From NCBI GenBank assembly GCA_037440545.1, contig JBBITX010000001.1:1-56631 (forward strand): 56,631 nucleotides of DNA. Direction: 5' to 3'. Numbering within the stretch: the stretch's first letter is position 1; every line of letters starts with the position of its first letter. The notes under the pieces were generated by a model. That model was not told the DNA's origin, made no database searches, and saw nothing but the letters and a program-made list of their open reading frames with translations. Both the position numbers and the translations under genes were made by a program. The stretch comes from Candidatus Bathyarchaeota archaeon. GTDB lineage: Archaea; Thermoproteota; Bathyarchaeia; Bathyarchaeales; Bathycorpusculaceae. Positions 1-56,631 of this stretch are shown here, piece by piece.

Positions 1-83
1 TTGATTTTCCTTTAACATCATCGTCCTCATAAAATAAATGGCAAGGCATTACATAAAATTGAAGTGTATATTGTAAAGCGCTT

Positions 84-524
84 TTAGGTTATAGAAGCTA
101 TTTTCGGTTCATACTTCCAAGTTTTAGGCAATACACCCTCACGTTTGTAATATCTAGAAAGTTTATGAATTTTTGCTTCAACAAGTTGAAGAGCCCTCTT
201 ATTATGAACGTCTTTCTTATGCTTTTCCAAGTGTGCTGACAATCTTGCAGCCTTCCCTATTAAGTTTCCAAGGTCTTCAGGGATCGACGGTGCAAGACCC
301 GCCTCTCTTAGAATTTGAGATATTGTTTTTCCAGTTATCGGCTTAACAAGGGGAATTGCATACTGATCCCTTAGGATTGTTCCAATTCGGCTAGAGTTAT
401 TTCCTTCCTTAGCCAACTTTATAACTAAAGCTTCCACTTCTTCTGGCTGGTATTTACACCAGCTTGGAGGACGTTTGCTAACAGGCCTCGTTGAATGGGA
501 TCTGCCCTTTTCTTGTTTCGGCAT
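84..524 (-). CDS. rps15: 30S ribosomal protein uS15 (S15P/S13e type)
   Basis: ORF 84..563. The translation MPKQEKGRSHSTRP...KKDVHNKRALQLVEAKIHKLSRYY is typical of the family. Start moved to the internal ATG at 524, which gives the usual MPK N-terminus. Confidence 0.9.
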   Translation of the reverse strand: MPKQEKGRSHSTRPVSKRPPSWCKYQPEEVEALVIKLAKEGNNSSRIGTILRDQYAIPLVKPITGKTISQILREAGLAPSIPEDLGNLIGKAARLSAHLEKHKKDVHNKRALQLVEAKIHKLSRYYKREGVLPKTWKYEPKIASIT

Positions 525-583
525 GTTTTTCACATCTGAGTTTCCTAATGAGCGAGGATACACAGATATTTAAAACCTTCGAT

Positions 584-1141
584 TTAAGAGCTTTTATACC
601 ATTCGGCAAACTTTCGAAAAGCTTTTGCCCTGTGTGAATATCTATTTTTTTCAGCTATGCTCATTTCAGCAAACGTTTTATCCTTTTTAACCGGCTTGAA
701 AACCGGATCAAACCCAAAGCCTGAAGTTCCAATTTTCGCCTCTTTCGTTATTTCTCCTATAACTTCGCCTTTAAAACATAGAGGAGATGATTTTTCCCCA
801 TCATAATATGCCACAACCGACTGAAACTTTGCTTTTCTGTTTTCAACGCCTTCCATCAGCCTTAATAAACCTTCATTCCCAATAGTTTTATAAGCATATG
901 AAGTATAGGGTCCCGGAAACCCTTTTAAAGCTTCAACAAATAAACCGGCGTCTTCAACGATTAATGGGAGACGGCATTTTTTATAGGCCTCTTTCACGCT
1001 GGCTTTTGCTATTTCCTCTATGCTTTCGCTTTGAATTTCAAGCGTTTTAACCTTTAGCATGCCAACTGCTATATCATAATGGCCTAATACTTTCCGAGCC
1101 TCGCTGAACTTGTTCACATTATTTGTAGCGAAAAATATCAC
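584..1141 (-). CDS. Non-canonical purine NTP pyrophosphatase (ITPase, HAM1/RdgB family)
   Basis: ORF 584..1186. Family-like ...IFFATNNVNKFSEARKVL... and ...FGFDPVF...AEMS..EKN..SHR motifs. GTG at 1141 gives MIFFATNN and sits 1 nt after the upstream stop. ATG 1165 and GTG 1186 are alternative starts. Confidence 0.8.
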   Translation of the reverse strand: MIFFATNNVNKFSEARKVLGHYDIAVGMLKVKTLEIQSESIEEIAKASVKEAYKKCRLPLIVEDAGLFVEALKGFPGPYTSYAYKTIGNEGLLRLMEGVENRKAKFQSVVAYYDGEKSSPLCFKGEVIGEITKEAKIGTSGFGFDPVFKPVKKDKTFAEMSIAEKNRYSHRAKAFRKFAEWYKSS

Positions 1142-1142
1142 T

Positions 1143-1385
1143 CTACTCTTCAGGTAGAAACACATTATTACCCCAGCTTTCCTCACGCAAATCTTTTAAG
1201 AAAACGACTTCTTTCTCCTTTAACTCTTTGCAAAATGCGTCTAAGTTGCCAACTAGAAATTTAAAAAAACCTATACTACTAAAATGCTTATGCTTTATTT
1301 CTAAACCAAGCGCCTCTTCGCAAAATTTAGAGGCTCCCTCTAAATCTGAAACATGAAAAACCATGCACTGGATAGTTTTTATCAT
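1143..1385 (-). CDS. Short VOC/glyoxalase-fold protein (80 aa, abbreviated relative to the family)
   Basis: MVFHVSDLEGASKFCEEALGLE and ...ESWGNNVFL resemble the first and last segments of a glyoxalase/VOC module. It has a 4-nt overlap with the bud32 stop. Confidence 0.4.
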   Translation of the reverse strand: MIKTIQCMVFHVSDLEGASKFCEEALGLEIKHKHFSSIGFFKFLVGNLDAFCKELKEKEVVFLKDLREESWGNNVFLPEE

Positions 1386-2047
1386 TCTATTCGACCTTTC
1401 CTCTCGATGATATAGCGTCCCCTCCTCTCTATTTCCCTTATCTTGTCTAAAACATTTTTCACCATTTCCCCTTCTAAAACGCTTGAATAACCATTTATAA
1501 TATTGTCAAAGCATTCTTTTGCAAATTTGAAATGTGTACTTTGTAATGCTCTTTTCATTAGGTGCAAGTCAACACCTCTAGCTTCAAGGTCAGCTGTTTT
1601 TTCTCCAAGCCCGAAGTCTATGAAGAATATTTTTCCCTCAGGGTTTTGAATCATATTTGAGGTTGTCAAATCGCCGTGGACTATCCCGTTTTTGTGAAGT
1701 TTCCCTATAAACTTGCCGATAGTGTAACATAACTCCTGCCTTTGGCTTTTTTGAAAATTTAGGATCTTTTTAACTTGTACCCCCTCTATGAATTCCATTA
1801 TTAATAACCCCTCTTGAGCGTCAACAAAATATATTGCTGGTGTTGGGACTCCAGCCTTTTTCGCCTCATTTATAAGTTGCGCTTCATGAGCGGTTCTGTA
1901 TATTCTTATTCGCCTATCTAGTTCTGCTGCTCTGTACTTTTTTGGAAAGCGTTTTTTAAAAACAACCTTTTTACCATGCCAATCAGCGAGGTAAAGCCAA
2001 GCCTCAGCCCCTTTTTTAAAAGGCGACTGCTGGCTTATTTTATCCAC
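1382..2047 (-). CDS. bud32: KEOPS complex Bud32/PRPK-type kinase
   Basis: About 220-aa RIO-like kinase (GAEA..Y, HGDLTTSNM, IDFGL). It overlaps kae1 by 13 nt. Confidence 0.85.
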   Translation of the reverse strand: MDKISQQSPFKKGAEAWLYLADWHGKKVVFKKRFPKKYRAAELDRRIRIYRTAHEAQLINEAKKAGVPTPAIYFVDAQEGLLIMEFIEGVQVKKILNFQKSQRQELCYTIGKFIGKLHKNGIVHGDLTTSNMIQNPEGKIFFIDFGLGEKTADLEARGVDLHLMKRALQSTHFKFAKECFDNIINGYSSVLEGEMVKNVLDKIREIERRGRYIIERKGRIE

Positions 2048-3057
2048 GGGACCTCCGCCTCTTCAAGCCGCCATCTTAATTTCACATAACTGTTCTCAAT
2101 TTTTGTGGAAATTCCATGGGTAAATGTTAAAACACCAGTCCATGCAATCATTGCTCCGTTGTCAACTGCGTATTGACTTGGCACGACGCAAAATTTACAG
2201 TTATGTTCTTCTGCCACAGTTTTAACCATTTCTTGAAGTCTCTTGTTTGCAGCAACTCCGCCTGTTAGGAGAACCTCCTCTTTCTCTGTGTGGGCTATGG
2301 CTCTTTCAGTTACCTCTGTAACCATTGAAAAGGCTGTTTCCTGGAGGCTGTAGCATAAATCTTCAAGTCTGTACTTACCCTTTCTAAGCATGTTTTTAGC
2401 CGCTGTCAGCAACCCGCTGAAAGACACATCCATCCCCTTTACAGTATATGGCAATGGGATAAATTTCCCACCATCCCTTGCCAGCCTCTCTACAATTGCA
2501 CCGAAAGGTTCTCCTACCTTTTGGCGTAATCCAGCCTCTCTTGCAAAAACATCAATGCAGTTCCCCAATGCAATGTCTAGAGTTTCTCCGAAAACCCTGT
2601 AACGGCCAGAATCAAACGCTGAAACTATTGTGTTCCCCCCTGAAACATACAGTGTCACAGGATCTTTTGCCCCAGTTGTTAGCTTTCCAATTTCAATGTG
2701 TGCTAGAGAGTGATTCACACCTACCAGAGGTATGTTTAGATAGGCGGCCAGGGCTCTGGCTACAGTGGCTCCTGTTCGGAGGCACGGCCCAAGTCCAGGA
2801 CCTTGCGAGAACGCTATAACTGAAAGGTCTTCCGGTTTTATCCCTGCTTTTTTGAAGGCTTCCGCCAAAACTTTGGCCGCAACCTCCGCGTGGTGTCTTG
2901 CAGCCTCCCTGGGATGTATGCCTCCCTCTGAGGGAACGTATGCGCTTGCAGTGTTTGCAAGTATATCCCCTTCAAAATTTGATATTCCAACGCTGAAGTC
3001 GTCTGCGGTGCTCTCAATTCCAAGACTGTAACTTTTTCTGCCCCCTTTACCCATCAA
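2035..3057 (-). CDS. kae1: tRNA N6-adenosine threonylcarbamoyltransferase Kae1
   Basis: LGIESTADDFSVGI..., HH..AE, GVNHSLAHIE and GGVAAN motifs of the Kae1/TsaD family. Confidence 0.9.
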   Translation of the reverse strand: MMGKGGRKSYSLGIESTADDFSVGISNFEGDILANTASAYVPSEGGIHPREAARHHAEVAAKVLAEAFKKAGIKPEDLSVIAFSQGPGLGPCLRTGATVARALAAYLNIPLVGVNHSLAHIEIGKLTTGAKDPVTLYVSGGNTIVSAFDSGRYRVFGETLDIALGNCIDVFAREAGLRQKVGEPFGAIVERLARDGGKFIPLPYTVKGMDVSFSGLLTAAKNMLRKGKYRLEDLCYSLQETAFSMVTEVTERAIAHTEKEEVLLTGGVAANKRLQEMVKTVAEEHNCKFCVVPSQYAVDNGAMIAWTGVLTFTHGISTKIENSYVKLRWRLEEAEVPWIK

Positions 3058-3117
3058 ACATCCTTCATCAATAATTATTATTTTATCTTCAACAAAACAT
3101 ATTTTATTGAAAGCACC

Positions 3118-3126
3118 TATATATTA
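3118..3126 (+). promoter_or_regulatory. Putative TATA box for the TFE-beta-like gene
   Basis: TATATATTA lies about 26-34 nt upstream of ATG 3152, implying a leaderless or very short-leader mRNA. Confidence 0.3.
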
Positions 3127-3151
3127 TTCTGAGAATATTGGAGCTCTTGAA

Positions 3152-3529
3152 ATGCCAAAACACAATGATCTAGAGCAAAAGGCCTTACAAATAATAATGA
3201 ATGCCGGTAACGAGGGTTTACTCCAGTCTGAACTATGGAAGAAGTTGGGAGCAAGCAGTAGGGAGGGCTCTCGGGTAGCGTTAAAACTTGAAAGCAAAGG
3301 GCTAATACGCAGAGAAAGGGAGCTTCGCAATGGCAGGTGGACCTATAGGCTATATCCAAAGAGGCTTCCTGCATCGCTAGATTCTATTGCAGACTGCCCC
3401 TGCATGATGTGCCCTGACAGTTACAGATGTGGGGCTTCAGGAATTATAACTCCAAACAATTGCGAAAAACTAAGCGAGTGGCTTCTCAGCTCAGCCGAAA
3501 ATGACTATGGCTTGTTAGGTGACAGCTAG
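3152..3529 (+). CDS. Winged-helix protein with C-terminal Cys cluster (TFE-beta / RPC34-like)
   Basis: N-terminal wHTH (LLQSELWKKLG...ALKLESKGLIRRE) followed by CPCMMCPDSYRC...C. Start placed at ATG 3152, about 26 nt downstream of TATATATTA; the tracked ORF starts at TTG 3107. Confidence 0.5.
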   Translation: MPKHNDLEQKALQIIMNAGNEGLLQSELWKKLGASSREGSRVALKLESKGLIRRERELRNGRWTYRLYPKRLPASLDSIADCPCMMCPDSYRCGASGIITPNNCEKLSEWLLSSAENDYGLLGDS

Positions 3530-3531
3530 TT

Positions 3532-4143
3532 TTGCCTAAAGCTTGGATTCAGCAAAGGAAGAGAGACTATTATTACAGAAGAGCTAAAGAGGAGAAATAC
3601 CGTTCAAGAGCTGCATACAAACTCCTCCAAGCTGTTGATAAATACGGATTTATTAAGAAGGGCGACGTTGTCGTGGACCTGGGAGCTGCCCCTGGAGGTT
3701 GGATTCAAGCTGCTCGGAAAATTGTTGGACGTGAAGGCTTCATTTTAGGGGTTGACTTAAAGCGCATCCAACCTTTCTCTGAGGATAATGTTCAAACAAT
3801 TATAGGCGACATAACAATGGAGGAAACTGCCAGAAGAATCTCTGAAAGGCTTCTAAAGAAAGCTGACGTTGTCATTTCAGATGCCTCTCCGAATATTTCA
3901 GGGATATGGGAGTTAGATCACGCCCGTCAAATAGACCTCGCCCAAAAAGCATTGGAAATAGCTATGGAAGTTCTTAAGCCAGGCGGATGCTTCTTTGTGA
4001 AGGTTTTTCAAGGAGACATGTTTAACGACTTCTTAGAAAGAGTCAAGAAATTTTTTAAAGATGTAAGGGTGATAAAGCCAAAGGCCAGTAGAGCGCAAAG
4101 CTCTGAAATTTTTATTTTAGGAATGCACTTTAAACCTGAATAG
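3532..4143 (+). CDS. rlmE: 23S rRNA (uridine-2'-O)-methyltransferase RlmE/FtsJ
   Basis: RDYYYRRAKEEKYRSRAAYKL, DLGAAPGGW and SD.SPN..G motifs. Confidence 0.85.
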   Translation: MPKAWIQQRKRDYYYRRAKEEKYRSRAAYKLLQAVDKYGFIKKGDVVVDLGAAPGGWIQAARKIVGREGFILGVDLKRIQPFSEDNVQTIIGDITMEETARRISERLLKKADVVISDASPNISGIWELDHARQIDLAQKALEIAMEVLKPGGCFFVKVFQGDMFNDFLERVKKFFKDVRVIKPKASRAQSSEIFILGMHFKPE

Positions 4144-4179
4144 GCGGAGTTAAATTCATATTTATGGGAATTAAAGAGG

Positions 4180-4881
4180 GTGGTGAAAAAGCTGAAGATA
4201 GTTGCGGCAGATTCTTCTGCAGCTATACTTAACGAAAATTTTGAACCGCTGTCTATAGTTGCTACAGCAGCGGTTTTAGTTAGTTCTCCTTACAGAGAAC
4301 CAAGCGAGGCCATAGCCGAACCTGTATTTGCAGAGGATAAAAACGGCCATAAGATTATCGTAAGGGAAGCTGAACTATGTAAGGAGCTGCTGGGAAAAGT
4401 GAAGGCTGACGTTGTACACATTGACATGTCTTTCGGCGCAGTTCCCCTTGAACAACTATCCCCAATTCAACTCTCAAACATGAAAATTTCAAGCAAAGCT
4501 AAAGGCAGCCTTTTAAAAATACTCCCCAACATAAGAAGGATCGCAGGCGAAATTAAACAAAAGTACGGTGTTGAAGTTTTAGCAATAGGCAAAGAAAGCA
4601 TACCCGTTAGAGTGGCAGAGCTTACAGCTGGGGCTTACGCCATAATCTATGCCTCTGAAAAGGTTGTAAAAGAAAAAAGGCCTCTACTACTCGGGTTGCC
4701 CTCAAAATGCCAGCCTAGAATTGTTGAATGTAAAGTTTACCTTAACTCTTTAATGGAAGGGGAGCACGATGTTAGAGGCTATGCCGAAGACACGAGTAAA
4801 ATTCTCGAAAATGTTAATATCTTCGAAATGTTAAATCCATGTGTAAGGGGCTTTAGAGCGTTAAAAATTGTTCATAAATAG
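4180..4881 (+). CDS. Conserved archaeal hypothetical protein (possibly DUF4152-like)
   Basis: 233-aa ORF with GTG start and coding-like composition. Acidic motifs IVAADSS and HIDMSFG hint at a nuclease-like fold. The family name is from memory only. Confidence 0.45.
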   Translation: MVKKLKIVAADSSAAILNENFEPLSIVATAAVLVSSPYREPSEAIAEPVFAEDKNGHKIIVREAELCKELLGKVKADVVHIDMSFGAVPLEQLSPIQLSNMKISSKAKGSLLKILPNIRRIAGEIKQKYGVEVLAIGKESIPVRVAELTAGAYAIIYASEKVVKEKRPLLLGLPSKCQPRIVECKVYLNSLMEGEHDVRGYAEDTSKILENVNIFEMLNPCVRGFRALKIVHK

Positions 4882-4892
4882 GTGGATATATT

Positions 4893-5453
4893 TTGGGCGT
4901 TTCCTTCTGGCAAAAAATTTCAACTAGAATTAAACGCGTCCTCACAGTTATAGTATTCTTCATCCTTCTGCTGGCTGCTACAATTGTTGGAGCCTTGACA
5001 CCTCTAACCTTCGAGGAGAGAGAGGCAATAAATAAGGAACTTCAGAAAATGCGAGAATCATTATCCAGTTCCGGGGGAATTCAAGGTATAGCGCTAATTT
5101 TTGGAAACAATTTTATGCTATGCCTTTCATTCTTCATTCCTTTCCTCGGGCCGCTCTTCGGATTTTATGTATTGTACAATACAGGAGTTGTTATAGCTGC
5201 TGAAAGTTCCAGCATTGGTGTAAATTCACTTTTAACCTTTATCCTACTTTTTATTTTTCCATTCACTTGGCTTGAGTATTTAGCATATTCCGTCGCATCA
5301 GCTCAGAGCCTTTGGCTGGGCTGGCGTATCATAAGACGCAAAGGGAGAAGAGAACTTGTAAATACCTGTATTTTAATCACTATATGTGCAGTAATATTGC
5401 TTGTGGCTGCGACGATAGAGATGGCGATAATTAATGTTTTTAGCGTGTCTTGA
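4893..5453 (+). CDS. Integral membrane protein, SpoIIM/DUF95-like
   Basis: Several hydrophobic spans with a charged segment after TM1, as in stage II sporulation M-like proteins. Confidence 0.5.
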   Translation: MGVSFWQKISTRIKRVLTVIVFFILLLAATIVGALTPLTFEEREAINKELQKMRESLSSSGGIQGIALIFGNNFMLCLSFFIPFLGPLFGFYVLYNTGVVIAAESSSIGVNSLLTFILLFIFPFTWLEYLAYSVASAQSLWLGWRIIRRKGRRELVNTCILITICAVILLVAATIEMAIINVFSVS

Positions 5454-6315
5454 AGCTTTGCACTTCCATACTCATATCCATAGCCTTAACGCTATGGGTT
5501 ATTTCGCCTATACTTACAATGTCAACTCCCGCTGAGGCGAAATCCAACACGTTTTCACTTGTAATTCCGCCGCTTGCTTCGATCAGAACTTTCCCTTTGA
5601 ATCCTGCCTTCTCTAGAAAGCCAACAGCCTCTTTTATTTTTTCAGGGGAGAAGTTGTCAAGCATAATTATGTCTGCCCCAGCTTCTGCCGCGGTCAAAAC
5701 GTCTTTAACATCTGTCACCTCAACCTCTATCTTTTTGCTGAAAGGTGCTTTTTCTCTAGCTATTTCTACAGCCTTTTTAACGCCTCCTGTTATGACGATG
5801 TGATTATCTTTTATTAGGATCATGTCATCGAGATGAAGCCGATGAGGGTCTCCGCCTCCAATGAACACGGCTTTCTTGTCAAAGTAAAGCATTCCAGGTG
5901 CAGTTTTCCGCGTGCAGGCAATTTTTGTTTTATATCCAGCTTTATTAACTGCGTCCACAATTTTTCTTGTCACCGTTGCTATACCGCTCATTCTTGACAT
6001 GATGTTTAGTAAGGTGCGTTCAACTGAAAGCAGCGTTCTAGCATCCCCTGAAACTCTAATTAAGACCTGTTTAGGCTTTACTTCATCTCCGTCCCTCACA
6101 TAAGCTTTAAATTTTAAGCCTAAACCTTCAAGAAGCGCCTCAACTTCTTCGATTCCAGCGACTATTCCAGGCTGTTTAGCAATAACATCTGCTTCCACAA
6201 ACCCTCTTTCGGGAATTATCAGAGATGTGGTTGCATCTCCTTGCCCCAAATCCTCACCTAGCATTTTTAGAAGTCTGTCGTAAAGGATCTTTTTAGGCAA
6301 GAACATATCTTTCAC
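5440..6315 (-). CDS. nadC: Nicotinate-nucleotide pyrophosphorylase (carboxylating)
   Basis: EDLGQGDATT, ERT.LN..SRMSGIAT and ..TRKT.PG... motifs of quinolinate phosphoribosyltransferase. Confidence 0.9.
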   Translation of the reverse strand: MKDMFLPKKILYDRLLKMLGEDLGQGDATTSLIIPERGFVEADVIAKQPGIVAGIEEVEALLEGLGLKFKAYVRDGDEVKPKQVLIRVSGDARTLLSVERTLLNIMSRMSGIATVTRKIVDAVNKAGYKTKIACTRKTAPGMLYFDKKAVFIGGGDPHRLHLDDMILIKDNHIVITGGVKKAVEIAREKAPFSKKIEVEVTDVKDVLTAAEAGADIIMLDNFSPEKIKEAVGFLEKAGFKGKVLIEASGGITSENVLDFASAGVDIVSIGEITHSVKAMDMSMEVQSFKTR

Positions 6316-6346
6316 TCTTTAAATGGTAAACTCTGAAAATTAAATA

Positions 6347-7528
6347 TTATTTGTTGCCGTTTATACTTTCTATTATTATTTTAACAGCATTTTCTAAACC
6401 GTTATACTTCAAAGTTTCACTTTGGATACTTTTCATTCTTTCCCCGTAATCTCCTTCCAAAATCTGTTTAACATTTTTTAGAAGCTTGCTCCAGGTTAGA
6501 TTTTCCTGTTGAATCACCATAGCGACACCCAATTTTTTAGCTAGGACGGCATTACTAATCTGCTCTGTGTGTCCCGGCGTTGGAACAAGAATCATGGGTT
6601 TTCCATAGCACATGCACTGGGTTATTGTTCCATGCCCGGCCCTGCTTATGACGAGGTCGCAAGCCTTTAGATATTCAAAGCGGTTAGGAAGCCATTTATA
6701 AATTGTCAAGTTGCCATGACGCGTTGGTTTAATGTCAGCTTTTGGATACCCAAGTGATAATATAATCTTATAATCATCTGGAAAATTCTTTAGAATCCTC
6801 CTTAAAATTCCTATAAAGAAAGCTCTTTCTTTTACGCTGCCACTTATCGGCGCAAAAATTACGGGTTTATCTGGAGGCAGCTCAAGCTTTTTCCTTATTT
6901 TCTCTTGACTTGGCAGCTCTTCTGGGCGTACAGGTAAAATGGGGCCGATAAGCTTCACGTTCTTCCTGTAATTTTTAGGTATGTTCAAGTTGCCAGCACA
7001 TATGGTGTATGGCTGAGGAAAATCCGGTATTAAAACCACATTTCCACTTGTCCAAATTTTTCCAATAAGCGTTAAGGCTATGAAATCCGCAAGCCTTGCA
7101 AGTCGAAGGAATCTTCTTCTTCTGGGTATTATAACTTGAAATTGGTTTAGCATGCAGATTCTTGGAATTCCCAGCAGCCTTGCCGCGATTAAAGGGGAAA
7201 CTCGGGAGTCTGAGACCACTATGTCTGGGCTGAACTTTTCAATTGCATATAATTCGGCTACAACCTGATTAAGGAGGGTGAATGAGGAAAAAAAGGGTCC
7301 GGGATTCACAGCTGTTTGCTTAAAGTCTATTGTTCCATCAGGCTTAACTTTAAACCCTATTGGAGGAGCCTTAAAAAGGGGAAACCCTTCTCTTTCAACG
7401 TAGGGAACACCTTCACGGTAAGTTGAAAACAGTACTTCGAAATTCATCTCTAAAAGCTTTCTCGCTATTGGAACACATCTTCCAACATGTCCAAGTCCTA
7501 TGCCGCACGGCGAAAAGTAAACCCGCAT
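6347..7528 (-). CDS. Glycosyltransferase (GT1 / MurG-UGT-like fold)
   Basis: MRVYFSPCGIGLGHVGRC N-terminus and C-terminal ...SRAGHGTITQ...G.P...VP. Start set to ATG 7528, which avoids overlap with the upstream gene. Confidence 0.75.
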   Translation of the reverse strand: MRVYFSPCGIGLGHVGRCVPIARKLLEMNFEVLFSTYREGVPYVEREGFPLFKAPPIGFKVKPDGTIDFKQTAVNPGPFFSSFTLLNQVVAELYAIEKFSPDIVVSDSRVSPLIAARLLGIPRICMLNQFQVIIPRRRRFLRLARLADFIALTLIGKIWTSGNVVLIPDFPQPYTICAGNLNIPKNYRKNVKLIGPILPVRPEELPSQEKIRKKLELPPDKPVIFAPISGSVKERAFFIGILRRILKNFPDDYKIILSLGYPKADIKPTRHGNLTIYKWLPNRFEYLKACDLVISRAGHGTITQCMCYGKPMILVPTPGHTEQISNAVLAKKLGVAMVIQQENLTWSKLLKNVKQILEGDYGERMKSIQSETLKYNGLENAVKIIIESINGNK

Positions 7529-7532
7529 GGGT

Positions 7533-8159
7533 TTATTTCCCGCCGAGTTTTTCCCTTCTAACCTCACCCCGCGGTTTTTCCTCTTCGAAAATTATTGCCT
7601 GAAACTTGTAAACTTTTGTGCCTTGCATAAGCCAACAATCTGGTGGAAGCCCAGCCTTAACGCAACATTGGCACAAAAACTCTTCTTCATCCCAGTTCCA
7701 TTCAACAGGAACTTGCGGTAAAAGTAGACCCTTATAGTATCCCCTCTCAATTATCAAGCCGTCTACACCCACCTTTATTTTAGAGGGATACTCGTTTGGC
7801 TTCCCTACCTCAACAAGCTGTGGTGGTGTGAGGACGCTTACCTCAAAAATCACGTTTTCCAACTCATCTAAAGATAGAGGGTTAAAACGCGGGTCTTCAG
7901 TTGCTGAACTTATGGCTGAGTCAACTACCGCCTGAGCTAAGGGAGTTGTTGGATATGGATAGCCTATGCAACCCCTAAGTTGTTTGCCACCTCCAATAAT
8001 GCTGTTAATGGTTACAAATACGCCACATGGCTTCATGAGTTTTTCTGGAAGGCCTTCCGGCAACTTTATCCGCTTACCATTTTTCAAAAACTCTTCTACT
8101 GCTTCACGAGCAAGTTTAACGAGAAATTTTCCTTCTTCTAGGCTTAATTCGAAGGACAA
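7533..8159 (-). CDS. AMMECR1 domain protein
   Basis: CGVFVT...LRGCIG signature. Confidence 0.85.
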
Positions 8160-8190
8160 ATGTTTTTCTCCGTTTTCTTAGTCTTTCAAC

Positions 8191-8820
8191 TTAGAATTTT
8201 ATTGATTCCTCTTGAGTTCCATCCTTTGTTATTAAGAGAAAGTCTATTCCGTCGCCGCTCATAATGTCTCTGCTTATTGCGGACTTTATAGCTCTGACGA
8301 CGAGGTCTTTTCCTTCATTAACGCTCATGTTTTCCCTGTAACTTTCCTCTAAAACCCCCATGGCTATCTCCGTTCCGGAACCGACAACGGCGAATTTGTC
8401 CGGAATAACTGAACCTAAAACGTCTAAAACATATAGGGATGGCCCTTCCTCATCTATGCCTCCGACAATGGTCTGAGTTATCAACGGGGCTAATCGACGG
8501 GAGAAAAGCAGATTTGACATAAGCTTAGCTGCGGATCTAACTGAAATGGGTCTGCCAAAATCCAAACTATATAAATTTGCATATGCCTCAACTTCTCTAA
8601 CTAGAATCTGCATGTCTGACACAAGCCCTGCGCACGCTGCACCTATACGATCTGTTACCCTGAAAACCTTCTTGCCGCCTCTGCTTACAATTAAATATCC
8701 ATACGACACTCGTTTTTCAGAAGCTAGAATAACTCCGTCCCTACAAACTATGCCCACTGTAGTGGCACCTGGAATCCACATGTACTGCTGCATCTGCGCA
8801 TCTCTTTCCACAATACTCAC
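8191..8820 (-). CDS. psmB: Proteasome subunit beta
   Basis: Short propeptide followed by GATTVGIV (catalytic Thr) and Ntn-hydrolase-like sequence. Confidence 0.9.
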   Translation of the reverse strand: MSIVERDAQMQQYMWIPGATTVGIVCRDGVILASEKRVSYGYLIVSRGGKKVFRVTDRIGAACAGLVSDMQILVREVEAYANLYSLDFGRPISVRSAAKLMSNLLFSRRLAPLITQTIVGGIDEEGPSLYVLDVLGSVIPDKFAVVGSGTEIAMGVLEESYRENMSVNEGKDLVVRAIKSAISRDIMSGDGIDFLLITKDGTQEESIKF

Positions 8821-8895
8821 CTTTCCATGTTATATAAGCACAAACTATTAAACTTAATGTCTCAAATAAACATTAACGAAACAGTGAAGGTTTAA

Positions 8896-9513
8896 ATGAT
8901 AACTCTTAACATTAGAAACTTTGAAGAAGCCTGGTTTGGGGTTGCAGTAAGCGGTTTAGACGTCTACGCAACAGCCTTTGCGTTCAGCAGATTAGGAGTT
9001 CTACAATCCCTCCTTATAAATATACCATTAAACATGCCATTTCAATATACAGAAAATATTTCTGCCTTCGCTGACCAAGTTATTGCACTACTCTTCGACA
9101 TATACTCTGGAAAAGAGGTTTCCCAAGGCATTCATCTAATTCTAGATAATCTTACGCCATACGCTAAAAGGGTTTTAGAGGCTGTCACATTAATTCCATT
9201 AGGATTTGTTACCTCTTATGGTTCTATTGCTAATGTAGCGGGCGGAAGCCCAAGGTCCGTTGGAAACACTTTAGCATCTAACCCTTTTCCACTGATTATT
9301 CCATGCCACAGGGTTGTCGCTTCAAACTTCTCCTTAGGGGGGTATAGTCTAGGACTAAAGGTGAAATGTGACATTTTAAGGCGGGAGAAAAGAGGCTATG
9401 CGGAAAGCTTGGAAATCAAATGGAAAAATGGAAGGCTGCATGTTTTCCCTGTAGAACTTGTGCTGAATAAGCTCAGGGAAAAATGTGTTAAAGTCTCACC
9501 GCGCAAATGTTAA
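8896..9513 (+). CDS. ogt: Methylated-DNA--protein-cysteine methyltransferase-like protein
   Basis: Active-site IPCHRVV preceded by TSYG..A....P.A.G. Confidence 0.75.
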   Translation: MITLNIRNFEEAWFGVAVSGLDVYATAFAFSRLGVLQSLLINIPLNMPFQYTENISAFADQVIALLFDIYSGKEVSQGIHLILDNLTPYAKRVLEAVTLIPLGFVTSYGSIANVAGGSPRSVGNTLASNPFPLIIPCHRVVASNFSLGGYSLGLKVKCDILRREKRGYAESLEIKWKNGRLHVFPVELVLNKLREKCVKVSPRKC

Positions 9514-9660
9514 GGTCAACCTTTTAAACGTTAAAACTGAACCGACATTAAAAGATATCAAAACCCATCAGAGGCGGTATTAAATAATAGCGAAAATATG
9601 TAATGCTGCTTTTCCGAAAACGTAAATAGGGGGATTATTAACTCAAAAAAGGGATGGTTA

Positions 9661-10185
9661 ATGGTTAAACGTGGGCTTTTCGTAGGCAGGTTTCAGCCTT
9701 TCCATTTGGGGCATCTTAACGCAGTTAGGGAAATTTTAAGAGAAGTAGACGAGTTGGTGATTGTTATCGGCAGCGCCCAATACAGCCATAGGATTGAAAA
9801 CCCCTTCACTGCTGGTGAAAGAATTGTTATGATTAGGAGGGCTTTAGAAGAGGAGCGAATAGACAGTAGGCGTATTTGGATTGTGCCCGTTCCTGATTTT
9901 CATATACATATGGTTTGGGTTTCAGCCGTTGAAGGTTACACTCCGACTTTCAACGTTGTTTACTCCAACGAGCCGTTGACGAGGCGGCTTTTTAAAGAGG
10001 CAGGATATGAGGTTAAGCCCATACGCTTCTATAGGCGTAGGTATTACTCGGCAACAGAAATAAGAGAAAGAATCCTTAAGGATAAAAATTGGGGCGAGCT
10101 TGTACCCAAATCCGTGGAAGAATTCATTAGAGAGATAGGCGGTGTTGAAAGGCTTAAAGATCTTACAAAGAGCGATAAAGTCTAA
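9661..10185 (+). CDS. nadM: Nicotinamide-nucleotide adenylyltransferase (archaeal type)
   Basis: RGLFVGRFQPFHLGHL and ..ISATEIR motifs. Confidence 0.85.
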   Translation: MVKRGLFVGRFQPFHLGHLNAVREILREVDELVIVIGSAQYSHRIENPFTAGERIVMIRRALEEERIDSRRIWIVPVPDFHIHMVWVSAVEGYTPTFNVVYSNEPLTRRLFKEAGYEVKPIRFYRRRYYSATEIRERILKDKNWGELVPKSVEEFIREIGGVERLKDLTKSDKV

Positions 10186-10960
10186 TCTTGTCCCCAACTT
10201 TAATGTTATAAGTGTTCGCTGCGTTCCCCTGGTTTATTGATATTTCTAAAAAGTCATTGCTTCCAATAATTGCTAAGGTCTCTTTAGCTTCAACATCCCC
10301 ATAAGCCCTACACAATTTCAAATTCAACTTTAACTTGCCAAGTCTAACTCCGATTTTTTCCTTTACGCCAAGCAAGTCAAGGTGTTTAGCCGTAATGTTA
10401 GTAATGATATTCCCAAATCCATCGATATACACAATTTCACCTTCTAGAAAGTCTCTCTTAAAAATTGGACCTGTGAATTTCGGCATTACAATTCTACTGA
10501 TTTTCACCCCTAACTCAGACGGGCCGACACCTCTAGAAAGATGCGCTGCAGCTGGGGCAAAGATATCTCTTCCATGAAATGTTGAGGATACTTTAGATAG
10601 CATAAATTTAGGGTTTGTTATTTCGTAAACATTTTTTATGTCCATCTGTTTGGCCGCTAAAACTAATATTCCATTGTCTGGACCGATAAAATACGCCCTG
10701 CCAGTTTCAATAATTATTGGTTTTCTTTTCGTTCCGACACTTGGATCTACAACAGCCACATGGATTGTTCCATCTGGAAAATATGGTGCTACCGCAGCTA
10801 AAATGTATGATCCCATTCTGACGTTGAATTTCTCCACTTGATGAGTTATGTCAATTATTAATGCGGAGGGGTTTATTTTTAGAATGACCGCTTTCATTTC
10901 AGCAACATATGGATCGGCTAAACCGAAATCTGTAGTTAAAGTTATAACAGGGTTCGACAT
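10163..10960 (-). CDS. SAM hydroxide adenosyltransferase / SAM hydrolase (DUF62 family)
   Basis: ITLTTDFGLADPYVAEMKAVI and FHGRDIFAPAAA motifs. Confidence 0.8.
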   Translation of the reverse strand: MSNPVITLTTDFGLADPYVAEMKAVILKINPSALIIDITHQVEKFNVRMGSYILAAVAPYFPDGTIHVAVVDPSVGTKRKPIIIETGRAYFIGPDNGILVLAAKQMDIKNVYEITNPKFMLSKVSSTFHGRDIFAPAAAHLSRGVGPSELGVKISRIVMPKFTGPIFKRDFLEGEIVYIDGFGNIITNITAKHLDLLGVKEKIGVRLGKLKLNLKLCRAYGDVEAKETLAIIGSNDFLEISINQGNAANTYNIKVGDKIRLYRSL

Positions 10961-11130
10961 GCCTTTCGCCTCTTAATTTTAAACATATGCATAGCTTATC
11001 TGTTCTTTGATTTTAAAAATGGCATATCAACACTGTTATGCTTTTTGACCCTACCTGCTGGGCGCAATTAAAGTGTTGAAGGCTCATTTTTTCACTTGAA
11101 TGCTTGACCTTTAAAAACGCAGCTTTCCGC

Positions 11131-11415
11131 TTAACCTCCATGGGATACCGGAATAAGAACGATATCATCTCCATCTTTCAGCGTTGTTTCCAAACCTTTA
11201 AGCACACTGATTTCCTTTCCTTTGACTATTATTAAATTGTTAGGTTTTAGGCTTCCGAGCTCAGGGTCCACCAACTCTGCTTTCAGACTTGGCAGTTTCT
11301 CAATTATTCTCCGTATAGCCTCTTTTAATGTTGCGGATTCTTCAAGAGTTAATGTTAATTTGCTTTTTCCAGCTAGGCTTTGAAGGCTTCCAACGAACTT
11401 TACAGTGACATTCAC
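11131..11415 (-). CDS. MoaD/ThiS-type ubiquitin-like small modifier (SAMP-like), C-terminal Gly-Gly
   Basis: 94-aa beta-grasp-like sequence ending ...PVSHGG directly before the stop. Confidence 0.7.
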   Translation of the reverse strand: MNVTVKFVGSLQSLAGKSKLTLTLEESATLKEAIRRIIEKLPSLKAELVDPELGSLKPNNLIIVKGKEISVLKGLETTLKDGDDIVLIPVSHGG

Positions 11416-11433
11416 GTTATTCCCCTCTTAAAG

Positions 11434-12810
11434 TTATACAACTACAATCAGGGAAATGTCGTTTACGTTTGTTTCCGTCGGTCCTGTCAAGATTAGGTCT
11501 CCAATCTCCGAAAAGAAGGCATAAGAGTTGTTATTTGCGAGAAACTCCTCTGGTTTTAATCCCATTCTATCTGACCGGGTTAGGGTTCCCCCATCTACGA
11601 TGGCTCCCGCTGCATTTGTGGGTCCGTCAACTCCATCTGTACTTAGAGAAGCTATGACCACCCCGTCTAAGCCACAAATTTTTGTAGCTGCAGCCAATGC
11701 CAACTCCTGATTTCTCCCTCCCACCCCTTTCCCTGTAACAGTTACTGTTGTTTCTCCTCCAGCCACAATTCCGGCTGGCTTTTTAACTGGATTACCTGAG
11801 GCTGTAACCTCACGGGCTATGGCGGCTAACACTATGCCCACATGCCTAGCTTCCCCTTCAAGTGATGTTGTTAGTAAAACTGTGTTTAAACCTTCATCCT
11901 GCAAGGTCTTGCATGAAGCTGTACAGGCCAAATTATTGTTTCCAATAATTATGTTGTAAACCTTACTGAAAGCCTCATCGTTTTTCTTAGGAGTTTCAGG
12001 GATGTTCCCCCTTTTTCCCTCCATTAAAATTTTCCTAACACTTTCAGGTGCACTGTTCCACAAGGAATATTTATGTAAAACTCTTATAGCGTCTGCGAAT
12101 GTTGTGGAATCTGGGACGGTTGGTCCTGAGGCGATGGAATCTAAAGGGTCGCCTAGAACATCTGAAAGTATCAGATTTATTATTGTTGCAGGATACGCTT
12201 TTTTAGCAAGCCATCCTCCCTTAAATTTTGATAAGTGTTTTCTGACAGTGTTTATCTCGATTATTGTTGCGCCGCACTTTAAAAGGTCTTCAGTTATCTT
12301 CCTCTTATCAGCTATTGAAACTCCGTTAATGGGCATTGGCATCAAACTTGATCCTCCACCTGAAAAAATGCATATGACAAGATCTTGCTTGCCTGCTTTC
12401 TCCGCAATCTCAAGCATCTTTGCGGTTCCTTCAACCCCTGATTCATCCGGCGTAGGATGGCTTGCCTCATGAATCTTAATAACTCTTGTTTTATGTTTAC
12501 TGCCTTTTGGAACATTTACAATTCCACATGTAATGTGAGCTCCTAAAATTTCCTCTAAAGCTTCAGCCATTGAGCCGCCGGCCTTCCCGCCTCCCAAAAC
12601 GTAAATGTTTCTGAATTCTTTAACATTGAAACGGTAACCGTCTACGTGGAGTATCGATCCTTTCAGCGATATCCTCGCCCTTATTAGCCTCCTAGGATCT
12701 ACTGCGTTTATCGCATCTTCAAGACTTTTTAGGGCTAATAGGCGCCCATGTTTGTTAAGCTGAGTTTCTCCGTTATCAACGAGCTGTTTCATGTTAGTTA
12801 TGGTTGCCAT
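11434..12810 (-). CDS. Glycerate 2-kinase (MOFRL family)
   Basis: GGGKAGGSMA, SGGGSSL and DG.DGPT motifs. Start set to ATG 12810, which is preceded by AGGTGA. Confidence 0.8.
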   Translation of the reverse strand: MATITNMKQLVDNGETQLNKHGRLLALKSLEDAINAVDPRRLIRARISLKGSILHVDGYRFNVKEFRNIYVLGGGKAGGSMAEALEEILGAHITCGIVNVPKGSKHKTRVIKIHEASHPTPDESGVEGTAKMLEIAEKAGKQDLVICIFSGGGSSLMPMPINGVSIADKRKITEDLLKCGATIIEINTVRKHLSKFKGGWLAKKAYPATIINLILSDVLGDPLDSIASGPTVPDSTTFADAIRVLHKYSLWNSAPESVRKILMEGKRGNIPETPKKNDEAFSKVYNIIIGNNNLACTASCKTLQDEGLNTVLLTTSLEGEARHVGIVLAAIAREVTASGNPVKKPAGIVAGGETTVTVTGKGVGGRNQELALAAATKICGLDGVVIASLSTDGVDGPTNAAGAIVDGGTLTRSDRMGLKPEEFLANNNSYAFFSEIGDLILTGPTETNVNDISLIVVV

Positions 12811-12902
12811 CTCTTCACCTTTTAGGTACTTTGAGTGAAACGCGTAAATAATAATAAGCTGAGTGGCATAAAGTGTTTGCAATGGCGTAATGGTGTAGCC
12901 TA

Positions 12903-13898
12903 ATGAAAAAGCCTAAAGTCTACATAACCCGTGAACTTCCAGAGAGAGGAATGAAACTTATAATGGAAAATTTTGATGCGGAAATATGGCCTGAATACGG
13001 TCCGCCGCCAAGGGAGGAGATAATTAGAAAAGTGAGAGATGTTGACGCCCTCGTCACCCTTTTAAGCGATAAGATTGACGCCTTAGTCTTTGATGCTGCG
13101 CCAACGCTGAGGATTGTTTCACAGATGGCTGTTGGCTATGACAACATAGACATAGCTGAAGCTACAAGGCGGGGAATATATGTTACAAATACTCCAGGAG
13201 TATTAACTGAAACCACTGCGGATTTTGCTTGGGCCTTGTTAATGGCTGTTGCGCGGCGCGTCGTAGAAGCAGACAAATATGTCCGTACAGGTAAATGGAA
13301 GGTTGCTTGGCATCCAACCATGTTTTTAGGTAGAGACATATATGGTGCAACAATAGGCATTATTGGCGCAGGCAGAATTGGAACAGCTATGGCAAGAAGG
13401 GCTAAAGGCTTTAACATGAGAATACTCTACCACGATGTCATTCCGTTGCCGATTGAAGTTGAAAAAGAGCTGGGTGCAGAACGTGTGAATTTAGAAAACC
13501 TTCTAAGGGAATCCGACTTTGTAACTGTTCATGTTCCATTAATGAAAGAAACATATCACCTTATAGACGAACATAAGCTTAGGCTGATGAAGAAAACAGC
13601 GTATTTAATTAACAATTCACGAGGCCAAGTTGTGGACGAGAAGGCACTCTACAAAGCATTAATTGAAGGCTGGATTGCGGGTGCTGCCTTAGATGTTTTC
13701 GAGGAAGAACCGACGCCCGCTGGAAACCCGCTTCTAAGGCTTGATAACGTTGTTGTTGCCCCTCATATATCCAGCGCAAGCCATGAAACTCGTTCATTGA
13801 TGTCTGAAATGGTGGCGACAAATCTTATTGCTTTCTTTAATGGGGAGAAACCACCAAACCTAGTCAATCCAGAAGTTATGAAAGTACGCCCTTTATAA
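12903..13898 (+). CDS. gyaR: Glyoxylate/hydroxypyruvate reductase (D-2-hydroxyacid dehydrogenase)
   Basis: GIIGAGRIG Rossmann motif, NNSRG and [10 protein letters not shown], resembling Pyrococcus-type GyaR. Confidence 0.85.
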
Positions 13899-13937
13899 AC
13901 ATGTTCAAGTAATGTTAAATTTTCAGGGGTGCTTAAA

Positions 13938-15110
13938 ATGAGTTCTATATTTGCTGAAAGAATGACTACTCTGGGAACGGAAACAGCCTTTGAGGTGCTC
14001 GCTAAAGCTAAAAACTTGGAAAAGCAAGGTAAAGAAATTATCCATTTAGAAATAGGTGAACCTGATTTTGACACGCCTAAAAACATTAAAGAGGCCGCTG
14101 TCAGAGCTCTATATGCTGGCTATACGCACTATGTTCCAGCTGCGGGAATTCCGGAATTAAGAGAGGCCATTGCTGAGCATATTTCACAGACAAGGAAAAT
14201 ACCAGTTTGCCCTGAAGAGGTTGTTGTTACTCCAGGTGCAAAGCCCATAATTTTCTTCAGTATACTTGCATGTGTAAATTCAGGAGAAGAAGTGGTATAC
14301 CCGAACCCAGGCTTTCCAATATACGAGTCATTAATAAATTTCGTCGGAGCCAAACCCGTGCCGATGCCATTAAAGGAAGAGAAAGATTTTAGCCTAGACC
14401 ACGAAAATTTCAAGGAGATAATCAGTAAAAAAACTAAAATGATCATATTAAACTCTCCGGAAAACCCGACTGGAGGAATTTTGACAAAAGATGACTTGAA
14501 GCTCATAGCCGACTACACATCCAATCGGAAAGATTTGGTTATTCTTTCAGACGAAGTTTACAGCAAAATAATCTATGATGGAACACATGAAAGCATTGCT
14601 TCGTTTCCCGGATTAAAGGAAAAGACGATAATTTTAGATGGTTTTTCAAAAACCTATGCAATGACAGGGTGGAGGCTTGGCTACGGTGTTATGAGGAAGG
14701 ATTTAGCCCAGAAAATCGCACAGCTAATGGTTAACTCTAACTCTTGCACCTGCGCCTTCATACAGATGGCGGGTATCGAAGCTCTGAAAGGGCCTCAAGA
14801 TTTTGTTGCTGACATGGTTGCAGAGTTTAAGAAACGCAGAGAAGTTATAGTTTCAGGATTGAACAGTATTGAAGGAATAAAGTGTAAAAAGCCCAAAGGG
14901 TCTTTTTACGTTTTCCCAAACATAACTTCTACCGGGATGAAATCCGAAGAACTCTCTGACTATCTTCTAAACAAAGCAGGAGTGGCAGTTTTGCCAGGCA
15001 CATCTTTCGGAAGTTTCGGGGAAGGATACATCCGCTTATCCTTCGCAAACTCCATTGAAAACATAAATAAAGCTTTAGAGAGAATAAAAGAATTTGTTGA
15101 AAACCTATAA
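13938..15110 (+). CDS. Class I/II pyridoxal-phosphate aminotransferase (aspartate aminotransferase-like)
   Basis: GEPDFDTP, NSPENPTG, SKTYAMTGWRLGY (PLP lysine) and IRLSF motifs. ATG 13938 is preceded by AGGGGTG. Confidence 0.85.
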   Translation: MSSIFAERMTTLGTETAFEVLAKAKNLEKQGKEIIHLEIGEPDFDTPKNIKEAAVRALYAGYTHYVPAAGIPELREAIAEHISQTRKIPVCPEEVVVTPGAKPIIFFSILACVNSGEEVVYPNPGFPIYESLINFVGAKPVPMPLKEEKDFSLDHENFKEIISKKTKMIILNSPENPTGGILTKDDLKLIADYTSNRKDLVILSDEVYSKIIYDGTHESIASFPGLKEKTIILDGFSKTYAMTGWRLGYGVMRKDLAQKIAQLMVNSNSCTCAFIQMAGIEALKGPQDFVADMVAEFKKRREVIVSGLNSIEGIKCKKPKGSFYVFPNITSTGMKSEELSDYLLNKAGVAVLPGTSFGSFGEGYIRLSFANSIENINKALERIKEFVENL

Positions 15111-15117
15111 AACCCTT

Positions 15118-15498
15118 TCAATTTTCAACTTTCTCTCCTATAAGTACCTCAACAATTTCTGAGGCCAGCTGTATCAAATTATCTGCCTGTTTTATGGCTT
15201 TATCCTCATTCACTTCCTCCAGTTGTGCAAGCTGCTGCATTATCCCTTCAATTTCAACCAGACACCTTAATACTGGATCATTTGTTTTTTGAATTTTCTC
15301 AGCAGCTTCCCTTACAACACTTTCTATGAAGGCTGGCTCCCCAAGACTGTAATATATGGCGTTTCGGGCTTTTCGAATAGCTTCTAAAACCAGGCTTGGA
15401 GCCATATAAGGCATTTTTCTAGCCGCTTCAAGTTCAGCTTTGGCTTCCCTCAAATAACGCAAGGCCCATCCCCGTCTATACTGGTCCATCACCACCAA
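15118..15498 (-). CDS. Hypothetical all-helical protein (HEPN-like fold suspected; no R-x4-6-H motif seen)
   Basis: 126-aa ORF that fits the intergenic space cleanly; the sequence is helix-rich. Confidence 0.45.
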   Translation of the reverse strand: MVVMDQYRRGWALRYLREAKAELEAARKMPYMAPSLVLEAIRKARNAIYYSLGEPAFIESVVREAAEKIQKTNDPVLRCLVEIEGIMQQLAQLEEVNEDKAIKQADNLIQLASEIVEVLIGEKVEN

Positions 15499-15541
15499 AC
15501 ACCTCTGCCTCCCTTAAAGTAGATGAGTTGACTTAATAAAG

Positions 15542-15766
15542 TTACTCGCCTTCTCCGGTTTCCTTATCAGAGGAAAATGTCTCCATCCTAGAGTAAACGT
15601 GGGTTATGTACCCTGCAATTTGATTTCGAACCCTTGTCGTTGCTCCATGTATAAGCGCGTCCACGGCGCGCTTGTTATCTTCAAACTTGGCTGAAAAATG
15701 ATTAGGATAACGCCTAATGAGCTCCTTTGCTGCGCGCTTGACGTGTTCTGTCCGAACTTTTCCCAA
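15542..15766 (-). CDS. rps17e: 30S ribosomal protein S17e
   Basis: MGKVRTEHVKRAAKELIRRYPNHFSAKFEDNK. Confidence 0.9.
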   Translation of the reverse strand: MGKVRTEHVKRAAKELIRRYPNHFSAKFEDNKRAVDALIHGATTRVRNQIAGYITHVYSRMETFSSDKETGEGE

Positions 15767-15872
15767 CCTGGCAGCCCTCCACTAGTTTTATCGTCAATTC
15801 CCTCTTCACCAGTTCAAAGTTGAAGTGAACATTTCATTAATTAAATGCCTAATATAACCTTACCGTCTGCCA

Positions 15873-16667
15873 TTAATCGGAGTTTATTTTAACTCCGAAA
15901 AATTCTTCAAAGTTCCTAATTATCTGATATGCTGCATCCTCAAATTTAATCCCTTTAATCTCAGCAATACTTTTGACAACCATTGGAATAAAAGCTGGAG
16001 TTGTAATTTTGCCTTCAAATGGATTTTTATAATAACGTACTGGTCCATCAGTTTCTGTAAGCAAATGCGTTAAAGGCGCTTTTTTAACCACTTCACGTAT
16101 TCCATTAGAGTAAACTACAGGCGGTCCCTCACTGATATAGTACCCCAAGTCTATTATTTTTGGAAGTATACCTATTGGATTGCTGAACCAGTGGAGTAAA
16201 ACCTTTCCCAGATTGTAAGAGGGAAGCATTTCCACAATTTTTGAAGTTGTTCCTCGAGAGTGAATTATGACAGGTAAACTGAGCTTTTCACCTAAATGAA
16301 GCATTTTCTCGAAAACACTTAGCTGTTTATCCCATATCTTTTCGTATTTATAATCTAAGCCTACCTCCCCAATTGCCACCATAGCTTTATTATCTCGGTT
16401 TTTCAAAATTAACTCCGCTGTCAGCTGAATCTCTTCTTCTTTTAAGGCGTTTACATTCCAAGGGTGAATGCCTAAGGCGGCGTAGACCCTTCCAGAATAC
16501 CTTTCAGCCAACTCTAAACTTTTAATGCTTGTATTAAAATCCATGGAGTTGGAAACTAAAGCAGCAACATTAGAGTTTTTAGAATCAGTGATTATTTCTT
16601 CAACGACTTCAGCATACTCTTGATCGGATAAGTGTATATGAGCATCGATAAATATGGGAGATTTCAT
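15873..16667 (-). CDS. tatD: TatD-family metal-dependent hydrolase/DNase
   Basis: IDAHIHL, GEVGLDY, IHSR and ..ETDGP motifs. Confidence 0.85.
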   Translation of the reverse strand: MKSPIFIDAHIHLSDQEYAEVVEEIITDSKNSNVAALVSNSMDFNTSIKSLELAERYSGRVYAALGIHPWNVNALKEEEIQLTAELILKNRDNKAMVAIGEVGLDYKYEKIWDKQLSVFEKMLHLGEKLSLPVIIHSRGTTSKIVEMLPSYNLGKVLLHWFSNPIGILPKIIDLGYYISEGPPVVYSNGIREVVKKAPLTHLLTETDGPVRYYKNPFEGKITTPAFIPMVVKSIAEIKGIKFEDAAYQIIRNFEEFFGVKINSD

Positions 16668-16816
16668 CCCACCACCTTTAAACTTAGACTAAATTTATAC
16701 ACTTTTAATAATTTCCCTTTAACACACCTGAAAATTCCATGTCTATTTTGGCAGATGAAAGGCAATAAAGGTTAAATATTGCTTTAACTTGAAAAAGAAG
16801 CTACGGAGGAGTATTT

Positions 16817-17038
16817 ATGGCGGATTTAGAGTTAGCAATAGCTCCCATGCACAGAATATGCAAAAAAGCTGGAGCTGAGAGAGTAAGCGAAGCAGCCGCT
16901 AAAGAGTTGGCTAAAGCATTAGAGGAAATCGGGGTAAAAATCGCTAAAGAAGCCTTAGATTTTGCCATGCATACTGGAAGAAAAACGATAAAGGCTGAAG
17001 ACATTGAAATTGCTTCAAGGAAGGTTATGGGTAGATAA
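16817..17038 (+). CDS. Archaeal histone (HMf family)
   Basis: 73-aa histone fold: [27 protein letters not shown]...[21 protein letters not shown] lies upstream of the ATG. Confidence 0.9.
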
Positions 17039-17143
17039 AACTTTATCGCCCCTCCTTTCTTTCTATGTAAAAACCTGTTTCAGTTAGTAACAAATATAAG
17101 TTGGTATAGGAGAATAGCCTCAAAGAGGATCGGAGTCAAACCT

Positions 17144-17467
17144 ATGGGTGGTAAAAAGAAGCTTAGTTTAAAACAGATGGAAAGAATGCAGCTGCGAAAG
17201 GACGAGGAGGATAAAAGGAAAAAAGATAAGGAAAAGGCTGCACCTAAAGAGAAAAAGCCAGCTGGAATATTTATTCCAGACGTCAAAGGCGGAAAAATTG
17301 TAGATGAATTAAAGAAAATGAAAGTTTTGACACCCTACTCCATTGCATCTCGATTTAATATAAGGATAAGCGCTGCTAAAGACTTCCTAGATCAGTTAGA
17401 AAATAGCGGCGTTGTTCAACTTGTCTCAGGCAACCATGACATTAAAATTTATAAGGCAGTCGACTAA
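17144..17467 (+). CDS. rps25e: 30S ribosomal protein S25e
   Basis: Lys-rich N-terminus followed by a wHTH segment (TPYSIASRFNIRISAAKDFL..L...G). Confidence 0.85.
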   Translation: MGGKKKLSLKQMERMQLRKDEEDKRKKDKEKAAPKEKKPAGIFIPDVKGGKIVDELKKMKVLTPYSIASRFNIRISAAKDFLDQLENSGVVQLVSGNHDIKIYKAVD

Positions 17468-17505
17468 AACAAGAAGATCCCCAAAATTAAAACTTTCAAC
17501 TTCTG

Positions 17506-17994
17506 GTGTGTAGTTTGGCGTCTTTTCCGAAAAGGCTATACACACTTGATGAAATTAAAGAAGCTGAGAGGCTTATAAAAAACGGCCATAAACACCGTTT
17601 AAAGGTGATTGGAAGCCCTGAATTTAAACAAAAGGTTAAAGAATCCCTTAAACTCGTAAAAACTGCTGGCTACTATGATTATCTTAGGACGTATATAAAG
17701 GCCATAGTTGAGGTTGAAGGCTTTACTCAGCTTAGAGAGTCAGAGGGGGTTATTTGGGCAAACAAATATGCTGTCGCTAACGCAGTTGACTCTGCAAGCC
17801 TTTTCATACAGAAGGCAAACCACATGAAAGAATATATAGAGGGACGTTTATACTATGGCGGAGACGCTGAAAGGCGGTCAATTGACAAGCGCATAGAATT
17901 TTTAGAGTCTTTGATGAGGAAGAGCCGAAATAGAGAAGTTAGGAAGGAATGTGAAAAACTTCTGAAAAGCTGGAGTGAAAGCGTTTACCTATAA
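17506..17994 (+). CDS. Hypothetical protein
   Basis: 162-aa ORF with a GTG/TTG start. No family recognised. Confidence 0.45.
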   Translation: MCSLASFPKRLYTLDEIKEAERLIKNGHKHRLKVIGSPEFKQKVKESLKLVKTAGYYDYLRTYIKAIVEVEGFTQLRESEGVIWANKYAVANAVDSASLFIQKANHMKEYIEGRLYYGGDAERRSIDKRIEFLESLMRKSRNREVRKECEKLLKSWSESVYL

Positions 17995-18372
17995 TTTTTC
18001 AACCCTGATTATCATTCCACTTTTTACATTTCTAAAAATTTCAAGGTTCTTAGTGACTTTGCCTAAAACATTAACCGGGCTATAAGGCTGGGATTCTCCG
18101 TAAAATATACATAGGGCGCTGCCCATAGGCCAAAAAGCTATTGTTCCCTTTTCAACAGTATTTTTTGCCTTTTCCTCGCCCATTCGAATTGGTATTTCAA
18201 AGTATACCTCCTCTCTCCACAAGGCGGCTCTTCCCTCAAATGGAAGCTTTTTGACAACTATATCGACAGTTCTGGGTGATAAATGGCGGGTAAGCTTGCC
18301 TTCAGCCTCACCCAACCCTTCAATTAAGAATTTTATATTTACATGTGAAATTTCATTTTTCACGCTTTTCAT
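17989..18372 (-). CDS. Cyclophilin-like-fold protein (PF04126-type; function unknown)
   Basis: ...GTIAFWPMGSALCIFYGESQPYSPVNVLGKV... resembles the archaeal cyclophilin-like family. It overlaps the upstream gene by 20 nt. Confidence 0.5.
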   Translation of the reverse strand: MKSVKNEISHVNIKFLIEGLGEAEGKLTRHLSPRTVDIVVKKLPFEGRAALWREEVYFEIPIRMGEEKAKNTVEKGTIAFWPMGSALCIFYGESQPYSPVNVLGKVTKNLEIFRNVKSGMIIRVEKL

Positions 18373-19699
18373 TTTCCTTTCCTCCTCTTAGAAAATTTTT
18401 CAAAATATGCTCAAGGGATTCTGGCCCTAAAACTTTAAGCTCATATTTAACTCTTACTGTTGGCTTGTTAATGGTAACAAGTCTTCTCAAATCAACTGGT
18501 GTTCCAATAATCACAACATCACATGGTGTGTTTTCCACAGTTTCCTTTAACTCAGCTATTTGTTTTTCGCCGTAACCCAGCGCTGGAAGAACAGATCCTA
18601 AATGCTGATATTCCAGATAAGCTTCCCTAATTGAGCCAACGGCGTATGGCCTTGGATCTACAATTTCACTTGCTCCAAGTTTTTTCGCCAGCAATGTAGC
18701 TGCTCCATATGGCATGTTACCATGCGTTAATGAAGGCCCATCTTCAATTGCCAACACGCGTTTACCCTTTATCAACTCTGGTTTATCAGCTGTTATTGGA
18801 GATGCGGCCTCCAAAACTAGGGCTTTCGGGTTTGCTTTCTTCACATTCTCTTTAACTTGAGCTATATCCCGTTCATTGGCAGTGTCCACTTTGTTTATGA
18901 TAACAACATTTGCCATTCTAATGTTTGTCTCTCCCGGATGATATGAGATTTCATGTCCAGCTCTGTGAGGGTCAGCCACAACAATATGCATGTCAGGTTT
19001 ATAAAAGGGTAGATCGTTGTTTCCTCCATCCCATACAATTACATCCGCCTCCCTCTCAGCGTCTTTTAGAATTTTCTCATAGTCAACTCCGGAATAAACA
19101 ATTATTCCATTATCAATGTGAGGTTCATACTCCTCCCTCTCTTCAATAGTGCAGCTATACTTTTCAAGGTCATCATAGGAAGCGAAACGCTGGCATATTT
19201 GTTTTTTAAGATCTCCATAGGGCATGGGATGTCTAACAACCACAACATTTAAGCCCATTTCTTTCAGGATTTTGGCGACTTGGCGGGAGGTTTGGCTCTT
19301 TCCAGAACCTGTTCTAACCGCACCTACAGAAATAACTGGAACTTCAGCCTTAAGCATTGTGGCCTTAGGCCCCATTAAAATGAAATCGGCACCATTTGCC
19401 AGCACTAGTGAAGCTCTATGCATGACGTATTCGTGGGAAACGTCACTGTAAGCAAACACAACTTGGTCCACATCATACTCTCTTATTATGCGTGGGAGCT
19501 CTTCTTCAGGGTAAATCGGTATTCCATGTGGGTAATTTTTGCCTGCTAGCTCAGGCGGGTATATTCTGTCCTCAATGCCTGGAATTTGTGCGGCTGTAAA
19601 AGCAACAACATTGTACAAATCATTATCTCTAAAACAAACGTTGAAGTTGTGAAAGTCTCTTCCAGCTGCACCCATTATTACAACTTTGATTTTACGCAT
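18353..19699 (-). CDS. Cyclic 2,3-diphosphoglycerate synthetase-like protein (COG2403 family)
   Basis: KVVIMGAAGRDFHNFN N-terminus and GSGKSQTS P-loop, about 450 aa. The family assignment is from memory. Confidence 0.65.
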   Translation of the reverse strand: MRKIKVVIMGAAGRDFHNFNVCFRDNDLYNVVAFTAAQIPGIEDRIYPPELAGKNYPHGIPIYPEEELPRIIREYDVDQVVFAYSDVSHEYVMHRASLVLANGADFILMGPKATMLKAEVPVISVGAVRTGSGKSQTSRQVAKILKEMGLNVVVVRHPMPYGDLKKQICQRFASYDDLEKYSCTIEEREEYEPHIDNGIIVYSGVDYEKILKDAEREADVIVWDGGNNDLPFYKPDMHIVVADPHRAGHEISYHPGETNIRMANVVIINKVDTANERDIAQVKENVKKANPKALVLEAASPITADKPELIKGKRVLAIEDGPSLTHGNMPYGAATLLAKKLGASEIVDPRPYAVGSIREAYLEYQHLGSVLPALGYGEKQIAELKETVENTPCDVVIIGTPVDLRRLVTINKPTVRVKYELKVLGPESLEHILKNFLRGGKENEKREK

Positions 19700-19773
19700 T
19701 TGCTGTCACCGCAAAAACTCTCTAAAGAGTAGGGGGTCAATACTACTTATGAAAGGTATAAAAATCTAGCGAT

Positions 19774-20883
19774 TCACCTTAGATCTGTTAAATGTAAAAC
19801 AGCTTTGCTTATGAATTCAATATGGCTTGAGTTGACGCCGGGATGAACTGGAAGTGAGAAAACCTGTTCAGATGCTTTTTCAGTTTCTATAAGCCTGCGT
19901 TCTCCAAACTGCATGTAATAAGGCATAAGATGGATAGGATTTGGATAGTAAACTTCCGCTCCTATACCTCTTTTTCTCAGCTGTTCAACTATAATGTCTC
20001 TTTTTTCCCTGGACGCCCCTTCCATTCTGACAGTGTAAAGGTACCAGCTGTTACTGCAGTCTTCGCGTTCTTTTGGCAGGGATAGGCCGCTTGCATCCTT
20101 AAGTTTGGCTGTCAACTCATTGGCGTTTCTCCTCCTCTTCTCTAAAAAGCCTGAGAGTTTCCTCAATTGTACGCGGCCTATGGCAGCTTCCATTTCAGGC
20201 ATGCGATAGTTGTGTCCAAGGCAAATAGACTTGTATTTCTCTTTTTCTCCATGGCTTCTTAAGCTTTTGCATTTTTCAGCAATTTCATCGTCGTTAGTTG
20301 TTATCATGCCTCCCTCGCCTGTTGTCATATTTTTGCTTGCATAAAAGCTATAGCAAGCGGCATCAGCGTAAGCCCCTACATGCCTTCCCATATACATTGC
20401 CCCGTGGGCTTGGGCTGCATCCTCAATTATTCGTATACCATGTTTTTCAGCAACCTCTTTTATAGGTTTTATATCTGCTGGGGCTCCGTAAAGGTCAACC
20501 GCGATTATTGCCTTTGTCTTTTCCGTCACAGACTTTTCCACACTGAGCGGTGAAATATTATAGGTTTCAGGGTCTATATCTACAAAAACAGGCTTAGCTC
20601 CAGCCCAAACAACGGCTTCTGCTGTAGCTACAAAAGTAAAGCTTGGAAGAATAACTTCGTCCCCGGAATTTATTCCCATGCTTTCAATCGCCATGTGAAG
20701 CGCTGCGGTTCCGCTATTAACGGCTATCGCGTGTTTGGCTCCAACAAATTCTGCGAACTCTTCTTCAAATTTTTTAACCATTGGTCCGCGGCCAAGCGCA
20801 TGGGTAAGCACCCCACTCCTCAGAACCTGAACGACTGCCTCAATTTCCTCCTCGCCTATCTGAGGCAAATTTATCGGAATCAT
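19774..20883 (-). CDS. DegT/DnrJ/EryC1/StrS-family sugar aminotransferase
   Basis: ...AVNSGTAALH...DAAQAHGA...SFYASKNMTTGEGG (PLP lysine). Confidence 0.85.
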   Translation of the reverse strand: MIPINLPQIGEEEIEAVVQVLRSGVLTHALGRGPMVKKFEEEFAEFVGAKHAIAVNSGTAALHMAIESMGINSGDEVILPSFTFVATAEAVVWAGAKPVFVDIDPETYNISPLSVEKSVTEKTKAIIAVDLYGAPADIKPIKEVAEKHGIRIIEDAAQAHGAMYMGRHVGAYADAACYSFYASKNMTTGEGGMITTNDDEIAEKCKSLRSHGEKEKYKSICLGHNYRMPEMEAAIGRVQLRKLSGFLEKRRRNANELTAKLKDASGLSLPKEREDCSNSWYLYTVRMEGASREKRDIIVEQLRKRGIGAEVYYPNPIHLMPYYMQFGERRLIETEKASEQVFSLPVHPGVNSSHIEFISKAVLHLTDLR

Positions 20884-21187
20884 ATGCTTTCACTTAAAAC
20901 CTATGCACTACACATTGCTATAAAACCATCGTCTAATTAACAGCTCTTAAAATGCCATTTTCTGAAAGATCATGGGCATTTTTCATAACATATTTTTTAT
21001 CTTGGGGTTCTCCAGCTATGGGTGTTATTATATTCTAAATTAGGCTGGTCATTTTAATTTAAGTGACATTTGAAACAAATTTTGTAGCTGTGGATTTGGG
21101 TTAAATATAAGCCAGGGAAAAAGGGTAGTAATTATTCCTCGCAGGTTGAAAACTGGATTCTGATAAGTCAAAGCCCTTATTTCCATT

Positions 21188-21200
21188 AGAAAAATTTATA
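21188..21200 (+). promoter_or_regulatory. Putative BRE/TATA element of the thermosome gene
   Basis: AGAAAAATTTATA lies about 45 nt upstream of the proposed start. AGGAGG at 21232..21237 is a Shine-Dalgarno-like element. Confidence 0.3.
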
Positions 21201-21246
21201 TTGTAATGCATGTTTTTCATTGAGACGCATTAGGAGGTTGTTTGGT

Positions 21247-22905
21247 TTGTCATCACCCGCATCAACCGGAGTCCCGGTTCTAATATTAAAGGAAGGGTCA
21301 AGCCGTTCAAGAGGAAAGGAGGCCCAGCATACAAACATAATGGCTGCAAGAATAATTGCTGAGACTGTTAAGAGCTCTCTTGGCCCAAAGGGCATGGATA
21401 AGATGCTTGTAGACAGTTTTGGAGATGTAACAATAACCAGTGATGGCAGGACGATTTTAGATGAGATGGATGTTCAGCACCCTGCTGCTAAAATGATGGT
21501 TGAGGTGGCGAAAACTCAAGATAACGAGGCTGGAGATGGAACAACCACTGCTGTCATATTGTCAGGAGAGCTTCTTGGAAAGGCTGAAGAGCTTATAGGT
21601 AAAAACATTCACCCAACCATAATAATTGACGGATACAAGAAGGCTGCCGAAAAAGCTTTAGAAGTTTTGGAGAAGATAGCAATACCAATAGATTTGAAAT
21701 CAAAAGAATACAATGAGTATTTGAAGAAGGCTGCTATGACTTCTATGGCAAGCAAACTTGTAGCTGAATACAAGGATTTCTTGGCTGACCTAGCTGTTAA
21801 GGCTGTTCTGCAAGTTGCTGAAGAAAGGGATGGCAAATATAAGGTTGACATAGACGATGTTAAGGTTGAGAAGAAACAAGGAGAATCTATCAGAGATTCA
21901 ATGCTGATAAACGGCATAGTCTTAGATAAGGAAGTTGTACATTCGGGAATGCCTAAGCGGGTTGAAAACGCTAAAATAGCGATAATTGACGCTTCACTTG
22001 AAATTGAAAAAACAGAGTTTGACGCAAAAATAAACATTGAAAGCCCGGAGCAGATGGAAGCCTTCCTAAGACAAGAGGAAGCAATGCTGAAAGAAATGGT
22101 GGAGAAGATAGCTGCTACAGGTGCGAACGTCGTCTTATGTCAAAAGGGCATAGACGACATGGCTCAACATTTCTTAGCGAGGCGAGGCATCCTCGCAGTG
22201 AGAAGGATTAAGAAGTCTGACGTAGAGAAACTAGCGAAGGCTTCAGGTGGAAAAATTATAACAAATTTAGATGACATAAGCCCTGCTGATTTGGGGTACG
22301 CAAGCCTCGTGGAGGAGCGCAAAATAGGCGAGGACAAAATGACGTTTGTTGAAGGTTGCAAGAATCCGCGCTCTGTCACAATCTTAATCAGGGGTGCTAC
22401 GGAGCGGATAGTAGATGAGGCCGAGCGTTCAGTGCATGACGCCTTATGCGTCGTCAGAGACATAGTTGAAGAGCCCAAAATTTTAGCTGGAGGCGGAGCT
22501 CCTGAACTTGAAATTTCACGAGCTCTCAAAAAATATGCTGAAACCCTTCATGGAAAAGAACAGCTTGCTGTTAAGAGCTTTGCCGAGGCTGTAGAAGCTA
22601 TACCTTCAACACTTGCAGAGAACGCTGGTTTAGACCCTATCGACATACTCTCAGAGTTAAGGGCAAGACATGAAAAAGGTGAAACATGGACAGGAGTGGA
22701 AGTTAACACAGGAAAGGTTCAAGGCATGATTGAGGCCGGCGTTTTCGAGCCCATATCAGTGAAAAAACAGGTAATAAAATCTGCCTCTGAAGCTGCCTCC
22801 ATGATCCTGAAAATTGACGATGTCATAGCAGCTGGAAAAGCAAAAACTCCCCCGATGCCTTCAAAAACTCCCGGAGGCGAATATCCAGGCGCTGGGGAGT
22901 ATTAA
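21247..22905 (+). CDS. ths: Thermosome subunit (group II chaperonin)
   Basis: [33 protein letters not shown] and GDGTTT motifs. Start proposed at TTG 21247, 9 nt after AGGAGG; the tracked ORF begins at 21220. Confidence 0.9.
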
Positions 22906-22926
22906 AAGACGTCTACAGAGAAAAAA

Positions 22927-23169
22927 ATCCTGATAGGTCCTCCAAAGCTTACTCGTTTCGAGAAGGCAAGGGTGGTAGGTGCCAGAGCACTTCAAATCTC
23001 CATGGGGGCTCCAATTCTAATAGAAACTCCGGAAAGCTCTACTTTAAGCCCGATAGATATAGCCCTTAAGGAGCTTGAAGCTGGAGTTTTACCTATAACA
23101 ATTAGGCGAACACTTCCAGACGGTACATATCAAGACATACCTCTTAAATGGCTTTTAGAGGGCAAATAA
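22927..23169 (+). CDS. rpoK: DNA-directed RNA polymerase subunit K (Rpo6)
   Basis: [26 protein letters not shown]...GVLPITIRR. The start is unresolved. The conserved LTRFEKAR lies upstream of the first canonical start (GTG 22972), and only ATC 22927, CTG 22930 and ATA 22933 are available after the in-frame TAA at 22903. Confidence 0.7.
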
Positions 23170-23187
23170 CGTTTCCTTAAATATAAT

Positions 23188-23197
23188 TTCTTTTTTG
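23188..23197. terminator. Oligo-T tract between convergent rpoK and the Mut7-C gene
   Basis: TTCTTTTTTG about 20 nt after the rpoK stop. Archaeal terminators are typically oligo-T runs. Confidence 0.3.
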
Positions 23198-23229
23198 TCT
23201 TGAAAGTTTATTGATTGTAGTTTCCTTTT

Positions 23230-23706
23230 TCACAGTTTGTTAAGGAATTCTTTAGCTTCTTCAAGCGTTTTCCTAATTCTTTTCCAATGGGCTCCCTGCC
23301 AGTATATCTGTCCACATTTTGGGCACTCCCAGAACTCGTTGTAATAGGAGAACGTGCTCTTTTCAACTTTACCTTCAACGTTCTCCTTTAACGTCGGCTT
23401 TACCTTCGTATTGCATTTTGGGCATCTGGATGAGGTCATATCTACCTCAAGTTTTACGCCGAATCTTTTCGAAAGTTTTGCAAGTTTTTCACCCTCTGTT
23501 TGTCCATCAATGTAGAAGGCTTTCACTCCTTTTCCTATGGCTTGTTGATAAAGCTCTAAATCTCTGGTTAAAAGAATTCTGTCCTCTTTTCTTGCTATTG
23601 CGATTAGCTGGGAATCATCCAGCTTGTTAGAGTATTTGACGTTATATCCTAAAATTCTAAGCCAACGAGTTAGTTTTCCAAGCATTCCGTTAGCCAGAAA
23701 CCTCAA
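23230..23706 (-). CDS. Mut7-C (DUF82) PIN-like RNase domain protein with C-terminal zinc ribbon
   Basis: MRFLANGMLGKLTRWLRILGY N-terminus and CPKCN...CPKCG. It has a 4-nt overlap with pyrC. Confidence 0.75.
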   Translation of the reverse strand: MRFLANGMLGKLTRWLRILGYNVKYSNKLDDSQLIAIARKEDRILLTRDLELYQQAIGKGVKAFYIDGQTEGEKLAKLSKRFGVKLEVDMTSSRCPKCNTKVKPTLKENVEGKVEKSTFSYYNEFWECPKCGQIYWQGAHWKRIRKTLEEAKEFLNKL

Positions 23707-25058
23707 TAATACATTTTCCTCCTAACTATTTCTCCGCTTCCAGCCTCTGCAACTATATCGCCATCATCCATAACTAATTTTCCACAAACAAAGGTTTTAA
23801 CAGGTTTTCCTTTCACACGCCTGCCATCGAATGGGGAATACTTAGCTTTAGAATAAAACTTTGAAGAGTCAATTATACCCTCTTTTTTTGGGTCGATAAC
23901 AACTAAGTCAGCTTTATTGCCCTCTTTTAGGCTTCCCCTTCCCTTTAACCCAAAGATTTTCGAAGGATTTTCTGCCATTAGCTTAACTATTTCAGCTATA
24001 GAAAGCCTTTTCCTGTTCATTTCAGTCAGTAGGAGTGGAAGGGTTGTTTCAAGTCCCGGAATTCCTACATTAACCTCCCAAACGCTGCTTTTAATCTTCT
24101 CTTCGACGGTGTGAGGTGCATGATCTGAGGAGATAACGTCAATTAATCCCCTCTTCAGCCCCATCCAAAGAGCTTCTACTTGAACTTTCTCCCTTAAAGG
24201 AGGCGCTGTCAAACCTAAGGTTCCAAACTTTTTAAGATCGTCTATGGATAGGAGTAGATGATGGGGAGTTACCTCACATGTAACTGGCGCTGCAACCTTT
24301 TTTTTATGGCATATGGCTTCAAGGCTCTCTTCCGTGCTTATGTGGCAAATATGTGCGCTTTTTCCAGCTTTATTAACAATAGCCAATACACGCTTCACGG
24401 CTTTAACTTCAGCGTCCTTTGAATGTACTTTAAGAAAAGCTTCTACATCATTAAAGCCGTTACGTTTAAGAACTTCCTGGGCTTTTTTTAGTGATTCGTT
24501 ATCTTCGCTGTGGACAGCTATGGGAATCATGGGCGCAACCATTTTAAAAGCTTCTATTATAGCTTGATCATCATTTATGTTCAACCCGCCCTTTTGCTCG
24601 TTTAAAAATAGTTTAAAGGCTAAAACTCCTTCCTTAACCAATTTGCCTATTTCCTGAAGGTCTTCTGGAAATTCACAGTAGAAACCAACGTTAACCAAAA
24701 TCTTACCTCTAGCCGATGTCATCCTATTTCTAAGCGTTTCCAAACTCATTGTCACCGGTTCATTGTTTGGCATGTCAAGAACTGTTGTTATACCTCCAGC
24801 TGCAGCCGCGGCAGTTCCGCTGTAAAAGTCCTCCTTGTAAGCCTTTCCCTCATCCCTTAAGTGTACATGGACATCTATTAATCCTGGGAGTGCAAGCAAA
24901 TTATTTAAGCTAAGTCTTTTATATGCTTGAGGCATGCTTGCCTCCTTTCCAATTTTAACAATTTCTCCATTTTTTATGGCTAGGCAACATTCTTCTACCC
25001 TGTTGTTTATGTAGGCTTTTAATTCTGTTAAGACTAGGTCGACATTCAAATTGTTCAT
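23703..25058 (-). CDS. pyrC: Dihydroorotase (cyclic amidohydrolase family)
   Basis: PGLIDVHVHLRDEG and ..SDHAPH.. motifs. Distinguishing dihydroorotase from allantoinase or hydantoinase is not possible by eye. Confidence 0.75.
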   Translation of the reverse strand: MNNLNVDLVLTELKAYINNRVEECCLAIKNGEIVKIGKEASMPQAYKRLSLNNLLALPGLIDVHVHLRDEGKAYKEDFYSGTAAAAAGGITTVLDMPNNEPVTMSLETLRNRMTSARGKILVNVGFYCEFPEDLQEIGKLVKEGVLAFKLFLNEQKGGLNINDDQAIIEAFKMVAPMIPIAVHSEDNESLKKAQEVLKRNGFNDVEAFLKVHSKDAEVKAVKRVLAIVNKAGKSAHICHISTEESLEAICHKKKVAAPVTCEVTPHHLLLSIDDLKKFGTLGLTAPPLREKVQVEALWMGLKRGLIDVISSDHAPHTVEEKIKSSVWEVNVGIPGLETTLPLLLTEMNRKRLSIAEIVKLMAENPSKIFGLKGRGSLKEGNKADLVVIDPKKEGIIDSSKFYSKAKYSPFDGRRVKGKPVKTFVCGKLVMDDGDIVAEAGSGEIVRRKMYY

Positions 25059-25079
25059 CTCTTTATGTTTAGAAATTTA

Positions 25080-26498
25080 TTAAATAATTTTGGCAGAAGG
25101 TGTTTCGGCTAATCCGTTTTTTACAAGCGCTTTAACCTTATCTTTAACGGTTTCGAACAGTCTTTGGCTTATAACACCTTCCTTGTAAGCTTTTTCCAGT
25201 TTTTCCATGTCTAAGAGTTTTATCTTGCCGTCCGGCTGAATGCAAATGTCGACTTCTAAATCAACGTAACGCACTGCTTTTGGGTAAATCTCCATAGGCG
25301 TGTTAAGGTTTATGTAGGCTCCTTTCCATTTTCCTTCTTTCGAAAAGTAATTTGTTGTAATGTGCCATTCTCCAAACTTAGCATGGCTTATCGCCTTGTC
25401 GCCTATAACTTTTTCCACGGCTAAGCCGTTATAAAATCCATCTGATTTTATAGTTCTACAGTATTGTATTTCCTCTTCATTTAAAGTTTCAACAACTGCC
25501 TGTCCGAGTTGAATTGTTATTCCGCTAAGTTTAACATGCTCAACTTTAATCACTGAGCTTTCAGCTGGAAACTCGTGTTCAATCTGATCTTTAAAAAGCT
25601 TTTCTACTTCTCTTTTGTTCTGTCCGTTTTCCAGAAGTTTTTCAGCCATTTCAAGTGCAGCTGAAACTTTTCCTCCGCAGCTCTTGTAGAAGTGGTGTTT
25701 CTCAATTGTGGGGGCTGTAGAGGCTCTTAGCTCGTCCAACCTTTTCTTTGATAACGATGGGAATTCTATGTTCATGAAATATAATCCTTCAATAAGAAGT
25801 GAAGGAGCGGTTGCGGATGCTGCCTTTTCACTTAGGGCCTTAACTTTTTCATTCAGCATTGAAACCTCTTTTTCCAGAACCTCTATAGACTGATAGGCTG
25901 ACTGTCCCCTCCATATTATCCCCCAGCCTTCAGGAGCTAAACGTTCACCTAATTCGTAAAGTTCAGCTCGTCTATCTGGGTTGGGAATTTTTATGCTCAC
26001 TCCAATCTTTCTTTTTCGCACAAGTATAGCGAAGTTTCCGAAAAATTTGAGTTCCTTTGTCAGCGCCGGATTTTTCATGCCTATTTTCTCTCTCTTAACC
26101 TGAACAACAACTTCCTTCGAGTTTTCATCTGAAAACTCAGATTTTGGGAGCAAGCCTAGTACGCCGTTTCCAATGTCCACGAAGAAAACATCCTTTTCTT
26201 CGGAAACTATTTTTCCTTTGTATATTCCGTCGACGCTTACACTCCATCTCCTTGTTATTGAATCTTCAAGAACAGAATGAAGGATGGATTGAAAGGCGTG
26301 AATTGCCTCAGCCGTTCCGAGGGCGATCACTCCTTGAAGGTCGCGTCTATCTTCTATCTCCACGTCTGGTAATTCGTTATTTTCCGGCAAGTAAAATCTT
26401 TTCTTAATTGTATGGGAAGGCTGCACAATTTGGAAGTTTTTTTCTAAAAGAAGCTTTGTCAAGGCTGTTGTGTATATTCCTCTAACTTTTGCCTTCAA
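25080..26498 (-). CDS. FAU-1 / RNase E/G-like RNA-binding ribonuclease (C-terminal DUF402)
   Basis: MKAKVRGIYTTALTKLLLE N-terminus typical of archaeal FAU-1, followed by an S1-like middle region. Confidence 0.75.
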   Translation of the reverse strand: MKAKVRGIYTTALTKLLLEKNFQIVQPSHTIKKRFYLPENNELPDVEIEDRRDLQGVIALGTAEAIHAFQSILHSVLEDSITRRWSVSVDGIYKGKIVSEEKDVFFVDIGNGVLGLLPKSEFSDENSKEVVVQVKREKIGMKNPALTKELKFFGNFAILVRKRKIGVSIKIPNPDRRAELYELGERLAPEGWGIIWRGQSAYQSIEVLEKEVSMLNEKVKALSEKAASATAPSLLIEGLYFMNIEFPSLSKKRLDELRASTAPTIEKHHFYKSCGGKVSAALEMAEKLLENGQNKREVEKLFKDQIEHEFPAESSVIKVEHVKLSGITIQLGQAVVETLNEEEIQYCRTIKSDGFYNGLAVEKVIGDKAISHAKFGEWHITTNYFSKEGKWKGAYINLNTPMEIYPKAVRYVDLEVDICIQPDGKIKLLDMEKLEKAYKEGVISQRLFETVKDKVKALVKNGLAETPSAKII

Positions 26499-26501
26499 GG
26501 A

Positions 26502-27539
26502 TTAACCAACCTTTTCCACTTTGTAAATTCCGTTAATCTTTTCCACTTTAAACTTGACTCCTAGAAGGGTTTCTGCAAGCCAAATATTGGTATCCAGATG
26601 CTCTGATATGGTTCTTGTAAGATACACTGATCTTCCTTTTGCCAAAGCTATATATGGGATAAGCATGTCCGCTAAATGCACGTCGACGGTTGCCTTCGAT
26701 TCTAGTTCCCTTAAAAGTTTTTCGGCAGCTTCTTTTCCAATGGTTTCGCTGGGTTTATGAATTTCTCCTATCGAGTCAGCGCCTAAAACGCATCCATTAT
26801 CTGACTCAGCCCACAAAACCAGGGAGCTTCCTTTCTGCAGGGGGTTTGACTTGTCGTTTATGGTTTGGATTTCAGCCTTATACCCCCTATCTGAGAGACT
26901 CTTATTCGCAGCTGCAGCTTGGCGTTCAGCAACTCTTCTTTCCGCTAAAAAAGTGCATACGGAAACCCCATTGATTTTTTCAAGTGTGCCGAAGCTCTCT
27001 AAAACTAATGGCTTTAACTCCCTGCATGGCTCAACCATGAGTGTTACTTCACCCATGCCCTTAGGGTAATAACCATACTTTTGAACGCTTATAAACGCGT
27101 TTATGCCCATGCGCTTTAAAACTGGGATAAACACGTACTTCATGTAATTTATTGTAGGGGAGTTAGGAACATCTGTCCCGCCCTTTAAAACGTGGAGTTG
27201 AACAGTGCTTTTTGCGAAAAGGCATATAGGTAGCACGGTCATTAAGAGCATAGGGATGCTCCCTGCAGTGCCTATTTCAGCCTCGATTCTTCCGCCTTCC
27301 ACTTCTTTTGGCTTAAACCACAACTCCTTTGAGTTAATTTTTGCGCCTTCCACTTCTGCTCTGCAAAGTTTTGCAGCTGTTAGGACGGCTTCCAAGTGCT
27401 GAGGTCTTAAACCGGGCTGCGGCCTTCTTTGCCTTATATTAACTATGTGTAGAGGCTGCCCTAATATAGCTGCCACTGCTATTGAAAGTCTAAGTATTGT
27501 TCCGCTTCCGCTTTTTAAACTTCCATCAACCTCAATCAT
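26502..27539 (-). CDS. rtcA: RNA 3'-terminal phosphate cyclase
   Basis: IEVDGS..SGSGTILR.S.A.A...G.P..I.NIR..R..PGL.PQHL. Confidence 0.9.
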   Translation of the reverse strand: MIEVDGSLKSGSGTILRLSIAVAAILGQPLHIVNIRQRRPQPGLRPQHLEAVLTAAKLCRAEVEGAKINSKELWFKPKEVEGGRIEAEIGTAGSIPMLLMTVLPICLFAKSTVQLHVLKGGTDVPNSPTINYMKYVFIPVLKRMGINAFISVQKYGYYPKGMGEVTLMVEPCRELKPLVLESFGTLEKINGVSVCTFLAERRVAERQAAAANKSLSDRGYKAEIQTINDKSNPLQKGSSLVLWAESDNGCVLGADSIGEIHKPSETIGKEAAEKLLRELESKATVDVHLADMLIPYIALAKGRSVYLTRTISEHLDTNIWLAETLLGVKFKVEKINGIYKVEKVG

Positions 27540-27630
27540 CCAAGCTTACCCCCTTGTTTAACTCTCTAGTTTTCAAGCAACTAATAAATACGCGGCTAAG
27601 TATTAATTTTGGGAGAAGGAAGGAGTCTGT

Positions 27631-28032
27631 ATGAACACAGATAGGGAGATTATTGAAAGACTAATTGACAAAATTGATGAGTTGCTGGTCGTCTTAAATG
27701 GAATAGTTGAAGATTTGAGGTCTGTATCTGCATCGCTAAAATCCTATGCTGTTCCACAAACACCCCGTCTAGCCCCTCCATCCATAATTACACCGGAAAC
27801 TTATGAGCGGGAAAGGAAAGCTGAGTTAGACGAGATTAAAATGATGTTTCCAGAAGACCTGGAAAGCCTACTAAACTTTGAAGACAAGGGCGAATACATA
27901 ATGGTTAAACCTAGACAGTTCTTAGGTTCTGAAAACTTCGCAAAAATTGCCTCCATTGCGAGGGGAATGGGAGGCGACTATATAAGCGCTGGAAAGGAAT
28001 CCCACTTTAGAATTCCAAAGAAAAAAGCCTAA
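27631..28032 (+). CDS. Hypothetical protein (N-terminal coiled coil, Pro-rich linker, small C-terminal domain)
   Basis: 133-aa ORF. GGAAGGAG lies upstream of the ATG. No family recognised. Confidence 0.5.
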   Translation: MNTDREIIERLIDKIDELLVVLNGIVEDLRSVSASLKSYAVPQTPRLAPPSIITPETYERERKAELDEIKMMFPEDLESLLNFEDKGEYIMVKPRQFLGSENFAKIASIARGMGGDYISAGKESHFRIPKKKA

Positions 28033-28308
28033 TCAGTACCTCACTTCAAAATTCTTAAACTCCCCAGCGTAATCCTCCCAGTAAACATCTACTTTTGTAA
28101 CTTTAGCCCCAGGCGGACCTATTCTACAGAATTCTATAAGCTCTCTGACTGCTTTCTCTTCACCCTCAAAAACTGCTTCAACCCTCCCATCAGAAAGGTT
28201 GCGAACCCAACCCTTAACCCCGCGTTTTCTAGCTTCATAACAAGTTTCAGATCTGAAGAAAACTCCCTGAACTCTCCCGCTCACATACACATGCGCCCGG
28301 GCTTTCAT
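28033..28308 (-). CDS. acyP: Acylphosphatase
   Basis: VSGRVQGVFFR and GVKGWVRNLSDGRVE motifs. Confidence 0.9.
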   Translation of the reverse strand: MKARAHVYVSGRVQGVFFRSETCYEARKRGVKGWVRNLSDGRVEAVFEGEEKAVRELIEFCRIGPPGAKVTKVDVYWEDYAGEFKNFEVRY

Positions 28309-28495
28309 TAAGCCACCAGTTAGCTTAGAGGAAGCGTAAATTCAAAGATTATTAGGCTTTAGGTTTTACTTTTTAAATTAACTCTTTCAAGGGCCTTTTA
28401 TCACCATACTATATTCCGTATTAAATTATAAATGTGCAAAGTGTTCATTAATTCTTTTTCATCTCTCTTTGGAGCATTCAGTACTCTTGGGGGGT

Positions 28496-28831
28496 TTAGG
28501 CTGTTTTCCTAAACTTTATACCTTGTTTTTCAAGGATTATGTCATAAACTTGGTTAACATCAAAATATATGCCTAGGTTTTCGTACTCCTGTTCGGTTAA
28601 GAACAGTATTATCTTAGGAATTGTAAATTGATCTCTAGGTGAGAAGAACGGAATTTGTTGTTGCAAAGCTTGAAGTAAGTCTTGGACAACTTTTGCCTCT
28701 TCTGTCTGAGGTCTTATGGCGAAATGTGGGATTTGGCGCTCTTCAACGAGTTCTATGCGCTTTCCAAGGTTGCCGTCAATGTCACGTATAGATTCGATTT
28801 TATTTACCCTAACACGAAACATGTATATCAT
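28496..28831 (-). CDS. Hypothetical protein
   Basis: 111-aa ORF isolated between two AT-rich gaps. No family recognised. Confidence 0.45.
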   Translation of the reverse strand: MIYMFRVRVNKIESIRDIDGNLGKRIELVEERQIPHFAIRPQTEEAKVVQDLLQALQQQIPFFSPRDQFTIPKIILFLTEQEYENLGIYFDVNQVYDIILEKQGIKFRKTA

Positions 28832-28970
28832 TTTAGAAAAGTTGAAACAAGTATTTAGGCTTTAATAAAATAATGTTTCGCTTATTCACTCCCCATACGT
28901 CTATAATTAATTCCAGAAACTGTGAAAAGAAGAGGCTTAATTTGAGCATTATTGCTTGATATGCATCTGT

Positions 28971-30173
28971 CTACTCCATCTCTATCGTTGCAGGTGGTTT
29001 AGGCGTAATATCATAGTAGACTGCTGAAACCAACGAGCATTTTTCAATTATTCTTGTAGCGGTTTCCTCAAGGGTTTTCCAAGGTATTTCTGAAACTTGC
29101 GCCGTTAGAAAATTTTCAGTTTGGACAGATCTTATGCTTACAACGTATGGTTTCCTCTCAGGAATTTCTTTTATGGCGTAAAGAACCCTTGCAACTGTTG
29201 GGTCGCTGTGTATTATTTTAGCTTGGACAGAGATTAAATCTCGCAGAGCCTTTTGGTAGATCCGTCCCTCAGCAGTTTCAACTTTTAATCCCATGATTTT
29301 TCCGTAACATCTTTCTTCACCCTTCAAGCCTGTAGCCTTGTTCTTAAAAATTTTAACATTTATGTTTCTTGAAGGTACGTTGAGGAGATGCGCCACAGTT
29401 TCCTTGGTGTCAGCAATTCCCCGTTTTGTTAAAGCCTCTTCATTATCGATGATGGCGGCAAAGTATTGACTTGGCTTATACTCTGAAAGAGCGTTTTCAA
29501 CTATCTCTGTGGCATCTTTTAAAGCGTCCAATTTCTCTGGCCGAATTTCGCCGACAACTCGAACGGATAATCCTGGTCCTGGAAAAGGCTGTCTTTCAGC
29601 CAACTCGGCTGGTAGCCCCAAATACCTTGCAACCATTCGCACCTCACTTTTTAACAACGTTATTAAAGGCTCAACTACTTTGAACCCAAACTTTTCCATG
29701 GGGTTTATCCCTATTTGCTCTAGAACGTTATGTTGTGTTTTTACGCCCTTAACGGTTTCAACCACATCAGCGCGAATTGTTCCCTGCACTAAAACCCTGC
29801 ATTTCTCTTCACTAGCAGTTTCGCTTAAAACCGTGTAGAATAATTGCCGGAACTTTTTTCTCTTCTCTTCAGCATCCACCAAGCCTTTCATTGACTCTAG
29901 AAAACGTTCACGTGCATCAACTATTTTTACAGGCACTTTAAAAGGTTCTTCACTTAATATTTCTGCAACTCTCTCAGGTTCACCCTTCCTCATAAAGGCA
30001 TCGTCCAGAATTACGCAGATTAGGTTTTGACCTATGGCCTTCCGTGTTAGAACAGCACATGTAGTGCTGTCAACCCCGCCTGAAACGGCAACCAAAGCCC
30101 TTTCATTTCCAATTGTTTTCTTCAAATATTCAATTTGAGTTTTCACAAACTCTTCGGGATTAAAGCGGCCCAT
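28971..30173 (-). CDS. GMP synthase PP-ATPase-subunit-like protein (divergent, enlarged GuaA-B paralog)
   Basis: SGGVDS PP-loop, VQGTI, PFPGPGL and the C-terminal YDITPKPPATIEME signature of GuaA. It is 400 aa with extra segments in the C-terminal domain. Confidence 0.7.
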   Translation of the reverse strand: MGRFNPEEFVKTQIEYLKKTIGNERALVAVSGGVDSTTCAVLTRKAIGQNLICVILDDAFMRKGEPERVAEILSEEPFKVPVKIVDARERFLESMKGLVDAEEKRKKFRQLFYTVLSETASEEKCRVLVQGTIRADVVETVKGVKTQHNVLEQIGINPMEKFGFKVVEPLITLLKSEVRMVARYLGLPAELAERQPFPGPGLSVRVVGEIRPEKLDALKDATEIVENALSEYKPSQYFAAIIDNEEALTKRGIADTKETVAHLLNVPSRNINVKIFKNKATGLKGEERCYGKIMGLKVETAEGRIYQKALRDLISVQAKIIHSDPTVARVLYAIKEIPERKPYVVSIRSVQTENFLTAQVSEIPWKTLEETATRIIEKCSLVSAVYYDITPKPPATIEME

Positions 30174-30509
30174 CAGTTATACATCCCACACGTTTAGCTG
30201 ATTTACACTTCTAACTTATCTATTTATCGACTCTTGTAAGGGGAATATAACCGAACACTATTTTTATACAGCGTAGGCCCCAAAACCAACATCAGGTTAA
30301 AAGTTGATTGCAGATTTCTTCAATATGAGAAGTATACCAATTTTAATTGTATAAAGCAAAATATTTGAATGAATCGGTTAAATGTTTAATCCATATTTTA
30401 AAAAATGCCGTCGCGCCTCGCCTGGTGGATGCCTAACAGAAATAGCTTTACAAGTTAAAGTTTTTTATCATTAGAGGTGTATCTGTTCTAATAAGCGAAG
30501 TGATATTCG

Positions 30510-30857
30510 ATGAAATCTGATGAACTAAAAGCATTAGCTGGAGCGATAAATGAAATGAGCGAAAGTTATTTAGACCTTTTGCAATCCGTAAAAGGGACGA
30601 TAAGGCAGGTTAAAGCAGCAAAACAGCTTTGGAAGAATGGAAAAAAGCCTATTTTGATAAAACTCGGCTTGGCATTAATAGTTTTCCCCGAGCCTGCTGT
30701 AAGCGACATCTTAGGCAGTATATTAATTGCTGCTGGAACACTCCAGGAGGGCATCAGACGCCGGGCATTGTACATTGATGACGTACCTAAAACTTTCCAT
30801 AGCATGATAAAGGAAATTCAAACAGCTAAAGGAAACATTATCAAGGGCTTAGGTTAG
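30510..30857 (+). CDS. Hypothetical small protein with central hydrophobic hairpin
   Basis: 115-aa ORF. The segment PILIKLGLALIVFPEPAVSDILGSILIAAGTL looks like a two-helix membrane hairpin. Confidence 0.4.
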   Translation: MKSDELKALAGAINEMSESYLDLLQSVKGTIRQVKAAKQLWKNGKKPILIKLGLALIVFPEPAVSDILGSILIAAGTLQEGIRRRALYIDDVPKTFHSMIKEIQTAKGNIIKGLG

Positions 30858-30905
30858 TCTTATATTTGGTGCATATTATATTCATAACATGTTTGAGGTG
30901 GAACC

Positions 30906-31058
30906 TTGAAACTCGTAACTGTATTATTACCAGAAGCCTACCTTGAGGGTTTAGATGAGCTTGTAAGGGCTAATATGTATCCCAGTAGAAGCGCAGCCAT
31001 AAGGTCAGCTGTTAGAGATTTGCTTAAGAAAGAATTATGGGAGAGAAGGGAAAGGTAA
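30906..31058 (+). CDS. Ribbon-helix-helix (CopG/NikR-N-like) DNA-binding protein, 50 aa
   Basis: Not in the ORF track (below the size cut-off, TTG start). TTG 30906 is preceded by GAGGTGG. The translation LKLVTVLLPEAYLEGLDELVRANMYPSRSAAIRSAVRDLLKKELWERRER has the RHH beta-strand plus two-helix pattern. Confidence 0.55.
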   Translation: MKLVTVLLPEAYLEGLDELVRANMYPSRSAAIRSAVRDLLKKELWERRER

Positions 31059-31081
31059 GCATATCTCAGAATCCTCACAGC

Positions 31082-31849
31082 CTATAAAGCCCTTGTAGCA
31101 TTCCGAATTTCCTTAGCGGCTCTAGCCGGATTTTCTGAAAGTGTAATAGCTCGTCCCACGATTAGGTAGTCTGCCCCCGCTTTCAATGCAGCCTCTATTA
31201 TTCCACCTTGAGTTCCAATACCGGGCGAGTATATAGGGACATTTCCGCCAAGCACCTCGTAGACTTCCCTTATCTTTTCCGGATAGGTAGCCCCAACCAC
31301 AGCCCCGTCTGCCCTCCATTTTAGGGCTTTCTTCGCGAACATAATGTACTGTGGAACTTGAAATCCCGTTTCCGAGTCTACAACTTTTTGACCGTACCCT
31401 TCAGCAGCTCCCTTATGACTCATATAAACTAGAAGAATTACCCCTCTTTTCAGCTTTTTAGCAACATCAAAAATAGGCTTCAATCCATCTTCCCATCCTA
31501 TGATCGGATTCGCTATTAAAGCATCAAACCCGGCCTCGTAATAGTACTCGGCTATTGTCTGGTTTGTAGAGCCTATGTCATTTACCTTGGAATCTGCAAT
31601 GGCTAAAATACCTTTTTCATGAGCTTCTTCTATAAGCCTTTGTAAGCTGTTAAAGAGTCCTAACGGCAAAATAAGGTGATAATTAATTTTTACTGCGCAT
31701 ATGTAAGGATGAACTAAGTTTAAAATTTTTTCTGCTTTATCATAAAGCGCCTGTCGAATATCTTTTTTCTCGTAGGGGAAGTCTAGAGCCAAAATTATAT
31801 TAGAATCTTTTTTCTTAGCATTTTCTTCCATTTTGGCACGGAATGACAA
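31082..31849 (-). CDS. pyrF: Orotidine 5'-phosphate decarboxylase
   Basis: ILALDF, DSKVNDIGST (DxKxxDIxxT) and IVGRAI motifs. The start is either TTG 31849 or ATG 31831. Confidence 0.85.
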   Translation of the reverse strand: MSFRAKMEENAKKKDSNIILALDFPYEKKDIRQALYDKAEKILNLVHPYICAVKINYHLILPLGLFNSLQRLIEEAHEKGILAIADSKVNDIGSTNQTIAEYYYEAGFDALIANPIIGWEDGLKPIFDVAKKLKRGVILLVYMSHKGAAEGYGQKVVDSETGFQVPQYIMFAKKALKWRADGAVVGATYPEKIREVYEVLGGNVPIYSPGIGTQGGIIEAALKAGADYLIVGRAITLSENPARAAKEIRNATRAL

Positions 31850-31867
31850 GGTTTAGACGCCCCTACC

Positions 31868-32581
31868 TTATTTGGAAGATGCGTTAAAAACTTTTATCTT
31901 TCCTAACTCTCCGTGGCAAGTCTCCTTAATGTAAAATAGGGCTTTTTCCACAGCTTCCTCGATTTGGCACTCATTTATTCCGGGAGCTCCATACCCAACA
32001 ATTAAAACGTTTTCTGTTTGCTCTGTGATTTTTGTTTGATCTGCATCTCTGTAAGGATAAATACATAAAACTTGTTTAATGTCCGCTAGGACGAGCATTT
32101 TATCTGTTAAAGTAAGAGGCTTTTCCATTCCTATTCCCATGAATTGTTCGCCGTTTTCTGCAAAACGCACGTTAAATGGAAGATTTATCTTATCAAAGTC
32201 AAAACCGCTAATTGGGATAACTGTTTCAAGAGAGGCTAAATTATAGGAATCTACAGCGGTGTTTATTGCAGGGATTTCGCCTCCGTGTAAAACCCGTCTT
32301 AGTAGCGCTTCGCCTGAAGGCCTTGTTTTTGTTGGATCTATCCCGAGCATCCAGTAAAAATCCCTGTAAGCTCTAACTGTAGGGGTATCCTTTAATTTTT
32401 CAATTTGGTATTTAGCGCTAATCTCTTTAAGCAAAATTTTCTTAAGCTCTTGAAGTTTAGCGTTTTTCTTTTCAACTGAAATATTTTTAATTACTCCGAC
32501 ACCTATAGCCAACTGTGGAAATCTTTTAGAGACTTCATCATCCCAGTAAACGTTGAGTTGCATCTCCAAATCCGCTTCCAA
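31868..32581 (-). CDS. B3/B4 tRNA-binding-domain protein
   Basis: Length and the ...RPSGEALLRRVL.G...P.IN..VD.YN..S... motif resemble stand-alone B3/4 domain proteins. Confidence 0.55.
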   Translation of the reverse strand: MEADLEMQLNVYWDDEVSKRFPQLAIGVGVIKNISVEKKNAKLQELKKILLKEISAKYQIEKLKDTPTVRAYRDFYWMLGIDPTKTRPSGEALLRRVLHGGEIPAINTAVDSYNLASLETVIPISGFDFDKINLPFNVRFAENGEQFMGIGMEKPLTLTDKMLVLADIKQVLCIYPYRDADQTKITEQTENVLIVGYGAPGINECQIEEAVEKALFYIKETCHGELGKIKVFNASSK

Positions 32582-32637
32582 ACAATGAAAGGTTAAATAT
32601 TTAACAGCTTTAGCATTTTCCCTTCATCTTTAAGGGA

Positions 32638-33537
32638 TTGATGTGGATGATTGGAGAGCTTGCAGCTTTAGCCGCCGCTCTTTGCTGGACAGCTTCTGCA
32701 GTTTTTTACAGAAACGCCTTAATAAAAGCTAAGCCCTTCTCGGCTAACACTACACGTTGTCTGGGAATAAGCCTTATTTTTATTATATTTTTGTTCTTAA
32801 CTGGAAAGTTCAGAGTTTTAGCTGCCATGCCGGTTAAGGTATTACTTTTCGGGTTTGCCAGCGGAGTTATAGGTTTAGGGTTAGGTGACACATTGTACAT
32901 GTTCAGCCTTGAAAACTTAGGCGTTGCAAGAGCTGTTCCAATAACATGTATATATCCACTTTTCAATTTATTATGGGCTGTTTTGTTAAATGGCGAAAAA
33001 ATTGCTTTACCAGTTGCTGTCGGTGCAGTTTTAATAGTTCTTGGGGTGTGGCTTCTAAGCATTGAAAAAAAGTTTAGTGTTGAAACTAAAGGCAGAATTC
33101 CTGTTAAAGGTGTAATATTCGCTCTGGTGGCAGCTTTTGCCTGGTCCATCAGTATTCTTCTGGTAAATATGGCTGTAAAGATAAGCTCCAATATAGAACA
33201 TGTCTTCGCCGTTAATGCTTTAAGAATATGGGCGTCAGCTATTTTCTTGTTAATTTTGTCTCCAATACTTGATAGAAATTTCGAGTTTTTGAAAGTAAAC
33301 ATGAGGGTTTTAGCAGCGTTATTGGTTGGAGGGATCATAGCCATAGGAGTAGGCTGGTTCCTCTTAACCCTTAGTTTTCTTTATATTCCAGAGTCGCAAG
33401 CGGTTCCAATCTCATCAACGACACCGCTCTTCTCAACACTTTTCGGCATAGCATTTTTACATGAAAAGGTAACATTGAAAGTTTTCTTAGGATCTATTTT
33501 AATCGTTTTTGGCATTTTCTTAATATTCACAGTCTAA
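32638..33537 (+). CDS. EamA/DMT-superfamily transporter
   Basis: About 10 hydrophobic helices in two homologous halves. Confidence 0.8.
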   Translation: MMWMIGELAALAAALCWTASAVFYRNALIKAKPFSANTTRCLGISLIFIIFLFLTGKFRVLAAMPVKVLLFGFASGVIGLGLGDTLYMFSLENLGVARAVPITCIYPLFNLLWAVLLNGEKIALPVAVGAVLIVLGVWLLSIEKKFSVETKGRIPVKGVIFALVAAFAWSISILLVNMAVKISSNIEHVFAVNALRIWASAIFLLILSPILDRNFEFLKVNMRVLAALLVGGIIAIGVGWFLLTLSFLYIPESQAVPISSTTPLFSTLFGIAFLHEKVTLKVFLGSILIVFGIFLIFTV

Positions 33538-33587
33538 TTTAGCTTCACCTGAAGGATTCGTAAAGAATCTTAGTTATAAAAATTAAT

Positions 33588-33619
33588 GCTGATTAAAAGC
33601 GGTACAGTTTTATATCAGC
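33588..33619 (+). promoter_or_regulatory. Inverted repeat GCTGAT-N20-ATCAGC bracketing a TTTTATAT box upstream of the HTH regulator gene
   Basis: Read directly: GCTGAT at 33588..33593, ATCAGC at 33614..33619, with a TATA-like TTTTATAT between them. It lies about 45 nt upstream of ATG 33661. Confidence 0.25.
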
Positions 33620-33660
33620 TTGTTTAGGAAGACAATTGTCAAACTGGAAGGAGTATTCAT

Positions 33661-34428
33661 ATGTCTATATCTCCAAGCGTTAGAGAAGTTCTAGCGAGGA
33701 GAATTGCTGGGGAAATTATTCTTTCGAACAAGCCTGGGGCGACGATGCGAAGATGGAGGGAGCTTTTTGCCGTGTCGCAGACAACTCTCTCAGATAAAAT
33801 GCTTCTCTCACCTTCGGTTATAAGCGACTATGAAAGCGGCAGGCGGAAAAGCCCTGGCACTCGGTTTATACGCAGATTTGTTTGGGCGTTATTAAAGGTT
33901 GATGAGGAGAGGGGAAGTCGATTTATACGTGAATTCGCTAAACTTACAAGCTCTCCGAGCATGGCTGTTTTAGATTTGCGGGAGTTTCCAATACCTGTTC
34001 GTGTGGAATATCTATGTAAGGCTATTAAAGGCGAGGTTTTAGCCTGTTCCAGCCTTAATGTTAAAGATATAGGCGGCTACACTGTTGTTGATAGTGATAA
34101 AACAATAGAGACGCTTTCAGGGTTTGAGTATTCACAGCTTTTCGGAGTTACAACTGAGCGGGCGCTTGTATTTACGAACATAAAAAATGAAAATTCACCT
34201 ATGATGCTTGTTAGAATGAGCAGTTTAAAACCTAAAGTTGTTGTGTTTCACGGCTTCAAACCAGACGGATATTCAATCCGCCTAGCAGAATATGACCGCA
34301 TTCCCCTCATATACTCGGCTTTACCAAGCGTTGAGCAACTAATAAAGTCTCTTAGGAAGCTTTATCGAATTGCGCTGCGTAGAAAGCTTGGGAAGCATGT
34401 TCTTCCCCCTCCAAAACTAAGCACATGA
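33661..34428 (+). CDS. Archaeal HTH (XRE-like) transcriptional regulator with C-terminal domain (COG1709-like)
   Basis: MRRWRELFAVSQTTLSDKMLLSPSVISDYESGRRKSP is an XRE-type HTH. Confidence 0.6.
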   Translation: MSISPSVREVLARRIAGEIILSNKPGATMRRWRELFAVSQTTLSDKMLLSPSVISDYESGRRKSPGTRFIRRFVWALLKVDEERGSRFIREFAKLTSSPSMAVLDLREFPIPVRVEYLCKAIKGEVLACSSLNVKDIGGYTVVDSDKTIETLSGFEYSQLFGVTTERALVFTNIKNENSPMMLVRMSSLKPKVVVFHGFKPDGYSIRLAEYDRIPLIYSALPSVEQLIKSLRKLYRIALRRKLGKHVLPPPKLST

Positions 34429-34441
34429 GAAGGCCTTATTA

Positions 34442-35353
34442 ATGATTAAGGTTGGATGCTGTGGTTTCCCAACTTCTATGACGCGTTACTTCCAACACTA
34501 CGCTCTTGTAGAGCTGAACAGCACTTTTTACCAGTATCCGCGGCTGAAGACTGTTGAGGCCTGGCGGGAGAAGGCTCCGGAATATTTTGAGTTTACAGTC
34601 AAGGCTCACCAGGACATAAGCCACAAATGGAAACTCAATACAGACGAAGCCTGCATCCAAGCATTCGAATATATGAAGAAAATCTGCAGTGCTTTAAAAT
34701 CAAATATAATGCTCATTCAAACACCAGGTTCTTTCAGACCTGACAGACTGAGTGAGGCGGAAAAATTCTTTAGAAGCGTAAATCGTGAAAAACTATTTTT
34801 GGCTTGGGAAACACGTGGGCCAGAATGGGAAAAGCCAGAGGTTTATGAGAGGTTGAGCAGCGTTTTAAGATCTTTGAATATTGCACATGTAACAGATCCT
34901 TTCAAAATGAGACCCGCGTATACAGGAGACATAGCCTATTTCAGGCTTCACGGCTTAGGCGAAAAGTTATACTATTACCAGTTCACCGATGCTGAACTAA
35001 GAAATTTAGCAGAGATCATAAAACCTTTCGAATCGGAAAAAAGGGTTGTCTACCTGCTTTTCAACAACCTTTCAATGTTTGAGGATGGGCAGCGCTTTGC
35101 AGAATACCTCGCTAAAGGTGTATTTCCAAAAATCACCGGTTCAGTTGGACTAGATTCAATAAAAAGCGTAGTTGAAAAGACTCGTTACCCCACTACCAAA
35201 ACTATGCTTGTTAAAAAGTTAGGATGGAGACTTGTTGAAATTAATGAAGGAAAACAGGTTAGATTAGCTGAGCTTTTGGCGAATCTGCCCTATGAAACCT
35301 TCAAAAACTCTGAAGAACTTCTAAATAAACTTAAAGATGCCCACAAGCTTTAA
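34442..35353 (+). CDS. DUF72 (UPF0759) family protein
   Basis: IKVGCCGF...VELNSTFY..P....V..W motif, TIM-barrel-like length, plus a C-terminal extension of about 60 aa. Confidence 0.75.
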   Translation: MIKVGCCGFPTSMTRYFQHYALVELNSTFYQYPRLKTVEAWREKAPEYFEFTVKAHQDISHKWKLNTDEACIQAFEYMKKICSALKSNIMLIQTPGSFRPDRLSEAEKFFRSVNREKLFLAWETRGPEWEKPEVYERLSSVLRSLNIAHVTDPFKMRPAYTGDIAYFRLHGLGEKLYYYQFTDAELRNLAEIIKPFESEKRVVYLLFNNLSMFEDGQRFAEYLAKGVFPKITGSVGLDSIKSVVEKTRYPTTKTMLVKKLGWRLVEINEGKQVRLAELLANLPYETFKNSEELLNKLKDAHKL

Positions 35354-36033
35354 TTTGTCAGGACCCCAAACTCCAAAATTTTATTTTTCAAGACTTTAAA
35401 ATCGTTGATAAGCAGCGTCTTAAACCCTGCGTTATAAAGGGCTGCTGCAGGGTGAAAGGTTGGGAAAACAATAGTAGAAAAACCTAGAAAAACAACTTGA
35501 TAAAATTTTCCATGATTGTGTGATATGCCTTCGAAGGGTAACCCTGCCTTGGCAAAGATGTAAGAGGTTGAGTGGTTCCCAAGAGTCACAATTATCCTTG
35601 GCTTTATAGTTGTTATCTGCCTATCCAAATATGGCGTGCACTTGTGAATTTCGCTTGGTTGTGGGTTGCGGTTTCCCGGCGGTCTGCACTTGAGGACGTT
35701 GGCTATGAAAACGTTTTCTCTTTTGAGACAAATTTCAGCTAGGAGTGAATCTAAAAGCTTCCCAGCAGCTCCTACGAAAGGTTTGCCCTTAATATCTTCC
35801 CAGTAACCTGGAGCTTCACCTACAAACATAACTTTTGCTTCTGGGTTTCCCTCACCAGAAACAGCGTTTTTACGAGTTTTCCAGAGAGAACATTTTCTAC
35901 AATCAATAATTTCGGAGGCTATGCGGTCCAATATCTGTTTTTTAGACAAGACATTAACCCTAGGAAACTGTATTTTTTGGCCATTAATAAGCTTCAAATT
36001 GATTCTGCTATTAGTTTTAAATGAGAATTGCAA
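35350..36033 (-). CDS. Uracil-DNA glycosylase, family 4
   Basis: CRKCSLW..R...V.GEGNP.A.VMFVGEAPG..ED..GKPFVGAAG..L and HPAA motifs. The start is uncertain: TTG 36033 or a downstream TTG near 35951. Confidence 0.8.
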   Translation of the reverse strand: MQFSFKTNSRINLKLINGQKIQFPRVNVLSKKQILDRIASEIIDCRKCSLWKTRKNAVSGEGNPEAKVMFVGEAPGYWEDIKGKPFVGAAGKLLDSLLAEICLKRENVFIANVLKCRPPGNRNPQPSEIHKCTPYLDRQITTIKPRIIVTLGNHSTSYIFAKAGLPFEGISHNHGKFYQVVFLGFSTIVFPTFHPAAALYNAGFKTLLINDFKVLKNKILEFGVLTN

Positions 36034-36052
36034 TATATTAATAGCGAAAAAT

Positions 36053-36649
36053 ATGCTTACAAAGCTAAAGGCTAAAGTTCAGTCTGCCATCGCTGCACAG
36101 GCAGAATTAACCTCCAAGGCGGGATTAACACCTAACGCTGTTAGTTTCATAGGAATAGTTCTCGCCCTTTTTGCTGCTCTGGCATACGCCATGGGGCGGG
36201 AAATGCTCCCTTTGGCTGCTGTTCTACTTTTGTTGTCTGGCTACTGTGACGTTTTAGACGGGGCAATGGCTAGAATATGTAAAAAGGCAACCCCGCTGGG
36301 AGGTTTTCTGGACTCGCTGTTGGATAGGTATGCAGACTCAGCGGTGTTTATCGGCATAATTCTAAGCGGGTTGTGCCATTTTTTATGGGTTTCTATGGCG
36401 CTTGCAGGCTCCCTGCTGGTGAGCTACACACGAGCCAGAGCCGAGTCCATTAATATAAAAATGGAGAGTGTAGGTCTAGCGGAGAGGGCTGAACGTATCT
36501 TAATAATTTTCTTTGCAAGCATTGCTGGATATTTTTGGACCGAGGCCCTTGAAGCAGGCATAATACTTTTAGCGGCGCTGACAAATCTTACAGTGGTTCA
36601 GCGAAGCTTTCACGTTTATAAGATTTTAAAGAAAAATGAGGGGTCATAA
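36053..36649 (+). CDS. CDP-alcohol phosphatidyltransferase family protein (archaetidyl-lipid head-group synthase type)
   Basis: DG.MAR....T..GGFLDS.LDRY.D motif. Start placed at ATG 36053; the tracked ORF 35921.. overlaps the UDG gene. Confidence 0.8.
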   Translation: MLTKLKAKVQSAIAAQAELTSKAGLTPNAVSFIGIVLALFAALAYAMGREMLPLAAVLLLLSGYCDVLDGAMARICKKATPLGGFLDSLLDRYADSAVFIGIILSGLCHFLWVSMALAGSLLVSYTRARAESINIKMESVGLAERAERILIIFFASIAGYFWTEALEAGIILLAALTNLTVVQRSFHVYKILKKNEGS

Positions 36650-36651
36650 TT

Positions 36652-36942
36652 CTAGAATTTTCTTCCTAAACGCAGCCTTCTCTCATCTTTAGCTCTAACC
36701 TTTACAATGCCGTAATGGACGGCGCATGATACACAGTAATACTTTGTATCAACTGGAGCCGAAATGTAGGCGCCTTTCTGTCGAAGTTCTTTGGCTAAGG
36801 CACGGTCTACAAGTGAAACTCTGCGCGTAACCTTTTTTGCCTTATCTCTAGGGACTAGCTCTCCGCAGTTGGCACACTGGACAAAGCCGCTTCTTCCTTT
36901 AGAACCCTTCGATCTTCCCCGGCTTTTTCTTTTGTAGGGCAT
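36652..36942 (-). CDS. rps26e: 30S ribosomal protein S26e
   Basis: MPYKRKSRGRSKGSKGRSGFVQCANCG...YCVSCAVH. Confidence 0.9.
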   Translation of the reverse strand: MPYKRKSRGRSKGSKGRSGFVQCANCGELVPRDKAKKVTRRVSLVDRALAKELRQKGAYISAPVDTKYYCVSCAVHYGIVKVRAKDERRLRLGRKF

Positions 36943-37352
36943 AATTATTACATCTCACCTGAATATCAAAAGTGAAAACGCTGTTCTTATTTATATATCT
37001 GTCCTTTTATGATAGCGTTGTTTTCTCAAGAAGACTCAGTGAATAAACGGTAAGACATTGATCTATCCTTAGAGAATACCAATAGTGCATTGCTGACTAG
37101 TTAAAAATGAGAGAAATTCTAAACAATTATAGAACAGCCAACAAAATGCATATACAAGATACTATAAGGGAAGTTTTAAAGCTGAGGCCATGGCCAAAAA
37201 CCCCAAGAATTGAAAAGTATGCCTGTTAGAAAAACTGCTAGCGAGCGGCGGCTCATTCTGCGGTTTAATGGAGATAGATTTTGAACGTTCAATTAAAAGA
37301 GGGTTAATTTTTTATGAAAACTCAATTATCGCCTCAATTGAGTCTGAAAAAG

Positions 37353-38243
37353 CTAAATGTCTGTCCGTAATTTTAGGATGTGGGCTATGTTGGCTTTCGT
37401 TTCAATCTTTGGGATAATTTTTCCTTTCGATGAGGTGAAAAGGGTTGTGACTCCTGGGCCGTGTCCAGAGGTTACGCAGTTAGTATGTACGATTATGCCA
37501 ACTGTGATAGCGCCTTTCCTGTATATCCTTCCGTAAGTGTGATCAGCATCTAGTATTGCCACCAAATCTCCAAGTCTTAAGTCTTCAAGTCCATACTCTT
37601 TAATTGTGTTCTCATCAAAAAGTTGTATGTCGTAATCTCCGGAATAGGTTTGATTGGCACCTAAGCCTGATCCCATGACTCCTGCGGGAATTATGTGTGT
37701 AACTGGAACTTCAAGCTTATCGTTGTTGGGCTTCGGATTTAAAGCCTCTAAAAATAGAGGATCCATGTTCATAACTTTAATATCTGGATAATCTGAAAGT
37801 TTTAAGCCTACGCCGAAGGCTTTTATGAGAACTTTGTCTCCAAGCATAAGCTTCTCTAAGACTGAGGGCTGGAAATCTACAAGGACGTGTTCTATTCCGC
37901 CGTGCTTACCGGTGACAACTCCCTTCGAGCCTTTCGCGTCTCCTGAGAAGACAACAGCCTCGTTTCCCACACATGAAAGCACATTTAAAGCAGTGTTTGC
38001 ACTTTGTCCGAAACGCGGGTCGTTCTCTTTGTTTTCTATGCTGACTCCAGGCTCCACGTGGTCTGCTTCCCATCCGCATGCGGGGTCACCCACCCTAACG
38101 TTATATGTTATTCCCCCAACTCCAGGTAAAACCATTGGAATGCCCTCAGCGGAAATATTGTATATACCTCTTCCATAAATTGGACTTGCTATTTCGCCTA
38201 CAACTGATATTTTAACCAGTTTATCACTGTTTGTTCTTAACAT
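37353..38243 (-). CDS. DUF4438-like protein
   Basis: 296-aa ORF with a Gly-rich beta-type sequence. The family name is from memory only. Confidence 0.5.
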   Translation of the reverse strand: MLRTNSDKLVKISVVGEIASPIYGRGIYNISAEGIPMVLPGVGGITYNVRVGDPACGWEADHVEPGVSIENKENDPRFGQSANTALNVLSCVGNEAVVFSGDAKGSKGVVTGKHGGIEHVLVDFQPSVLEKLMLGDKVLIKAFGVGLKLSDYPDIKVMNMDPLFLEALNPKPNNDKLEVPVTHIIPAGVMGSGLGANQTYSGDYDIQLFDENTIKEYGLEDLRLGDLVAILDADHTYGRIYRKGAITVGIIVHTNCVTSGHGPGVTTLFTSSKGKIIPKIETKANIAHILKLRTDI

Positions 38244-38399
38244 TTTACATTCTCCATAAAAAAGAGAGTGGCATGGTCTTAATAAACTTCTGGATTGAAT
38301 TCTGATTTAGCATTAAGTATAATAAGTTTTAAATGCTCGTTTTTCTTTTGAGTTGAGTGAGCGGGCAAGTACCATAAAATATGGTTGTGGGCTGGTTAA

Positions 38400-38981
38400 A
38401 TGGCTGAAATTGGTTTAAGGTCGAAAATGCTTGTTAGGGATGTCATGAGCAGCCCCGTTGTAACTGTAGATGAAAATTCAAAAGTTAACCATGTGGCGGA
38501 GCTTATGGACAAGCATGGCTTGGGCTGCATAATAGTGACGAGCAAGGATGGAAAGCCTATTGGAATAATAACTGAAAGAGATCTTGTTTCAAGGGTTTTA
38601 GCTGCAAACATTAAACCCGACTCTATGAGGGCAAGGGAGGTTATGACAACCCCCCTCATAACAATTGAGCCTGATGCGACGATAAGTGAGGCAGCTAGGA
38701 GGATGAGCAGGCTTAACATTAGAAGACTTGGAGTTGTATACAGGGGACAGCTTATCGGAATACTTTCAAGTAAGGATATTCTGATGGTGATGCCGGAACT
38801 TATTGAAACTATGCAGGAGAAAGCCCTAATAGAAGGAGAAAACATGGCTCAGGTAAACATTGAAGCTGAAACGTCTTTAGCAGGATACTGTGACCGCTGC
38901 GGAGGGTGGTCGGATAACCTAAAAGATTTTAACGGAGAATTTTTATGTGAGGACTGCCTAGCCGAACTTAAGGGCGAATAA
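38400..38981 (+). CDS. CBS-pair protein with C-terminal C4 zinc ribbon
   Basis: Two CBS repeats (VMSSPVVTV...GIITERDL and VMTTPLITI...GILSSKDI), followed by CDRCGG...CEDC. Confidence 0.8.
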   Translation: MAEIGLRSKMLVRDVMSSPVVTVDENSKVNHVAELMDKHGLGCIIVTSKDGKPIGIITERDLVSRVLAANIKPDSMRAREVMTTPLITIEPDATISEAARRMSRLNIRRLGVVYRGQLIGILSSKDILMVMPELIETMQEKALIEGENMAQVNIEAETSLAGYCDRCGGWSDNLKDFNGEFLCEDCLAELKGE

Positions 38982-38999
38982 TGGTTCAGAGGCGATTTT

Positions 39000-39800
39000 T
39001 TGCGTGTTAAAGAGATAGTTAACGAGAAGCACCCCTTCATTTATTATGATGAACTTGCCACAAAAGCCCGTGCAATTATTCGCGATTTCTCTTTAAGAAT
39101 TTTACCTACTGTAGATAGAGATAAAAAATTGCTTGGCGTAGTTACCCGTAGTTCTATAATGGCCATATCCTCATCAGTTTCTCCCATAAAAGTGAAAGGT
39201 GTTATGGTTAACGCCAAGCATGTCGCTGCTATGGAGGACGATGTTTTCCAGACTGTTAGAGAGATGATTAGGCTAGATGAAGGGTGTATTCCGGTTGTAA
39301 ACTCTCATGCATATAATATTCTCAGTGGCGTTTTAGGCTTGGAAAATTTTATAGACGCCATTATCAAAACAAGCCCGGAAAAGCTTTCTAAACCTGTTTC
39401 AGAAATAATGTCCATAAACGTTTTAACATGCTCGCCAGATGATGAAGTGGACGATGTTTGGCGAATAATGCAGGACAGATCTTTCTCCGGTTTGCCTGTC
39501 ACATCTAAGAACAAGCTCGTTGGGATCGTAACGCAAAAAGACCTTCTTGAAAGTGGAGCATTAATGCCCACCTTTGAATCTAAAAAGGGGAGGTTTCGAA
39601 AGTCCACTAAGATTTCCCTAATTATGGAGAGGCAGGTTATAGCTGTGAAACCTTCAGTAAAAGCCATAGGAGTTGCAAAAGTGATGGTTTCAAAGAATAT
39701 TGGAAGAGTTCCAGTAGTTGACGAGGATGGAAAGCTGGTAGGCATAGTAGACAGAGAGGACATAGCGAAGATGATAATCCGATGGGGAGAAAAGTCATGA
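39000..39800 (+). CDS. Four-CBS-domain protein
   Basis: Four CBS-like repeats, TTG start. Confidence 0.75.
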   Translation: MRVKEIVNEKHPFIYYDELATKARAIIRDFSLRILPTVDRDKKLLGVVTRSSIMAISSSVSPIKVKGVMVNAKHVAAMEDDVFQTVREMIRLDEGCIPVVNSHAYNILSGVLGLENFIDAIIKTSPEKLSKPVSEIMSINVLTCSPDDEVDDVWRIMQDRSFSGLPVTSKNKLVGIVTQKDLLESGALMPTFESKKGRFRKSTKISLIMERQVIAVKPSVKAIGVAKVMVSKNIGRVPVVDEDGKLVGIVDREDIAKMIIRWGEKS

Positions 39801-40702
39801 GTAGAGAAACTTTTAGAAGAACTTTAAGGGATAAGGGCCCTTTAATTCTAAGATCGTCAATTGCAAAACGTGAAGGAGAGATAATGCAGATAGCTAAAAG
39901 CCCAGTTGTAACAATGGCTCAGACTACTCCAATTTACAAAGCAGTAAAAGTAATGGCGAAGGAGGGTTTACGCAGAATACCTGTCGCCAAACCGGGAACA
40001 AAAGCATTGGAGGGAATAATAACAGCCACTGACATAATCGACTATTTAGGCGGTGGTAAAAAGTTTGAGCTAATACAGCAGAAATTTGGAGGAAACATTT
40101 TCACAGCCATAAATGAGCCTATAAAACTGATAATGACGCAGAAAGTCTTCTCTGTGAAGTCAACTGCAAAAATAAGCGAGGCAATCCACATTATGAAGGA
40201 TGAAAAAGTCGGCGGTTTGCCGGTTGTCGACGAACAAAACCGCGTAAGGGCGATAATAACTGAAAGAGACATAGCCTACATTTTAGCTGACAGGCTGAGC
40301 GGCGTAAAAGTATCGCAGCTTATGACTAGTAATGTTGTTACAGCAAATGTTAAAACAACAATTTTTGAAGCTGAAAAAATCATGATAACAAATGGGTTTA
40401 GAAGGCTGCCAATAGTCTCAGACAAAAGGGTAGTAGGCATAATATCAGTTATGGATATAATTCGCTTTTTCGGCACCGGAGAAGTTTTTAAACATATACA
40501 ATCAGGAGCATTAACCCAGATTTTAAACAGAAAAGCCATAGAAATTGCCGCTAAAGATTTGGCAACACTTGAATCTGAAATGGATGTTGGACAAGCTGCA
40601 AAAATGATGAGGGATAAAAACCTAGGAGCACTGCTTGTTGTAAAAGACGACAATCTTGTCGGCATAATAACAGAGAGAGACTTCTTCAAAATAATAGAAT
40701 AA
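39797..40702 (+). CDS. Four-CBS-domain protein
   Basis: Four CBS repeats ending ...GIITERDFFKII. ATG 39797 forms an ATGA overlap with the upstream stop; ATG 39782 is the alternative start. Confidence 0.75.
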   Translation: MSRETFRRTLRDKGPLILRSSIAKREGEIMQIAKSPVVTMAQTTPIYKAVKVMAKEGLRRIPVAKPGTKALEGIITATDIIDYLGGGKKFELIQQKFGGNIFTAINEPIKLIMTQKVFSVKSTAKISEAIHIMKDEKVGGLPVVDEQNRVRAIITERDIAYILADRLSGVKVSQLMTSNVVTANVKTTIFEAEKIMITNGFRRLPIVSDKRVVGIISVMDIIRFFGTGEVFKHIQSGALTQILNRKAIEIAAKDLATLESEMDVGQAAKMMRDKNLGALLVVKDDNLVGIITERDFFKIIE

Positions 40703-40754
40703 AGAACTGGAAAATGCAACAAAGCCTATCCTCAGATTTTAGAATCGTGGTTTA

Positions 40755-41825
40755 ATGTCTAAAGAAACGCCATGTTTTAAAGTGCCAAAAAATGATGGAG
40801 AAAAAGCCATAATTATGGCTAACAAACTTAAAATAATCGATAAGGCCCTCCAAATAAAGAGAAATAAAACCCACATTTACATACCGTTAATACGTGGCAT
40901 ATCCCAGAGCGAACTAGAAGAAATCAGGAAAACAATACATGATATAGAAATTTCAACTTCCGCCTTCACTGAAAGAAGAATGCGCAAAGCAACTTACACA
41001 GAGCTTTTAGATGGCAAACTTCCCCCCTATTTGTTGGCCAGTTTACCAAAGTCAATAGATTTCGTGGGAGACATCGCCATAATTGAGCTTCCACCTGAAC
41101 TTGGCCCATATGAAAACCTCATAGGCGAAGCAATAATACAAGCTCAAAGAGGCATACGAACAGTTTTAGCTAAAGCCGGCGCCGTCGCTGGAACATACCG
41201 CCTAAGAGAGTATAAGCTGATAGCTGGAGAGCCTAAAAGTGAAACAATCCATAAGGAGTATGGATGCAAGTACTTGGTTGATTTGGCTAAAGCCTATTTT
41301 TCCCCAAGGCTTTCACACGAGCATTACAGGATAGCCTCACAAGTTCAGGAAGGTGAAACAGTAATAGACATGTTTGCAGGAATAGGCCCATTTTCCATTT
41401 TAATTGCGAAAACCCATAATAACATTAAGGTTTACGCCATAGACATAAACCCAGATGCAGTGGCTTATCTGAAAAAGAATATTCTATTAAACAGGGTTGA
41501 GGGAAAAGTTCATCCTATCTTAGGAGACGCGCGAGAAGTGGTTAGGCAAAAGCTCACCTACAAATCTGATCGAGTAATAATGAATTTGCCAGAGAAATCC
41601 ATAGAGTTCATTGATGTGGCCTGCGAGGCTTTAAGACGGGATGGCGGAATAATACATTTTTACAGTTTTATCAGATCTTCGGAATCATTAGATAATTTTA
41701 AAGAGCTTTTAAAGGAGAAAATTGAAGAATATGGGAGAAGGGTAGAGGAAATTCTTCACATAAGGTTTGTTCGAGAGACAGCACCCTACCAATGGCAGAT
41801 AGCCTTGGATTTGAAAATTAGATAA
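40755..41825 (+). CDS. trm5: tRNA (guanine37-N1)-methyltransferase Trm5/Taw22 family
   Basis: D1-D2 domains followed by a class I MTase with DMFAGIGPFSI and NLP motifs. Confidence 0.85.
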   Translation: MSKETPCFKVPKNDGEKAIIMANKLKIIDKALQIKRNKTHIYIPLIRGISQSELEEIRKTIHDIEISTSAFTERRMRKATYTELLDGKLPPYLLASLPKSIDFVGDIAIIELPPELGPYENLIGEAIIQAQRGIRTVLAKAGAVAGTYRLREYKLIAGEPKSETIHKEYGCKYLVDLAKAYFSPRLSHEHYRIASQVQEGETVIDMFAGIGPFSILIAKTHNNIKVYAIDINPDAVAYLKKNILLNRVEGKVHPILGDAREVVRQKLTYKSDRVIMNLPEKSIEFIDVACEALRRDGGIIHFYSFIRSSESLDNFKELLKEKIEEYGRRVEEILHIRFVRETAPYQWQIALDLKIR

Positions 41826-42124
41826 ATTTTATTTTCTCCAAGAAAAATTAAAACTAAACATAGATATCATACAAAGCTTTTGAGCTTAACTTCATTGTCT
41901 TCTCGCGATTTAGCATAGTGGAAAAATGGGAGCTGATCTGGACGCCTAAAATTTGCGCTGAGTGATGCAAGAAATGGGTGATTTTTGAATAACCGATTTA
42001 ACAGAATTAGCCTTGAAAAGAATGTGAATTTTGTATGAGCGCTGCGAAGCTTCTAAAAAGATTTAGAGACAAAAACTAGAAGGTTTAAATTTCAAAAGGG
42101 AGAAGGTTGGGTCTGGCTTGGTGG

Positions 42125-42559
42125 CTAAACCTTAACTGAAAGCGTGATGTGTACTTTTTCATTTGGATTTCTAAGTTTTTCCACAAGGTCTCTTGAAAGG
42201 TCACATGCGGCTTTGGCTGAGTTTATCGCCAACGTTCGGCTGCATATGTAGTTGCTTTTTCTCACAACCATATCTGTGGGATGATCTAAGATTAGGAGTG
42301 GGCTTCCGTAAGCTGTTACTGTATCCATGGTTCCGCCTGCCTTAATGAGGATGGATAGCTTTGAGTTTTCCCTGCGCAAACTTTTCTTAAAATTTGAGTT
42401 TAGTTCCCGTAAGCCTTTATTAGCTGAAACGGCTATGATGCAATTGCCTCTCTTCGTTAAGCTATTTTCTTTAGTGATTTCGAGTGTTGATCTGTGAGTT
42501 GCCTGAATGTTAGCATGTCCGTAGGCTATAATTGTCTCTGACATCTCCACAGTTTCCAC
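42125..42559 (-). CDS. DUF371 family protein
   Basis: ...IIAYGHANIQATHRSTLEITKE... typical N-terminus. The start is GTG 42559 or ATG 42544. Confidence 0.7.
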   Translation of the reverse strand: METVEMSETIIAYGHANIQATHRSTLEITKENSLTKRGNCIIAVSANKGLRELNSNFKKSLRRENSKLSILIKAGGTMDTVTAYGSPLLILDHPTDMVVRKSNYICSRTLAINSAKAACDLSRDLVEKLRNPNEKVHITLSVKV

Positions 42560-42782
42560 CTATCCTGGCAAAGGGACTATAATTCTTTAGAGAGGTATAG
42601 AGCGGTTTTTCCATTTTCGTAAAGCTTATGGTTATATTCACAGATTTTGAAGCTATTTTCTTCTGCCGCGAAAACTTGCATTCTTCGTTTGGATTTTTAA
42701 AATTAAAAAGCACTTCCAATTTCTCGTTTAGAGGTTTATTATTTCGTTTAATGAACTTGATTATATGAGGCAAGTCTTCCAT
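42510..42782 (-). CDS. Questionable small Lys-rich ORF upstream of the DUF371 gene
   Basis: It exists only as an ORF in an AT-rich spacer. Its last ~17 codons overlap the DUF371 start. No family recognised. Confidence 0.15.
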   Translation of the reverse strand: MEDLPHIIKFIKRNNKPLNEKLEVLFNFKNPNEECKFSRQKKIASKSVNITISFTKMEKPLYTSLKNYSPFARIGGNCGDVRDNYSLRTC

Positions 42783-42807
42783 TCTGGCGCATGAATGTTT
42801 AACATGT

Positions 42808-43776
42808 CTATTCCAAAACCTCGATAGAGTCCACTTTTCCGTCGCCGTCTAAGTCAAAGCCTTGAATAACTCTTGCAAAAGTGTCCTCGCCATTGTAGTC
42901 TCTTAAAGTTTTGTTGCAGAAGTTTGTTAAGGCTAAAACGCATGCTTTTGTGCCTACAGCCTTATTCCCTGCCAAAACTATAACATGTTTACTCATATCC
43001 CATGGGTTTATGATTTTTGCCACTAATCCAACAGTGTCTGCCGTATAAACTTGCGATGTCTTCCTCGAAACGAGCCCTCCGAACAAGAAGCCTTGTTCTG
43101 AAGGTTTCATTTCAAACTTTAAAGGTAAATATTCGTTTAGCTCCTGTGTTAAAAGATTTGTTCCAGGCCCTCCAACCAAAATCATGTTGTTTTTTTCCTC
43201 TTTCTCCGCTTTAACGTCAACATCAAGTTTCACGGAGAAATCTTCAGGCATACGGGTGAACTGCCCCAAGAAGAAGGCCAAATGGGAAGCGTAATGGCCA
43301 TCCCTTGCACTTGTCCTATACGGTCCATGCGGCATAGGACTTCCGACAATTATTTTTCCATTAAATACGCCGTCTTCTCTTACAAAACTTTTGAAAAATG
43401 TTTGAGCAGGCTCGCTTAGGATTGGAGGCGGCAGCCTCTCCATAATCTTGTAGCCATTGGGCAACTCTATCCCAAAAGCAGTTGAAGTTGCTTTGTAATA
43501 TTTTGCCGTAACTCCCTTTTTCTCCTCTTGCCTCGTTATGGCTATGGCTCCAGCCTTTGCAAGTTTCCTCATGTGATAATAAACTTTCTGCTCGTGGATT
43601 CGAAGCACTTTTGCAATTTCAATAGGATACATTTCTCTTTCAGAAAGCATTGTTAAAATCCTCCAACTAAGCTTGTCCAACATCATTTTAAGCTTTTCAG
43701 GGTCTTCGATTATTTTAATTTCCTTAACTCTGTTCATTCTTCCCTCTTCGCTAAGAAGTAAAAGCTTTTTTGACAT
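42808..43776 (-). CDS. ArsR-type wHTH regulator with large C-terminal domain
   Basis: LSWRILTMLSEREMYPIEIAKVLRIHEQKVYYHMRKLAKAGAI, followed by about 220 aa of an unassigned domain. Confidence 0.6.
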   Translation of the reverse strand: MSKKLLLLSEEGRMNRVKEIKIIEDPEKLKMMLDKLSWRILTMLSEREMYPIEIAKVLRIHEQKVYYHMRKLAKAGAIAITRQEEKKGVTAKYYKATSTAFGIELPNGYKIMERLPPPILSEPAQTFFKSFVREDGVFNGKIIVGSPMPHGPYRTSARDGHYASHLAFFLGQFTRMPEDFSVKLDVDVKAEKEEKNNMILVGGPGTNLLTQELNEYLPLKFEMKPSEQGFLFGGLVSRKTSQVYTADTVGLVAKIINPWDMSKHVIVLAGNKAVGTKACVLALTNFCNKTLRDYNGEDTFARVIQGFDLDGDGKVDSIEVLE

Positions 43777-44134
43777 GGCTTTTCATGAAAATAAAGTCGT
43801 TCTTTGATTAAAATTTTATTCGGCTTTAAAATGACGAGCAAATGTTCAAACTGTACTATTCATCGAGCATGAACTGTAATATGCTACTTAAAATGTTCTG
43901 CTAAACCATTAAAAGGAACTTGTTGAAAATATGGCATACTGCAGGCGAATATGTAGAAGTTATAAATTTTTTAATAACTTTATTAAAAGTTACTCATTCA
44001 TCTATTTTTCTTGTCGGGTGAAAGTAGGGTTAAAGCAAACAAAATTTTTGTCATTTTAAGAATTCTCTATTAACAACATTTTTAATGGTAAAGAGCTTAT
44101 TAAGGTTGTAAAATATGGGCCTTGGGGCATTATA

Positions 44135-45964
44135 ATGTGCGGTATCTTTGGATGCATACTTAAAGACGGAATGGCTGCGCCCGTAATACATCAAGCTCTT
44201 AAAAGGCTTGAATATAGAGGCTATGACTCTGTTGGTGAGGCGACGGTGTATGAGGGGAAACTGTACATAAAGAAGGACAGCGGTAAAATAGATGATGTTC
44301 ACAGGCTTCACAACCTCGAAGATTTGCCTGGACGCATAGGTTTGGGACATACCAGATGGGCTACTCACGGGGCTCCCTTAATGGTTAACGCCCATCCTCA
44401 CACTGACTGTGAGGGTAAAATAGCCGTAGTCCATAATGGGATAATCGAAAACTTTGCTGAGCTTAAGCTTGAGCTGGAAAATAAAGGCCATGTTTTTAAA
44501 TCTAAAACAGACACAGAGGTTGTTCCCCACTTGATTGAAGATGTTTTACGAAATAACCCTTCTCTAAGCTTTACGGACGCTGTTCTTGAAAGTGTCCGAA
44601 GGCTTTCCGGTTCCTATGCCTTGGCTGTAATTTCGCCAAAAGACCCTGATAAAATTGTTTGCGCCAGATATGAAAGTCCCCTTGTTGTAGGGCTAGGCGA
44701 AGACGCAGTTTACTTTGCTTCAGATATTCCAGCCTTCCTGCCCTTAACAAATAAAGCGCTTATAGTTGAAAATGGGGAATTAGTAATTCTATCTTTAGAA
44801 GGCGTTACTATTAAGAAAATTTCTGATGCAAGCCAGGTTACAAGAGAACCTAAAATCATCGACTGGACACCTGAAATGGCTGTTAAGCAGGGTTACCCCC
44901 ATTTTATGTTAAAGGAGATATATGAGCAGCCAGCCTGTTTAAGAAACACTTTGAGGCTGCAAGAACATTATCTGGACTTGATGGCGACATTTCTGGATAG
45001 AGGAAGGGAAGTGTTTCTTGTAGCTTGCGGTACCTCATACCATGCTTGTTTAGCTGCCTCTTACATGTTTTCCAAACTGGCTTTTCTCGCCACATATCCC
45101 GTTATAGCTTCAGAATTCATAGAGCAACATGGGAAATCAGTAAATATTGACAGCACAATTCTTGCGGTAAGCCAGTCAGGAGAAACAGCTGACACATTAG
45201 CGGCTATAAGTGCAGCTCATCAAAGAGCGGCAACAATCCTCGGATTAACAAACGTTATAGGGTCAACCCTTACTAGAATTTCAAGGGTTTATATATGTCA
45301 GCAGTCTGGTCCGGAAATAGGCGTGGCGGCCACAAAAACTTTCACCTCTCAGCTTTCAGTTTTGGCTCAACTCGCCTTAAGACTTGCAAAGAAGAGGGGC
45401 AAGATATCTCAGGATGAAATGGACCATTTGGAAGTTAAGTTGAAGCAGCTTCCAGACCTTGTGGAAACAGTAATTAAAACTCAGGAAGATAAAATTCAGC
45501 ATATCGCTAAAAAGTATAAGGATGAGAAAATATTCTTTTTCCTCGGCCGTGGGATAAACACAGCAACAGCCTATGAGGGAAGATTGAAACTAATGGAAAT
45601 AGCCTATGTACCGGCTATAGCATTTCCAGCTGGCGAAAGCAAACACGGCCCGATAAGCCTTGTCGAAAAAGGTTTCCCTGTGGTTTTCATCTGTCCAAAA
45701 GATGAAACTCACAAGACTATTATAGGTAATATTATGGAGATGAAGGCTAGAGGTGCCTCAGTGATAGCTATTATGGAGGAAGGCGATGAGGAAGTCAAAA
45801 AGCTTGCCGACGATTACGTTGAAGTACCTAGGGGGATCCCAGATGTCTTATCACCCATACCGTTTGTGGTGCCGCTTCAACTCTTAGCTTATTATATTGC
45901 TGTTGAGAGAGGATACGATCCTGACAAGCCTAGAAACTTGGCTAAGTCGGTAACTGTTAAGTGA
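44135..45964 (+). CDS. glmS: Glutamine--fructose-6-phosphate aminotransferase (isomerizing)
   Basis: MCGIFG N-terminal nucleophile, two SIS domains, and C-terminal ...PRNLAKSVTVK. Confidence 0.95.
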   Translation: MCGIFGCILKDGMAAPVIHQALKRLEYRGYDSVGEATVYEGKLYIKKDSGKIDDVHRLHNLEDLPGRIGLGHTRWATHGAPLMVNAHPHTDCEGKIAVVHNGIIENFAELKLELENKGHVFKSKTDTEVVPHLIEDVLRNNPSLSFTDAVLESVRRLSGSYALAVISPKDPDKIVCARYESPLVVGLGEDAVYFASDIPAFLPLTNKALIVENGELVILSLEGVTIKKISDASQVTREPKIIDWTPEMAVKQGYPHFMLKEIYEQPACLRNTLRLQEHYLDLMATFLDRGREVFLVACGTSYHACLAASYMFSKLAFLATYPVIASEFIEQHGKSVNIDSTILAVSQSGETADTLAAISAAHQRAATILGLTNVIGSTLTRISRVYICQQSGPEIGVAATKTFTSQLSVLAQLALRLAKKRGKISQDEMDHLEVKLKQLPDLVETVIKTQEDKIQHIAKKYKDEKIFFFLGRGINTATAYEGRLKLMEIAYVPAIAFPAGESKHGPISLVEKGFPVVFICPKDETHKTIIGNIMEMKARGASVIAIMEEGDEEVKKLADDYVEVPRGIPDVLSPIPFVVPLQLLAYYIAVERGYDPDKPRNLAKSVTVK

Positions 45965-46043
45965 AACGAAACATTTTACCCACGTGGAAATGCAAATTTG
46001 TTAAATGCCTATCTCGCATATGTTATTATTATAGGTGTAAATA

Positions 46044-46227
46044 TTGGAAAGAGACTGGGAAAGACTCATTGAAAGTTTGATGAGGGAAGGGATTCTGCGC
46101 TCTCCAGCTGTTATAAAGGCTATGCGTTCAGTGCCAAGGGCAAAGTTTCTACCTGAGAATATGCAGGCGTACAGCTCTGTTGATACGCCTCTTCCAATTG
46201 GATTCGGGCAGACTGTTTCTGCGCCAC
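46044..46227 (+). CDS. pcm: Protein-L-isoaspartate O-methyltransferase, proposed exon 1
   Basis: ...VPRAKFLPE...AYSSVDTPLPIGFGQTVSAP + first base of His codon. The colinear frame runs on into GLSFRLG and then TAG at 46251. Confidence 0.8.
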
Positions 46228-46258
46228 ATGGCCTAAGCTTTAGGCTTGGCTAGGCGAA
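46228..46258 (+). other. Candidate 31-nt bulge-helix-bulge (BHB) intron inside pcm
   Basis: Hand fold gives the following elements. Helix h: U46220-A46261 and G46221-C46260. Helix H: C46222-G46256, G46223-C46255, C46224-G46254 and C46225-G46253. Bulge 1: A46226 C46227 A46228. Helix h': U46229-A46252, G46230.U46251, G46231-C46250, C46232-G46249 and C46233-G46248. Bulge 2: A46257 A46258 A46259. Cutting after the second bulge nucleotide removes 46228..46258 and restores SAPHMVAIM in frame. Confidence 0.55.
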
Positions 46259-46746
46259 ACATGGTTGCAATAATGAATGAAGCCCTCCAGTTGGAAGTTG
46301 GACAAAGAGTGCTTGAGGTAGGAGCAGGGTCAGGATGGCATGCGGCAACAATAGCTGAAATTGTTGCTCCAAGCGATGCTCCAAGAAGCGAGTGGGGCCA
46401 TGTCTTCACCATTGAAATAATTGAAGGCTTAGCTGATTTCGCAAGGAGAAACATAATGAAAAATGGCTATGGCGACCGCGTTACAATATTGTGCTCTGAT
46501 GGATCTTTAGGCTTTCCTGAAAAGGCTCCATATGACAGAATCCTCGTTACAGCTGCAGCTCCAGATGTTCCGAAACCCCTAATAGAACAGTTAAAAAATG
46601 GGGGAATAATGCTCATCCCTGTTGGAAGCGTCCACCTATTTCAAAGTCTTATAAAAGTTACAAAAATTGACGGAAAGATCAGTAAAGAAAACCTCGGTGG
46701 AGTTGCCTTTGTCCCATTAACCGGCCGTTACGGACATAGAATCTGA
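46259..46746 (+). CDS. pcm: Protein-L-isoaspartate O-methyltransferase, proposed exon 2
   Basis: (H)MVAIMNEALQLEVGQRVLEVGAGSGWHAATIAEIV...ILVTAAAPDVP..L..QLK.GG.M.IPVG. The SAM-binding motif I is present. Exons 1 and 2 together total 672 nt, which is 223 aa plus the stop. Confidence 0.8.
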
Positions 46747-46896
46747 CTTTTTAATTGCAAACCTCTAAAAGGCTGAGCTGTTAAACACTTTTCATCTATC
46801 CGCTCACTTTACAGATTAAAATAGTTGTGCATGCCCCTTTCTAAAACAGCGCTTCTATAAAGGAAATTTTCTTGGCTTTGAATATTGAATGGTTCA

Positions 46897-47931
46897 TTAC
46901 ATAAACCATTTTTCTAAAGTTGTTTTTCCCTTGACTTTAGCCATTCCCTTATGCATTTTCTCCAAAGCTTTTCTAACACGATCTTCGGAGAAATCTCTTT
47001 CTCCGCAGAGGAATGCAACAACACCTTCAACATCCGGCTCTCTCCACTCTATCTTATAGTTATCCGTAACTTTAGGGTTGAGAAAAACCTCCCTGATTTT
47101 AACAGGATTCGCTGGAAAATCAGCATTTTTCAATTTTGGTAAAACATTTTCAAGACTTCCATACTCTTTTATAAGCTCTAAAGCCTTTTTCGGGCCTATG
47201 CCCTTAACGCCTTCAGGGTTAAAGTCTGTTCCAACAAGAATCCCTATGTCAATTAACTGCTCATGTGTAATTTCACATGTTTTAAGAATCTGTTCAAGTT
47301 CAACAATTTCGGGAATAACCTCGATGTAAACGTTTTTCCCGGGAAGTTTTCTTCTGCCAGAAATTGTAACGTTTCTAACAAGTTTAGGCGCGCCGAAAAG
47401 CAAGCTGTCGTAGTCTTGGCTGGCGCAGTAATCTGCGTCACCACGCTTAACAACATGGGCTGCTTGGGCTTCTCCCTCACTTGGAGCTTGAATCCAAGGA
47501 ATCCCCATCAAATCCAGTAAGCGCTTGCTGTCTTCAGCCATGTAGTCTTTAAGGCTTGCCGTAGCCTGCGCATAAATGCGTGCCTCTTCAACTCTACCCT
47601 CACTCAATGCCCGCTCATACTTTATTAAGGCTTCTTCTTTTGCTTTCATGCGCCTCTTAATTTCCACTTCTTTCAATGCTGGAGGCACACCGTCGAAAAC
47701 GTAGATAGGCCTAATTCCCAACTCCACAAGGTTGCTTGTTCTGTAAAGTAAACCGCTAAGGTGGCTTGTTATTCTACCGCTGCCATTTTTTAAAGGTGTC
47801 CCATCTGGCTGTCGAATTATTGCTAAAAACTGGTAAAGAGCATTGTAGGCGTCTATAGCTATAGACTTCCCACTTAAATCCTCAAGTTTCACCGGAGTTT
47901 TTGGAACTAGATCTCTAAGGTTAACACCCAA
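46897..47931 (-). CDS. fen: Flap endonuclease 1
   Basis: MGVNLRDLV N-terminus, YVFDG.PP..K and ..SEGEAQAA.. motifs. Confidence 0.9.
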   Translation of the reverse strand: MGVNLRDLVPKTPVKLEDLSGKSIAIDAYNALYQFLAIIRQPDGTPLKNGSGRITSHLSGLLYRTSNLVELGIRPIYVFDGVPPALKEVEIKRRMKAKEEALIKYERALSEGRVEEARIYAQATASLKDYMAEDSKRLLDLMGIPWIQAPSEGEAQAAHVVKRGDADYCASQDYDSLLFGAPKLVRNVTISGRRKLPGKNVYIEVIPEIVELEQILKTCEITHEQLIDIGILVGTDFNPEGVKGIGPKKALELIKEYGSLENVLPKLKNADFPANPVKIREVFLNPKVTDNYKIEWREPDVEGVVAFLCGERDFSEDRVRKALEKMHKGMAKVKGKTTLEKWFM

Positions 47932-48054
47932 ACCCTTATGCGCCTAAACTAAAAAACGTTCCAAACAATAAAAGCTTTGCATTTCAAATACATCCACACC
48001 AGAGAAGATATAAGGAAGCTTAACAATACACCCTATCCCTATAGAGGAATAATT

Positions 48055-48243
48055 ATGGCTGAAAGGACGGCGGCAATAGCTCTAGTTACATGTACAAGCT
48101 GCGGAAAGCCCATTCCACCAGGAGCAGAGGCGACAAAATTTCTATGCCCAAACTGTGGCGAAATTTTAATAAGAAGATGCGTTAAATGCAGAAAGTTCGG
48201 TCGGCAATACAAATGCCCAAAATGCGGCTTTACAGGACCCTAG
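48055..48243 (+). CDS. Small zinc-ribbon protein (COG2888/DUF1610-like)
   Basis: Four CxxC pairs: CTSCG, CPNCG, CVKC and CPKCG. ATG 48055 chosen; the tracked ORF starts at 47977. Confidence 0.6.
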
Positions 48244-48349
48244 AGGAATTTGCAAAATATTTAACCCTGCTTTAACAATGCTTTATTTAACTTAAAGGAA
48301 AACACATTTTTTATATATACCTTACTCCGATTTTATTTTGGTGTCTTAG

Positions 48350-49189
48350 ATGGTTGATATAATGAATATGCTGAGCAACATGCTTCAAAATATAATTAAT
48401 GCGATTCCAAGCGTCATCGCCGCAATTGTTGTGGTGATAATAGGTTACGTTGTAGGTTCAGTGGTTGGGAAAGCAGTAAACAAAATTGTCGAGAAAGTCG
48501 GAATTGAAAAAACCTTCGACCAAACATCTTCTGGTAAGGCATTTAGAGCTTCAGGTTTAGACCTATCAAATTTGGTGGGCGGAATAGTTAAAGCCTTCAT
48601 AATTGTTCTTTCAATTGTTCTGGCAGTTCAGATACTAAACATAGGTGGAACATTCGGCGCCTATTTAGTTGATGTGGCAAACTACCTCCCACGACTGCTC
48701 GGCGGGATTCTTATAATAATACTTGGCTCCGTATTCGTGGAATTTTTAACGTCGTTCATCGGCAGAATAATTCGACCGATTTTCCCAGCGGCAAAAGTTG
48801 AGATTGCTGATATGCTTAGAAACCTTCTGTTAATTGGTTTAATTGCCTTTATACTTCTTCTAGGCCTTGACACGATGCTTCTGTCGGGAAGCACTGTATA
48901 CCCATTAATATTGGGTTTTGTTATTATTGCCGCGGGCATATCCTTAACAGACGGCCTCATCAAGTCCATTACAGATGATCATGCAGAGTTCAGGGAAGTT
49001 GCAGGCTACGCAAAATTTGTTTTATACGCCATATTCTTGATAATAGGTGCAGGGGCTATTTTCGCCACTTACCCGGGGGTCACAAACATTGTAGCTAACA
49101 TTTCATGGGCTTTCGCTGTAGCTCTTGGAGTAATGCTAATTCCAATAGCCTACGCCATCACCAGAATGATGTTAAAAGAGTCAAAGTAA
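48350..49189 (+). CDS. Integral membrane protein (TM-helix-repeat / mechanosensitive-channel-like)
   Basis: Repeated hydrophobic helices. TTTTTTATATATA lies about 30 nt upstream. Confidence 0.55.
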   Translation: MVDIMNMLSNMLQNIINAIPSVIAAIVVVIIGYVVGSVVGKAVNKIVEKVGIEKTFDQTSSGKAFRASGLDLSNLVGGIVKAFIIVLSIVLAVQILNIGGTFGAYLVDVANYLPRLLGGILIIILGSVFVEFLTSFIGRIIRPIFPAAKVEIADMLRNLLLIGLIAFILLLGLDTMLLSGSTVYPLILGFVIIAAGISLTDGLIKSITDDHAEFREVAGYAKFVLYAIFLIIGAGAIFATYPGVTNIVANISWAFAVALGVMLIPIAYAITRMMLKESK

Positions 49190-49431
49190 ACCATTTTTAA
49201 CCCCCTACCATTTTTATTTTGAAACTACCATATACAGTGAGTCGTTTAATGGTTATAGATTTAGAAAGTTTTTCTCATGGTGCACCACAAACATTTTAAG
49301 AACCTTTTTAGTTTAGAACTGAAGGAAAGGGTTTGATTTCGATTAAAAGAATAGGGAGTGAAGGTTTAGAGTGGCAATAAACGTTCAATTTGTGAGATGT
49401 AGGTTTGTTAGGTCTTAAGGTGGAAGCTTTT

Positions 49432-49707
49432 ATGGGAAGCGTTATAATCTCTTACAAAATTTTTCCCGTGGACATAACCGTGAACTTTGAGGATTTAAAA
49501 AAGAAAATTGAGGCTTCACTGCCGGAGTTCGCTTCTATATATGGGTACGGCGAGGAGCCAATAGCCTTCGGGCTGAACGCCCTCATATGCGCCATTAAAA
49601 TTCCAGAGGATAAGACAGGTTTACTTGAGGAGCTGGAAAATAGGCTTGGACAGATAAGCGACATAAGTCAAGTTCAAACATTAATGGTTAGAAGGACAAG
49701 CAGATAA
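49432..49707 (+). CDS. Elongation factor 1-beta (aEF-1beta)
   Basis: MGSVIISYKIFPVD...EEPIAFGLNAL. The length of about 91 aa is typical. Confidence 0.85.
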   Translation: MGSVIISYKIFPVDITVNFEDLKKKIEASLPEFASIYGYGEEPIAFGLNALICAIKIPEDKTGLLEELENRLGQISDISQVQTLMVRRTSR

Positions 49708-49773
49708 GTTAAAACCTATATATAGGTATTATAATTGATTCGTCAAGAGAGCTCGTTTATAGAAGGGTTTTAG

Positions 49774-51945
<2,172 letters not shown>

Positions 51946-51954
51946 GAGATAGCC

Positions 51955-52185
51955 ATGCCTGCAACAAAAATTTGGAAAACCATTCCAGCCTATTACGTGT
52001 TGCTGGAAATTCTTAAAAAGAAAGGCGCAATGTCAGATGCTGAGCTATTCGAATATCTTAATGAAGAGTATAAAGATTTAGGATTTAAAGACTTCAACCA
52101 GCTGCTGATGAAGCTTGAAATTGCCGGAAAAATAAGGACAACATCGCTGGCCCGGGGTAAGAAAAGAGTAGAACTTGTGGCATAA
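51955..52185 (+). CDS. Small (76 aa) winged-helix-like protein coupled to cdc48
   Basis: ATG lies 9 nt after the cdc48 stop, with AGGAGA at 51944..51949. The helix-rich sequence ends ...AGKIRTTSLARGKKRVELV, which looks like a wing-like hairpin. Confidence 0.5.
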   Translation: MPATKIWKTIPAYYVLLEILKKKGAMSDAELFEYLNEEYKDLGFKDFNQLLMKLEIAGKIRTTSLARGKKRVELVA

Positions 52186-52224
52186 CCGAGCTTTACCTCT
52201 CAATTTAACCATTAGTGCTTTTAG

Positions 52225-53463
52225 ATGGAAAACTTTAAGGAAGTTGCAGTTATCGGAGGCGGTCCGGCAGGCTCATTTTGCGCCCTAAACCTAGCCAAAA
52301 AAGGTGTAGAAGCAGCTGTTTTCGAAGAGCACTCCGAAATTGGTATCCCATGCCACTGCCCAGGACATTTAAGCATTAACGGTTTGAAACGTTTAGGGTT
52401 GTGGCCTCTTCCCCAAAACATCGTGGAAAACGTCTTTTACGGCGCCAAATTTTACACATCAACTGGAGAAGAGCTTAATGTGCGATTTGCATCTCCGACA
52501 ACATGCGTTGTCAACCGTTCCTCGTTTGACAAGTTCATTGCCTCAACAGCGGAGAAATTGGGAGCCAAATATTATTTAAACTCTAAGGTTGCCTCAATAG
52601 ACGGTCCTACAGGGCAATCAAGGAAACTCACAATAAACCAGGCTAAGAATAAAATCGAATTTTCAGCTAGAATTGTTGTGGATGCTGAGGGGGCAACCTC
52701 AAAAATACTTAGGCAAGCAGGTTTACCTCCGCCTAATAGGGAAGGTTTGGTTTATGGGGCTCATATAGAAGTTGAAGGGGTTAAGAATGTTGAACCTGAA
52801 TTTGTTCAAGTTTTTCTTGGAAGAGAATATGCCCCAGGATTCTACGCTTGGCTTATTCCTAAAGGCGATGGAAGGGCCAAAGTTGGATTGGCGGCTAAAT
52901 TTGAAAATCCAAAGGAGCTTTTGCGAAAATTTATGTTTAAGCATCCTGTAGCCTCTGCTATGCTGCGGCGGGCGAATATTTTACAAGAGGCGTATCATCC
53001 CATATCTTTGGGTGGACCGTTGAAAAAGGCTTACTTAAACGGGTTTTTGGCGGTGGGGGATGCAGCTTCCCAGGTTAAGCCGACAACAGGTGGAGGGATA
53101 ATATATGGATTGAACTGTGCAAAGATAGCTGCAGATGTGATTACTCAAGCTGTGCAGTGCAAGGATTATTCAGAAAAATTTCTGCGAGAATATCAAAGGC
53201 AGTTTGTTAAATTTTTAGGATTTGATTTTAAAGTTATGCTTAAAATTAGAGAAATCCTTAACAGAATTCGTGATGAAAATTTAGATGCTGCAATAAAGGC
53301 TTGCCGAAAATTCCACTTTGAAAGTGTTTTAAAAGATTTAAAGGAAATAGACTTCCAAGGGCGAGCCCTCCTTAAAGCCTGTCGAAATCCTAGACTTATA
53401 GCTTCACTAGCCTTCTTATTAAGAACCTATATTTCATCAATAAATCATAAAACGTTAATGTAG
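52225..53463 (+). CDS. Geranylgeranyl reductase family FAD-dependent oxidoreductase
   Basis: VAVIGGGPAGS, CPGH and GDAA...P..GGGI motifs. Confidence 0.85.
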   Translation: MENFKEVAVIGGGPAGSFCALNLAKKGVEAAVFEEHSEIGIPCHCPGHLSINGLKRLGLWPLPQNIVENVFYGAKFYTSTGEELNVRFASPTTCVVNRSSFDKFIASTAEKLGAKYYLNSKVASIDGPTGQSRKLTINQAKNKIEFSARIVVDAEGATSKILRQAGLPPPNREGLVYGAHIEVEGVKNVEPEFVQVFLGREYAPGFYAWLIPKGDGRAKVGLAAKFENPKELLRKFMFKHPVASAMLRRANILQEAYHPISLGGPLKKAYLNGFLAVGDAASQVKPTTGGGIIYGLNCAKIAADVITQAVQCKDYSEKFLREYQRQFVKFLGFDFKVMLKIREILNRIRDENLDAAIKACRKFHFESVLKDLKEIDFQGRALLKACRNPRLIASLAFLLRTYISSINHKTLM

Positions 53464-53472
53464 GCTGAAAGT

Positions 53473-53835
53473 ATGGGAAACTTTCGTCTCAAACAAGTTA
53501 TAATATTTCGATCAGATTTAAAACTCGGTAAAGGGAAAATAGCCGCCCAGGCTGGACACGCGGCAGTTTCAGCTGCAGAAGAAGCTCGCCAACGAAGAAA
53601 AGAATGGTGGGAGGCGTGGCTAAAGGAAGGCCAGTGTAAAGTTGTTGTAAAAGTAAAGAGCGAAAGGGAGCTTTTAACTCTGGAAAGGCAAGCGAAGGAA
53701 TTGGCTTTGCCGTGCGCGTTGATAGTGGATCACGGTTTAACCCAAATTCCGCCTGGAACAATAACATGTTTAGCCATAGGGCCCGCACCTTCTGAGGAGG
53801 TTGACAAAATTACAGGAAATCTCAAGCTTTTATAA
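53473..53835 (+). CDS. pth: Peptidyl-tRNA hydrolase, archaeal Pth2 type
   Basis: QVIIFRSDLKLGKGKIAAQAGHAAV...TQIPPGT.T.LAIGP. Confidence 0.9.
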   Translation: MGNFRLKQVIIFRSDLKLGKGKIAAQAGHAAVSAAEEARQRRKEWWEAWLKEGQCKVVVKVKSERELLTLERQAKELALPCALIVDHGLTQIPPGTITCLAIGPAPSEEVDKITGNLKLL

Positions 53836-53851
53836 TTTTGAGGCATAAACC

Positions 53852-55231
53852 TTGAAAATTTCAAGGCTGGAAAAAAGCATAGGGATAGAAGTTTATGCAA
53901 CTCACTCTAAGGGCGTTGGAGGCGTTATAAGACAGTTCTGCGAGGATTTTCAAGTTCAAGAGCTGCTCATTAACGGTTCAAGGGCTGATCTATCTTTCCC
54001 CTCGGCCGACGTTAAGATTCCAGCTTCACACCCCCATGAAATGGGAAGTCATTTACTTTGCCTTCTCATCAAGCGCAACTGGGATACCTTCCAAGTTCTT
54101 GAAAGCCTAGCTAGGCAGCTTGGCATAAGCCCAAAAAGGATTAAAATTGCCGGAATAAAGGATGCAAAGGCCGTAACAGCTCAACACATCACAATTGATG
54201 GTGTGAAACCAGAAGACGTGAAGGAAGTTAGAATTAGGGATGTGGAAATTCAACCTCTAGGCTATTTTAGAAGCAGACTTTCAGCTTATCTCCTCCTCGG
54301 TAACTCTTTTAAGATAACGATCCGCTCCATAAGCCATAGTAAAACGTTCATTAGGCGGGCAATCGGGGATACATTTAAGGAGCTTGAAGTTTTAGGCGGC
54401 TTACCCAACTTTTTCGGACATCAGCGTTTCGGGACAACACGTCCAATTACCCACCTTGTTGGCAAAGCATTGGTTAAGGGCGATTTTCAGAAGGCAGCAA
54501 TGCTTTTCCTTGCAAAGGCATTCCCTAACGAACATGTAGAATCAAAGATAGCCCGTGAAGAGCTATATAGAACTCAGGATTTTAAACAGGCTTTGAAAAG
54601 CTTTCCTAAAAACCTCTATTATGAGCGCCTGATGCTTCTACACCTAAATAAAAATCCTAAAGATTACATTGGAGCTTTCAGGAGGCTTCCAAGCAGACTT
54701 CGCGTTCTTTTTCCACAAGCCTATCAAGCATATCTCTTCAATAGGTTTCTCAGCAGGAGAATTGCCATGGGGCTCCCACTCAACAGCGTTGAAATTGGAG
54801 ATTACACAGTGAAACTTGACAGTTCAAGCCTACCCACCATGGATAGCTGCATTGTAGGCGAGACAACATTACACGAGATTAGAAGAGAAATAGCCTATGG
54901 GAGGATGCGTTTAGCCATTCCTCTGGTTGGTTATAGACAACGCCTTTCCGGAGGGGTGCAGGGTGAAATTGAAAAAAGTATATTGGAAGAGGAAGGCGTA
55001 GCATTAGAAGGCTTTAAGGTGGAAGGTATGCCGGAATTAAGCCTTAAAGGAGGAATGCGGATAGCTTTAACCCCGCTTAAAGATTTCGAAATAGAGGAAA
55101 TATCAAAGGATTCGGCTAACCCTTTTAAAAACATGGTAAAGTTGAACTTTACACTGCATCGGGGAGCATATGCCACAGTATTCTTAAGGGAAGTTATGAA
55201 GCCACTTAACTTAATTAAGGCTGGTTTTTAG
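53852..55231 (+). CDS. truD: tRNA pseudouridine synthase TruD/Pus7 family
   Basis: IGIEVYAT...GGVIRQ..EDF.V.E, AGIKDAKAVT (catalytic Asp) and NFFGHQRFG motifs. Confidence 0.85.
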   Translation: MKISRLEKSIGIEVYATHSKGVGGVIRQFCEDFQVQELLINGSRADLSFPSADVKIPASHPHEMGSHLLCLLIKRNWDTFQVLESLARQLGISPKRIKIAGIKDAKAVTAQHITIDGVKPEDVKEVRIRDVEIQPLGYFRSRLSAYLLLGNSFKITIRSISHSKTFIRRAIGDTFKELEVLGGLPNFFGHQRFGTTRPITHLVGKALVKGDFQKAAMLFLAKAFPNEHVESKIAREELYRTQDFKQALKSFPKNLYYERLMLLHLNKNPKDYIGAFRRLPSRLRVLFPQAYQAYLFNRFLSRRIAMGLPLNSVEIGDYTVKLDSSSLPTMDSCIVGETTLHEIRREIAYGRMRLAIPLVGYRQRLSGGVQGEIEKSILEEEGVALEGFKVEGMPELSLKGGMRIALTPLKDFEIEEISKDSANPFKNMVKLNFTLHRGAYATVFLREVMKPLNLIKAGF

Positions 55232-55236
55232 CCCAA

Positions 55237-56409
55237 TTATTTAATTATTTTCTCCGCTCTTTCCAGAAGCTCTTTTTTCATATCTTTTGGCAAGACAACA
55301 TTTGCTGCATATTGATGTCCATCTGCTATTCCAAAACCTTTAGAGGCCCCTTCCAAGAGGTTTACAGCTCCCGGCATTTTTCCTTCGTCGATAAGCCTTT
55401 GCATTTGTTTTGGCACCCGCATTGAAGCCTTTGAAAAATCTCCTTTCAATTTTCCCCAGTTCGGTATTTCAGGAGGCACGTTTACAAATCCTAAAATATA
55501 CTTATTTGGATTTATAAGGCGCATTTGATAGGATAAAAATGAACAAAACTGCCCAATTACCTTTGTTCCCATGCTGGAGTATAAGTCTTCAGCGTCAAAC
55601 CATTGTATATGCTCTGTTTCCTTTAACCTCTCCCGATATAATCTTCCCAAGAGCTTGCGGTTAACCTCTTTGCGCTTAGCCTCCCAAGCATTGATCTTTC
55701 CCTCTATTTCCTTATTAATTCCCTCCAAACACGCTTTAATCCCAAGGTTAGGTCCCCCATCATAGTAGCCGACGGCTCCCAAAATTTGAAGTTTCGAAAA
55801 TAATGTTTCAACGTTAACTTTTAACTTTCCAATTTGCAAAGTTTTACCCCGCCGCTGAATTGTTTCATTTTTAAGGGCCTCTTCTAAGACCATTCCGTTG
55901 ACTGATTTGAAGCCTTCAGGGATCTCGCAGCTCCCCACTATGGCCAAATATGCCAAGTCATGGTTATATTTATTCAGAGTCTTCGCAAAAAGGTAGCAGC
56001 ATGTAGCTCCTGAAAATTCTGTCTCACCTTTGAAGCCGAAGTTTTCTAGGTTTAGGTCAAAAACCTTTGGGTCCCATGCCTTTTTTGGATCATGATGATC
56101 CAGTATTATTGTTAGGTTTCTTTCCTCGTTACATTTGGAAATTAGATCTGCGTGAGAAGACCCTATATCCACATAAAAAATTGTCATTTCTCCTTTTGAA
56201 TGCAGATCAGCAACAACTTCTGTATAAACCTTTTCCAGACATAAAGGTTTCGCGGCGATTCCTTCCCTTTCCAGAGCCTTCATTGTTATCGCCGCTGAAC
56301 ATAAACCGTCAGCGTCATCATGGTGAACAATAACAGCTTCTTTTGGGTTTTGCCTCCTTAAAACTTCGGCGACTTGCTCGGCGTAGTTGCTGAAATTTTG
56401 TAAAGACAT
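55237..56409 (-). CDS. DHH/DHHA1-family phosphoesterase (RecJ/NrnA-like)
   Basis: HHDDADGLCS and ILDHHDP motifs, plus a C-terminal GG..AAG-like DHHA1 region. Confidence 0.75.
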   Translation of the reverse strand: MSLQNFSNYAEQVAEVLRRQNPKEAVIVHHDDADGLCSAAITMKALEREGIAAKPLCLEKVYTEVVADLHSKGEMTIFYVDIGSSHADLISKCNEERNLTIILDHHDPKKAWDPKVFDLNLENFGFKGETEFSGATCCYLFAKTLNKYNHDLAYLAIVGSCEIPEGFKSVNGMVLEEALKNETIQRRGKTLQIGKLKVNVETLFSKLQILGAVGYYDGGPNLGIKACLEGINKEIEGKINAWEAKRKEVNRKLLGRLYRERLKETEHIQWFDAEDLYSSMGTKVIGQFCSFLSYQMRLINPNKYILGFVNVPPEIPNWGKLKGDFSKASMRVPKQMQRLIDEGKMPGAVNLLEGASKGFGIADGHQYAANVVLPKDMKKELLERAEKIIK

Positions 56410-56417
56410 ATTGAAAC

Positions 56418-56631
56418 CTATCCAATTGTCTTTAATAGATCTGAACGCGTTATTATTCCTATAACTTTTCTGCCTTTCGCAACTAACACTCCCTGGCGCC
56501 TTTCGAGTAGCGGTTTTATAGCGTTAACAGCTGTGTCCTCTGAGACCACGGGTAAAGGAGGGTCCATAATATTTCTAACGCTCTCTTTTGCAATGTTTAA
56601 GCCCAAGTTCCTTATTATACCCTCTTCTGTT
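56418..56631 (-). CDS. CBS-domain protein, C-terminal part (the gene continues beyond the window edge)
   Basis: ...VRNIMDPPLPVVSEDT...VIGIITRSDLL. The reading frame stays open to position 56631. Confidence 0.55.
   Translation of the reverse strand, partial: TEEGIIRNLGLNIAKESVRNIMDPPLPVVSEDTAVNAIKPLLERRQGVLVAKGRKVIGIITRSDLLKTIG

Follow-up and report, generated by a model that had tools for sequence, protein, structure and literature searches.

The pcm gene, encoding a protein-L-isoaspartate methyltransferase (PIMT), in a contig of Candidatus Bathyarchaeota archaeon is interrupted by 31 nt (46228..46258) that very probably constitute a bulge-helix-bulge (BHB) intron in the coding sequence of the pre-mRNA, predicted to be spliced by EndA and RtcB. 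The window, i.e., the whole stretch of 56,631 nucleotides that was analyzed, contains two ORFs in the ORF list, 46044..46253 (69 aa) and 46246..46746 (166 aa), which are the halves of a single pcm gene. In silico deletion of the 31 nt yields a 223-aa ORF reading ...GQTVSAPHMVAIMNEAL..., with the restored motif ...GQTVSAPHMVAIM.... The spliced product recovers the Pfam PCMT domain (E 8.6e-65) and aligns with the Pyrococcus furiosus PIMT (1JG1) across the junction with no gap, GQTVSAPHMVAIM being identical in both. The original prediction had read the two ORFs as the halves of one PIMT and had proposed that removal of 46228..46258 restores SAPHMVA and the 223-aa ORF; both points are borne out, and the bases and coordinates that it gave are all correct when checked against the sequence. 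The gene is hence composed of the following parts:

46044..46227, forward strand: pcm exon 1, with a TTG start as listed and a 3' end ...GCG CCA C, whose last base is the first of the His codon (ORF list, spliced translation, Pfam PCMT, DNA alignment with intronless relatives).
46228..46258, forward strand: candidate 31-nt intron, AUGGCCUAAGCUUUAGGCUUGGCUAGGCGAA (clean 31-nt gap in alignment with the intronless loci L001, L002 and L004; homologous inserts elsewhere; covariance model score 78.6 bits).
46259..46746, forward strand: pcm exon 2, beginning with AC (which completes His CAC) followed by ATG GTT GCA..., with the stop codon at 46744..46746.

The insert carries an in-frame stop (TAG, 46251..46253), and excision of 46229..46259 instead of 46228..46258 would give an identical RNA. 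Intronless relatives with 81-83% amino acid identity, which are syntenic with glmS, read CCAC|ACATGG, which is precisely the predicted junction. Here, then, is an interrupted ORF in which removal of the insert yields a conserved full-length protein, as expected of a pre-mRNA intron. No Rfam family or tRNA gene was found in the window, and ARAGORN identified a single tRNA across 60 related loci.

In the pre-mRNA, the exon bases CGCC, from the Ala-Pro codons GCG CCA, would pair with the intron bases GGCG to form a 4-bp central helix (helix H). On its inner side we predict a 3-nt bulge, ACA, followed by a covarying intron hairpin, and on its outer side another 3-nt bulge, A-N-A, which a single conserved G-C pair closes. 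The elements of this fold are:

46222..46225, forward strand: helix H, 5' strand, exon bases CGCC (codons GCG CCA), partner 46253..46256.
46226..46228, forward strand: 5' bulge ACA, predicted cut after C46227 (unpaired in the RNAalifold consensus; invariant in the 26 protein-homology alleles; junction as in intronless alleles).
46229..46252, forward strand: inner helix h' (46229-33 with 46248-52), distal stem (46235-39 with 46243-47) and UUA loop.
46253..46256, forward strand: helix H, 3' strand, intron bases GGCG.
46257..46259, forward strand: 3' bulge AAA, predicted cut after A46258, closed outside by C46260-G46221 plus, in the window, A46261-U46220.

The base pairs originally listed are all complementary, and what had been described as a 14-nt loop contains the further 5-bp stem listed above. 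The two bulges, each exactly 3 nt and on opposite strands of the 4-bp helix that defines a BHB, occur in all 26 and 100 aligned alleles. The first two bases of the 3' bulge vary (AA, AG, AU, AC, UU, UC, UG across alleles), and the A in third place belongs to the exon codon CAC. An inner helix h' is likewise present throughout, with 4-10 bp that are 96-100% paired and show compensatory double changes. The BHB is defined in a strict hBHBh' form and in relaxed hBH and HBh' forms (PMC6379350). The strict form, with an outer helix h of at least 2 bp, had been claimed here: of the two outer pairs, G46221-C46260 is indeed invariant, but among 25 distinct alleles only 2, one of them that of the window, form U46220-A46261. 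The outer helix being one conserved pair, the motif belongs to the relaxed HBh' class rather than the canonical one, and its cleavage would depend on an EndA of broad specificity, such as an (alpha-beta)2 or epsilon2 enzyme bearing the specificity loop. A GUUUC/GAAAC outer helix was also considered and rejected, since it clashes with AUCUC alleles and a GAUAC variant.

The energetics of the window sequence taken singly do not favor this fold. At -19.4 kcal/mol, its minimum free energy (MFE) structure (z = -1.1, which by itself is not significant) is BHB-like but distinct, and the originally hand-drawn splicing fold with its loop permitted to pair (-16.0 kcal/mol) is less stable by about 3.4 kcal/mol. 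The splicing fold is preferred because comparison with relatives decides the matter for it; the MFE structure, which implies a 24-nt excision, was rejected since that excision would not repair the frame and relatives do not conserve the helices. Moreover, the generic motif of H, bulge and h' is by itself common: each strand of the window has ~2,290 instances, a rate of ~3e-4 per pair of positions. SAPHMVA is restored by three excision positions, and the chance that the motif falls on any of these is ~1e-3. The earlier contention that the agreement of structure and frame is hard to ascribe to chance is placed beyond doubt by the comparative data.

The insert is a widespread trait of Bathyarchaeia and is not confined to the genome of the window. 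It is present at the same nucleotide in 25 of 80 GTDB species representatives of Bathyarchaeia, with a length of 30, 31, 32, 33 or 35 nt, and a pattern search of metagenomes, which left the helix-H 3' strand and the Ala wobble base unspecified, gave at least 119 matches, all in pcm and all with an insert of 19-36 nt. In total, homologous inserts occur at this site in at least 144 other loci, and the hosts of the carriers are labeled Bathyarchaeia or Bathyarchaeota. Loop indels account for the variation in length, and the boundaries that restore the frame do not shift; across the range of 19 to 36 nt, excision always recovers the reading frame and SAPHMVA. All GTDB inserts that were checked contain an in-frame stop, and the tails that follow the His codon in the unspliced frame are unconserved among alleles, with stops at variable positions. 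Four alleles (L047, L171, L195 and L200) encode SAPQ when unspliced and would gain His through splicing as C|AC. This recurrence, in at least 119 metagenome contigs and in 25 metagenome-assembled genomes (MAGs) that different studies assembled independently, excludes for practical purposes an assembly or sequencing artefact in the contig of the window, a negligible possibility even though the exact exon-2 protein of the window, with two alternative starts, is absent from a gene-position index. In a soil clade with short introns, a search with the neighboring FEN-1 gave the label Bathyarchaeia at 79% identity, along with another that evidently stems from mis-binning; the clade is hence only tentatively assigned to Bathyarchaeia.

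The pairing is supported by covariation. RNAalifold, run on a MAFFT alignment, independently recovers H, the 3-nt bulge and h', which together also occur in 21 of 26 single-sequence MFE structures. By pair counts 88% are paired as against 17-39% in slid controls, and the covariation score was reached by none of 500 shuffles. Helix H is 99-100% paired in both alignments, and h' is 100% paired in the distinct alleles of the protein-homology set, with double changes in three of its four pairs. For 100 independent metagenome alleles among the matches listed, 96.4% of cells are paired (slid controls, 16-41%) and all five h' pairs show double changes; the first h' pair occurs as U-A, C-G, G-C and A-U. 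In helix H itself, three loci (L107, L181, L194) combine a synonymous exon change of GCG to GCA with the matching intron change of GGCG to GGUG. This GC-to-AU compensation corresponds to two distinct rows of alignment A4, which was fitted to the structure model and so leans towards the proposed structure. A covariance model found no non-pcm match in 1.19 Mb of related loci, though it is biased towards pcm because the pcm exon flanks are built into it. The comparison of pcm between relatives that had been suggested as a check thus reveals the insert as present or absent at an identical site, and its helices with compensatory changes.

Selection on the exons points in the same direction. The spliced coding sequence is full length in 26 of 26 alleles of the GTDB set plus the window, and among the metagenome matches listed, all 94 loci complete at both ends have an open spliced ORF, of which 92 are 209-252 aa and two are shorter (145 and 169 aa). 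Across these two sets, 118 of 120 spliced ORFs are of typical PIMT length. At a pS of ~0.61, exon 1 has a pN/pS ratio of 0.22 and exon 2 one of 0.10, which indicates purifying selection on both. The exon synonymous sites that form helix H are frozen in insert-bearing alleles only: GCG, CCA and CAC are each found in 26 of 26 intron alleles, as against 25, 15 and 42 of 56 intronless ones (Fisher 2e-7, 8e-11 and 4e-3, respectively), whereas the wobble bases of the adjacent Thr and Ser codons vary freely with and without the intron.

These observations bear on the idea that EndA cuts the transcript with no productive religation, the motif serving to silence pcm as a site of cleavage or turnover, or that the gene is a tolerated pseudogene born of a small DNA insertion. 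The in-frame stop would suit either version, a BHB cleaved in an mRNA leader is known from the 5' UTR of HVO_1309 (PMC7714728), and the short direct repeat ACATGG flanks the insert in the window. Neither version, however, accounts for strong purifying selection on both exons across synonymously saturated divergence, for spliced ORFs that are open in every case, or for an excision that restores the exact codon with boundaries fixed despite the loop indels; we consider this explanation very improbable and reject its pseudogene variant on the evidence in hand. Decayed pcm alleles, sought in relatives, were not found, there being no further lesions. The repeat, earlier held to leave a DNA insertion open, is offset by 33 nt rather than 31; most relatives have ACATAG at the 5' site, so that only ACAT of the repeat is left in them. 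It is incidental and no target-site duplication.

A different reading is that pcm has undergone fission into two polypeptides, of ~62-70 aa and of ~161 aa starting at the conserved Met at 46261, which assemble non-covalently, with the hairpin as an intercistronic element. Exon 2 does start two bases ahead of an ATG, and gene callers routinely give it its own ORF: clusters of 151-, 155- and 179-aa 'PIMT' proteins dominate the matches listed, and 81-aa exon-1 calls adjoin exon-2 calls. Such a fission would nonetheless place the break inside a contiguous active-site motif and lose the invariant His in the SAPQ alleles; the post-His tails are unconserved with stops at variable positions, and the bases 5' of the ATG (GGCGAAAC) are unlike a Shine-Dalgarno sequence. 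It also leaves unexplained the helix between exon 1 and the spacer, the GCA/GGUG compensatory change and the frozen GCG CCA CAC codons, and we regard it as highly unlikely. Less probable still is translational recoding, in which ribosomes would bypass the insert, as in gene 60 of phage T4, or shift frame. Features reminiscent of such a system are a stable hairpin, a stop that closely follows a possible take-off codon, and a CAU at 46227-29, upstream, with another at 46260-62, downstream. Landing on the downstream CAU, however, would continue with GGU UGC in the wrong frame, and in most alleles the triplet ahead of the ATG does not encode His but is AAC. No frameshift is needed for inserts of 30 or 33 nt, which carry stops all the same, so that no single recoding rule covers the range of 19-36 nt, and covariation with an exon strand is not expected under bypassing. 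The reading of the insert as a spliced BHB intron, with cuts after the second bulge nucleotide, has in contrast come out ahead in every in silico test able to refute it.

Beyond the core motif, an RNAalifold consensus with 75 nt on either side contains a helix formed between the two exons:

46191..46209, forward strand: distal helix, 5' strand, CUUCCAAUUGG (46191..46201) and GGGC (46206..46209).
46282..46297, forward strand: distal helix, 3' strand, GCCC (46282..46285) and CCAGUUGGAAG (46287..46297).

The 121-nt fold has z = -2.7, and all 14 of its distal pairs form in intron alleles, against a mean of 8.9 in intronless ones. Third-codon-position entropy collapses at the codons of this helix only, and in intron alleles only. 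The helix is conserved, with no compensatory substitutions found in the alleles compared, and is absent from the short-intron soil clade. It probably holds both exons together in the clade of the window and may stand in for the reduced outer helix.

We propose that EndA, the tRNA-splicing endonuclease, would cleave after the second base of each bulge and that RtcB would ligate ...GCGCCAC to ACAUGG..., rebuilding the His codon CAC and the active-site motif SAPHMVA, so that full-length PIMT would come only from spliced mRNA. The intron would have been inherited in many bathyarchaeial lineages, with selection maintaining splice competence and freezing the exon synonymous sites. The cleavage, the ligation and the role of the distal helix are predictions. 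Introns of the EndA type are processed through 2',3'-cyclic phosphate / 5'-OH chemistry and are often released as circles. No EndA or RtcB gene was found among the 30 window ORFs scanned with Pfam; both have been reported from every circular or near-complete archaeal genome examined by a study with Bathyarchaeia in its dataset (PMC12918454), and an (alpha-beta)2 EndA with an L1 loop is reported across TACK (PMC5829648).

The candidate pcm intron is a new case of the kind represented by cbf5, and not the known one, given that the gene is pcm and the hosts are Bathyarchaeia. The cbf5 pre-mRNA intron of Crenarchaeota is said to have been reported by Watanabe in 2002, and to our knowledge cbf5 has since then offered the only confirmed endonuclease-type intron within an archaeal coding sequence. 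That intron is short, frequently has a relaxed BHB, is removed by the tRNA-splicing endonuclease, has a patchy distribution among relatives that is interpreted as gain and loss, and was mistaken by annotators for frameshifts or pseudogenes (Yokobori 2009; PMC2738675). The pcm insert is similarly short, lies in a protein-coding gene, has a relaxed BHB and is patchy in relatives. It differs in residing in a protein-repair methyltransferase of uncultured Bathyarchaeia rather than in a crenarchaeal pseudouridine synthase, in the 5' strand of its helix H being composed of invariant active-site codons, and in its distal exon-exon helix conserved at synonymous sites; further, cbf5 splicing has been shown experimentally, whereas that of pcm is predicted from sequence. 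BHB introns of archaeal tRNA and rRNA are reportedly surveyed by Marck and Grosjean in 2003. The pcm insert shares with these the bulge-helix-bulge geometry, the predicted cuts and the location of an inner helix h' inside the intron, and the 19-36 nt of the pcm inserts fall within the 11-175 nt of archaeal tRNA introns (PMC2738675). Unlike in the tRNA introns, the host of the pcm insert is an mRNA, which lacks a tRNA body, and the outer helix is a single G-C pair.

Comparable processing of mRNA is known from eukaryotic HAC1/XBP1, where Ire1 cleaves at stem-loop sites, Trl1/RTCB ligates and the reading frame changes, under regulation by stress. The pcm case resembles it in being a small intron in a coding mRNA, with a change of frame and with a protein endonuclease and joining by a tRNA ligase proposed; it differs in the endonuclease and the recognition motif, and no sign of regulation was found for pcm. 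The role of RtcB in splicing of this type has been noted (PMC8718801). In Haloferax volcanii, the BHB in the 5' UTR of HVO_1309 is an mRNA substrate of the splicing endonuclease and affects expression (PMC7714728); that element lies in the leader of a euryarchaeal gene, whereas the relaxed HBh' motif of pcm lies inside the reading frame. The only mRNA cases that the same 2020 study lists are cbf5 and a single 5' UTR element (PMC7714728), and a full-text literature search found no report of such an intron in pcm or in Bathyarchaeia.

A generic HBh' scan of the window with an ORF-joining test, which was not an exhaustive check, found no second split gene: it returned thousands of chance motifs and ~130 spurious ORF joins, and the Pfam matches of ten adjacent same-strand ORFs are all complete separate domains, with one 90-aa ORF unmatched. 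For pcm itself, over 100 clusters of 151-179-aa 'PIMT' fragments in one search attest that gene callers split or truncate it, which affects pathway and completeness inferences for bathyarchaeial MAGs. A BHB-aware annotation step is hence warranted for these genomes. The more than 140 natural sequence variants of the insert that accompany this case inform what a relaxed BHB needs outside tRNA, how an intron constrains exon synonymous sites, and how such introns are gained and lost.

A broader picture, which we put forward as speculative and on balance doubtful, is that EndA/RtcB splicing of mRNA is routine and selectively kept for a housekeeping enzyme across much of Bathyarchaeia; that the exons have co-evolved with it through frozen helix-H active-site codons and a distal clamp; that the intron is a regulatory gate; and that further coding genes are interrupted by a relaxed BHB. 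If so, the gate would couple PIMT production to the RNA cleavage and ligation capacity of the cell, and the other interrupted genes would be those now annotated as truncated or as pseudogenes. If the predicted splicing of pcm is correct, mRNA splicing by the tRNA machinery would not be a crenarchaeal curiosity and would extend to a second gene family, carried by an uncultured lineage that is abundant worldwide.

The 31-nt insert (46228..46258) that splits pcm, the gene for protein-L-isoaspartate O-methyltransferase (PIMT; 46044..46746, plus strand), is in all probability a spliced intron. Its bases and coordinates as originally predicted are correct against the window sequence, as are the two overlapping ORFs in different frames (46044..46253, 69 aa; 46246..46746, 166 aa), and the excision yields the expected 223-aa ORF reading ...PIGFGQTVSAPHMVAIMNEAL.... 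It matches the Pfam family PCMT over its full length (E 8.6e-65) and aligns, ungapped through the junction, with the P. furiosus PIMT of known structure (1JG1), GQTVSAPHMVAIM being identical. As excision of 46229..46259 gives the same RNA and that of 46230..46260 the same protein, the protein alone leaves the boundary uncertain by one or two bases. The nearest proteins (81-83% identity, 225 aa) are uninterrupted, come from Bathyarchaeia MAGs and are encoded next to glmS, as is the window pcm. Their DNA reads GCTCCAC-ACATGGTT, and MAFFT aligns it with a clean gap of 31 nt whose edges are exactly CCAC and ACATGG; therefore the junction predicted by cutting after the second bulge base is the natural intronless sequence. 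Local gene order differs between the clades: in intronless relatives two genes, one DUF3786 and one of the PALP family, separate pcm from FEN-1 (6696..8572 in the related locus L001), whereas in the window FEN-1 (46897..47931, minus strand) directly follows pcm, with no gene in 46747..46896.

The original prediction proposed examining related loci for the insert. In a GTDB scan with one genome per species, 25 of the 80 Bathyarchaeia pcm loci carry it at the same nucleotide, with lengths of 30, 31, 32, 33 or 35 nt. A metagenome pattern (CCACA, 14-44 nt, ACATGGT....AT.ATGAAYGA), leaving the 3' strand of the helix and the Ala wobble base unspecified, gave at least 119 usable matches; among the matches listed, all lie in pcm (GQT[IVA]SAP/HMV[ASC]IMNEAL, the slash marking the insert) and inserts span 19-36 nt. 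Such recurrence across independent assemblies excludes an assembly artefact. Frameshifting over the insert fares poorly, as some of these lengths are multiples of three and no single rule fits them.

The interrupted gene is the norm in a soil clade with 19-25-nt inserts, where the best 120 protein-database matches are almost all exon-2-only gene calls of 151, 155 or 179 aa (80-91% identity), adjoined by 81-aa exon-1 calls. The neighbouring FEN-1 gene tentatively places this clade in Bathyarchaeia; an archaeal FEN-1 88% identical to it (cluster P0287) bears the NCBI label 'Candidatus Angelobacter sp.', and its contig is probably mis-binned. In this short-intron clade (L206, 9763..10456) public gene calls cut pcm into 81-aa and 151/155/179-aa fragments, and more than 100 PIMT-annotated clusters (P0124-P0240) are exon-2-only products. 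These split calls are a systematic error of annotation, and the intron is its cause. The shortest inserts, 19 nt (ACGGAAAAUUCCGGGCGAC; type B among L086-L205, e.g., L088, L176 and L199), have a 4-bp inner helix (h') and a 4-nt loop, which may approach the lower size limit for an intron of this kind.

The fold of the single window sequence is not decisive for the splicing structure. The RNAfold minimum of 46212..46269 (-19.4 kcal/mol, z = -1.1) is another bulge-helix-bulge (BHB)-like fold, with bulges CAU (46227-29) and UAG (46251-53), that implies a non-functional 24-nt excision leaving the frame broken. It is ~3.4 kcal/mol stabler than the splicing-competent pairs with the loop free to fold (-16.0 kcal/mol), and is not conserved in relatives. 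A mechanical scan finds ~2,290 generic motifs (4-bp helix, 3-nt bulge and inner helix of at least 4 bp) per strand in the window, so the motif by itself is cheap; its placement on one of the three excisions restoring SAPHMVA is a ~1e-3 coincidence.

On a plain MAFFT alignment of 26 alleles (the GTDB set and the window), RNAalifold returns the 4-bp central helix H (CGCC/GGCG), the unpaired ACA and h', elements also present in 21 of the 26 single-sequence minima; the consensus is G CGCC ACA [hairpin] GGCG A-N-A C. Pairing is 99% in H and 100% in h', where three of four pairs show double changes; over all cells it is 88%, versus 17-39% with partners slid, and none of 500 shuffles reached the covariation score. 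A covariance model built from these alleles recovered 100/100 metagenome loci searched (30-78 bits); in these independent alleles 96.4% of cells are paired versus 16-41% in slid controls, though an alignment fitted to the model flatters the figures, and compensatory changes are present in every one of the five h' pairs. The variants of the first h' pair are U-A, C-G, G-C and A-U. The compensatory changes sought by the original prediction thus occur in h' and also in H: three loci (L107, L181, L194) combine exon Ala codon GCA, rather than GCG, with intron GGUG, rather than GGCG. This is a compensatory change spanning the exon-intron boundary, and the most telling covariation.

The same structure constrains the exons. 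The Ala, Pro and His codons are GCG, CCA and CAC in 26/26 intron-bearing alleles, versus 25/56, 15/56 and 42/56 intronless ones (Fisher 2e-7, 8e-11 and 4e-3, inflated by relatedness). At the neighbouring Thr and Ser codons the wobble base is free to vary in either group, which, within the same 26 sequences, provides an internal control against this inflation. The frozen bases are exactly those of H and the 5' bulge. Were pcm instead made as two polypeptides, the ATG directly after the junction and the behaviour of the gene callers would be accounted for; however, the exon-intron helix, the compensatory change across it and the frozen codons would be left unexplained, and the invariant His would be lost wherever the unspliced frame reads SAPQ (L047, L171, L195, L200), while splicing as C/AC restores it. 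Ribosomal bypassing from CAU to CAU founders on the wrong landing frame and on the triplet preceding the ATG, which is usually AAC.

A spliced intron with canonical hBHBh' geometry was originally proposed. On the outer side G46221-C46260 alone is conserved, the second pair being confined to the window and one other distinct allele. The strict motif requires a helix outside the 3' bulge; therefore, this family is of the relaxed HBh' type. The element has the defining geometric features of an EndA (tRNA-splicing endonuclease)-type intron in relaxed form, departing only from the strict outer helix. Efficient cleavage of relaxed HBh' motifs is reported to need an (alpha-beta)2 or epsilon2 endonuclease (PMC6379350), and the (alpha-beta)2 form, with its specificity loop, has been described throughout the TACK superphylum (PMC5829648). 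With 75 nt of flank on either side, RNAalifold adds a distal exon-exon helix:

46191..46201 (CUUCCAAUUGG) with 46287..46297 (CCAGUUGGAAG), long arm
46206..46209 (GGGC) with 46282..46285 (GCCC), short arm

The 121-nt window segment folds with this helix at z = -2.7. Third-position entropy at its codons is 0.0-0.6 bits in intron alleles versus 1.5-2.0 in intronless ones, and 1.5-1.9 bits in both groups at flanking codons. Most intron alleles form 14/14 pairs versus a mean of 8.9 in intronless alleles; metagenome alleles of the window's type average 12.8 of 14. We infer a clamp that would present the 3' site and hold the exons together; the strength of this reading is moderate, since no compensatory substitutions were seen in this helix among the alleles compared and it is absent from the short-intron soil clade (6 of 14 pairs).

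Spliced coding sequences are full length in 26/26 of the GTDB-plus-window alleles (223-248 aa when the longest possible start is taken), each closing with the conserved LTGRYGH-type tail, and open in 94/94 metagenome loci complete at both ends (92 of 209-252 aa, two shorter). Intron-bearing alleles differ from one another almost to saturation at synonymous sites (pS 0.61), with a pN/pS of 0.22 for exon 1 and 0.10 for exon 2. Every insert of the 26, including frame-neutral ones of 30 and 33 nt, has a stop in the exon-1 frame. Together these exclude a decaying pseudogene: the further lesions that would have marked relatives as decayed give way to intact ORFs under low pN/pS. The ACATGG repeat, held originally to leave room for a DNA-level insertion, has its copies 33 nt apart and is eroded in relatives, and target-site duplication is rejected.

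In a neighbour-joining PIMT tree, 18 carriers including the window form one clade, mostly of hot-spring MAGs; the rest occupy several scattered branches, with intronless sequences interleaved. A similar pattern of gain and loss has been described for cbf5 (PMC2738675); on this single-gene tree the distribution may reflect either an ancient origin with repeated loss or lateral spread. Neither sequence nor length of the loop is conserved and selection appears to act on the splicing signals alone; hence, nothing points to the intron having a function of its own.

The window is rich in RNA-processing genes (23230..27539, minus strand; 53473..55231, plus strand; 1382..4143), also including TruD, PTH2, FtsJ and Kae1 adjoining a Bud32-like kinase:

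26502..27539, minus strand, RtcA RNA 3'-phosphate cyclase
25080..26498, minus strand, S1, RNase E/G-like and DUF402 protein
23230..23706, minus strand, Mut7-C RNase

RtcB ligates 2',3'-cyclic ends, which are the product of RtcA; at L206 in the soil clade RtcA lies ~9 kb from pcm. Pfam scans of 30 window ORFs found no EndA or RtcB gene; both are reported in every circular and near-complete archaeal genome that a recent study examined, its dataset including Bathyarchaeia (PMC12918454).

Full-text literature searches, with subscription journals outside their coverage, found no prior report of such an intron for pcm or for Bathyarchaeia. The nearest precedent is the cbf5 pre-mRNA intron of Crenarchaeota, from which the pcm element, whose splicing is predicted, differs in gene and lineage. 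The predicted pcm intron should greatly interest both specialists in archaeal RNA processing and annotators of uncultured archaea.
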